Positions 1 to 32,000 of a stretch of 32,000 nt of DNA are shown piece after piece; within the stretch, counting starts at the first letter, position 1; every line of letters starts with the position of its first letter. The notes beneath the pieces were generated by a model. The model was not told where the DNA came from. It ran no database searches and was given only the letters and a program-made list of their open reading frames with translations. The position numbers were made by a program, and so were the translations under genes. The DNA is from Candidatus Electronema halotolerans (GTDB lineage Bacteria; Desulfobacterota; Desulfobulbia; Desulfobulbales; Desulfobulbaceae), in contig OW818675.1 in assembly GCA_942493095.1 (NCBI GenBank), forward strand, positions 570,001 to 602,000. Direction: 5' to 3'.

Positions 1-1
1 A

Positions 2-295
2 GTGGTGATAGACATGGCTGTGGAAACAGGCGGCAACGTCGAAGGCTCGGAAGTGGATAAAATCACCGAGATCAACGGGGTGCGGGTGCTCGGCTTCGGC
101 TGTCTGCCGGGCCGCTTCGCTGAGACGGCCAGTCAGATGTACTCTGCTAATATTGGCAGCTTTGTCGAGCACTTCTGGGACAAGGAGCAGAAAACGTTCC
201 ATCTCAACCGCAACGACGAGATCATGCAAGGCGCGCTGATCACCCATGAGGGCGAGATTGTCAGCGAAATGTACAAAAGCATCATCAACAAGTGA
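2..295 (+). CDS. pntAA: NAD(P) transhydrogenase alpha subunit part 1, C-terminal fragment (gene begins upstream of the window)
   Basis: The frame is open from the window edge and stops at TGA 293-295. The small membrane alpha-2 subunit and the beta subunit follow directly, in the canonical pntAA-pntAB-pntB order. Confidence 0.8.
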   Translation: MVIDMAVETGGNVEGSEVDKITEINGVRVLGFGCLPGRFAETASQMYSANIGSFVEHFWDKEQKTFHLNRNDEIMQGALITHEGEIVSEMYKSIINK

Positions 296-303
296 GGCAG
301 GCA

Positions 304-606
304 ATGGAAGCGGTCTATTTGAGCTTTATTTTTATTCTGGCGATTTTTCTCGGTTTTGAGCTGATTTCCAAGGTGCCTTCCACCTTGCACACGCCGCTGA
401 TGTCCGGCTCAAACGCCATTTCCGGCATCACCCTGATCGGGGCCATGGCTGCGCTCCAGACTGATATCAACTGGCTCTCGGCCCTGCTCGGCACCGTGGC
501 CGTGGCCTTGGCTGCGATCAACGTTGCAGGCGGCTATCTGGTCACAGACCGGATGCTGGAGATGTTCAAGAAAAAGGAGAAAAACTCTGAGGGAGGCGGC
601 AAGTGA
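304..606 (+). CDS. pntAB: NAD(P) transhydrogenase alpha subunit part 2 (small 3-4 TM membrane subunit)
   Basis: ATG at 304 is preceded by GAGGCAGG; the ORF track begins at an upstream GTG at 292. The motif KVPSTLHTPLMSGSNAISGI is typical of PntAB. The stop overlaps the pntB start (GTGA). Confidence 0.85.
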   Translation: MEAVYLSFIFILAIFLGFELISKVPSTLHTPLMSGSNAISGITLIGAMAALQTDINWLSALLGTVAVALAAINVAGGYLVTDRMLEMFKKKEKNSEGGGK

Positions 607-1979
607 ATCTGTTCATCAACTTCAGTTACATCATTGCGGCAATTCTGTTCATTTTCGGCCTGAAAATGCTCGGCTCGCCCGCCACAGCCCGGCGCGGCAA
701 TCAAATTTCCGCCTTGGGCATGCTGCTGGCGATTGTCGTCACCCTGATGAATTCCGGGCTGGATTACAAGTGGATCATCCTCGGCATCCTGATCGGCAGC
801 GCGATTGGCGTGTATGCGGCAGTCAAGGTGGAGATGACCGCCATGCCGGAGATGGTGGCTCTGTTCAACGGCTTTGGCGGCCTTGCCAGTCTGCTGCTGG
901 CATGGGCTGAGTATAATCAGGAGCCAGACATGCGGCTCTTTATCGCCATAGTCACCTTCCTTTCCGCCCTGATCGGCGGCGTGACCTTCAGCGGCTCCAT
1001 GGTGGCCTTTGGCAAGCTCTCCGGCAAGATCACCCAGAAGGCAGTGGTCTTCACTGGCCAGCACATTGTCAACGGAGCCATCCTTGCCGCCGTCCTGCTT
1101 GCCGCCGCCGTGTTCTGTACTGATCCCGGCTCAGGTCTTGGCTATGCCCTCTTCATCATCATCATCTTAATCTCTCTCGGCTTTGGCATCACCTCCACCA
1201 TTCCCATTGGCGGCGCAGACATGCCGGTGGTGATTTCGCTGCTCAACAGCTATTCCGGGCTGGCCGCCTGCGCTGCTGGTTTTGTCATCTCCAACAAGCT
1301 GCTGATCGTGGCAGGCGCATTGGTCGGGGCTTCCGGCATCATCCTGACCAACATCATGTGCAAGGCCATGAACCGCTCCTTGGCCAATGTCCTCTTTTCC
1401 GGCTTTGGCAGCACCATTGCCAAAAGCGGCGGCCACAGCGCGCAGGGTGAAGTCCGGCCCGCTTCGGCAGAGGATGTCTATTATATTCTGGAGGCGGCAG
1501 ACTCGGTGGTCTTTGTCCCTGGCTATGGTCTGGCTGTGGCGCAGGCCCAGCATGTGGTCCGCGAGCTGGGAGAGCTACTGGAGAAGAACGACACTGAAGT
1601 CAGCTACGCCATTCACCCGGTGGCAGGCCGGATGCCTGGTCACATGAATGTGCTGCTCGCTGAGGCCAATGTGCCTTATGATCAGCTTGTGGAAATGGAT
1701 GACATCAACCCGCGCATGGACAGTGTTGATGTCTGTGTGGTGATCGGCGCGAACGACGTGGTCAACCCGGCAGCCCTGAACGACAAGTCCAGTCCGATCT
1801 ATGGCATGCCGATCATTGAAACCCACCGGGCGCGGACGGTCATTGTCCTCAAACGCTCGATGAACCCCGGTTTTGCCGGCATTGAGAACGCTCTCTTTTT
1901 TGGCAGCAACACCCGCATGTATTTCGGCGATGCTAAAGAGTCGATTCAGGCTTTGCTGGCTCAGTTCAAGAGCAACTGA
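603..1979 (+). CDS. pntB: NAD(P) transhydrogenase beta subunit
   Basis: 458 aa with a GTG start overlapping the pntAB stop. The N-terminal half is multi-TM. The C-terminal NADP(H)-binding domain carries YAIHPVAGRMPGHMNVLLAEA and GANDVVNP. Confidence 0.93.
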   Translation: MNLFINFSYIIAAILFIFGLKMLGSPATARRGNQISALGMLLAIVVTLMNSGLDYKWIILGILIGSAIGVYAAVKVEMTAMPEMVALFNGFGGLASLLLAWAEYNQEPDMRLFIAIVTFLSALIGGVTFSGSMVAFGKLSGKITQKAVVFTGQHIVNGAILAAVLLAAAVFCTDPGSGLGYALFIIIILISLGFGITSTIPIGGADMPVVISLLNSYSGLAACAAGFVISNKLLIVAGALVGASGIILTNIMCKAMNRSLANVLFSGFGSTIAKSGGHSAQGEVRPASAEDVYYILEAADSVVFVPGYGLAVAQAQHVVRELGELLEKNDTEVSYAIHPVAGRMPGHMNVLLAEANVPYDQLVEMDDINPRMDSVDVCVVIGANDVVNPAALNDKSSPIYGMPIIETHRARTVIVLKRSMNPGFAGIENALFFGSNTRMYFGDAKESIQALLAQFKSN

Positions 1980-1985
1980 CTGACA

Positions 1986-2015
1986 GCGGCAGGGAGCGGA
2001 TTCCGCCCCTGCCGC
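1986..2015. terminator. GC-rich hairpin between convergent pntB and the sensor kinase (possible bidirectional terminator)
   Basis: A 9-bp stem, gcggcaggg (1986-1994) pairing with ccctgccgc (2007-2015), lies between two convergent stop codons. There is no clean U-run. Confidence 0.4.
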
Positions 2016-2024
2016 CCTTCCTTG

Positions 2025-5000
2025 TCAGTCGCCGCAGTCAAGAATGGCCTCGCGCCGGACCGCAGTCAGCACGCTCTCCTCAGACTCCTCCCCGCAGACT
2101 CCGGCCATCGCCATGCAGCGGGACATGACCTGATACATCTCTCTGGCATCAAACGGTTTGCCAATATGCTCGCTCATGCCTGCGGCCCGGCTCTTTTCCC
2201 GGTCCGCAGCCATGACATTGGCGGTCAGGGCGATGATGGGCAGATTCTTGTGCTGCGGCATCTTTTTGATGGCCGCACAGGCACTGTAGCCGTCCATGAC
2301 CGGCATCTGAATGTCCATCAGCACGCAGTCAAACGCCTCCTGCTCCAGTTTGGCCAGGGCCTCGGCCCCGTTGTTGGCCACAGTCACTTTGATGTCCTTG
2401 CGGCAGAGAAGGATTTTGGCCAGCTCCTGATTGAGCTGATTGTCCTCAACCAGCAGGACCTTTTTGCCATTCAGGCAGCACGACCCGACATCGCCTGTTT
2501 CACCCTGCCCGTGCTTCTCCTCCTGCCGGACTGCGGCAAAGGGCAGGACAAAATAAAATTGCGAGCCTTTGCCAGCCTCGCTTTCCAGCCAGATTCTCCC
2601 GCCCATCAGTTCAACAAGCTGCTTGCTGATCGACAGGCCAAGGCCGGTGCCGCCGAAACGCCGGGTGGTGGAGCTGTCTGCCTGACTGAAGGACTGAAAG
2701 AGCTTGCCCTGCTGCTCCGGGGTCATGCCAATGCCAGTGTCAGCCACGCAGAACTGGAGGACAATCCGGTTCCCGTCCTCTTCCTGCCGCAGCCGCTCCA
2801 CAGTGACATTCACTCCGCCCTCATGAGTGAATTTAACCGCGTTGTTGCCGAGATTGATCAGTATCTGGCCAAGGCGGAGCGGGTCGCCCTTGAGCCGGAC
2901 CGGCACGTCCGCAGCCACCTCAATATCCAAATCCAGTCCTTTCTCCTCAGCCCGCAGGCCGATTATATCAGCCAGATTGTCAAAAACCTTTTGCAGGCAG
3001 AAGACGATCTGCTCAATTTCCAGCTTGCCCGCCTCAATCTTGGAAAAGTCAAGGATGTCGTTGATGATGCCGAGCAGGGACTTGGCCGAATAATTAACTT
3101 TTTCAATATAGTTGCGCTGCTCCGGGCGGAGGTCGGTCTCCAAGGCCAGCTCGGACATGCCGATGATCGCATTCATCGGGGTGCGGATCTCGTGGCTCAT
3201 GTTGGCAAGGAACTCAGACTTGGCCTGACTGGCCGCTTCAGCCCGTTCTTGGGCCTCAGCCAGCTTTTGAGTGATGATCTCGTATTCAGTGATATCTTCC
3301 AGAATGCCGTCAATGGCGAGCAGCCGTCCGGCCTGATCCCGCACCGGATGCGAGGAGATGCGGATGGTGCGCAGGCTGCCGTCCGGGTGGATGAACTGCA
3401 TGTCATGCTGAACAAACTCGGTTTTGCCTTCGCGGATGCGGACAAAATGCAGTTCAGCCTGTTCCAAGGATTCAGCGAGCCAATTGATCTTTTCTGTCCA
3501 CGCGCTGCCGTCAGTCAGTGCCTCTTTGTCGCAGCCGAAAACAGAATGCACCCCGTCGCTGGCATAGGTCCATTTTTCGGTCTCAGGCTTCTGGCTGAAA
3601 ACAACAAACTTTTCGCCGATATCGTCCAAGAGCCGCCGATACTTTGCCTTGCTCTCCCGGAGCAGCCGCTCCTCCTCTTTCCGCTGGGTGATATCCTGCA
3701 CCACTTGGATGACCGACCCCTGGCCATCACCGCTGGTGAATTTCGTCGCAGCGGCTTCAAAAATTCTGCCGTCGTGGGTGTTTGGCAGATAACAGATGGT
3801 CTTCTCCTCCTGCAACGCCTCCAGCACCGGAGCGCGGCACCACGGATGATGCCCTTTTTCAAGCAGGCCGCAGCAGTCCGCGCCGGTCAGGTCGCCGAAC
3901 CAGTCCTGCATCACCTGATTCAGATAATGCACCCTGCTGCAATCATCAATGATGATCAGCCCAAGGCCAATCTTGGCCAAGGCGTTGATGACCGCCTCAG
4001 ATTGGGCCTTCTCATTGTTCAGCTCACGGTTGACCTGCTCCAGTTCGGCAAGTTTTGCCTGTAGTTCCGCAGTGCGCTCCCTGATCTGCTCTTCCAGATC
4101 AGTTTTGGCCTGGCGGACTGCGCCTTCAGCTTGGGCCAACTTCCAGGAACTGAAGCAGAGCACCAACGCCAGCAGCATGGCTGCCGCCACTGTTTTCTTG
4201 ATAATCGTGAAGCGGATTTCAGCAATTGCGTTCCGGCTGATATGGGAGACCACCTTCCAGAGACCGTGTCCTTCGTCTTTGCTCTCTGCATTTTTCTGCT
4301 GCATTTGCTGGGCAAAAACCGTGTTCCATGTCCACAGACCGTTTCTGCCCTGCTGATGCCCCTCTTTTTCCTGGAGTATTTCCTGCCAGATGCGCGGATC
4401 GCAGACCTCGCTGTCAGAGAGCGGCTTGGCCCCGGTCAGGAGCGGATCGTCCGCAGCAGTCAGGTTGGCCAGCCGCCAGCCCTCCTTGTTGACCACAGCC
4501 AGATGATCTTTGATTTTCAAGGTGACTTCGCTGAATTCATGGAGCAGCTCCTCAGCTGGCCAGCTGATAAGCAGGACCCCATGCCGTCCGCCCTGGCTGT
4601 CCAGCACTGGCGTGCCTGCCCGCAACGTCGGCGGCTGCGACAGACCATGCGGCTCCAGCTCGGCATCTGGCGGCGAAATAAACATGCTGTTCCGCTCCAG
4701 CCAGGCAGTCTCCATGAAATACAGCTTGTCCGCTCTGTTCTTGAGCTGTTCCTGCACCGCCACCTTTGGCCCGGCAATGGACCAGTCCAGCCGCAGCTGT
4801 TCCATGCCGGTGCTGTCTATCCAGCTGACCTGCTTGTAGCGGCCTCCCTTGCTGATGGCAAAGAGGGCGAAATCCTCAGCCAGCTTGGTCAAGTTTTCCT
4901 GATCAGGCGGAGCGGCCAGCCGCTCCATCAGTCCTTCGTGGGAAGCAAGCTGAAACATGTCAAAGCTGATCTCCCGCAGGCGGCTGGTCAGCAGGCCGGC

Positions 5001-5174
5001 ACCTTGGCCGACATGGAGCACTTCCTGATTTTTCAGGCTGTCCATCTCGCTTTCCAGCTCCAGGCTGGCGTAAAACCATGAACCAGCCAGCAAAACGAGC
5101 AGGGCTGGAATGACCCGCTTGAGAAAGAGCGCGTCATTGATCCATAAAACTGTCTGTTGGTATATCTCCTTCAT
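2025..5174 (-). CDS. hybrid sensor histidine kinase / response regulator (extracytoplasmic sensor domain, TM, coiled coil, PAS repeats, HisKA, HATPase, REC)
   Basis: H-box [15 protein letters not shown]-box [19 protein letters not shown], and a receiver domain with [10 protein letters not shown]...[11 protein letters not shown]...K. The ORF is open to 5219, but MKEIYQQ at 5174 is the more plausible start. Confidence 0.9.
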
Positions 5175-5295
5175 GGCTCTGTCAGGATGGCAAAGGAAGA
5201 TGAGGCGGCAGCAAAACACCTGCCAGCCGGGCAGGATGCCGCACTATGTCATGCTTTGGCGCGGCCCGTCAACATATTTTCCCTGCGCCCGGCAA

Positions 5296-5330
5296 TGAAA
5301 AGGGCAGAATGCTGTGCAGCATCCTGCCCT
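5296..5330 (-). terminator. rho-independent terminator downstream of acs
   Basis: A 14-bp stem (5301-5314 with 5317-5330, one mismatch) is followed on the minus strand by a UUUUCAUU tract. Confidence 0.55.
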
Positions 5331-5369
5331 GAACCGGCCCGCCATCAGCCGGAAATGCCCTGCAACCGC

Positions 5370-7352
<1,983 letters not shown>

Positions 7353-7670
7353 GATTTCCTCCTTTAAAACAGCAGTTGAATGATTGCGGATGAAGATCGC
7401 CCGCCCGGAGCGGCGGCAGGCTGTCAGACATGATGCAGGTAAGGTAAGCGAATTGCAGCTCTCTTGTCAAGCCGGAGCCGCCGATCAGCACACCGAGACA
7501 GCGTTTTTTTTTGCGAGCAGATGAATCATTGTCTCATCGGGGAAGAGCCGTCATCCTCTTTTCTTTAGCATGTTTGCCCGCAAAAAGCATCATTTTTTCG
7601 GGAGGAGCAGAGGCGGGAAGGATGCAAGGTTGACGGCGGCACTGCGGAAGGCGGAAAGGCTGGACAGACC

Positions 7671-8207
7671 TCAGGAAGACTCCTGCTCTTTGTTCTCCTG
7701 CAAACGCAGGTTGACTTCCTCCAACATGCCTTTCGCCCATTGCCGGGTCGTGCTCTCTGGCGGCAGTTCCAAGCGCATTATTTGGCGCAGGCATTGCTTC
7801 GCACCTCTGAGGTCGGCAAAGCCTTCATGCAAAATCTGGGCCTTGAGCAGCAGAGCCTCGGCATGTTCCGGCATCTGCTCCAAAATGAAATCCGCCGTCT
7901 GCAAGGCTTCGGCAAAGCGTTTCTCCGACTTCAAATACCTGCATTTGTTCAGTTCGCCTGCAAGCTGCTCTGTCAGCGTGGCTGATCTTCCTCCTCCACT
8001 GTACATTGATACGAAAAAATTTGCTGTCCAATTAATAACCAGCATTATTGGCAAAGGTAGAATAAAATTTATAGGGATCATTATCAAAATGAGCTTAAAG
8101 CTGCCAAACCAGTAAAGATATGCTATGCCAAGAAAAATAGAAGGATAGAGCATCCAGAGAAATATCCGCAGATATTGTGACCTTAGAAAGGAGTCAATGT
8201 CTTTCAT
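7671..8207 (-). CDS. hypothetical membrane protein with a TM-rich N-terminal half and a helical TPR-like C-terminal half
   Basis: The start is taken at MKDIDSF (ATG 8207), which overlaps the stop of the upstream ORF as ATGA. Hydrophobic helices are followed by an AEALLLKAQIL-type helical repeat. Confidence 0.55.
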   Translation of the reverse strand: MKDIDSFLRSQYLRIFLWMLYPSIFLGIAYLYWFGSFKLILIMIPINFILPLPIMLVINWTANFFVSMYSGGGRSATLTEQLAGELNKCRYLKSEKRFAEALQTADFILEQMPEHAEALLLKAQILHEGFADLRGAKQCLRQIMRLELPPESTTRQWAKGMLEEVNLRLQENKEQESS

Positions 8208-9166
8208 GCTGGCTCCAGAATGCCAAGAACTGTTTTCCTGTCCGATGATGGACAGATTTGCGCCGTCGCAGGCAGCAGATGCACGGTGAGGCGGCATCTG
8301 CCGTGCGCTGCTGCCGGATAATGCTGCTCAAGCAGAGCCTCCCATTCCTCTTGATTGAAAGAGGTCGGCAGATCATTGATCATCTCCGCTGCTGCTTGAC
8401 GGAATTTCTTCTGTCCGCCTGCAACATCATCACCTGCCGGACGCGCAGGCAATGACAGCGTCAGAATTTGCCGCGCTTCGGTGTTTTTCTCTTCAACGAG
8501 AGCGTCAAAAGCGTCATGGTCAGCAGTGATGAACAAATTGGAAAGCAGCGGGCCGCTGCTGGCGGCAAGCAGCTTCTGCCACGCCTTGAGCAACAGACGG
8601 CTGCGCCTGCTCTCATGCGGCCTGTCCCAGTCAGGTGAAGGTGAGGCGGCAGGATGCTCATCCCGCAGAGCCTCAAGCAGCTCCTGTTCCCGCAGCGTAA
8701 CCCGGCGCAGGCTCTGACGGATTTCCGCCTCCTCCTGCTCGACCAGTTCCCCCAGCTTCAGCACCAAGCGCGCCTGCCAGAGAGCAGCGGCCCGTTCCTG
8801 CTCGGCCTTGCTTTCGGTTGTGCCGCTGCGCGCCTGCCGTATCGCACTGATGATCGCACTTTTGCTTTCCGCTGCCTGAGATGCGCCGAAACCGGACAAG
8901 GCCAGCCCGGCATAGTCAGCAGGCCGCTGGCGCAGCTCCCTGACCATGCTGAGGAAACGCTCCCGGTCTTTGCCCAGCGGGGCCGGACAGTGAAAACGGA
9001 GCAGTCCTTGGGCGAGCAGCTCCTCAGCCAAAGGCGGCAGAGGTGCTGGCAGGTCGTTTTCCACAGGCGCAAGGTGGACAGTTTGGCGAAAAAGCTGTAC
9101 AACAGGGAACAGCATGTCGTCCTTGGGCCGGGTGTCCGGGAAAATATACGCGAGTTCCGCAAGCAT
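8204..9166 (-). CDS. hypothetical protein, Glu/Arg/Leu-rich with a coiled-coil-like centre
   Basis: A long minus-strand ORF is open to 9451, but the 5' part is antisense to a better-looking plus-strand membrane ORF. I therefore place the start at an internal Met (9166 or 9115). I recognise no family motif. Confidence 0.5.
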   Translation of the reverse strand: MLAELAYIFPDTRPKDDMLFPVVQLFRQTVHLAPVENDLPAPLPPLAEELLAQGLLRFHCPAPLGKDRERFLSMVRELRQRPADYAGLALSGFGASQAAESKSAIISAIRQARSGTTESKAEQERAAALWQARLVLKLGELVEQEEAEIRQSLRRVTLREQELLEALRDEHPAASPSPDWDRPHESRRSRLLLKAWQKLLAASSGPLLSNLFITADHDAFDALVEEKNTEARQILTLSLPARPAGDDVAGGQKKFRQAAAEMINDLPTSFNQEEWEALLEQHYPAAAHGRCRLTVHLLPATAQICPSSDRKTVLGILEPA

Positions 9167-9169
9167 GAG

Positions 9170-9520
9170 ATGAAAACCATTCAAGAAAAGATTACATTTG
9201 TCTTTGCCGCCCTGCTCTATTTCCTCTTTCATCTGCGGGGCGGGGCTGATGCCGGGGAAATGCTGATCGGCACAGCCGCGCAGCTGCTGACCACTCTGCC
9301 CTACTGCATCGGCTTCACGTTTATTGCAGTGCGGATTGTCCAATATCTGCACCACGGCAAAAAATTGCGCTGGGACCGGATTGCCCGCATTTTTTTCACC
9401 ATCGGCATATTGTTCGGCTTCTTTTTTGCCCTGTATGAATATGCCGAACAAGGTCAGCCGCAGCAGGTTTCTTCAATCAGCAGCGCAGCCGCCAATGCTT
9501 CAGCCCAGTTCAGCAAGTGA
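9170..9520 (+). CDS. small hypothetical membrane protein (about 116 aa, 3 predicted TM helices)
   Basis: MKTIQEKITFVFAALLYFLF... has three clear hydrophobic helices. Third codon positions (gcc, ctg, ggc, atc, ttc) match the host bias seen in pntB. Confidence 0.5.
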   Translation: MKTIQEKITFVFAALLYFLFHLRGGADAGEMLIGTAAQLLTTLPYCIGFTFIAVRIVQYLHHGKKLRWDRIARIFFTIGILFGFFFALYEYAEQGQPQQVSSISSAAANASAQFSK

Positions 9521-9544
9521 AATGTATGCACTGCCGCAACTTCA

Positions 9545-10630
9545 TCAATCATACTTGCATCTCTTGTCTTTTACATTCTTTTTTGCCGACTTGATATATT
9601 TGCCAAAATCACGATCTTTCCTTCTCTTCTCAAGGTATGACATCTGCTGAAACGTGGACTCTGCGCGGAGTTTCAGATAATTTTCAAGGTGCTCCCGACC
9701 TATTTCGCCAGAATCTACAGCCGCAAGCACGGCGCAGCACGGCTCGCCCGCATGGCTGCAATCTCGATAACGGCAGCTTGAGGCAAGGGCAGCTATGTCG
9801 GCGTAATTGCTCTCCATGCCGTCTTCCGCGCCGAGGATGCCGAATTCACGCATTCCCGGATTATCAATCACCAGCGCACCGCTTTCGAGGCGAATCAGTT
9901 CCCGGCGAACGGTGGTATGCCGTCCTTCGCCTGTGCCGCTGACCGTCTGGGTTGTCTGCATTTCACGGCCAAGCAAGTGATTGACCAAGGTGCTTTTGCC
10001 AACCCCGGATGAGCCAACAAAGCAATAGGTTTTGCCGGGCAGCAAGAGCTGCTTGAGATCAGCCAAGCCCTCCTGCGTCACGTTGCTCAAGGCAGCTATT
10101 GGCGCGCTGATGCCAGCAGAACGGATTTCCTCTACTTGTGCTGCGAGAACAGCAGGCTCCACCAAGTCGGTCTTGGTGAGCAGGATGCAGGGTTCTGCCC
10201 CGCCATCCCTCACCATGACCAGATAGCGTTCCAGCCGCTTCAGATTGAAATCAAAATGGCAGGACTGAACGATAATCACGCAGTCCATGTTCGCCGCGAT
10301 CATCTGATATTCGACAACATTTCCTGCCGACTTCCTGCGCAGCGAAGTCCTCCGCTCAAGAATCGCGTGGACCATGCCAAAGTCGTCGCTCGGCTGTTTT
10401 TCGCAGCAGACCCAGTCGCCTACGCAGGGCAGCTTGTATGACAGGTGGTGGCGATGCAAATAGCTGCCGCTCACCTTTGCTCTGAACGGGCCGGTTTGAT
10501 TGACGAGCAGCAACTGCTCACGGTCAACGGCGGCAACACGGGCGATGCTGGCTGTTGAACTGCATTCTGCTCGTTGCGCGAACCAGTCGCTCCAGCCAAG
10601 TTCGGTTAAGCAAGTTAGGGGTGAGGGCAT
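9545..10630 (-). CDS. rsgA: ribosome small-subunit-dependent GTPase A
   Basis: Circularly permuted GTPase with NMDCVIIV...LTKTDL preceding the P-loop GSSGVGKSTLVN. The C-terminal zinc motif is CRYRDCSHAGEPCCAV. Confidence 0.9.
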   Translation of the reverse strand: MPSPLTCLTELGWSDWFAQRAECSSTASIARVAAVDREQLLLVNQTGPFRAKVSGSYLHRHHLSYKLPCVGDWVCCEKQPSDDFGMVHAILERRTSLRRKSAGNVVEYQMIAANMDCVIIVQSCHFDFNLKRLERYLVMVRDGGAEPCILLTKTDLVEPAVLAAQVEEIRSAGISAPIAALSNVTQEGLADLKQLLLPGKTYCFVGSSGVGKSTLVNHLLGREMQTTQTVSGTGEGRHTTVRRELIRLESGALVIDNPGMREFGILGAEDGMESNYADIAALASSCRYRDCSHAGEPCCAVLAAVDSGEIGREHLENYLKLRAESTFQQMSYLEKRRKDRDFGKYIKSAKKNVKDKRCKYD

Positions 10631-10635
10631 GGCGG

Positions 10636-11787
10636 TTAATCAAGGGCTACGGATTCATTCTCTTGTTGCTGTTCTTCGTCATCAACGTTAAACTCAACGC
10701 GACTCTGCAAGACGATTTCTTTAATTATTTCTTTGCTTCTTCCTTTTTTCAACGCGAGATCAAACCGGTTCATCAGTTCAGGAATATTGATCACTTCTTC
10801 AATAGAATCCATATATCGTTTAACAATAGCCTTGACCTTATATCGTGCGGCAGCTTGTTCTTGCACTTTTTTCAAAACTTCGGCAACCAGTTGTTCTGTT
10901 TTGACAACAAAGGTAATTGGATACCGTTGAACCTTGTCAATATCCAGAAAATACTTGCCAGCATCTATAGTTTCTGTCACTTGAAAGAACCTGCCAAGCG
11001 GTTTCATCACAAAATCAATGCCGCCATCATTCGCATTGGTTCGACCAGTCTTGTACAGGATAAGGTATTCGGAGTTCAGTTCATCAGGAGACCAACCCCA
11101 ATAAATTTGCTGATCAGCATAGAAATGTTTCAGGATGGCATAGCTGACAATTTCAAAGATTCTCGCATCAGCATTTGGCTGCAAGAGACTACGAATAAAT
11201 TCTATTGCTTGTTCAAAATTTTGTTCTTGAATAGCAATTATTTGCTGGCAGCACGACATGAACGCATCAAACGCATGTTTTCTTGCTTCGATATAAGCAT
11301 CTATGATTTCCTTTACTGCTAAAGCGATATTAACTTGTTTTTTGTTTATCGAAACTATGAGCAGATGCTCATTGATCCAATACCGATTAGTTTCGATATC
11401 GCGAATAATTGGAAGATGCGAGGATGTTGGAAAATATTTTTTGAATTCTTCGTTCAGGCGATGATTAAGCGCATGATTTTGCAGTTTACTTCCAAATGGC
11501 AATTTTCGCTGCCGTTGCAGCAAGATTATGTATTGAGCACCAATATATTCATCGTAATCATTTTTTTCATGAAATCCGTTGGCAATATAATCTTCAATCA
11601 GAACATACAGCGCATAATGATTAGCAAATCCAGCACGGGACTTTGAACCGCGATTTGCTGCTTTTGTCTTTATGTTTAAATATTGAAGCAGCTCACTGCG
11701 GGCTATAAGTTTCTCCGCATGACTGCCGAAATGAGATTTTAATATTGCAAGGATTTTATTTGTAAACTCGTGCCTCAATACTGGCAT
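10636..11787 (-). CDS. putative type II restriction endonuclease (Mrr-cat / PD-(D/E)xK-like core)
   Basis: 383 aa and AT-rich. It overlaps the 3' end of the adjacent methyltransferase by 32 nt. The motif NDGGIDFVMKPLGRFFQVTE resembles the DGGID...Q-x-K nuclease core of Mrr-type enzymes. Confidence 0.6.
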   Translation of the reverse strand: MPVLRHEFTNKILAILKSHFGSHAEKLIARSELLQYLNIKTKAANRGSKSRAGFANHYALYVLIEDYIANGFHEKNDYDEYIGAQYIILLQRQRKLPFGSKLQNHALNHRLNEEFKKYFPTSSHLPIIRDIETNRYWINEHLLIVSINKKQVNIALAVKEIIDAYIEARKHAFDAFMSCCQQIIAIQEQNFEQAIEFIRSLLQPNADARIFEIVSYAILKHFYADQQIYWGWSPDELNSEYLILYKTGRTNANDGGIDFVMKPLGRFFQVTETIDAGKYFLDIDKVQRYPITFVVKTEQLVAEVLKKVQEQAAARYKVKAIVKRYMDSIEEVINIPELMNRFDLALKKGRSKEIIKEIVLQSRVEFNVDDEEQQQENESVALD

Positions 11788-12658
11788 TGAACAAATCTCC
11801 GTTGTACATATTTGCTATATGTTTGCCGTTTCTATTTTTTCGAGTGCAGGACTTTTCCGGCGGCAGCAGTTCCTCTCCATTAAAACGTTGCATACAAAAA
11901 ACACGTCGCAAGCCAATTTTCAAATATTCTTCTTGTAATTCTACACTGATTGTTCTACGTTGCAGTTTTTTTGCAACAGCCGCTGTTGTAAATGTGCCTG
12001 CAAAAAGGTCTAAAACAACATCACCTTCACGGCTGCTGGCACGAATAATACGCTCCAATAAAGATTCAGGCTTTTGTGAAGGATGATTTTCATATTCATC
12101 CATCCGGTAACGCACCCTTGGAAAATACCAAACATTGCCGGGGATTTTTTCCGTGCTGTATGGTGCAGGTGTTGCCTTCCTGTAATCAATCAATTTTCGT
12201 TGCGCCCCAGTTTTCGCTTCAACTTTAATTTCATCAGCATTGAAGACATACTGCTGCGAATCTTTGACACAATGCAGTATTGGTTCATACATTGAGCCAT
12301 AGTATCTTTTAGCCTGCACGCCAGAGCTGTCATAGTGCCAGATGATTCGGCTGAGAACAGTCAGCTTTTTTTTCAAAAATATATCAAAGTACGGCATGGC
12401 TTGCGTGCTTGTCATAACATACAGAGTTCCTGTTGGTTTAAGCACTCTTATACATTCATCAAGCCATTGGTATGCCCACTCCGCATAAGCCTCATCAGAA
12501 GGCCATTTGTCATAAAAGCCAGCAAATTTTTTTCCAATATTGTAAGGAGGATCAAGGAAGATTAAATCAACAGACTCTGCTGGCAGCTCAGTTCGCAAGG
12601 TTTCAAGCGCATCACCCAAGTATATGCAGTGTCCATCCTGTTCAAATTTAGATGTCAT
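11756..12658 (-). CDS. beta-class DNA methyltransferase (N6-adenine or N4-cytosine)
   Basis: The catalytic motif IV, LDPPYNIG, precedes the AdoMet motif I, VVLDLFAGTFTTAAVA; HPSQKPESLLERII is also present. The ATG at 12658 is taken as the start; the ORF track begins at a TTG at 12661. Confidence 0.9.
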   Translation of the reverse strand: MTSKFEQDGHCIYLGDALETLRTELPAESVDLIFLDPPYNIGKKFAGFYDKWPSDEAYAEWAYQWLDECIRVLKPTGTLYVMTSTQAMPYFDIFLKKKLTVLSRIIWHYDSSGVQAKRYYGSMYEPILHCVKDSQQYVFNADEIKVEAKTGAQRKLIDYRKATPAPYSTEKIPGNVWYFPRVRYRMDEYENHPSQKPESLLERIIRASSREGDVVLDLFAGTFTTAAVAKKLQRRTISVELQEEYLKIGLRRVFCMQRFNGEELLPPEKSCTRKNRNGKHIANMYNGDLFNASIEARVYK

Positions 12659-12677
12659 CAAGGGTTACTCTTTAGAA

Positions 12678-12723
12678 GGTGTGAACGAGTTCGCTGGTTC
12701 ACACGCTCCAGCGTGTAAACCAG
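12678..12723. promoter_or_regulatory. two overlapping, mutually exclusive inverted repeats just upstream of the methyltransferase
   Basis: A 13-bp inverted repeat, ctggttcacacgc (12694-12706) pairing with gcgtgtaaaccag (12711-12723), has one mismatch. An 8-bp inverted repeat, gtgtgaac (12679-12686) pairing with gttcacac (12697-12704), shares the middle arm. Confidence 0.35.
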
Positions 12724-12737
12724 ACGAAACCATAGAA

Positions 12738-13607
12738 TTACTTGCATTTATAAAAGTTGCGAGCCTGATAAATGCAATGATCTATATGAGAATCTGAGAT
12801 GGATGCTCCTTCTGAATGTTCCAGCTTGACGCGATACCGAATATATACTTCCAAAGATAGAGAAAAAGGCATTTCACCTTCAGCAGCATTACAGCGATGC
12901 GCCTCAATAAGCTGGAGAATGCGCATTGGTGAAATATTTTCATTAAGACATCGCGCCCAAGACTCAACGATTGAAAATATCGTAGCTTCAGGAAGTCCCA
13001 TTATAACTACTATCGGCATTGAATCAATTACAGCAGGTGATACGTCAAACATCTCTGCAAAATTTGGATCATTAGCTAATCTTTTTTTAACCAATTCACG
13101 AATAAGGCTTTCTTTTGTTATTTTTTTCTTAAAAAGACCAAATAAAGAATTTGATAACCTCGAAAAAATACCATTTTTATTCGAGATTAAATCTTTTGTC
13201 ACATAAATATTTGCAGTTAAGTGCAATATTTTACGCATAACGGCCAGCGCGTTAGCTTCAAATACCTCTAACCTTGCATATTCATTTGATGAATCAAGAT
13301 TTACATGACCAGATTCATCAAATATGCAAAGAAACACATCATATCCTGCATCCTCTTCAAAATCATGACCGAGCTTATCGGCGGCAATTTCCATAAAAGC
13401 AGGGCTTAACATGCTTTGTTCTGCCGTAATATACATGATTGGCGAAGAATTATCTTTCTTCTGATATATTACTAACAGATAAAGATATTGTATTGGACCG
13501 AAACTTTCAGGGTCGCGCACTAAGACAGCCTGATATTCTCCACACTCATATGCTTTTAATGCTGTTCCTCCAGAGATTAACGGAGCGGTTTTTCCTGGTT
13601 CAAGCAT
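12738..13607 (-). CDS. hypothetical protein, 289 aa, no recognisable motif
   Basis: A clean ATG-initiated ORF in the AT-rich island, co-oriented with the R-M genes. The antisense ORFs are short. Confidence 0.6.
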   Translation of the reverse strand: MLEPGKTAPLISGGTALKAYECGEYQAVLVRDPESFGPIQYLYLLVIYQKKDNSSPIMYITAEQSMLSPAFMEIAADKLGHDFEEDAGYDVFLCIFDESGHVNLDSSNEYARLEVFEANALAVMRKILHLTANIYVTKDLISNKNGIFSRLSNSLFGLFKKKITKESLIRELVKKRLANDPNFAEMFDVSPAVIDSMPIVVIMGLPEATIFSIVESWARCLNENISPMRILQLIEAHRCNAAEGEMPFSLSLEVYIRYRVKLEHSEGASISDSHIDHCIYQARNFYKCK

Positions 13608-13691
13608 AATTCATCTCAGATGCTTTTATGAAAAGCAGTTCTGCTATGTCTGGTTCCAATGTTTGAGATTTAAACCAAAAAGCAAAGATTA

Positions 13692-13958
13692 TTACTTTTT
13701 GTTAATTTGATAGTTTTTCATGGAGGCAGCTCTTGCTTTCATTAACCCATCGCTTATATTTTTTCCCTCTATTTTATCCCTGGAGAGGAAAAACATTTTT
13801 AACGGAGGAATGAAAGAATTTGCAGGGTCTTTATATAGATCACTGATAACATCACAAATCTTTGTTCTGGTGTCTCGAACGAATAGTTTTTCTCTGAGAT
13901 TAGCAAGCTCCGGTGGCTCTGGTGTCGTTAGCCACTTTTCCTGAGCAACAGTTTGCAT
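13692..13958 (-). CDS. hypothetical small protein (about 88 aa)
   Basis: An ORF in the AT-rich island with an ATG at 13958; the track begins at a TTG at 13964. The frame stays open about 80 nt further upstream without a start codon, so it may be a remnant. Confidence 0.4.
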   Translation of the reverse strand: MQTVAQEKWLTTPEPPELANLREKLFVRDTRTKICDVISDLYKDPANSFIPPLKMFFLSRDKIEGKNISDGLMKARAASMKNYQINKK

Positions 13959-14124
13959 AGTCAATACATATGCTTCTGCAATTCCATCAGTAACACCATC
14001 TATATATACTTCTTGAACAAATCTGTTCCAAGACAGCCATAGATGAGCATATAGCGGTTACGGGTTGAACAGTTATCAAATTTCATTGCTTTGTTAAAAG
14101 TTTTGTATATATAAATTCAGTATG

Positions 14125-14256
14125 TTAGACGCATGGTGAAATGACAGGATGATCGCCATGAGACATATAACTGCTATAATTATATGGAGCTGCTGTAGCT
14201 GTAGAACTTAACGATACAAATAGAAAAACAACTACAAAAATTTTTCTACAGTTCAT
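14125..14256 (-). CDS. possible small secreted peptide (43 aa: MNCRKIFVVVFLFVSLSSTATAAPYNYSSYMSHGDHPVISPCV)
   Basis: It is not in the ORF track because it is under 60 aa. GGAGA lies 4 nt upstream of the ATG, and the ORF starts 11 nt after the stop of the 151-aa gene. It has a signal-peptide-like N-terminus with an A-x-A site. Confidence 0.25.
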   Translation of the reverse strand: MNCRKIFVVVFLFVSLSSTATAAPYNYSSYMSHGDHPVISPCV

Positions 14257-14267
14257 TTTTTCTCCTT

Positions 14268-14723
14268 TTATTTACCATTTTCACGTAACGCACGAACCAA
14301 CTCAGGGCTTATTTCCCTATTTGGCTCATTTCTTAAAATCAACACATTTATAATACTCATATACATATAAGCTCTATTATTCTCAGGCATTTTTTCCACT
14401 AAACTAATAGCGAGTTGCGTATCTTGCAATTTAACAAGCTTTTGGATGCAGACATCAACTTGACCAATGTTTTTATTATGAATATAGAAAAAGGCAGCGG
14501 CAATAAACTCTGATAGTGTGCCAGCAACAGCAATAACAGCAGATTCAGTGATACTATTTGGAGAGTTGAAGAAAACAAGAAATGCTAAAAGAATCACAAG
14601 GAATCCGATAGCTGCGGCAAAGATACTCATCCAAAAACTTACCTTGTGCTGAAATCTGGCTGACTCATAGAACTGACTAAGATTAACTATAAAATTTTCA
14701 TTCGAGTTAGATTCTACAGACAT
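14268..14723 (-). CDS. 2-TM membrane protein with a C-terminal helical tail; resembles 2-TM effector modules of conflict systems (SLATT / TRADD-N-associated membrane domain type)
   Basis: 151 aa. A polar N-terminus is followed by two adjacent TM helices, FWMSIFAAAIGFLVILLAFLVFF and AVIAVAGTLSEFIAAAFFYI, then a helical tail. The family resemblance is from memory only. Confidence 0.6.
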   Translation of the reverse strand: MSVESNSNENFIVNLSQFYESARFQHKVSFWMSIFAAAIGFLVILLAFLVFFNSPNSITESAVIAVAGTLSEFIAAAFFYIHNKNIGQVDVCIQKLVKLQDTQLAISLVEKMPENNRAYMYMSIINVLILRNEPNREISPELVRALRENGK

Positions 14724-14792
14724 TTTTTTATTTAAAAAAGAATTTATCGCTAAAGGGCGAACCTACCAAGTCCGCCCCTTGCTGCAATCCCC

Positions 14793-15467
14793 TTACGGCA
14801 ACTGCCCCATAATCTCCTCGTAAACCTCCTTAATCGTCTTGGAGCCATCAACAGAAATAATCTTGGCTTTGCTGTTCTGCTTGAAGTAATTCACCGCCGC
14901 CATCGTGCCGGTCTTGTCATCATAGTAGATGTCATGCCGCTTGCCGATGGCCGCCTCGTCCTGATCATCAGCGCGGGCACTCAACTCGCCGCCGCAGACC
15001 CGGCAAACCAACTTGCCGTCCTTCTCCACCGGCTTAATCGCCTCAAAAGCAATGTGGTTCGGATGGTTGTTGTCATTGGCGCACAGCCGACGGCCCATGA
15101 TCCGCTCTTTGGCAATCTGCCGGTCCAGCACAATCTCAACCACGCAATCCAAGGCCATGCCAGATTCGGTCAACGCCTTATCCAACGCCTTGGCCTGCTC
15201 CAAAGAGCGCGGGAAGCCGTCTAAGAGCCAGCCTTTGTCCTTGGACTTTGCCAAGGTTTCCAGCACCATCGGCACGGTGATTTCATCCGGCACGAGGTCG
15301 CCCTTGTCAATATAGGCCTTGGCCTTTTTGCCCAGCTCGGTGCCGCCTTTGATGTGCTCGCGGAAGATCGCGCCAGACTCAATGTGATCCATGCCATACT
15401 TCTCTTTGACGATTGCGCCTTGGGTACCTTTGCCGCTGCCGTTTGGTCCAAAGGTGAGGATGTTCAT
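14793..15467 (-). CDS. adk: adenylate kinase (long form with a Cys-containing lid)
   Basis: P-loop GPNGSGKGTQ, motif GFPRSLEQA, and a lid with CRVCGG. Confidence 0.95.
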   Translation of the reverse strand: MNILTFGPNGSGKGTQGAIVKEKYGMDHIESGAIFREHIKGGTELGKKAKAYIDKGDLVPDEITVPMVLETLAKSKDKGWLLDGFPRSLEQAKALDKALTESGMALDCVVEIVLDRQIAKERIMGRRLCANDNNHPNHIAFEAIKPVEKDGKLVCRVCGGELSARADDQDEAAIGKRHDIYYDDKTGTMAAVNYFKQNSKAKIISVDGSKTIKEVYEEIMGQLP

Positions 15468-15682
15468 GACTGACCTCTCAGAAAAGTTGAAATAAAAGAA
15501 TATGCTGCCCCCAGAATGAAGCGGGGCGGAAATGGGCTTTTTCTGTTCGGGAAAAGACTATACCCCAGCCGGACTGCTTCTGCCAGCGGAAATGCGGCTC
15601 TATCCTTTGACAGGCAGGCGGAAAGCGGGTAAAAACAGGCAAAGTCTTTTCCTCTCCTTCAAGAAAGAACAACTGAACTTAT

Positions 15683-16993
15683 ATGAAGAAAACAGTGAAT
15701 GTTGGCCTGATTGGCTTTGGCACCGTGGGCAGCGGGCTGGCAGAAGTGCTGCTTTGCCAGCAGGAGCGCATTGCCCAGCGCAGTGGCCTGACCATCCGCC
15801 TGAGCAAGGTTGCGGACATCTCCATTTCTCATCTGCCAGAGCGTTTCGCCGCTGTCCAGCTCACCAAGAATGCGGATGAGCTGATCAATGACCCGGAGAT
15901 TGACATCATAGTGGAGCTGATCGGCGGCATTGAGCCGGCCAAGACCTTCATCCTCAAGGCTATTGCCGCAGGCAAGCACGTGGTCACGGCTAACAAGGCC
16001 CTGCTCTCGCAGGAAGGACAGGAGATATTCGCCGCTGCCGCTGCCAAGGGCGTGGAGGTCGGCTTTGAGGCCAGCGTGGGCGGCGGCATTCCGCTGATCA
16101 AGGCCCTCAAGGAAGGGCTGGTCGCCAACAGGATTCTCTCGGTTATGGGCATCCTCAACGGCACAGCCAACTACATCCTCACTCGGATGACCGACGAGTG
16201 CATGCCCTTTGCCGAGGTGCTCAAGGAGGCGCAGCAGCTTGGTTTTGCTGAGGCTGACCCGACGTATGATGTGGAAGGTGTTGACACGGCCCATAAGCTG
16301 GCCATTCTGATGCGCATCGCCTTTGGCATGAACATCACCCACAGCGACATTCCCACCGAGGGCATCAGCAACATTGAGCCAGTGGATATCAACTTTGCCC
16401 GCGAGTTCGGCTGCCGGATCAAACTGCTCGCAGTCAGCCACAGCCTGCCTAACGGCGAGCTGGAGGCGCGGGTTCATCCGACAATGGTGCCCAACTCCCA
16501 CCCGCTCGCCTCCATCAACGGGGCCTACAACGCGGTTCACTTCAGCGGCGACATGGTCGGCAATGTCCTGCTCTATGGGCTGGGCGCGGGCAAGCTGCCC
16601 ACTGGCTCGGCAGTGGCGGCGGACGTGGTCGATATCGCCCGCAACATTGCCGCCAATTCAGTCGGGCGGGTGCCTGCCCTGTCCTATCTGCCGGAGCACA
16701 TCTCTGAGCACCGCCTTGCTCCGCCGGAGGAGCTGCGCTGCCCTTCGTATCTGCGCATCACGGCCTTGGACAAGCCAGGGGTGCTGGCCAACATCGCTGC
16801 CATCCTCAGCAGGCACGGCATCAGCATTGAGTCAGTGCTGCAAAAGGGCCGGGAGGAGAACGAGCCTGTGGGTGTGGTCATTCTCACCCACACGGCCAGC
16901 GAGGCGGCGCAGGCGACGGCCTTGGCCGAAATTGATGCCTTGGACACGGTGACTGCGCCCATAGTGCGGATCAGAATGCTGGGGGAGGAGTGA
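15683..16993 (+). CDS. hom: homoserine dehydrogenase with a C-terminal ACT domain
   Basis: 436 aa. Rossmann motif GLIGFGTVG, then VVTANKALL and GILNGTANYIL, with an ACT-like tail. Confidence 0.95.
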   Translation: MKKTVNVGLIGFGTVGSGLAEVLLCQQERIAQRSGLTIRLSKVADISISHLPERFAAVQLTKNADELINDPEIDIIVELIGGIEPAKTFILKAIAAGKHVVTANKALLSQEGQEIFAAAAAKGVEVGFEASVGGGIPLIKALKEGLVANRILSVMGILNGTANYILTRMTDECMPFAEVLKEAQQLGFAEADPTYDVEGVDTAHKLAILMRIAFGMNITHSDIPTEGISNIEPVDINFAREFGCRIKLLAVSHSLPNGELEARVHPTMVPNSHPLASINGAYNAVHFSGDMVGNVLLYGLGAGKLPTGSAVAADVVDIARNIAANSVGRVPALSYLPEHISEHRLAPPEELRCPSYLRITALDKPGVLANIAAILSRHGISIESVLQKGREENEPVGVVILTHTASEAAQATALAEIDALDTVTAPIVRIRMLGEE

Positions 16994-17033
16994 TGCGAGG
17001 AGTGCCCTTCGGCGGCGCTCAGGGCGCGGCTCA

Positions 17034-18329
17034 TCAGCCGAAACGCCAGCGGTCCTTGTCCGAACCAGGATCAAAAACCGTGCATTTGTTCTTGCCCTCA
17101 TCCTTGCTCCGGTAGAGGGCGCGGTCAGCCATTTTCATGACCTCGGTCAGGTCATCGCCGTGATCCGGGAAGCAGGCAATGCCGCAGCTAACCGTGATTT
17201 CAACGTTATGCCCCTCGTAGAGCAGCGGCGTGGCCGCAATCCGGCTGCGCAGCCGCTCCGCCACTGTGAAAGCATCCTGACAGCCGGTTTCCGGGAGAAA
17301 GGCGATGAATTCATCCCCGCCAAAGCGGGCTATCATGTCCTCCTCGCGCAGCTCAGAGCGCATGGTCTCGGAGATGGAGACAATCAGCATGGTGCCGGCG
17401 TGGTGGCCAAGGTTGTCGTTGACCGCTTTCAGGCTGTCCGCGTCAATCATCAGGACCGAAAAGGTGCCTGACCGGGTCAGGGTGCGCTGATATTCCCGCT
17501 GCATGAAGATCAGCAGCATCTTCATGTTCCACAGCCCGGTGAGCTGATCCGTGCGCGAGAGCTGCCGGATTTTCTCCTTGATGATTTCGTTTTCCTCTGA
17601 AAAACGGGAGACAGTCCAAGCCAGCATCCAGAGCAGTATCAGGCGGATCAGGGGCACGACCAAGTATTCTGCATTCACCCGGAGGGCTTCCAGGGTGCCG
17701 GAAAAGGCCTTGCGGTCCGCAGCGGCGAGCAGCAGCCAGCAGACCGTGACTGCGCTGGTCTGCTGGAAGGTCGCCTTTGCGTCCAAAACCGCGCTGGTCA
17801 GCATGATGGCGACAAAGTAAAGAGGCAGAAAAGGGCTGGAGAGCAGACCGGTCTGCCAGACCGTCACTGTGGTCAGGGCCAGCACCGCCCATGTGTCCAG
17901 CTCCAGCAGCCAGCGGCTGCCCTGCGCCTTGGGGCGGATGAAATGCATCCCGGTGAAGACTGCGGCGCAGACAGCTAATGCGGCCAGCAGGACAGTCGGC
18001 TGCGCCACCTGCACACAGGGCAGCGCCGTGCAGAGCGCGACCAAAAGCAGCAGGCCCCATTGCAGGACAGACAATATTTTCTGGTGGACTGTCCGCTCCT
18101 CCCGGTCAATCTCGTTGTGCTCATCAATGGGAATCTGTCCAACCCGCTGCCCGCTCAGAAGCGAATAGATGGGGGAACTTTTCTCATGGGCGGTCATGCC
18201 GTCCGTAGTGAAAACATCTTTGCCAGACAAGGTGCCGCTGTCTCCGCTGCCGGGTTTTCTTTCCCTCATGCCGTGGTCTGTCCGCACCCTGCCGCCTGAG
18301 ATTGCCGATTGCGCGGCTGCAAGGCGCAT
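17034..18329 (-). CDS. membrane-anchored diguanylate cyclase (GGDEF domain)
   Basis: The N-terminal half is multi-TM. The C-terminal GGDEF domain carries RFGGDEF and a conserved YRSKDEGKN tail. The true start is uncertain because there are several in-frame Met codons. Confidence 0.85.
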   Translation of the reverse strand: MRLAAAQSAISGGRVRTDHGMRERKPGSGDSGTLSGKDVFTTDGMTAHEKSSPIYSLLSGQRVGQIPIDEHNEIDREERTVHQKILSVLQWGLLLLVALCTALPCVQVAQPTVLLAALAVCAAVFTGMHFIRPKAQGSRWLLELDTWAVLALTTVTVWQTGLLSSPFLPLYFVAIMLTSAVLDAKATFQQTSAVTVCWLLLAAADRKAFSGTLEALRVNAEYLVVPLIRLILLWMLAWTVSRFSEENEIIKEKIRQLSRTDQLTGLWNMKMLLIFMQREYQRTLTRSGTFSVLMIDADSLKAVNDNLGHHAGTMLIVSISETMRSELREEDMIARFGGDEFIAFLPETGCQDAFTVAERLRSRIAATPLLYEGHNVEITVSCGIACFPDHGDDLTEVMKMADRALYRSKDEGKNKCTVFDPGSDKDRWRFG

Positions 18330-18501
18330 GGTTGCCCAAGCCAGCTTGCGACCGCCTTATTTCCGGGGTTGGAAAATTTCAAAATATCATGTCTGTTTTC
18401 TAAAAACAAGCTGAATTATCAGTCCTGAGAACCGGCTCCGCCTCCCTGCCGCAGGGCCTGACCTGCCTGTTGAGCGTGAAAAAATCCCTTGTAAAGGCTG
18501 T

Positions 18502-18516
18502 TGACAATATTTATTA
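18502..18516. promoter_or_regulatory. candidate Fur box overlapping a TTGACA -35-like hexamer upstream of feoA
   Basis: TGACAAT-A-TTTATTA matches the 7-1-7 Fur consensus TGATAAT-n-ATTATCA at about 11 of 14 positions. It lies about 150 nt upstream of feoA. Confidence 0.3.
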
Positions 18517-18663
18517 TTTACAAAAAAAATGCCGGAAGGCGGCATCTTCCGTTCTTTCGGCAGCGGAAACAACAGCGAACTGGAAACCGGAATGTTCTTT
18601 CATTGTCTGTTTGGCAAGGGAAGAGGCTGCGGCTGGAAAAAAATGCGCGCCTCTTCTCCTGGG

Positions 18664-18891
18664 ATGCGGCCTCTGTCGGAATGCTGCGGCTGCCGCCGGG
18701 TCAGAGTCTGCAAAGTCAGCGGCGACCGGACGGTCTGCGGCAGAATGGCCAGCTTGGGCGTGCTGCCCGGCACGGTGCTGGAGCCGTTCTGCTCACGACA
18801 TGGCCGACGGCACTGCGTGGTCAAAGTCAACGGCGGCACCCTCAGCCTGGACGAACTGACTGCGGCCAGCATCCTTGTCGAACCGGCCTGA
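18664..18891 (+). CDS. feoA: ferrous iron transport protein A (FeoA domain), unusually Cys-rich
   Basis: 75 aa starting at MRPLSE. The SH3-like pattern ...LASLGVLPGTVLE...VKVNGGTLSLDELTAASILVEP is present, and the gene lies immediately upstream of feoB. Confidence 0.8.
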   Translation: MRPLSECCGCRRVRVCKVSGDRTVCGRMASLGVLPGTVLEPFCSRHGRRHCVVKVNGGTLSLDELTAASILVEPA

Positions 18892-18893
18892 TC

Positions 18894-19061
18894 ATGCAGG
18901 AACTGCTCGTCGCCATCATCATTGCCGCAGTGCTGGTCTGGCTGGGCCTGCGGCTCTTCCGCGCTCTTCGCTCCGGCCAGTGCAAAGGTTGTCCGGGCTG
19001 CGGCACCAACTGCCCGCCTGCTGACCAGCCAGTTGACAACGACGAACAAGACTGCGGCTGA
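18894..19061 (+). CDS. FeoB-associated Cys-rich small membrane protein
   Basis: 55 aa with one TM helix (LLVAIIIAAVLVWLGL) followed by CKGCPGCGTNC. It sits between feoA and feoA's partner gene feoB. Confidence 0.7.
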   Translation: MQELLVAIIIAAVLVWLGLRLFRALRSGQCKGCPGCGTNCPPADQPVDNDEQDCG

Positions 19062-19106
19062 CCCTTCTCTTTTTCTGAGCCGCTCCTTCAACCGCAGAAT
19101 CAGCCT

Positions 19107-21239
19107 GTGAACAAAGCCATTCATCTTGCTTTAGCTGGCAATCCCAATGCCGGCAAGACCACCTTGTTCAATCATCTCACCGGCGCACGCCAGCATGTGG
19201 GCAATTATCCCGGCGTGACCGTGGAGAAAAAAGAGGGTTTTTTTCATCATGACGAGCAAAAGTTCAGGGTGGTTGACCTGCCTGGCACCTATTCCCTGAC
19301 CGCTTATTCAGTCGAGGAATTAGTTGCCCGTGACTACGTGGTCAATGAGCAGCCGGATGTGGTGATCAACATTGTTGATGCGGTCAATTTGGAGCGCAAT
19401 CTTTACCTGACCTGCCAGTTTCTCGAACTGGGCGTGCCAATGGTTGTGGCTCTGAACATGGTTGATGCGGCGGAAAAACGGGGCATCAGCATTGACGCGG
19501 CAGAACTGGGCCGCCTGCTGGGCGTGCCGGTGATGCCGATTGTCGCCCGCAGCGGCAAAGGGGTGCCGGAGCTACTCGCTGCGGCGGCAGCGGTCAGTGC
19601 GGGGCAGGAACAGCAGCAGGCCCTGCTCCGCTACGGCTCAGACATTGACCAGAGCTTGTGCGACTTCATTCCCCTGATCGAGGCCAGCAGCCTGCTGGCC
19701 AAAAGCTGTCCGCCCCGCTGGATTGCCCTGAAAGTGCTAGAAAATGATGAGCAGATCATCAGCAAGGTCATGCAGGCGGATGCGGAACTGGGTCAGCAGC
19801 TTCTCAGCCGCAGCGAGCGGCTGACCCAGCACCTGCGCAGCACCATGGATGCCTACCCGGAGGCGGTGATTGCCGACCACCGCTACGGCTTCATCAAGTC
19901 GATCCTCCGGCAGGGCGTGCTGACAAGAACATTTGATCAAGACCGGCTCTACGCCTCAGACAGGATAGACAAAATCGTCACCCACCGGCTGCTGGGGCCG
20001 CTGCTCATGGCTGCGGTGCTCTTCGGTCTGTACAGCTTCACCTTTGGCTGGTCCGGCTTTCTGGTGGATTGGCTGACAGCCCTGTTTGATGCCATCAGCC
20101 AAGCTGCTGATGCGGCCCTGCCGGACGGCCCGCTCAAGTCCATGCTCATTGCCGGGGTGATTGACGGCGCAGGCGGGGTGCTGGGCTTTGTGCCGATCAT
20201 CATGTTCATGTTCTTCGGCATTGCCGTGCTGGAGGATTCCGGCTATTTAGCCCGCGTGGCCTTCATGATGGACCGAATTTTTCATTTCTTCGGCCTGCAC
20301 GGCTCCTCAGTCATGCCCTTCATTGTCTCAGGTGGCATAGCAGGCGGCTGCGCCGTGCCGGGCGTGTTCGCGGCCCGCACCCTGCGCTCGCCCAAGGAGC
20401 GGATGGCCACCCTCCTGACTGTGCCGTTCATGAACTGCGGGGCCAAGCTGCCTGTCCTGACCCTGATCATTGCCGCCTTTTTCGCGGATCATCAGACTGC
20501 CTACATGTTTGCCGCCACCCTGCTGACGTGGTTAGTCGCTCTGCTGGCCGCCAAAATCCTCCGCCTGACCGTGCTGCGCGGCGAATCCACGCCCTTTGTC
20601 ATGGAGCTGCCGCCCTACCGCTTTCCCACGCTCCGGGGCCTGCTGATTCATACATGGGAGCGGACTTGGCAGTACATGAAAAAGGCAGGCACGGTGATTC
20701 TCGGCATTTCCATCCTCCTTTGGGCCATGATGACCTATCCCGGCCTGCCTGCGGATCAGGCTGAAAATTTTGCCGCCCGGCGGGCTGCCACCTCCGCGCA
20801 GGAGGTTGAGCAGCTCGCCCGCCAAGAAGCTGAAGCCGGACTGCGGCATTCGTTTGCCGGGCGGATCGGTCTGGCCTTGGAGCCGCTCAGTCAATATGCC
20901 GGTTTTGACTGGCGCACCAATATTGCCCTGCTCGGCGGCTTCGCAGCCAAGGAGGTGATCATCTCGACAATGGGCACAGCCTATTCGCTCGGCGAAACTG
21001 CTGCCGAGGACGCAGCTCCGCTCAAGGAACGGCTGGCCAAGGATGCGCATTGGAACCGGGCCGCCGCCTTGGCCTTTCTCGTCTTTGTCATGTTCTACGC
21101 CCCCTGCTTTGTCACAGTGGTGGCCATTGCCAAGGAAAGCGGCTCGTGGAAATGGGCAGCGTTCTCCATTGCCTTCAACACCGCAGTCGCCTCGCTGCTG
21201 GCTGTCACTATTTTTCAAGTCGGACGGCTGCTGGGATAA
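19107..21239 (+). CDS. feoB: ferrous iron transporter B
   Basis: 710 aa with a GTG start. N-terminal G domain GNPNAGKTTLFN, DLPGTYSL and NMVD, followed by a polytopic membrane domain. Confidence 0.95.
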   Translation: MNKAIHLALAGNPNAGKTTLFNHLTGARQHVGNYPGVTVEKKEGFFHHDEQKFRVVDLPGTYSLTAYSVEELVARDYVVNEQPDVVINIVDAVNLERNLYLTCQFLELGVPMVVALNMVDAAEKRGISIDAAELGRLLGVPVMPIVARSGKGVPELLAAAAAVSAGQEQQQALLRYGSDIDQSLCDFIPLIEASSLLAKSCPPRWIALKVLENDEQIISKVMQADAELGQQLLSRSERLTQHLRSTMDAYPEAVIADHRYGFIKSILRQGVLTRTFDQDRLYASDRIDKIVTHRLLGPLLMAAVLFGLYSFTFGWSGFLVDWLTALFDAISQAADAALPDGPLKSMLIAGVIDGAGGVLGFVPIIMFMFFGIAVLEDSGYLARVAFMMDRIFHFFGLHGSSVMPFIVSGGIAGGCAVPGVFAARTLRSPKERMATLLTVPFMNCGAKLPVLTLIIAAFFADHQTAYMFAATLLTWLVALLAAKILRLTVLRGESTPFVMELPPYRFPTLRGLLIHTWERTWQYMKKAGTVILGISILLWAMMTYPGLPADQAENFAARRAATSAQEVEQLARQEAEAGLRHSFAGRIGLALEPLSQYAGFDWRTNIALLGGFAAKEVIISTMGTAYSLGETAAEDAAPLKERLAKDAHWNRAAALAFLVFVMFYAPCFVTVVAIAKESGSWKWAAFSIAFNTAVASLLAVTIFQVGRLLG

Positions 21240-21248
21240 GATGTTGCG

Positions 21249-21611
21249 ATGTTTTTAAAGAGGGGCGATGTGAAGGACACAGTTCTCTCCACAGGAATCC
21301 GTTTTGCTGAAGCATTGACGACAGGGCGATATGCAGATGCTCGCTCCTTGTTAACATCAGACTTGCAGCGTTCCTGCTCTGAAGAACAACTGCGTTTGCA
21401 GTATGAACAAATGACTGCATACAGTTCAGAATCAGCAATGCCAGATGGCCATACGTTATTTATAGAGAATTGGCCTGCTAAAACAACAGGTGATCTTGGT
21501 TGGCTCTACGTTTCTATTTCTGGCAGCGGATTTGCGGAAGCTGTTACAGTGGTTGTGACGGATGAAAGAGGCACGCCAAAAATCAGAGACATTGAATGGG
21601 GTCGGCCATAG
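21249..21611 (+). CDS. hypothetical small protein (120 aa)
   Basis: A clean ORF wedged between feoB and panB. It is noticeably less GC-rich than both neighbours. I recognise no motif. Confidence 0.5.
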   Translation: MFLKRGDVKDTVLSTGIRFAEALTTGRYADARSLLTSDLQRSCSEEQLRLQYEQMTAYSSESAMPDGHTLFIENWPAKTTGDLGWLYVSISGSGFAEAVTVVVTDERGTPKIRDIEWGRP

Positions 21612-21618
21612 AGATTTT

Positions 21619-22467
21619 ATGAAAAAAATTACAGTCAAAGACTTCCGGGAGCGCAAGGGCGGCAAAAAGCTGGCCCTGCTCACCGCTTATGATGCCTCGA
21701 CGGCCCGACTTTTGGACAACGCGGGCGCAGATGCCCTTTTGGTCGGCGACTCGCTGGGCATGGTGGTGCTGGGCTATGAATCCACCCTGCCGGTGACGAT
21801 GGAGCAGATGCTCCACCATGCCGGAGCAGTCAGCCGGGGAACACAGCGGGGCTTGGTGATTGGTGACATGCCTTTTGGCTCCTATCAGGTCAGCGAGGCG
21901 CAGGCGGTTGCCAATGGCCTGCGCTTCTTGAAAGAAGCGGGCTGCGGGGCGGTCAAGCTGGAGGGCGGCAGCGAAGTCTGCGGCACAGTGCGGGCCTTGG
22001 TCCGGGCCGGGGTGCCGGTCATGGGCCATGTCGGCCTGACTCCGCAGACTGCCGGGCAGATGGGCGGCTTCAAGGTGCAGGGCAAGGACATAGCTGCGGC
22101 CCGCAGACTGCTTGCTGATGCCAAGGCCTTGGAAGAGGCTGGCATCTTCAGTCTGGTGCTGGAGGCTCTGCCTGCTTCGCTGGCAGCGGTGATTACAGCC
22201 GCAGTCTCTGTGCCGACCATCGGCATCGGGGCCGGGCCGCACTGCGACGGTCAGATTTTAGTGACCAATGATCTGCTGGGCCTGTTTGAAAAATTTGTGC
22301 CCAGTTTTGTCAAGCAGTATGTCAAGCTGGCCCCGGCCATCAACGAGGCGGTGCAAAACTACATCAGCGAGGTGGAGGGCGGCGCATTCCCCGGCCCAGA
22401 GCACTGCTTTGCCAGCAAAGAGGATTTCAGCGGCCTGCTGGCAGAACTGCCGGACAGTTCTGCTTGA
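21619..22467 (+). CDS. panB: 3-methyl-2-oxobutanoate hydroxymethyltransferase
   Basis: The start is taken at MKKITVKDF (ATG 21619). Motifs LTAYD, LVGDSLGMV, VKLEGG and GHVGLTPQ are present. Confidence 0.93.
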   Translation: MKKITVKDFRERKGGKKLALLTAYDASTARLLDNAGADALLVGDSLGMVVLGYESTLPVTMEQMLHHAGAVSRGTQRGLVIGDMPFGSYQVSEAQAVANGLRFLKEAGCGAVKLEGGSEVCGTVRALVRAGVPVMGHVGLTPQTAGQMGGFKVQGKDIAAARRLLADAKALEEAGIFSLVLEALPASLAAVITAAVSVPTIGIGAGPHCDGQILVTNDLLGLFEKFVPSFVKQYVKLAPAINEAVQNYISEVEGGAFPGPEHCFASKEDFSGLLAELPDSSA

Positions 22468-22498
22468 CGGCGGCAGAGCAGCGCGCTACAACAAGCGG

Positions 22499-23386
22499 AT
22501 GACAGATAGCAACGCGCATATTCCGGTTCTGCCCCGCGAGGTGCTGGACTGGCTGCGGCCCTGCTCCGGCAGGACATATATTGATGGCACCCTCGGTCTT
22601 GGCGGCCATGCCGGGCTGATTCTCGGTGATTCCAGCCCGGACGGACGGGTCTTGGGTTTTGAATGGGACAGCCAGGCAGCGCAGCTGGCTCAGGCGCGGC
22701 TGGCGGAATTCGGCAGCAGGTTGCAGCTTATTCCTTCTTCCTACGCAGAGATGGCTGTTCAATGCCGAACGCAGGGGCTGGTGCAGGCGGACGGCATTCT
22801 CCTCGACTTGGGCGCATCCTCGCTCCAGTTTGACAGGCCGGAGCGGGGCTTCAGCTTCATGACGGACGCGCCGCTTGACATGCGGATGAACACCAGCCTG
22901 CTGACCAGCGCGGCGGAATTGGTCAACCAATTGTCGCAGGAGGAGCTGGCCGATATTTTTTACAATTACGGCGAGGAGCGGCAGGCCCGCCGCATTGCCC
23001 GCTTCATTGTTGAGGCCCGCCTTGCCCAGCCTGTAGAACGCACCAAACAATTGGCTGAGATTGTCCGTCAGGCGGTGCCCGGCAAATATCAGCCAAAAAA
23101 AATACATCCGGCCACCAAGGTCTTTCAGGCTTTGCGGATTGCGGTCAATCGGGAGCTGGACAATCTTGCCAAGGTGCTGACCGATGCGCCTGCCCTGCTT
23201 GCGCCGGGTGCCCGGCTCTGCATCATCACTTTTCATTCCTTGGAAGACCGGATGGTCAAGCAGAGTTTCCTCAACAATCCTGCTCTGCGGGTGCTGACCA
23301 AAAAACCAATCCTGCCCAGCGAAACTGAGCTGCGCCTCAATCCCCGCAGTCGCAGCGCCAAACTGCGGGTGGCAGTAAGAATTTGA
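22499..23386 (+). CDS. rsmH: 16S rRNA (cytosine1402-N4)-methyltransferase
   Basis: The start is taken at MTDSNAHIPVL (ATG 22499). Motifs DGTLGLGGH, LLDLGASSLQFD, ERGFSF, HPATKVFQALRIAVN and SLEDRMVK are present. Confidence 0.93.
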   Translation: MTDSNAHIPVLPREVLDWLRPCSGRTYIDGTLGLGGHAGLILGDSSPDGRVLGFEWDSQAAQLAQARLAEFGSRLQLIPSSYAEMAVQCRTQGLVQADGILLDLGASSLQFDRPERGFSFMTDAPLDMRMNTSLLTSAAELVNQLSQEELADIFYNYGEERQARRIARFIVEARLAQPVERTKQLAEIVRQAVPGKYQPKKIHPATKVFQALRIAVNRELDNLAKVLTDAPALLAPGARLCIITFHSLEDRMVKQSFLNNPALRVLTKKPILPSETELRLNPRSRSAKLRVAVRI

Positions 23387-23397
23387 AAAAACGCGGT

Positions 23398-23578
23398 GAA
23401 TTCAAATTCCAAGTGCAACTTTTTTGGTTGCAAGAAAAGGCAGTTACGGGAGTGTCACAACTTTGCTTTTGTCGCTAACTAAGAGAAAATAATTGAAAAT
23501 TTACATGAAGTATTCAAAGTGCCAGCCAACCTATGCTTTTTGGATAACCAAAAAAAGTTGCACTTGCGAGTTGAATCC
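23398..23578. mobile_element. MITE-like non-coding element of about 181 bp with imperfect terminal inverted repeats of about 32 bp
   Basis: The left arm (23398-23429) is gaattcaaattccaagtgcaacTTTTTTggtt. The right arm (23546-23578) is aaccAAAAAAAgttgcacttgcgagttgaatcc. They share a 10-bp perfect core plus a T6/A7 run and ggtt/aacc. The interior is AT-rich and non-coding. Confidence 0.4.
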
Positions 23579-24454
23579 ACACTTCTGGGCGGCCTCCATC
23601 AGCGCGTCGCAATGCTCAGGATTGGCCATCTTCAGCATCCGGTAGCGGTTCTCATTCAGGGCGTAGTCGGCAAACTTGATGCTCGGCTCCTTGGAGTCGA
23701 TGATCAGCGGATTCTTGCCTTCCTCCTCCAGGAGCGGATTGTAGCGGTAGAGCGGCCAGTGTCCGCACTCAACCGCCTTCTTCTGCTGGTCAAGGCCCTT
23801 GGTCATGTCAATGCCGTGATTGATGCAGTGGGCATAGGCGATGATGATCGACGGGCCGTCGTATGCTTCCGCCTCGTTGATCGCCTTGACAAGCTGCTGC
23901 GGGTTCGCGCCCAGAGCGACCCTGGCCACGTAGATATTGCCGTAGGTGGAGAAGATCATGCCCATGTCCTTCTTGGCCATCTTCTTGCCGCCAGCAGCGA
24001 ACTGAGCGACCGCCGCACGCGGGGTTGACTTGGACATCTGGCCGCCGGTGTTGGAGTAAACCTTGGTGTCGACCAGCACGTTGATGTTCTCGCCCGATGC
24101 CAGAACATGATCCAGGCCGCCGTAGCCGATGTCGTAGGCCCAGCCGTCGCCGCCAAAGCACCAGACCGATTTCTTGACTAAATAATCAGCCACCGGCAGG
24201 AGGCGGGAGGCAGTGACGCTCTTGCTGCTGGACAGGGCCTTTTTCAGCTCCTCGACCCTGCCGCGCTGGGCCTCAATCTCGTCCTGGGTCTTCTGGCTGG
24301 CGTTGAGCAGCGAATCAGCAAGCTCCTGATTCACCATGCCTTCCGCCACAGCTGAGTGCAGCAGCTCGGCAGCCTGCATGGCCAGCTTGTTCACGGCCTG
24401 CCTCATGCCGAGGCCATACTCGGCGTTGTCCTCGAACAGGGAGTTGGACCAAGC
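23531..24454 (-). pseudogene. nifJ: 5'-truncated duplicate of the pyruvate:ferredoxin oxidoreductase 3' end (TPP-binding domain fragment)
   Basis: It is about 97% identical in nucleotides to 31040-31914. Homology stops abruptly at 24454, 17 nt from the vapC stop. One codon is lost inside the conserved NVLVLDTEVYSNTGGQ segment (here NVLVDTKVYSNTGGQ). The last 16 codons are replaced by sequence from the MITE-like repeat. Confidence 0.85.
23583..24454 (-). repeat. direct repeat copy A (872 bp) of the nifJ 3' region
   Basis: Manual alignment to 31040-31914 gives about 24 substitutions plus one 3-nt indel. The copies are identical over 23583-23725, and 24126-24454 has a single mismatch. Confidence 0.9.
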
Positions 24455-24470
24455 GACATGAAGGAAGGAA

Positions 24471-24863
24471 TTATTTCAGCAGCTTCACATGGCTGTACGC
24501 AAGAATCTTTCTGTCCAAGGTCAGCAACGGGCAGTCATGAATACGGGCGGTGGCGACAATGATCTGATCAGCCGGGTCGCGATGAAACTCTCCGGGCAGC
24601 CGGGTTGATTCCACAGCAATGCGGGGCGACAGTTCAAAAAGCTGAATGCCGGGATACTGCAAAGCCTGATGTATCCAGTCGGAAACATCCATGTCAAAGT
24701 GGAGCCGCTTCAGTTCAAACAGCTTGGCGATCTCCCAGCAGGAGATGACGCTCACGCCCAAGCCGTCCGCTTCATGTTCGATGATCTGGCGTTGGACAGA
24801 TTCAGGCAATTGCTGTTCATCAAGAACCCACTTGACCCAGATATGCGTGTCAAGCAGGATCAT
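24471..24863 (-). CDS. vapC: PIN-domain ribonuclease toxin (VapC family)
   Basis: The start is taken at MILLDTHIW, overlapping the antitoxin stop as ATGA. Acidic PIN residues are present (LLDTH, CWEI, DPADQIIVATA, TLD). Confidence 0.85.
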   Translation of the reverse strand: MILLDTHIWVKWVLDEQQLPESVQRQIIEHEADGLGVSVISCWEIAKLFELKRLHFDMDVSDWIHQALQYPGIQLFELSPRIAVESTRLPGEFHRDPADQIIVATARIHDCPLLTLDRKILAYSHVKLLK

Positions 24864-25102
24864 TGCAGGGCCTCCCAATCGTCAACTGCCACTGGTTCTG
24901 TCGGATCAATGTATGTGAAAGGACGACCTCGCAGCGGATAACGCTCCTGTTCTTTCTCCGGCCTGCCTTGAGATGCTGGGTTAAGCAGGACTGTTTCCCG
25001 GAATATCCGAATTAGCTCAAGAAGATTTGGGAAATATTCGCTTGGGATTGCTTTGACTTCTTTAAGCAGAGCTTGCTGACAAGCAATATCTTGATTTGAC
25101 AT
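24860..25102 (-). CDS. putative antitoxin partner of VapC
   Basis: An 80-aa ORF translationally coupled to the PIN gene. Its C-terminal ...DDWEAL tail is similar to that of the antitoxin at 30602-30829. Confidence 0.6.
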   Translation of the reverse strand: MSNQDIACQQALLKEVKAIPSEYFPNLLELIRIFRETVLLNPASQGRPEKEQERYPLRGRPFTYIDPTEPVAVDDWEALQ

Positions 25103-25156
25103 GGCATTTTTTGTATATATAGGAAGGTGAAGTTGTGGCAGGCGATGAAGCTGGCT

Positions 25157-26141
25157 TTACTGATTGTCAAGACCCGTATGATTGCATTCCGATTTTTTAA
25201 ACAATTCGGGATGAGTTTTCCTCCACTTGTCAAGAGCCGCCTCCGGCGTGATATGGCCGAGATTTCTTTGAGTAATATTAAAAAATTGTAGATATGAAGA
25301 TACTGCATCAAAGCCTCTTCAAGCTGCTGGGCCGGATTCAAAGCGGGTCTGCTGAACAATTTCTTGAATTCTGCCGTTAAAGCGTTCAACCATGCCGTTT
25401 GTCTGCGGTTTTCTCGGCTTGATCAAGCGATGCTCAATGCCGTGCTCCGCGCATTCCTGATCGAAGAGATGGTTTCCAGTCGGCTTCCGTTCGCCTGTCG
25501 GACAGAAACGGTCGGTGAATTCCTTGCCGTTATCCGTGAGAATCCTTGAAATAAAAAATGGAGCCTTCTTGACGAGATTCTTTAAAAAAGAACGGGCTTC
25601 CTCCGCTTTCTTCGAGGCGTGAATTTCCATATAAACCCATCTGGTCGCCCTGTCAACAGCAACGAACAGATACTTCCTGCTTTCCTCATCCGGCATCTGC
25701 GGGAGGTGCTTTGATGTCGGCATGAATAAAGCCAGGTTCATAATCCTTGAATGTTTTTAGAGATTTCCCCCGCATCTCCTCTTCAGGGATCAAATTTTTA
25801 AGGTTCGAGACTCCATGCCGCCTAAGACAGCGGTCAAGTGCAGAGCGCGACATCTTAGGACATAATAATTTCCGCACAACAACAAGGAGATCGTCGATTG
25901 GAAGCAGCAGTGATGTCCGCAATTCAATCACAATCGCCTCTTGGAAAGATGTGAGGCTCGTGTTCAAATTATGTGGCGTGTGCGAATAATCTTCAACAGT
26001 TTCAAGGTGTTTCCACTTGCGGACTGTGTCCCTGCTGATGCCATATTTCGCGGCGAGCTTCCGTTCAGAAAGCGTTGACTGCTGAATTTCCCGACGGATT
26101 GCAGGGGTCGTCCGCGCTCTTTTGTGCAGGGTGATGTTCAT
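25157..26141 (-). pseudogene. IS481-family transposase, disrupted by at least three frameshifts
   Basis: N-terminal HTH segment MNITLHKRARTTPAIRREI... then ...PGFIHADIK, followed by a frame break and LPQMPDEESRKYLFVAVDRATRW...TDNGKEF...RKPQTNGMVERFNG. A second break precedes QQLEEALMQYLHIYN. A third break precedes ITQRNLGHITPEAALDKW...LDNQ, whose stop lies in the terminal repeat. Confidence 0.75.
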
Positions 26142-26172
26142 GATGACAAACCGGGTTGTTCGTGTTCTGACA
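25165..26172 (-). mobile_element. IS481-family insertion sequence remnant (about 1.0 kb, boundaries approximate)
   Basis: Terminal sequences attgtcaAGACCCG (25164 inward) and attgtcaGAACACG (26173 inward, reverse complement) form an imperfect inverted repeat. The interior encodes an IS481-type DDE transposase. Confidence 0.65.
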
Positions 26173-26566
26173 ATATCTCGCTGATCCGTTCCCAAGCTCG
26201 AAACAACGGCCAGCTTCTTTCTGGTATATTATCATGCGGGGCTTGATAGCTTATCTGCGCATCCTCCACGCTGACAGGCCGCCCTGCTTTGACTCTTGCC
26301 GCAACAATCAGCGCGTATTCCTGCGCCGCCGCTGCATCAAACGGGAGATTTCTGCCGTCAAACAGGGAAAATATTTCTTTGGCGGCTTGCAGCAATTCAT
26401 TTTTCCGTCGTCCTTCCGGCAGCAGGGCAAGGCCAAGTTCAATTTCCGCCTGCGTCACGGCACTGATGAAGAGCTGTTCAGCGGGCTGCGCATCCAGCCA
26501 TTCGACAACTGCCGGAAATGGCGATGGACGCATCAGCTCCGAAAGGATATTGGTGTCAAGGAGCAT
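26138..26566 (-). CDS. PIN-domain toxin of the FitB/VapC type, probably degenerate at the C-terminus and reading into the IS end
   Basis: MLLDTNILSELMRP...ISAVTQAEIELG...VSVEDAQI matches FitB-like PIN toxins. The expected C-terminal T-R-(D/N)..DF acidic motif is not recognisable. The last 11 or so codons lie inside the IS481 terminus. Confidence 0.7.
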   Translation of the reverse strand: MLLDTNILSELMRPSPFPAVVEWLDAQPAEQLFISAVTQAEIELGLALLPEGRRKNELLQAAKEIFSLFDGRNLPFDAAAAQEYALIVAARVKAGRPVSVEDAQISYQAPHDNIPERSWPLFRAWERISEILSEHEQPGLSS

Positions 26567-26801
26567 CGGAATCTTGCAGCAAGCCTGTTAATCTTGGCAA
26601 AGACCGGCTGGGAAGAGGAAGTTCAATGCCGCCGATTTCTTGGAACCGCTGCTGAATGCGGGTGCCGATTCCAGATTGAACATTGAGGGATTTTTCCAGA
26701 ATGTTTTTCACTTCATCCTCTACAGTGCGGCGATGACGAGCGGCCTGCGTCTTCAGCCGTGAACCGACTGATTCTTCAATTGCGATAGTCAATATTTCCA
26801 T
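26556..26801 (-). CDS. FitA-like ribbon-helix-helix antitoxin
   Basis: The start is taken at MEILTIAIEESVGSRLKTQAARHRRTVEDEVKNIL (RHH pattern). The tail QEIGGIELPLPSR resembles FitA QEIGGVELEDV. It overlaps the toxin start by 11 nt. Confidence 0.7.
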   Translation of the reverse strand: MEILTIAIEESVGSRLKTQAARHRRTVEDEVKNILEKSLNVQSGIGTRIQQRFQEIGGIELPLPSRSLPRLTGLLQDSDAP

Positions 26802-27023
26802 TATTGCAATCTCTCCCATACATCTAAAACTGTTGGTTCTTTCTGTAAGAAAAAAAGCTGCCTCCCGTTTATGAGAGAGCTGCGGTTGATTTGCTGGCTT
26901 CAAGTATTATAGCAACCGGGGAGATTGAGGGCAACTGAGGGAGTGCGAAAGAGCGGAAGAAGAGGCTGTTGCGGCGAGTTTCAGCAACAAAAAAAGCTGA
27001 ACTTCCAGCAGCGGAGGCCCAGC

Positions 27024-28316
27024 TTACCGTGCCTTTATCTTCATGCTTCGCTCCATATAATTAAATGCCATCCAGAAATTTGCTTGTGTCCATAACAATG
27101 GAGTGGTATCACCAGGAATATACTGACCATGCTCCAAATAATAAAGTTCCGGGCATTTAAATCCTCCGAAGCGACTGTCTTCCGGCGTAAGCTGGCTTAA
27201 TGAGCGGTTGAAATAGTCTATTTGCAGTTGCAGGAAACGCTTGTCGTGTGTTTTCTGATAGTTCATCCCATAGATGATAGACATGACAGGATCAAAAATA
27301 CACCATTGCGCTTCTTGACCAGATTGCAATAAACTATCACGTTCAGCAATATTATCACTCACATCAATTGTTCTTTCCTCTTCTTTTACTTTCTCTTTGT
27401 AATCAGCAGACCAATAGGAATCGCCTAAATAGCGGCGGATACCATAGTCTCCTTGTAAATGCGTTCTGACATCATTGAGGATTTGATCGGCAATTTCTTC
27501 GCTGACGACATTCAGAGGGAATATCAGAAATAATAAAGCTGCGTCATAACGGCGGTACTTTTCAGGCTGGATACATTCGGCTGGCAAGATGGCATTTAAC
27601 GCTTCCTGGCCTTTGGCAATCAATCCAGTTACGAACTCGCTGGTAATAATTTTATCCTTACAATGAATAGAATATCTGTTTTCGCCGATTATTTTATTTA
27701 ATTCGATTAATGCGGCAACCACCACGCCAATACTGGATGCTTCAACTTTTCGCACTTCTTCCCAATGACCGCTGTCTTCATCTTGCCAGTAAGCGATTTT
27801 ATCGAAATACAAGGCAAACAAGGCGAGCAATTCTGTTTGCGCTGCGTTGAGTTCGGCAATGGCGTGTTCATTGTAGAGTTTGCAGAACAGCCAGAGAAAA
27901 TATCCAAGCGCGTCATTTTCAGCGTGCGCCCATTTTTGCTTGATTTCGGACAGATCATTGCCGTTGAAGCGAATATGAGGGCGATTCATCGGGTCGTTAA
28001 AATCTAACTCACCGGCAATAATTTTTTCAAATCGCCATTGGTGCTTGATGAAATAGTCAGTGAATGCGGTGATGTTTTTGATGGCGATGTCAGTTTTGCC
28101 ATTCAGATAATGGGCGTAGGCGATATGAATATTGTCACGTATCCAAACGTTATTATAGCCGGTATATTCAGATTCAGTTTGCAAATTGGCTGCTGGAAAG
28201 AGACCATTGTCTAACAATGGAAACAAAAAAGAATCTTTCCCGGTTAAGAGATCGAAAATATCCTTCAAGTTTGATGAAGAATATTCTCTTGCAACTATGC
28301 TGTAGTTGATCGACAT
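27024..28316 (-). CDS. glycoside hydrolase family 15-like (alpha/alpha)6-barrel protein, catalytic domain only
   Basis: About 430 aa and AT-rich. Motifs VWIRDN, HAENDALGYFLW, DEDSGHWEEV, GIRRYLGDSYW and PLLWTQANF are typical of the GH15 / phosphorylase-kinase alpha-beta domain. I see no signal peptide and no N-terminal beta-sandwich domain. The ATG at 28316 is preferred over the TTG at 28325. Confidence 0.8.
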   Translation of the reverse strand: MSINYSIVAREYSSSNLKDIFDLLTGKDSFLFPLLDNGLFPAANLQTESEYTGYNNVWIRDNIHIAYAHYLNGKTDIAIKNITAFTDYFIKHQWRFEKIIAGELDFNDPMNRPHIRFNGNDLSEIKQKWAHAENDALGYFLWLFCKLYNEHAIAELNAAQTELLALFALYFDKIAYWQDEDSGHWEEVRKVEASSIGVVVAALIELNKIIGENRYSIHCKDKIITSEFVTGLIAKGQEALNAILPAECIQPEKYRRYDAALLFLIFPLNVVSEEIADQILNDVRTHLQGDYGIRRYLGDSYWSADYKEKVKEEERTIDVSDNIAERDSLLQSGQEAQWCIFDPVMSIIYGMNYQKTHDKRFLQLQIDYFNRSLSQLTPEDSRFGGFKCPELYYLEHGQYIPGDTTPLLWTQANFWMAFNYMERSMKIKAR

Positions 28317-28894
28317 TGCGCACAACCTTTCTTTATCTTTCCAGAAGCATCAAAAAGAACATCTAAATGTTTTCTGTAAGAAAACTCAGCTAAATAGATA
28401 ACAATCAGTGAGATTATTCCAACCAATAAAAAAATAATTCCTTTCATTATGCTTGGGTTAGTTGCACGCAAAAAAGGAACTAAACTATAACCCATTAAGA
28501 TGATAGACATTGCCATGCTTGACCAGTACAAGACAAAATCTTCAAGATTAAACAAATATCTACCTCCACCATGCGAATTACTGCACAATTCACCAACATA
28601 TTTTTCATAGGGGTCGTTGCTGTAATTTAAAAAACATGCAACGACTAATATACGAATATTATTATGATAACAAAGCAAGTCAACGTAAGCGCAAACAAAA
28701 GGGATAATACAAAGAATATAGTCTGGCTCCATTGCCCATCCAGTAGTATTGCCATTAAAACCTAATCCAATTGCACCCAATGAAGCTATTGCTATTAGCT
28801 TATATTTCAAGAAATCCATTCTTGCTTTTTGAGACTCTACAATTTCTTCCCGCAAGGATGTAATCTCATCATTTATATTTATCTCTTGAGACAT
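28295..28894 (-). CDS. hypothetical 4-TM membrane protein with an N-terminal coiled-coil-like segment
   Basis: 199 aa and AT-rich. NDEITSLREEIVESQKARMDFLKYK is followed by four hydrophobic helices. The 3' end overlaps the GH15-like gene start by at least 22 nt. Confidence 0.6.
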   Translation of the reverse strand: MSQEININDEITSLREEIVESQKARMDFLKYKLIAIASLGAIGLGFNGNTTGWAMEPDYILCIIPFVCAYVDLLCYHNNIRILVVACFLNYSNDPYEKYVGELCSNSHGGGRYLFNLEDFVLYWSSMAMSIILMGYSLVPFLRATNPSIMKGIIFLLVGIISLIVIYLAEFSYRKHLDVLFDASGKIKKGCAQCRSTTA

Positions 28895-28936
28895 ATCTCT
28901 ACCTCATCCTTTTGCATGTCTTTTGTATTTCTTCAA

Positions 28937-29458
28937 TTAGTTAAGTTTCCCTTTCGCAATACTCTTTACAGCTTCCTTCATATCACTGGGTGTACCACGA
29001 AGAACATCACCAACTTTCCCGGTTAATTCACCCAATATCGCACTTGCTATCCCCATAGAATTATTTTTTAGTTCTTCATCGCTAACGGTACCATCTTTAT
29101 ACAATTCACATATTGATATTACTATTAATCCGCTTACGGTATGAAGAAGTACAGTTGCAGCGCAATTTGCAACTACCCCAATCCCAGGAATATATCCAAT
29201 AACTACATTGGCTATACTAGCTCCAGCCGCAGCACCAGGTATTACGCCAATAAATGTTGACATCCCGGAAAGTGACCTGTACCCATAAACATCAACTATC
29301 TCTTCACACATATTAATAGTAACACCTGTTAATAACGCTCCTGACAAAATAGGCCCTGCGAATGGTATTGCAGTAGTCAACGCCATTGGAACTGCAATTG
29401 CTATAGCATCTGTAACCTTGCCCCAAGCTGAGTCAAATGTCGACATGATCAACTCCAT
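28937..29458 (-). CDS. small Gly/Ala-rich membrane protein, DUF697-like by motif recollection
   Basis: AIPFAGPILSGALLTGVTINMCEEIVDVYG and YIPGIGVVANCAATVLLHTVSG resemble the two conserved blocks of DUF697 (YcjF-type) domains. The second Met (29446) has the better GGAG Shine-Dalgarno sequence. Confidence 0.55.
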   Translation of the reverse strand: MELIMSTFDSAWGKVTDAIAIAVPMALTTAIPFAGPILSGALLTGVTINMCEEIVDVYGYRSLSGMSTFIGVIPGAAAGASIANVVIGYIPGIGVVANCAATVLLHTVSGLIVISICELYKDGTVSDEELKNNSMGIASAILGELTGKVGDVLRGTPSDMKEAVKSIAKGKLN

Positions 29459-29510
29459 TCATCATATTGATTAAATAGAACAAACTTATAGATACAGATA
29501 CGCTAATAAT

Positions 29511-29963
29511 CTACTCACCACCCCCGCTCTCCTTCTTCTCCTTCTTATGCCCGGGCTTGAAGGCCCCCATGAAATCAAGAAGGAACTGCCCTTCCTCGGC
29601 AATCTCAGGATACGCCTCGGCAAAGTCGCGGATGCGGCGGGCCGTGTCGTACATGGCCTCGATGCACCTGTCGGTGGCCTGAAGCCGCTGATGATAGACG
29701 GACAGATGCAGCTTGTCCAGCAGATGCTCGGCAGGCTCAAGGCGGAGGACTTCAGCCAAGCCCTGCTCCAGTCCGGCGAGAACAGCGGCATCAAGCCTGA
29801 GCGTCTCTCCGTGCTTCTGGACAAAGCGGGCAGCATCGTCAGCCACGGCCTGATAGCCGGGCAGGGATTTGTGCAGGGACTGGATATCGTTCGCATCCAG
29901 TGGGGGCAGGATTTCCACGTTCAACAGCTCGGCGACCTTTTCGAGATCAGTCTTTTCCGGCAT
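29511..29963 (-). CDS. hypothetical protein, 150 aa, GC-rich and helical, with a Lys/Glu/Gly tail
   Basis: A strong AAGGAGG Shine-Dalgarno sequence lies upstream of the ATG at 29963. I recognise no family motif. Confidence 0.55.
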   Translation of the reverse strand: MPEKTDLEKVAELLNVEILPPLDANDIQSLHKSLPGYQAVADDAARFVQKHGETLRLDAAVLAGLEQGLAEVLRLEPAEHLLDKLHLSVYHQRLQATDRCIEAMYDTARRIRDFAEAYPEIAEEGQFLLDFMGAFKPGHKKEKKESGGGE

Positions 29964-30118
29964 GGCGGGCCTCCTTTGAGGGAATTTGATGAGGATAGCG
30001 CAAATTAGCGCGGCAAAAGCACGCTGTCAAGAAAAAAATATGCGGTGCGCGGCAGCGAAGCAAAATCTTCGCTCTGCGATCAAAGAGGAGAATTGGATGA
30101 GGAAATAGAAAAAATATA

Positions 30119-30186
30119 CCTGCTCATAGGAAAAGCCTATGAGGAAACAGACGCGGCCTATTTGCTCATCCCTTTTTCCTATGAGC
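30119..30186. repeat. perfect 16-bp inverted repeat with nested sub-hairpins, function unknown
   Basis: ctgctcataggaaaag (30119-30134) pairs with cttttcctatgagcag (30171-30186). The left arm also pairs locally with cctatgag at 30135-30142. The repeat lies between the vapC stop and the promoter region of the 150-aa gene. Confidence 0.6.
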
Positions 30187-30212
30187 AGATAGGCGGAGAC
30201 TGTGAAGAGAGG

Positions 30213-30605
30213 TCAGCCGCTGATCAGCAGTTCGTCCAGTTCGCTGTACGCTGAAAACCAGCCGTCAAGGCTGATCAGTTTGCTTTTGCTGACAATCGCT
30301 GTGGCGATGATGAATCTGTCCGCAGGGTCTTTATGATGATACGGAAGCTGGCCCGCAAGCTGCGCTGCCGCCGCGCTGACCGGGAGGACCTGCACATCGG
30401 AGCCGCGCAAAGCCTCCTTCAGCCATTGGTCAATTGGCAGGGGCAGCTCAATCCGGCGGAACCGCTCCAGCAGGACAACCTCCCAGCAGGAAATGGCGGA
30501 GACGGCCAAGGCATCGGCAGTTTCAATCAAATCAATGAGATTCTGCGGCAGCGGATCATCCGGCAGCAGCCAGCGCAGCCAGATGTGGGTATCCATCAGG
30601 ATCAT
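30213..30605 (-). CDS. vapC: PIN-domain ribonuclease toxin (VapC family), paralogue of 24471-24863
   Basis: MILMDTHIWLRW..., CWEV, DPADRFIIATA and SLD are present. The ATGA overlaps the upstream antitoxin stop. Confidence 0.85.
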   Translation of the reverse strand: MILMDTHIWLRWLLPDDPLPQNLIDLIETADALAVSAISCWEVVLLERFRRIELPLPIDQWLKEALRGSDVQVLPVSAAAAQLAGQLPYHHKDPADRFIIATAIVSKSKLISLDGWFSAYSELDELLISG

Positions 30606-30829
30606 CGCAGAATGTCCCAGTCTTCCGGCGGAGCGGCGGGCGACACGATATCGCCGAGAATCTTTCCTTTGCCGCTGATTGCGAAGGAGGGCTTGCGCCG
30701 TTTCTTCGCTTTCTTCCTGTCCTCCGGCAGCAGAAAAATTGCTTCCATACGAATGTTCGGCGGCAGCTGCGGTTGATGCAGCAGCCTGCCGTGCTGATCG
30801 GTCTCAAGAATGATTCGTTTAGTCTGCAT
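30602..30829 (-). CDS. putative antitoxin partner of VapC
   Basis: 75 aa, translationally coupled to the PIN gene, with a basic central KKAKKRRK patch and a C-terminal EDWDIL tail. Confidence 0.6.
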   Translation of the reverse strand: MQTKRIILETDQHGRLLHQPQLPPNIRMEAIFLLPEDRKKAKKRRKPSFAISGKGKILGDIVSPAAPPEDWDILR

Positions 30830-30923
30830 GATGCCTCCTGTCAGTTTACGCTGATGAGCGTATCTTGCCGCGTTTATTCTGTCAAGCGGAACAAGGATTG
30901 GGAAAAGCCGGAGCCTATAAACA

Positions 30924-30955
30924 GAAAAGCCCCTCCCGTTTTCCCGGAAGGGGCC
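30924..30955 (-). terminator. rho-independent terminator of nifJ
   Basis: On the minus strand, ccccttccg-ggaaaa-cgggagggg forms a stem (8 of 9 pairs) followed by CUUUUCUGUUU. It begins about 25 nt after the nifJ stop. Confidence 0.6.
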
Positions 30956-30978
30956 TGCTTGACGGAATCAGTCAGGAC

Positions 30979-32000
<1,022 letters not shown>

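What the first reader, a model, noticed from the sequence alone, without database searches (positions are those of the whole stretch)
12738..14723. Uncharacterised co-oriented gene set next to the R-M pair, headed by a 2-TM effector-like protein
Upstream of the methyltransferase, on the same strand and in the same AT-rich block, lie a 151-aa protein, a possible 43-aa signal-peptide ORF, an 88-aa protein and a 289-aa protein. None shows a motif I can name. The 151-aa protein has a short polar N-terminus, two back-to-back TM helices and a helical tail (FFYIHNKNIGQVDVCIQKLVKLQDTQLAISL...). That layout is typical of the small 2-TM effector modules (SLATT-like, TRADD-N-associated membrane domain) predicted to permeabilise membranes in abortive-infection-type systems. 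Being immediately beside an R-M system in a horizontally acquired block fits a defence-island context. The 289-aa and 88-aa proteins could be the sensor or regulator components of an undescribed module.
Basis: partly seen in the sequence, partly recalled or inferred. Interest (0 to 1): 0.7.

Follow-up and report, generated by a model that had tools for sequence, protein, structure and literature searches.

The report
Mosaic accessory islet, not one system
The "gene set" beside the restriction-modification pair in this cable-bacterium genome is a patchwork of independently mobile accessory genes, including a small two-helix membrane protein that travels elsewhere as a single-gene integron cassette, and is not one multi-gene defence system.

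Summary
The ORFs exist at the stated coordinates, in an AT-rich block (GC 0.36-0.42 against about 0.58) between adk and rsgA of Candidatus Electronema halotolerans.

- **151-aa protein.**
- **43-aa and 88/90-aa ORFs.** They are two halves of one 145-aa signal-peptide protein gene. Here it is split by a 124-bp element with inverted-repeat ends and a 3-bp duplication. The gene is intact in two related contigs.
- **289-aa protein.** It fuses two unrelated, unannotated domains, each of which occurs alone or in other fusions.
- **Co-occurrence fails.** Ca. E. aureum keeps the 289-aa gene beside adk without the 2-TM gene, the 145-aa gene or the R-M pair. Another lineage has 151+145 without 289. In at least five distinct loci the 2-TM gene is a single-gene integron cassette bounded by attC sites.
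- **Selection.** All three genes are under purifying selection (dN/dS 0.18-0.30).

The best reading is a mosaic islet at an adk 3'-end hotspot. The 2-TM protein acts alone, possibly as a membrane-acting defence effector; that function is inferred, not shown. The three-gene module is not supported.

The parts
14268..14723 (-). 151-aa inner-membrane protein. It has an N-terminal cytosolic helix, a two-TM hairpin (about residues 29-52 and 60-82) and a conserved 65-aa C-terminal helical tail. It is a member of Pfam PF20712.
   Evidence: PF20712 1.4e-16, 60.8 bits against a cut-off of 24.3, residues 24-86. There are 68 homologues of about 150 aa, all carrying PF20712. The family is conserved over its full length, with invariant H82-N83, K98/Q100-D101-T102 and R131-N132-E133. 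AF2 pLDDT is 82 and the model is all-helical. dN/dS is 0.20 against L060.
13692..14256 (-). Disrupted gene for a 145-aa Sec-signal-peptide protein. Its start codon lies 11 nt after the 151-aa stop codon and is preceded by AGGAG.
   Evidence: P0075 (145 aa) is 99% identical over the 90-aa ORF and begins with the 27 residues of the 43-aa ORF. The gene is intact in L009 and L060. dN/dS is 0.18 between L009 and L060. It has no Pfam or NCBIfam hit.
14049..14178 (.). MITE-like insertion. A 124-bp element (14052-14175) is flanked by a 3-bp TAT duplication (14049-14051 and 14176-14178) and has 11-nt terminal inverted repeats. It shifts the reading frame of the 145-aa gene.
   Evidence: Pairwise alignment with L009 shows 100% identical flanks and a 127-bp gap. 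blastn break-points overlap by 3 nt. L060 lacks the insertion at the same break-points. The inverted repeats are 14050-14060 and 14168-14178, 91% complementary. No second copy was found in any sequence held.
12738..13607 (-). 289-aa cytoplasmic protein made of two unrelated, unannotated domains. The N domain (residues 1 to about 148; nt 13164-13607) is alpha+beta. The C domain (residues about 153-289; nt 12741-13151) is all-helical and carries the motifs GLPEATI..IVE, IE.HR and Y..YR..LEH.
   Evidence: It has no hit in Pfam, NCBIfam, PADLOC or PHROGs. phmmer against 1.84 billion representatives gave 349 hits, but the only full-length hit among the 150 listed is the Ca. E. aureum orthologue; the other listed hits match one domain only. 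In the AF2 model the N domain has pLDDT above 90 and the C domain 60-80. Foldseek against PDB and BFVD, and profile searches against PDB, gave nothing significant. The two domains are unrelated to each other. dN/dS is 0.27 against Ca. E. aureum.
11756..12661 (-). YhdJ-like N6-adenine DNA methyltransferase of the adjacent type II R-M pair. It is a separate module.
   Evidence: PF01555 7.9e-58, NCBIfam PRK11524 3.6e-142 and PADLOC MTase_II 2e-133.
10636..11787 (-). Type II restriction endonuclease. It overlaps the methyltransferase gene by 32 nt.
   Evidence: PADLOC PDLC03455 5.3e-192. The same REase + yhdJ pairing occurs on a Leptospira noguchii plasmid at 55.7% identity.
14753..14835 (-). adk 3' end plus terminator hairpin. 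This is the left border of the islet and a candidate att-like recombination site.
   Evidence: About 80 nt are homologous to a sequence present twice in Ca. E. aureum (L001 8417-8502 and 9121-9197, 80% identical to each other), where it brackets a 107-aa/86-aa pair. A copy also lies upstream of the 151-aa gene in L060, which has no adk (alignment A7).

Best explanation
The segment is not one system. It is a roughly 4.1-kb AT-rich islet inserted downstream of adk in Ca. Electronema halotolerans. It is assembled from at least three independently mobile modules.

1. **Module 1: 151-aa and 145-aa genes.** A 151-aa PF20712 two-TM membrane protein is tightly followed by a gene for a secreted 145-aa protein. 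In this genome the 145-aa gene has been knocked out by a 124-bp element with inverted-repeat ends.
2. **Module 2: 289-aa gene.** This gene fuses two unannotated domains.
3. **Module 3: type II R-M pair.**

**How the 2-TM protein is built (partly shown, partly inferred).** It is a self-contained unit. It forms a hairpin in the inner membrane. Its N terminus and its strongly conserved 65-aa C-terminal helical tail are inferred to lie in the cytoplasm, from the positive-inside rule.

**What it most likely does (inferred, not shown).** Its family circulates as single-gene integron cassettes and often sits next to restriction or toxin genes. The most likely role is therefore an autonomous membrane-acting effector, of the abortive-infection or phage-exclusion type, that oligomerises through its helices.

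**The 289-aa protein.** It is a separate accessory protein, conserved in Electronema, whose two domains also occur in cassette arrays elsewhere. Its biochemical role remains unassigned. The best guess is a binding or neutralising (immunity-like) protein rather than a partner of the 2-TM protein.
For: **Modular structure (shown)**
- Only hom, adk and the 289-aa gene are syntenic with Ca. E. aureum. There the intervening genes are a 107-aa PBECR2-like gene, an 86-aa DUF2283 gene and a 236-aa unknown gene.
- L060 carries 151+145 and then DUF302, without the 289-aa gene. L030, from the same assembly, carries 236+289 as in Ca. E. aureum.
- L009 has the window's gene order with an intact 145-aa gene.
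- No 289-aa or 145-aa homologue was found in the 29 loci held, which included 2-TM loci from other organisms.

**The 2-TM gene is autonomous and mobile (shown)**
- A covariance model built from 16 attC sites of the array in L025, plus three shorter sites from L026, finds attC sites at or overlapping the stop codon of the 2-TM gene. This holds in L013, L014, L016, L017, L019-L024, L025 and L026-L029.
- A second attC lies just upstream in L014, L016 and L025.

**The genes are real (shown)**
- dN/dS is 0.20 for the 151-aa gene, 0.18 for the 145-aa gene and 0.27 for the 289-aa gene.
- The 57-member alignment of the 2-TM family has 23 invariant columns spread along the whole protein.

**Defence association (circumstantial)**
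- The window has a type II R-M pair.
- A type IV mREase lies directly upstream in L058 and L059 (2.5e-95).
- L026 has an Mrr-like nuclease and SymE.
- L014 has BrnT (2.2e-11) and an AbiGi-like protein.
- An N-domain homologue of the 289-aa protein sits in a true integron (integrase TIGR02249, 378.9 bits) next to a ThsB_TIR/ThsA_Macro cassette.
- In a functional screen, at least one third of integron cassettes of unknown function conferred phage resistance, and about a third of those contained TM helices (bioRxiv 10.1101/2024.07.02.601719).
Against: - No function has been tested for any PF20712 protein that I could find. No paper in the held library mentions the family.
- PADLOC has no model that matches the 151-aa, 145-aa or 289-aa proteins.
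- Foldseek returns only generic helical hairpins for the 151-aa model (best E 0.2). A pore or oligomer is therefore inferred, not seen.
- Integron arrays hold many non-defence genes, so the association is weak evidence.
- The window copy has no attC site.
- The 151-145 pair is conserved with the same 11-nt spacing in three Electronema-like contigs. Close relatives of the 2-TM protein are followed by another secreted (ClpP-like) protein. A two-gene function is therefore not excluded.
Confidence: 0.55

Rival explanations
1. The 2-TM protein is the effector of one undescribed abortive-infection module, and the 289-aa and 88-aa proteins are its sensor and regulator.
For: The genes are co-oriented, closely spaced and share AT-rich composition. 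The same order is present in L009.
Against: Ca. E. aureum has the 289-aa gene without the 151-aa or 145-aa genes. L060 has 151+145 without the 289-aa gene. The 2-TM gene is a lone cassette in at least five distinct loci. No homologue of the 289-aa or 145-aa proteins was found in the 29 loci held, which included 2-TM loci from other organisms. C-domain homologues share no conserved neighbour across 21 metagenomic loci. The "88-aa" gene is broken here while the 151-aa gene stays intact.
Confidence: 0.05
2. The functional unit is the two-gene pair: the 151-aa 2-TM protein plus the downstream secreted protein. The pair would form an envelope module, for example a membrane anchor or release factor and a periplasmic cargo, or a toxin and its immunity protein. 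The solo cassettes would be reduced versions.
For: There is an 11-nt spacing with an AGGAG between the 151-aa stop codon and the 145-aa start codon in the window. The stop-to-start spacing is also 11 nt in L009 and L060. The pair moves together, since L060 has it in a different flank. In the closest 2-TM relatives (P0002 82% identical, P0006 78%) the next gene again encodes a signal-peptide protein. That protein is ClpP-like, scoring 22.4 and 20.0 bits against PF00574, and the two copies are 39% identical to each other.
Against: The downstream partners are not homologous to one another: the 145-aa protein against the ClpP-like proteins gives only blastp E 0.77. 145-aa family members P0076 and P0077 occur without a 2-TM gene. 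The 2-TM gene is alone between attC sites in L014, L016 and L025. The natural knockout of the 145-aa gene in a closed genome shows the 151-aa gene is tolerated without it.
Confidence: 0.2
3. The 2-TM protein is a cassette-borne membrane protein with a role outside defence, such as stress or envelope adaptation, regulation or transport. Its proximity to R-M and toxin genes would only reflect shared residence in variable regions.
For: Most integron cassettes are of unknown and diverse function. A 77% identical homologue (P0008) sits as a lone gene between a GntR regulator and rpsP-rimM-trmD-rplS, with no defence genes nearby. There is no PADLOC hit.
Against: The Pfam family was defined from conflict-system (TRADD-N) proteins. 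Restriction, toxin or Abi-like genes recur next to the gene in four independent contexts.
Confidence: 0.2

Closest known systems
Pfam PF20712 (CyanoTRADDas_TM), the 2-TM domain associated with bacterial TRADD-N conflict-system proteins. The TRADD-N systems are described in Kaur et al. eLife 2020 and 2021 (PMC7159879, PMC8195603).
   Same: The hairpin of the 151-aa protein (residues 24-86) matches the model well above the gathering score. All 68 homologues carry the same domain. One source names a homologue a 'TRADD-N-associated membrane domain-containing protein' (P0035).
   Different: No TRADD-N domain is fused to it or encoded in the islet. The protein is a stand-alone unit of about 150 aa. 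It has a family-specific, highly conserved C-terminal tail (KL.KLQDT..., YMYM.IINVLILRNEP) that no Pfam model covers. Its homologues are mostly in Beta- and Gammaproteobacteria integron arrays rather than cyanobacteria.
SLATT 2-TM effector domains, predicted pore-forming effectors of nucleotide-signalling conflict systems (as summarised in PMC7159879).
   Same: The overall layout is the same: an N-terminal helix, a two-TM hairpin and a cytosolic helical tail. There are weak sub-threshold hits to NCBIfam SLATT_fungal (E 0.05) and SLATT_1 (E 0.23).
   Different: The scores are far below the cut-offs (13.5 against 35; 11.4 against 41). There is no SMODS, SLOG, CD-NTase or other nucleotide-signal generator nearby. 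Membership is not established.
Integron gene cassettes that encode small phage-defence systems (BRiCs; bioRxiv 10.1101/2024.07.02.601719).
   Same: Homologues of the 151-aa protein are single-gene cassettes bounded by attC sites. Many BRiCs are small proteins with TM helices. BRiC homologues also occur outside integrons without attC sites, as is the case here.
   Different: The window copy has no attC site and lies in no integron. No member of this family has been tested for defence, as far as the held library shows.
MITEs (miniature inverted-repeat transposable elements), as a comparison for the insertion in the 145-aa gene.
   Same: It is a short (124-bp) non-coding element with 11-nt terminal inverted repeats and a 3-bp TAT (or 2-bp TA) target duplication. 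Related strains have an empty site.
   Different: Only one copy has been seen. Multi-copy status and a parent transposase could not be checked because the rest of the genome was not available.

Membership tests
Pfam PF20712 CyanoTRADDas_TM | Sequence score above the curated gathering threshold | tested here: met
   60.8 bits against a cut-off of 24.3, E 1.4e-16, residues 24-86 on model positions 4-65 of 68.
Pfam PF20712 CyanoTRADDas_TM | Two adjacent transmembrane helices forming a hairpin | tested here: met
   Kyte-Doolittle 19-residue windows exceed 1.6 around residues 35-50 and 70-72. The AF2 model shows long helices 4-53 and 58-110 joined by a 4-residue turn.
Bacterial TRADD-N conflict system | A TRADD-N domain fused to the TM domain or encoded next to it | tested here: not met
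   None of the six islet proteins hits a TRADD-N model. No neighbour with a precomputed or tested Pfam hit in homologue loci carries one. The rest of the genome was not searched.
SLATT effector | Match to SLATT profile models above cut-off | tested here: not met
   NF033635 scores 13.5 bits (cut-off 35) and NF033634 scores 11.4 bits (cut-off 41).
SLATT effector | Association with a nucleotide-signal generator (SMODS, CD-NTase, SLOG, TIR or similar) | tested here: not met
   The islet contains no such gene. PADLOC recognises only the R-M pair.
Integron gene cassette | An attC recombination site immediately 3' of the gene | tested here: not met
   Window: no hit at E <= 1 with filters on. With filters off the best hit is 6.6 bits, E 1.4, and lies inside a coding region. 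Homologues do meet the criterion: attC hits of 40.7-56 bits lie at the stop codon in L013, L014, L017, L019-L024 and L026, 22.5-23.6 bits in L016 and L027-L029, and 132.8 bits in L025.
Integron gene cassette | An integron integrase (IntI) next to the array | tested here: not met
   The window islet is flanked by adk and rsgA. An IntI (TIGR02249, 378.9 bits) was confirmed only in L051, which carries an N-domain homologue of the 289-aa protein.
Known anti-phage defence systems (PADLOC-DB 2.0) | A profile match of the component proteins | tested here: not met
   The 151-aa protein, the 90-aa and 43-aa fragments and the 289-aa protein have no match at E <= 1. Only REase_II and MTase_II match.
Conserved multi-gene operon (any new system) | Co-occurrence of the component genes in unrelated genomes | tested here: not met
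   289 occurs without 151 and 145 in Ca. E. aureum. 151+145 occur without 289 in L060. The 151-aa homologue is alone in cassettes. C-domain homologues have no shared neighbour in 21 loci.
MITE (for the insertion at 14049-14178) | Terminal inverted repeats, a target-site duplication and an empty site in relatives | tested here: met
   The inverted repeats are 11 nt and 91% complementary. The blastn break-points overlap by 3 nt. L009 and L060 have empty sites.
MITE (for the insertion at 14049-14178) | Multiple copies in the genome and a related autonomous transposon | not testable with these tools
   There is no other copy in the window or in the 59 loci held when it was searched. The rest of the Ca. 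E. halotolerans genome could not be scanned.
Type II restriction-modification system (neighbour) | Adjacent REase and cognate-type MTase genes | tested here: met
   PDLC03455 5.3e-192 and PDLC03299 2e-133. The genes overlap by 32 nt. The same pairing occurs on a Leptospira plasmid.

The most novel reading that the evidence does not exclude
The stand-alone PF20712 protein (2-TM hairpin plus the conserved KLQDT/RNEP tail) would be a complete single-gene anti-phage system. It would be a minimal membrane-disrupting abortive-infection effector that senses infection through its cytosolic tail. It would spread between Proteobacteria and Desulfobulbales as an integron cassette and would have been captured at an adk 3'-end hotspot in multicellular cable bacteria. 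The two unannotated domains of the 289-aa protein would be further cassette-borne conflict (immunity or anti-defence) domains.
Probability: 0.2. Interest if true: 0.6.

Novelty: new member of a known kind. Interest (0 to 1): 0.33.

Why it matters
- **Annotation.** It corrects what looked like a candidate new multi-gene defence system into what the data support: a patchwork islet.
- **A testable candidate.** The analysis isolates a compact 151-aa membrane protein of a family defined only by computation. That family recurs as a single-gene integron cassette next to restriction and toxin genes. It is therefore cheap to clone and challenge with phage.
- **Two unannotated domain families.** The N and C domains of the 289-aa protein gave 349 hits among 1.84 billion representatives, and neither domain is in Pfam.
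- **Genome plasticity in cable bacteria.** The work documents a small transposable element and an adk 3'-end insertion hotspot in these organisms, whose genome plasticity is little studied.
- **Limit.** None of this changes a major open question.

Tried and rejected
1. **Structure searches.** Foldseek of the 289-aa model against PDB (best E 0.2) and BFVD (best hit an uncharacterised Tupanvirus protein, E 4e-3, TM 0.26/0.42) gave no functional lead. Foldseek of the 151-aa model against PDB returned only generic coiled-coil or hairpin hits at E 0.2 or worse.
2. **Profile searches against PDB sequences.** Searches with the 2-TM family, the N domain and the C domain found nothing below E 0.09.
3. 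**Internal duplication in the 289-aa protein.** hhalign of the N domain against the C domain gave probability 0.8%, so this idea was rejected.
4. **Phage and plasmid records.** tblastn of the 289-aa protein against phage and plasmid records found no match. The 151-aa protein gave only two weak partial Rhizobium plasmid hits.
5. **Fusion partners.** A Pfam scan of 138 domain homologues found only sporadic partners: Sel1/TPR, DUF4328, DUF2569 and a dienelactone hydrolase. No theme emerged.
6. **RNA families.** An Rfam scan of 10-16 kb found nothing real.
7. **Promoters and terminators.** Counts equal those in shuffled sequence, so they say nothing about operon structure.
8. **The islet as a degenerate integron.** No attC site was found in the window, even with filters off. 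The model is, however, trained on one attC class.
9. **Pseudogene debris.** This was rejected for the 151-aa and 289-aa genes (dN/dS 0.20 and 0.27, intact ORFs). It is accepted only for the split 145-aa gene in this genome.
10. **Further copies of the 124-bp element.** None was found in the window or in any locus held.
Full report
**Organism and setting.** The 289-aa protein is 100% identical to GCAAIG_02700 of Candidatus Electronema halotolerans and 88% identical to a protein of Ca. E. aureum. The window therefore comes from a cable bacterium. The region 10636-14790 is AT-rich, with GC 0.36-0.42 against 0.55-0.62 in the flanks. It lies between rsgA (9545-10630; RsgA_GTPase 8.6e-47) and adk (14793-15467). 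All its genes are on the minus strand.

**Check of the observation.** The adjacent genes are a YhdJ-like N6-adenine methyltransferase and a type II endonuclease. The same pairing occurs on a Leptospira plasmid. The description of the 151-aa protein holds. Hydropathy shows two hydrophobic segments. An AF2 model with pLDDT 82 is a long helical hairpin followed by two shorter helices. Two corrections are needed, and the next two paragraphs give them.

**The 151-aa protein has a nameable domain.** It matches Pfam PF20712, the TRADD-N-associated 2-TM domain, at 60.8 bits against a cut-off of 24.3. SLATT models score far below their cut-offs, and PADLOC has no match. All 68 homologues found are about 150 aa long and carry PF20712. 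The 57-member alignment is conserved end to end. This includes a C-terminal tail that no Pfam model covers, with invariant H82-N83, K98/Q100-D101-T102 and R131-N132-E133. No paper in the held library mentions the family. The TRADD-N papers describe the systems but not this stand-alone form.

**The 43-aa and 88/90-aa ORFs are one broken gene.** Homologues of the 90-aa ORF are 145-149 aa long. P0075 begins with the signal peptide encoded by the 43-aa ORF. Contig L009 is 99.6-99.8% identical to the window over 4.3 kb. It carries the same gene order (adk, 151, 145, 289, MTase, REase) with an intact 145-aa gene. The only structural difference is a 127-bp insertion in the window. The blastn break-points overlap by 3 nt, giving a TAT duplication around a 124-bp element at 14052-14175. 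The element ends in 11-nt inverted repeats. A third contig, L060 (92.6% nt identity), also lacks the insertion. This is the signature of a small non-autonomous transposable element. I found no second copy in the sequences held, so multi-copy status is untested.

**The 289-aa protein is a fusion of two domains.** It has no hit in Pfam, NCBIfam, PADLOC or PHROGs. An exhaustive phmmer search gave 349 hits. Among the 150 listed, only the Ca. E. aureum orthologue is full-length. The other listed hits match either residues 1 to about 148 or residues about 153-289. These domains occur as proteins of about 135 aa or fused to other, mostly unannotated, regions.
- The N domain models confidently (pLDDT above 90) as an alpha+beta fold. 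The C domain is helical, with pLDDT 60-80.
- Conserved motifs are FVTAE and GH.NLG in the N domain. In the C domain they are GLPEATI..IVE, IE.HR and Y..YR..LEH.
- Foldseek and profile searches found no solved or viral relative. The two domains are unrelated to each other.

**Co-occurrence test.**
- **Ca. E. aureum.** Only hom, adk and the 289-aa gene are shared with the window. Between adk and the 289-aa gene lie a 107-aa PBECR2-like protein, an 86-aa DUF2283 protein and a 236-aa unknown protein. Downstream come DUF2442, DUF302 and yajC. There is no 2-TM gene, no 145-aa gene and no R-M pair.
- **L060.** The 151-145 pair has the same 11-nt spacing and is followed directly by DUF302, without the 289-aa gene. 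L030, from the same assembly, has the 236-289 arrangement.
- **Other organisms.** A 77% identical 2-TM homologue is a lone gene beside rpsP. A 63% identical 145-aa homologue is a lone gene after purA. tblastn finds no 289-aa or 145-aa homologue in the 29 loci held at that point, which included 2-TM loci from other organisms. Across 21 metagenomic loci, C-domain homologues share no conserved neighbour.
- **Conclusion.** The set therefore breaks into separate modules: 151+145, 289, and the R-M pair.

**The 2-TM gene is a single-gene integron cassette elsewhere.** Locus L025 is an array of 16 attC sites (GCCTAAC ... GTTAGGC) spaced about 410-590 bp apart. The 2-TM gene lies between two of them. 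I built a covariance model from these sites and three shorter sites from L026.
- It finds attC sites at or overlapping the 2-TM stop codon in the following loci: Acidovorax delafieldii (L013), A. facilis (L017), the GCA_003634645.1 group (L019-L024), Luteimonas sp. R10 (L014), Zoogloea (L016), and L026-L029.
- A second site lies just upstream in L014, L016 and L025.
- The window, Ca. E. aureum, L004 and L060's relatives show none.
- An N-domain homologue of the 289-aa protein lies in a true integron. Its integrase scores 378.9 bits against TIGR02249, and it has five attC hits. It sits beside a ThsB_TIR/ThsA_Macro cassette. Some C-domain loci also have attC hits.
- The unknown genes of this islet therefore belong to families that circulate independently in the cassette pool.

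**The genes are real.** dN/dS is 0.20 for the 151-aa gene (window against L060) and 0.18 for the 145-aa gene (L009 against L060). It is 0.27 for the 289-aa gene (window against Ca. E. aureum), with similar values in both domains.

**Context and mechanism.** Genes next to 2-TM homologues include the following:
- a type IV methyl-directed restriction enzyme directly upstream (L058 and L059; 2.5e-95);
- an Mrr-like nuclease and SymE (L026);
- BrnT (2.2e-11) and an AbiGi-like protein (L014);
- an HNH protein (L025).

A functional screen reported that at least a third of integron cassettes of unknown function confer phage resistance. About a third of those had TM helices, and their homologues also occur outside integrons without attC sites. 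On this basis I infer, but have not shown, that the 151-aa protein acts alone as a membrane-acting defence effector. The positive-inside rule places both termini in the cytoplasm, which is also an inference.

A weaker alternative is a two-gene unit made of the 2-TM protein and a downstream secreted protein. The 151-145 pair is conserved in three Electronema-like contigs. The closest 2-TM relatives are followed by a secreted ClpP-like protein. Against this, the partners are not homologous to each other, the solo cassettes exist, and the 145-aa gene is naturally knocked out here.

**Islet borders.** About 80 nt comprising the adk 3' end and its terminator occur twice in Ca. E. aureum, bracketing the 107/86-aa pair. 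A copy also precedes the 151-aa gene in L060, where adk is absent. This suggests a site-specific insertion hotspot at the adk 3' end. Synonymous divergence of the 289-aa gene between the two Electronema species (dS 0.23) is half that of adk (0.49). This is compatible with later exchange or with compositional constraint.

**Verdict.** The domain call and the defence-island flavour are supported. The multi-gene module is not. What remains of interest is a compact, untested PF20712 cassette protein and two unannotated domain families.

Noticed in passing
window 14049-14178: A 124-bp element with 11-nt terminal inverted repeats and a 3-bp TAT duplication splits the 145-aa gene. Contigs L009 and L060 have the empty site. 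Only one copy was seen in the sequences held.
   Followed up: partly
window 14753-14835; L001 8417-8502 and 9121-9197; L060 331-413: The adk 3' end plus its terminator hairpin (about 80 nt) is duplicated in Ca. E. aureum around a PBECR2-like/DUF2283 gene pair. A copy also travels with the 151-145 pair in L060, where no adk is adjacent. It looks like an att-type insertion hotspot.
   Followed up: partly
L025 1-7098: This metagenomic contig is an integron cassette array with 16 attC sites (GCCTAAC...GTTAGGC). It carries small ORFs with no Pfam hit, apart from an HNH protein and a faint Ank-repeat hit, and one cassette is the 2-TM gene.
   Followed up: yes
L051 2621-8980: This is a complete integron. 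Its integron integrase scores 378.9 bits against TIGR02249. Its cassettes include a Thoeris-like ThsB_TIR + ThsA_Macro pair and a two-gene cassette (72 aa + 174 aa) whose larger protein is a homologue of the 289-aa N domain with a C-terminal TM segment.
   Followed up: partly
L053-L057 (about 1250-2710) and L058/L059: The closest relatives of the 151-aa protein (78-82% identical) are followed by a signal-peptide protein with a marginal ClpP-fold match (PF00574, 22.4 and 20.0 bits). In L058 and L059 a type IV methyl-directed restriction enzyme lies directly upstream.
   Followed up: partly
window 12738-13607 against L001 10001-10870: Synonymous divergence of the 289-aa gene between the two Electronema species (dS 0.23) is about half that of the neighbouring adk (dS 0.49). 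This hints at later horizontal exchange or at composition-constrained codons.
   Followed up: no
window about 27000-29500: This is a second AT-rich block (GC 0.35-0.43) on the minus strand. It holds a weak GH15-like 433-aa ORF and two ORFs (199 and 173 aa) with no Pfam hit; a further no-hit 150-aa ORF lies just beyond it at 29511-29963. It may be another acquired islet.
   Followed up: no
L001 8545-9113: At the same adk hotspot, Ca. E. aureum carries a 107-aa protein with a sub-threshold PBECR2 (barnase/EndoU/RelE-like nuclease) match. It overlaps an 86-aa DUF2283 gene. The pair is probably a toxin-antitoxin module.
   Followed up: no

Follow-up and report, generated by a model that had tools for sequence, protein, structure and literature searches.

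A three-gene cassette within a toxin-antitoxin-rich island

The stretch of DNA analysed here, hereafter the window, comprises 32,000 nt from Candidatus Electronema halotolerans, a cable bacterium (OW818675.1, positions 570,001 to 602,000). It carries three genes, designated P1, P2 and P3, inside an island that has a direct repeat of the PFOR 3' region at either end. The features are given below with the basis of the assignments in brackets.

23582..24454, minus strand: copy A of the repeat, a duplicated PFOR 3' fragment, ~96% identical to copy B and missing the last ~22 codons
24455..31038, no strand: enclosing island of ~6.6 kb (repeats; PIN, FitA and rve assignments; synteny with sister locus L005)
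24471-24878, 26138-26566 and 30213-30605, minus strand: three PIN domains of island genes (Pfam)
26556-26903, minus strand: FitA-like RHH (Pfam)
26996..27009, minus strand: terminator-like hairpin GCTGGAAGTTCAGC followed by a T-run, 15 nt past the P3 stop
27024..29458, no strand: low-GC block holding P1, P2 and P3 (GC 0.391; sister locus L005 likewise)
27024..28316, minus strand: P3, stand-alone cytoplasmic GH15 protein of the PhK alpha/beta D1 type, predicted (alpha/alpha)6 barrel, 430 aa (ORF, Pfam, fold)
28295..28894, minus strand: P2, putative membrane partner of the GH15 enzyme, 199 aa (ORF, homologues, fusions, model)
28937..29446, minus strand: P1, Gly/Ala-rich small membrane protein, 169 aa (ORF, RBS, homologue lengths)
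31039..31914, minus strand: repeat copy B, within the intact PFOR gene

The intact PFOR gene reads in frame from beyond position 32000 to a stop at 30979. From high to low coordinates on the minus strand, the island contains a VapB-like/PIN pair, U150, P1-P2-P3, a FitA-like/PIN pair, an IS remnant (rve/HTH) and a second VapB-like/PIN pair. The genes flanking the cassette have the type II toxin-antitoxin layout, in which a PIN toxin is preceded by a small antitoxin gene, and the two VapB-like small ORFs upstream of PIN genes gave no match in Pfam. A first-pass annotation of this DNA had described toxin-antitoxin modules and an IS481 remnant around the cassette. The FitA-like RHH/PIN pair, the two further PIN genes, each with a small ORF upstream, and an rve/HTH transposase remnant were confirmed, IS481 being the candidate family of the remnant.

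The same annotation had read the cassette as three co-oriented, operon-like ORFs with a 42-nt gap and an overlap of at least 22 nt, and this arrangement was borne out on the minus strand at the coordinates given. P1 and P2 are spaced by 42 nt, and P2 overlaps P3 by 22 nt as counted from the P3 ATG or by 31 nt from an alternative TTG start at 28325, which would extend P3 to 433 aa. An alternative ATG at 29458 would give P1 a length of 173 aa; the ATG at 29446 is the more likely start because GGAG lies 8 nt upstream and every homologue is 169 aa long. The cassette transcript probably ends at the terminator-like hairpin.

The composition of the block is foreign, as had been proposed, with a GC content of 0.391 in comparison to 0.53 window-wide and 0.55-0.62 in the near flanks. 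Of the sharp GC shift claimed for both edges, the right one, at about 29500, stood, whereas the left edge proved softer, with GC 0.45-0.46 at 26.65-27.1 kb and low GC also in the IS-remnant region at 24.85-26.0 kb. At locus L005 of the sister genome, low GC is limited to P1-P2-P3 as well. Comparison with L005 gave dN/dS values of 0.10 for P1, 0.17 for P2 and 0.09 for P3, and this range of 0.09-0.17 indicates purifying selection across all three genes. The three-gene block is a real, conserved and uncharacterised module.

A PhK-type GH15 protein and its putative membrane partner

P3 matches the Pfam GH15 family (PF00723) with 27.6 bits against a cut-off of 22, the match covering residues 40-295, and nearly all of its listed homologues carry PF00723. 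More than 2668 homologues were found at 54-89% identity, identity between phyla being 54-69%, and the P3 tree tracks host lineages at a coarse level. The family is nevertheless patchy, occurring in at least 467 of 185,579 species representatives. In 16 sequences from across phyla, Y54, W58, R60, D61, H184-W185-E186-E187, R295 and E335-A-Q-W338 are invariant. H184-W185-E186-E187 forms the general-acid region, and its W-E and that of PhK alpha (chain residues ~184-185) are aligned; the latter is where catalytic Glu185 has been located (PMC10978961). E335-A-Q-W338 (region S5) holds the candidate general base, by its invariance and by its expected spacing from the acid; the corresponding residues would be E335 of KfIG and E371 of PhK alpha.

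P3 begins ~40 residues before the Pfam match, and neither an N-terminal beta-sandwich domain nor a hydrophobic N-terminus or signal peptide was found in it. Together with the Pfam match and the H-W-E-E segment, this upholds the earlier description of a stand-alone cytoplasmic GH15 protein with a WEE motif. Single-domain precedents for a barrel without the beta-sandwich are KfIG and PhK D1. The fold was tested on an AF2 model of the natural fusion P0012 (67% identity with P3) rather than on P3 itself. The GH15 part of that model has pLDDT values mostly of 85-97, and its top Foldseek matches are KfIG (5Z3A, E 1e-6) and glucoamylase 1LF6; by this model, P3 would fold as an (alpha/alpha)6 barrel.

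KfIG, the isomaltose glucohydrolase of Kribbella flavida (GH15, EC 3.2.1.205, 5Z3A-F), is the best structural match, with a TM-score of 0.68 on the target, and is itself a GH15 barrel of one domain, lacking the N-domain, for which the catalytic-residue mutants Y48F, E178A and E335A are in the PDB. It differs from P3 in its sequence, being only 13-14% identical with a chain of 371-372 residues, and we take it to be a soluble enzyme of dextran/isomaltose catabolism without a membrane partner.

By sequence, the only PDB matches of P3 are PhK alpha and beta, with the single sequence and with the family profile alike (profile E 1.9e-9 and 6.2e-5, respectively), and source databases name P3 homologues 'phosphorylase kinase alpha/beta subunit'. 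Domain D1 of these proteins (human PHKA1/PHKB; 8JFK) shares with P3 the aligned W-E motif, a similar barrel size and the lack of a beta-sandwich ahead of the barrel. D1, however, is the N-terminal part of regulatory subunits of ~1100-1200 aa in a kinase holoenzyme, whereas P3 is a separate protein of 430 aa in which every catalytic motif is invariant, and its pairing is with a bacterial membrane protein. As a further likeness, PhK subunits are lipid-modified (farnesylated); D1 of PhK beta has lost its catalytic residues, and D1 of human PhK alpha, although its active site is intact, did not act on maltose, isomaltose or glycogen in a 2024 cryo-EM study (PMC10978961). On the strength of its conserved motifs, P3 would be a catalytically competent, inverting alpha-glucosidase-type GH15 enzyme.

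P2, previously described as a 199-aa protein with four TM helices, indeed has four hydrophobic helices, preceded at the N-terminus by a charged helix that is conserved. We found 37 homologues, and in the alignment an intramembrane motif of P65, C68, Y70, D72, C75 and R81 is invariant, with H77 nearly so. P2 has no match in Pfam, NCBIfam or PADLOC, its AF2 model (pLDDT 82) has no fold match in the PDB or BFVD, and no similarity to channels or transporters of known structure was detectable. Across the P2 family, the mean number of K+R residues is 5.2 at the N-terminus, 1.0 in loop1, 3.7 in loop2, 1.2 in loop3 and 4.7 at the C-terminus; by the positive-inside rule, P2 is therefore N-in/C-in, and a GH15 domain fused to it is therefore cytoplasmic. 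The invariant polar residues within the bilayer suggest that P2 may do more than anchor.

The conserved unit is mainly the P2-P3 pair or fusion, not the trio. The pairing was observed at ~24 loci in at least six phyla. Among 80 reference-genome loci, 17 have a P2-like ORF directly upstream of P3 or fused to it (Desulfobacterota, Gallionella, Fibrobacterota, Opitutaceae, Acidobacteriota and cyanobacteria). Natural P2-P3 fusion proteins number six, in addition to fused genes at two genome loci, L064 and L079. When P2 homologues were looked up independently, a GH15 gene was the next gene downstream of six of the seven, and a GH28 glycosidase gene that of the seventh. Other P3 homologues pair, equally obligately, with 'domain X' proteins, whose N-terminus is 2-TM, TIR or EAD11 (the last at L090); an X gene is followed by P3 in 9/9 independent contigs, and at the loci examined the P2 and X partners are mutually exclusive.

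These data also bear on whether the barrel could be a non-catalytic glycan sensor, which would bind alpha-glucan or an oligosaccharide without turnover and control P2, as a channel or transporter-like protein, or P1. A non-catalytic, regulatory role has been proposed for PhK alpha/beta, whose D1 domains are the closest characterised relatives, regulatory and with no hydrolase activity detected (PMC10978961). The polar intramembrane motif of P2 would fit a function of its own, and the P2-P3 fusions suggest tight allosteric coupling. However, all GH15 catalytic residues are invariant across distant phyla, as selection for catalysis would give, and P2 resembles no channel or transporter of known structure, so we regard a sensor as unlikely.

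P1 has three close homologues, each of 169 aa, and an exhaustive search placed 45 clusters in its family. It had been likened to DUF697 (PF05128; the E. coli YcjF family), a likeness that holds for some of its relatives below threshold and fails for P1 itself, which gave no DUF697 match in the Pfam scan. Relatives of P1 reach 15-17 bits where scores are listed, against a cut-off of 27.7, and in a bulk Pfam scan 4 of 22 matched DUF697, all sub-threshold (best E 4.8e-5, given without a bit score). The P1 family shares with DUF697 a hydrophobic, Gly/Ala-rich core of ~130 aa, and one relative has a GTPase-plus-C-terminal-domain architecture, presumably typical of DUF697 proteins. P1-like ORFs lie upstream of a partner-GH15 pair in 8 loci, a minority of all loci, with both partner types. 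The trio had been proposed as a conserved neighbourhood: a P1-like gene, a membrane partner and GH15 do recur together in unrelated contigs (L087, L098, L092/94, L093/97 and L096), but only ~3 of ~24 P2-type loci have a P1-like gene. As judged from these comparisons, P1 is probably an accessory, optional third gene that resembles DUF697 below the Pfam threshold.

A distant bacterial relative of P3 is E. coli PkgA, an uncharacterised PhK-like GH15 protein (27% identity over 86% of P3). Its gene is found at one edge of an island, the type III secretion island ETT2, on the side of tRNA-Gly, and adjoins a small toxin-like membrane gene (GhoT/OrtT family). Export of PkgA is probable, since its N-terminus, in contrast to that of P3, is signal or lipoprotein-like; it also differs in having 541 aa and no P2, X or P1 partner. 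One speculation makes it a T3SS effector that acts on the glycogen of the host (PMC3977695). PkgA, with this N-terminus and its place at the end of ETT2, could lend support to the earlier suggestion that the cassette is an envelope- or glycan-targeting effector or membrane-stress module whose GH15 protein acts on envelope or extracellular glycans, as could the fact that two of the three products are membrane proteins and the loose tie of the DUF697 member YcjF to psp membrane-stress operons (PMC3041696). This suggestion conflicts with the topology of P2, which is N-in/C-in and puts the GH15 domain in the cytoplasm. Since P3 also has no signal peptide and the relation of P1 to DUF697 lies below the Pfam threshold, we consider an envelope-targeting role highly improbable.

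Carbohydrate and conflict genes around P3 homologues

In PADLOC-DB v2, P1, P2, P3 and U150 had no match at E <= 0.1, and NCBIfam gave nothing for P1, P2 or P3; no described defence system corresponded to the cassette, in agreement with the first-pass annotation. The enrichment of such neighbourhoods in defence genes, which it had proposed to look for, was not supported: 36 PADLOC families were matched around 15 P2-P3 loci (148 ORFs) versus 194 around 14 P2-negative control loci (146 ORFs), in a crude comparison of family counts only, with ORFs called mechanically. No neighbour family recurs around the P2-P3 pair, and the pair was not found in phage and viral collections.

Within the window, no carbohydrate gene lies close to the cassette, as had been noted. 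Elsewhere, P3 homologues do occur in alpha-glucan loci, a setting that the annotation had counted against its idea should it prove the main one. The most frequent non-partner neighbour of P3 homologues is a pullulanase-type GH13 gene, present at 10/80 genome loci and often accompanied by a second GH13; it also occurs near P2-type pairs at L033 and L087, and MFS transporters adjoin L026, L040 and L047.

Genes of another kind lie near some relatives: a closely linked Macro-domain protein upstream at L082, a TIR protein downstream at L055, an Mrr-NACHT STAND protein 41 nt upstream of the P2-P3 fusion at L064, HipA-coupling and ABC-3C-type genes near L003, and recombinase, Panacea and E2/E1 genes around L089. 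They would fit a conflict or abortive-infection-type module, in which the GH15 protein senses or cleaves an invader glycan or nucleotide-derived signal, P2, 2-TM-X or TIR-X serves as a swappable executioner, and P1 is an accessory. Like the constant parts of CBASS, Pycsar, Thoeris and EAD-coupled NTPase systems, the P3 family is combined with alternative 4-TM, 2-TM, TIR or EAD11-tagged partners, and this swapping of partners resembles the effector swapping of abortive-infection systems; the NACHT protein next to one fusion gene is a further likeness. The constancy of the X-P3 order in all nine contigs, the many filamentous or multicellular hosts of P3 homologues and the position of the window cassette, with its foreign GC, amid three toxin-antitoxin pairs and an IS remnant are consistent with such a role.

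Against this stand the empty PADLOC and NCBIfam searches, PADLOC matches that do not exceed those of the controls, the lack of a recurring neighbour family, and the absence of the pair from phage and viral collections. The GH13 and MFS neighbours point instead to carbohydrate metabolism, and for a conflict gene P3 shows unusually high conservation and a tree that coarsely follows taxonomy. No such glycosidase is mentioned in the eLife survey of EAD-linked conflict systems in multicellular bacteria (Kaur et al. 2020, PMC7159879), and the systems compared here are not known to include a GH15 component. The window cassette encodes no TIR, EAD, NTPase or signal-generating cyclase; of the NTPase core and EAD-tagged effectors that characterise EAD-coupled and STAND NTPase systems, examples appear only in relatives (Mrr-NACHT at L064 and EAD11-X at L090). 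Current evidence does not show the cassette to be a defence system. A conflict role nevertheless keeps some probability in view of the TIR, EAD11, Macro and NACHT proteins that accompany relatives, and we regard it as possible but probably not the correct explanation.

A wider proposal, which we hold doubtful, is that the PhK-type GH15 protein is the constant part of an undescribed conflict-system family common in filamentous or multicellular bacteria, where it would recognise or cleave a glycosidic molecule, with P2 (here), 2-TM-X, TIR-X and EAD11-X as interchangeable executioners and a small DUF697-like membrane protein as an option; the ancestor of PhK alpha/beta would then be a sensor-effector module of bacteria instead of an ordinary metabolic enzyme.

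A proposed membrane-docked alpha-glucoside hydrolase

The reading that we prefer, with a probability of about one half, sees in the cassette an alpha-glucoside hydrolase module that is docked to the membrane, faces the cytoplasm and is cargo of the toxin-antitoxin-rich island at the PFOR 3' end. P3 would be the alpha-glucosidase-type enzyme and P2 its dedicated integral-membrane subunit, the two probably being translationally coupled through the 22-nt overlap here and being one polypeptide elsewhere. In the predicted complex, P2, with both termini in the cytoplasm, would hold P3 at the inner face of the membrane, and it might also present or conduct a substrate or product, or regulate the enzyme; P1 would be an optional third subunit. 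The likely substrate is an alpha-glucoside from a storage alpha-glucan or a membrane-associated glucoside; like the hydrolytic activity, the complex and the physiological role, this substrate is inferred. The module probably entered Electronema by horizontal transfer, within the toxin-antitoxin-rich island inserted at the PFOR 3' end.

Several findings weigh against a docked hydrolase. D1 of PhK alpha, the characterised domain nearest to P3, did not act on the sugars tried (PMC10978961), and the family is patchy, here lying in a mobile, toxin-antitoxin-rich island with no carbohydrate gene nearby. A purely metabolic role would not predict the TIR, EAD11, Macro and Mrr-NACHT links, and docking leaves the strongly conserved intramembrane polar motif of P2 unexplained.

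The function of the glucoamylase-like domain of PhK alpha/beta has been a standing question since its recognition in 2003. At least two protein families without a name, P2 and X, emerge from our analysis, which also indicates that the bacterial stand-alone relatives of this PhK-type GH15 domain are not solitary enzymes but have dedicated partners of the P2 or X type. Natural fusions such as P0012 and the P1-P2-P3 operon of Electronema are small, tractable systems for the substrate and logic of this GH15 clade. If the links to TIR, EAD11 and NACHT proteins prove functional, a glycosidase-based module would be added to bacterial conflict systems.

Cassette genes and the enclosing island

We confirmed the three co-located minus-strand ORFs of the AT-rich block, P1, P2 and P3; their GC content is 39.1%, lower than that of the whole window (53%) and of the nearby flanks (55-62%). 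P2 and P3 each have a 100% identical counterpart among the proteins of Candidatus Electronema halotolerans, a cable bacterium. The low-GC block has a sharp right edge and a softer left one. This observation from the first-pass annotation is therefore confirmed, while its interpretation is only partly supported. The features of the region are as follows.

29458/29446..28937, minus strand: P1, small membrane protein, 173 aa from the first ATG or 169 aa from the ATG at 29446
28894..28295, minus strand: P2, 199-aa ORF encoding a membrane protein with four TM helices
28316..27024, minus strand: P3, stand-alone GH15 barrel, 430 aa from the ATG or 433 aa from a TTG at 28325
27009-26996, minus strand: terminator-like hairpin and T-run, 15 nt past the P3 stop
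29511-29963, minus strand: U150, 150-aa soluble protein upstream of P1
24455-31038: island of ~6.6 kb enclosing the cassette, bracketed by direct repeats from a pyruvate:ferredoxin oxidoreductase (PFOR) gene
31039-31914: PFOR repeat copy B, within an intact PFOR gene that runs in frame off the window end
23582-24454: PFOR repeat copy A, a fragment without the last ~22 codons

The ATG at 29446 is the more likely start of P1, judging from a GGAG 8 nt upstream and a length of 169 aa that matches all close homologues. A 42-nt gap separates P1 from P2, the P2 and P3 ORFs share 22 nt, and the gene that follows P3 has a good promoter-like site beyond the hairpin. Scans of the window returned no Rfam matches and no tRNA genes. 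ORFs are numerous on both strands of positions 1-23000, the longest encoding 1064 aa.

Comparison with L005, the corresponding locus of a sister Electronema-type genome, gave dN/dS values of 0.10 (P1), 0.17 (P2) and 0.09 (P3), and these low values indicate that all three are functional genes. We rejected the view that P2 and P3 are a frameshifted fusion, since the sister genome has the overlapping split too, separate genes predominate in the family and the dN/dS values are low. The dS of P1, P2 and P3 was 1.0-1.36 (window 27024-29446 versus L005 8882-11296), two to three times that of flanking genes in the same genome pair (U150, 0.38; VapC, 0.56), possibly through recombination that replaced the cassette with a diverged allele or through a composition-driven difference in rate.

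The direct repeats, ~875 nt long and ~96% identical, are copies of the 3' portion of the nifJ-like PFOR gene, and their arrangement suggests an island that duplicated its target on insertion at the 3' end of PFOR; neither an integrase nor a tRNA gene accompanies it. Also encoded in the island are three toxin-antitoxin pairs of the PIN type, one of which includes a FitA-like RHH protein, and an rve/HTH transposase remnant. L005, with 79% nucleotide identity, keeps the order PFOR, VapBC, U150, P1, P2, P3, VapBC and distal PFOR copy, the last reduced to a 137-nt remnant; neither FitAB nor the IS remnant is present, and the low-GC signal is likewise limited to P1-P2-P3. U150, which has no Pfam, NCBIfam or PADLOC match, was rejected as a cassette member: it is GC-rich and thus outside the low-GC block, was found only in Electronema-type loci among those searched, and has a dS unlike that of the cassette. 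A promoter-like site lies inside it (29719-29691). Two inverted repeats, one between U150 and the VapC gene (30117-30191; 34-nt arms, 7 nt apart) and one just beyond the copy-A end of the PFOR repeat (23396-23580; 47-nt arms, 74% complementary), could be operators, terminators or recombination sites.

P3 and its membrane partner P2

[quoted passage not shown] Its family consists of stand-alone proteins of ~430 aa, with more than 2668 matches, relatives in at least 467 reference species, and 54-69% identity across Desulfobacterota, Gallionella, cyanobacteria, Acidobacteriota, Planctomycetota, CPR bacteria and others; the tree tracks host lineages at a coarse level. P3 was absent from phage records, and its "plasmid" occurrences were only mis-filed E. 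coli chromosomes. The GH15 signature residues of P3 are invariant (Y54, W58-x-R60-D61, H184-W-E-E187, R295 and E335-A-Q-W338). The best fold matches, obtained with a model of a natural P2-P3 fusion relative, were the isomaltose glucohydrolase of Kribbella flavida (5Z3A) and then a bacterial glucoamylase (1LF6); because 5Z3A is a single-domain GH15 enzyme, the lack of an N-terminal beta-sandwich in P3 has precedent. The related D1 domain of human PhK alpha has an intact site, yet no activity was seen on maltose, isomaltose or glycogen (PMC10978961). By this precedent P3 might act as a non-catalytic sensor, a role that we consider quite improbable.

Among named bacterial proteins the nearest to P3 is PkgA of E. 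coli, at only 27% identity. This GH15 protein (L102:6638-8260, NZ_CP062824.1) is 541 aa long; its N-terminus resembles a signal or lipoprotein sequence, and it is probably exported. The gene, carried by 3945 of the 5426 complete E. coli genomes, sits at one edge of the ETT2 type III secretion island, with tRNA-Gly on one side and a small toxin gene of the GhoT/OrtT family on the other.

P2 matched nothing in Pfam, NCBIfam or PADLOC, had no significant fold match in BFVD (viral), and had none by sequence profile against the PDB. A fold search of the PDB was likewise without significant result; its best matches, alpha-pore-forming toxins (E 0.064, TM-scores 0.2-0.3), were too weak to be taken as evidence. 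The family conserves a charged N-terminal helix (L14, E17, S21, R25 and K32) and, within the second hydrophobic helix, an invariant polar motif (P65, C68, Y70, D72, C75 and R81, with H77 nearly so). By the positive-inside rule, applied to 33 homologues, both termini of P2 face the cytoplasm, which places the GH15 domain there too. This topology is at odds with the earlier suggestion of an envelope-targeting system, which we now regard as highly improbable.

A P2-like ORF directly precedes P3, or forms one gene with it, in 17 of 80 reference loci, and these 17 represent at least six phyla. Fusions account for six database proteins of 535-637 aa and two further genes, in loci L064 and L079. In the reverse look-up, GH15 was found downstream of six of seven P2 homologues; for the seventh, P0149 (L085:6001-6567), the next gene, 216 nt further on and set among GH2 genes, encodes a GH28 glycosidase instead (L085:6783-8153), so P2-like proteins may partner other glycoside hydrolases. 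We found no recurrent neighbour family beyond the P2-P3 pair, no P2 in viral contigs and no P2-P3 pair in viral and phage collections. In Microcystis and Pleurocapsa, a GH15 gene is followed by a 430-500-aa protein with four TM helices (L049:6249-7544, L070:3600-4964, L071:4019-5311, L072:3910-5424 and L078:3101-4540), whose N-terminal helix and first TM segment are weakly P2-like (profile E 1e-5 to 1e-6).

Domain X and P1

Upstream of other P3 homologues lies a gene for a protein with an unnamed domain of ~220 aa, domain X, which has the motifs NAVQFLWAD, GCNIAIR, RIVNGxxQHWxY and FxGDGN. The following loci encode it directly upstream of a PhK-type GH15 gene.

L021:291-1517
L057:8715-9905
L061:2607-3650
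L028:985-1851
L090-L099

The N-terminus of the X protein varies: it is TIR (L021, L057), two TM helices (L061, L092-L098, L095), EAD11 (L090), another soluble domain (L091) or almost absent (L028). A metagenome search with domain X alone recovered a P3 homologue directly after it in all nine contigs that had downstream sequence; P2 and X are thus two alternative kinds of dedicated partner for this GH15 clade, and no locus examined had both. Domain X might correspond to the N-terminal beta-sandwich of GH15 enzymes, detached into a separate protein. The dedicated partners of this GH15 enzyme had not been described before, and our literature search found no paper tying the PhK-type GH15 clade to membrane partners or conflict systems.

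An indexed search with P1 gave only three near-identical homologues, and phmmer over 80 genome loci placed it only in L005. The resulting view of P1 as an orphan, and of the trio as genus-specific, was overturned by an exhaustive search, which yielded 45 clusters sharing a core of ~130 aa, and by a profile of that core. The DUF697 likeness first proposed for P1 is reflected in some relatives, whose DUF697 matches fall below the Pfam threshold (one has an N-terminal GTPase domain), but P1 itself has no such match. The profile detected P1-like ORFs in 8 of about 100 loci, each directly upstream of the membrane partner. The P2-type loci were L005 and L087; in the latter, the gene immediately ahead of the P2-GH15 pair (4736-5860) joins a P1-like (DUF697-like) N-terminal region to an acyl-carrier (PP-binding) domain at the C-terminus, and is itself closely preceded by a GH13 pullulanase-like gene. 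Among X-type loci, L098 holds a true P1 homologue (40% identity over 124 aa, E 4e-25), and L092/94, L093/97 and L096 hold more distant family members. The three-gene arrangement is thus real and recurs with both partner types, but only a minority of loci have it, about 3 of about 24 among those of the P2 type.

Genomic neighbourhoods and proposed function

Apart from the partner genes, the commonest neighbour of P3 homologues is a pullulanase-type GH13 gene (10 of 80 loci, in one cyanobacterial sub-clade), usually with a second GH13; this type also lies close to P2-type pairs in L033 and L087. Tight neighbours further include MFS transporters, a Macro-domain protein (L082), a TIR protein (L055) and, in L064, a 1669-aa Mrr-nuclease and NACHT STAND protein whose gene (1917-6926) precedes, by 41 nt and in the same orientation, that of a 637-aa P2-GH15 fusion (6967-8880). 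These links of relatives to TIR, EAD11, Macro and NACHT, together with a partner swapping that resembles effector swapping, speak for the cassette as a conflict system. PADLOC reported nothing in the cassette itself, and the expected enrichment of defence genes around its relatives did not appear: 148 ORFs around 15 P2-P3 loci matched 36 PADLOC families, versus 194 families for 146 ORFs around 14 control loci, so that the controls scored at least as high. We consider a conflict system unlikely.

We favour, with a probability of roughly 0.5, a cassette that encodes a membrane-docked, cytoplasm-facing alpha-glucoside hydrolase. P2 would serve as the dedicated membrane subunit of P3, P1 would be an optional accessory, and the cassette would have been gained horizontally as island cargo; the hydrolase activity, its substrate and a physical P2-P3 complex are predictions of this model. 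The main value of the cassette would be as a tractable system for working out what the PhK-type glucoamylase-like domain does.
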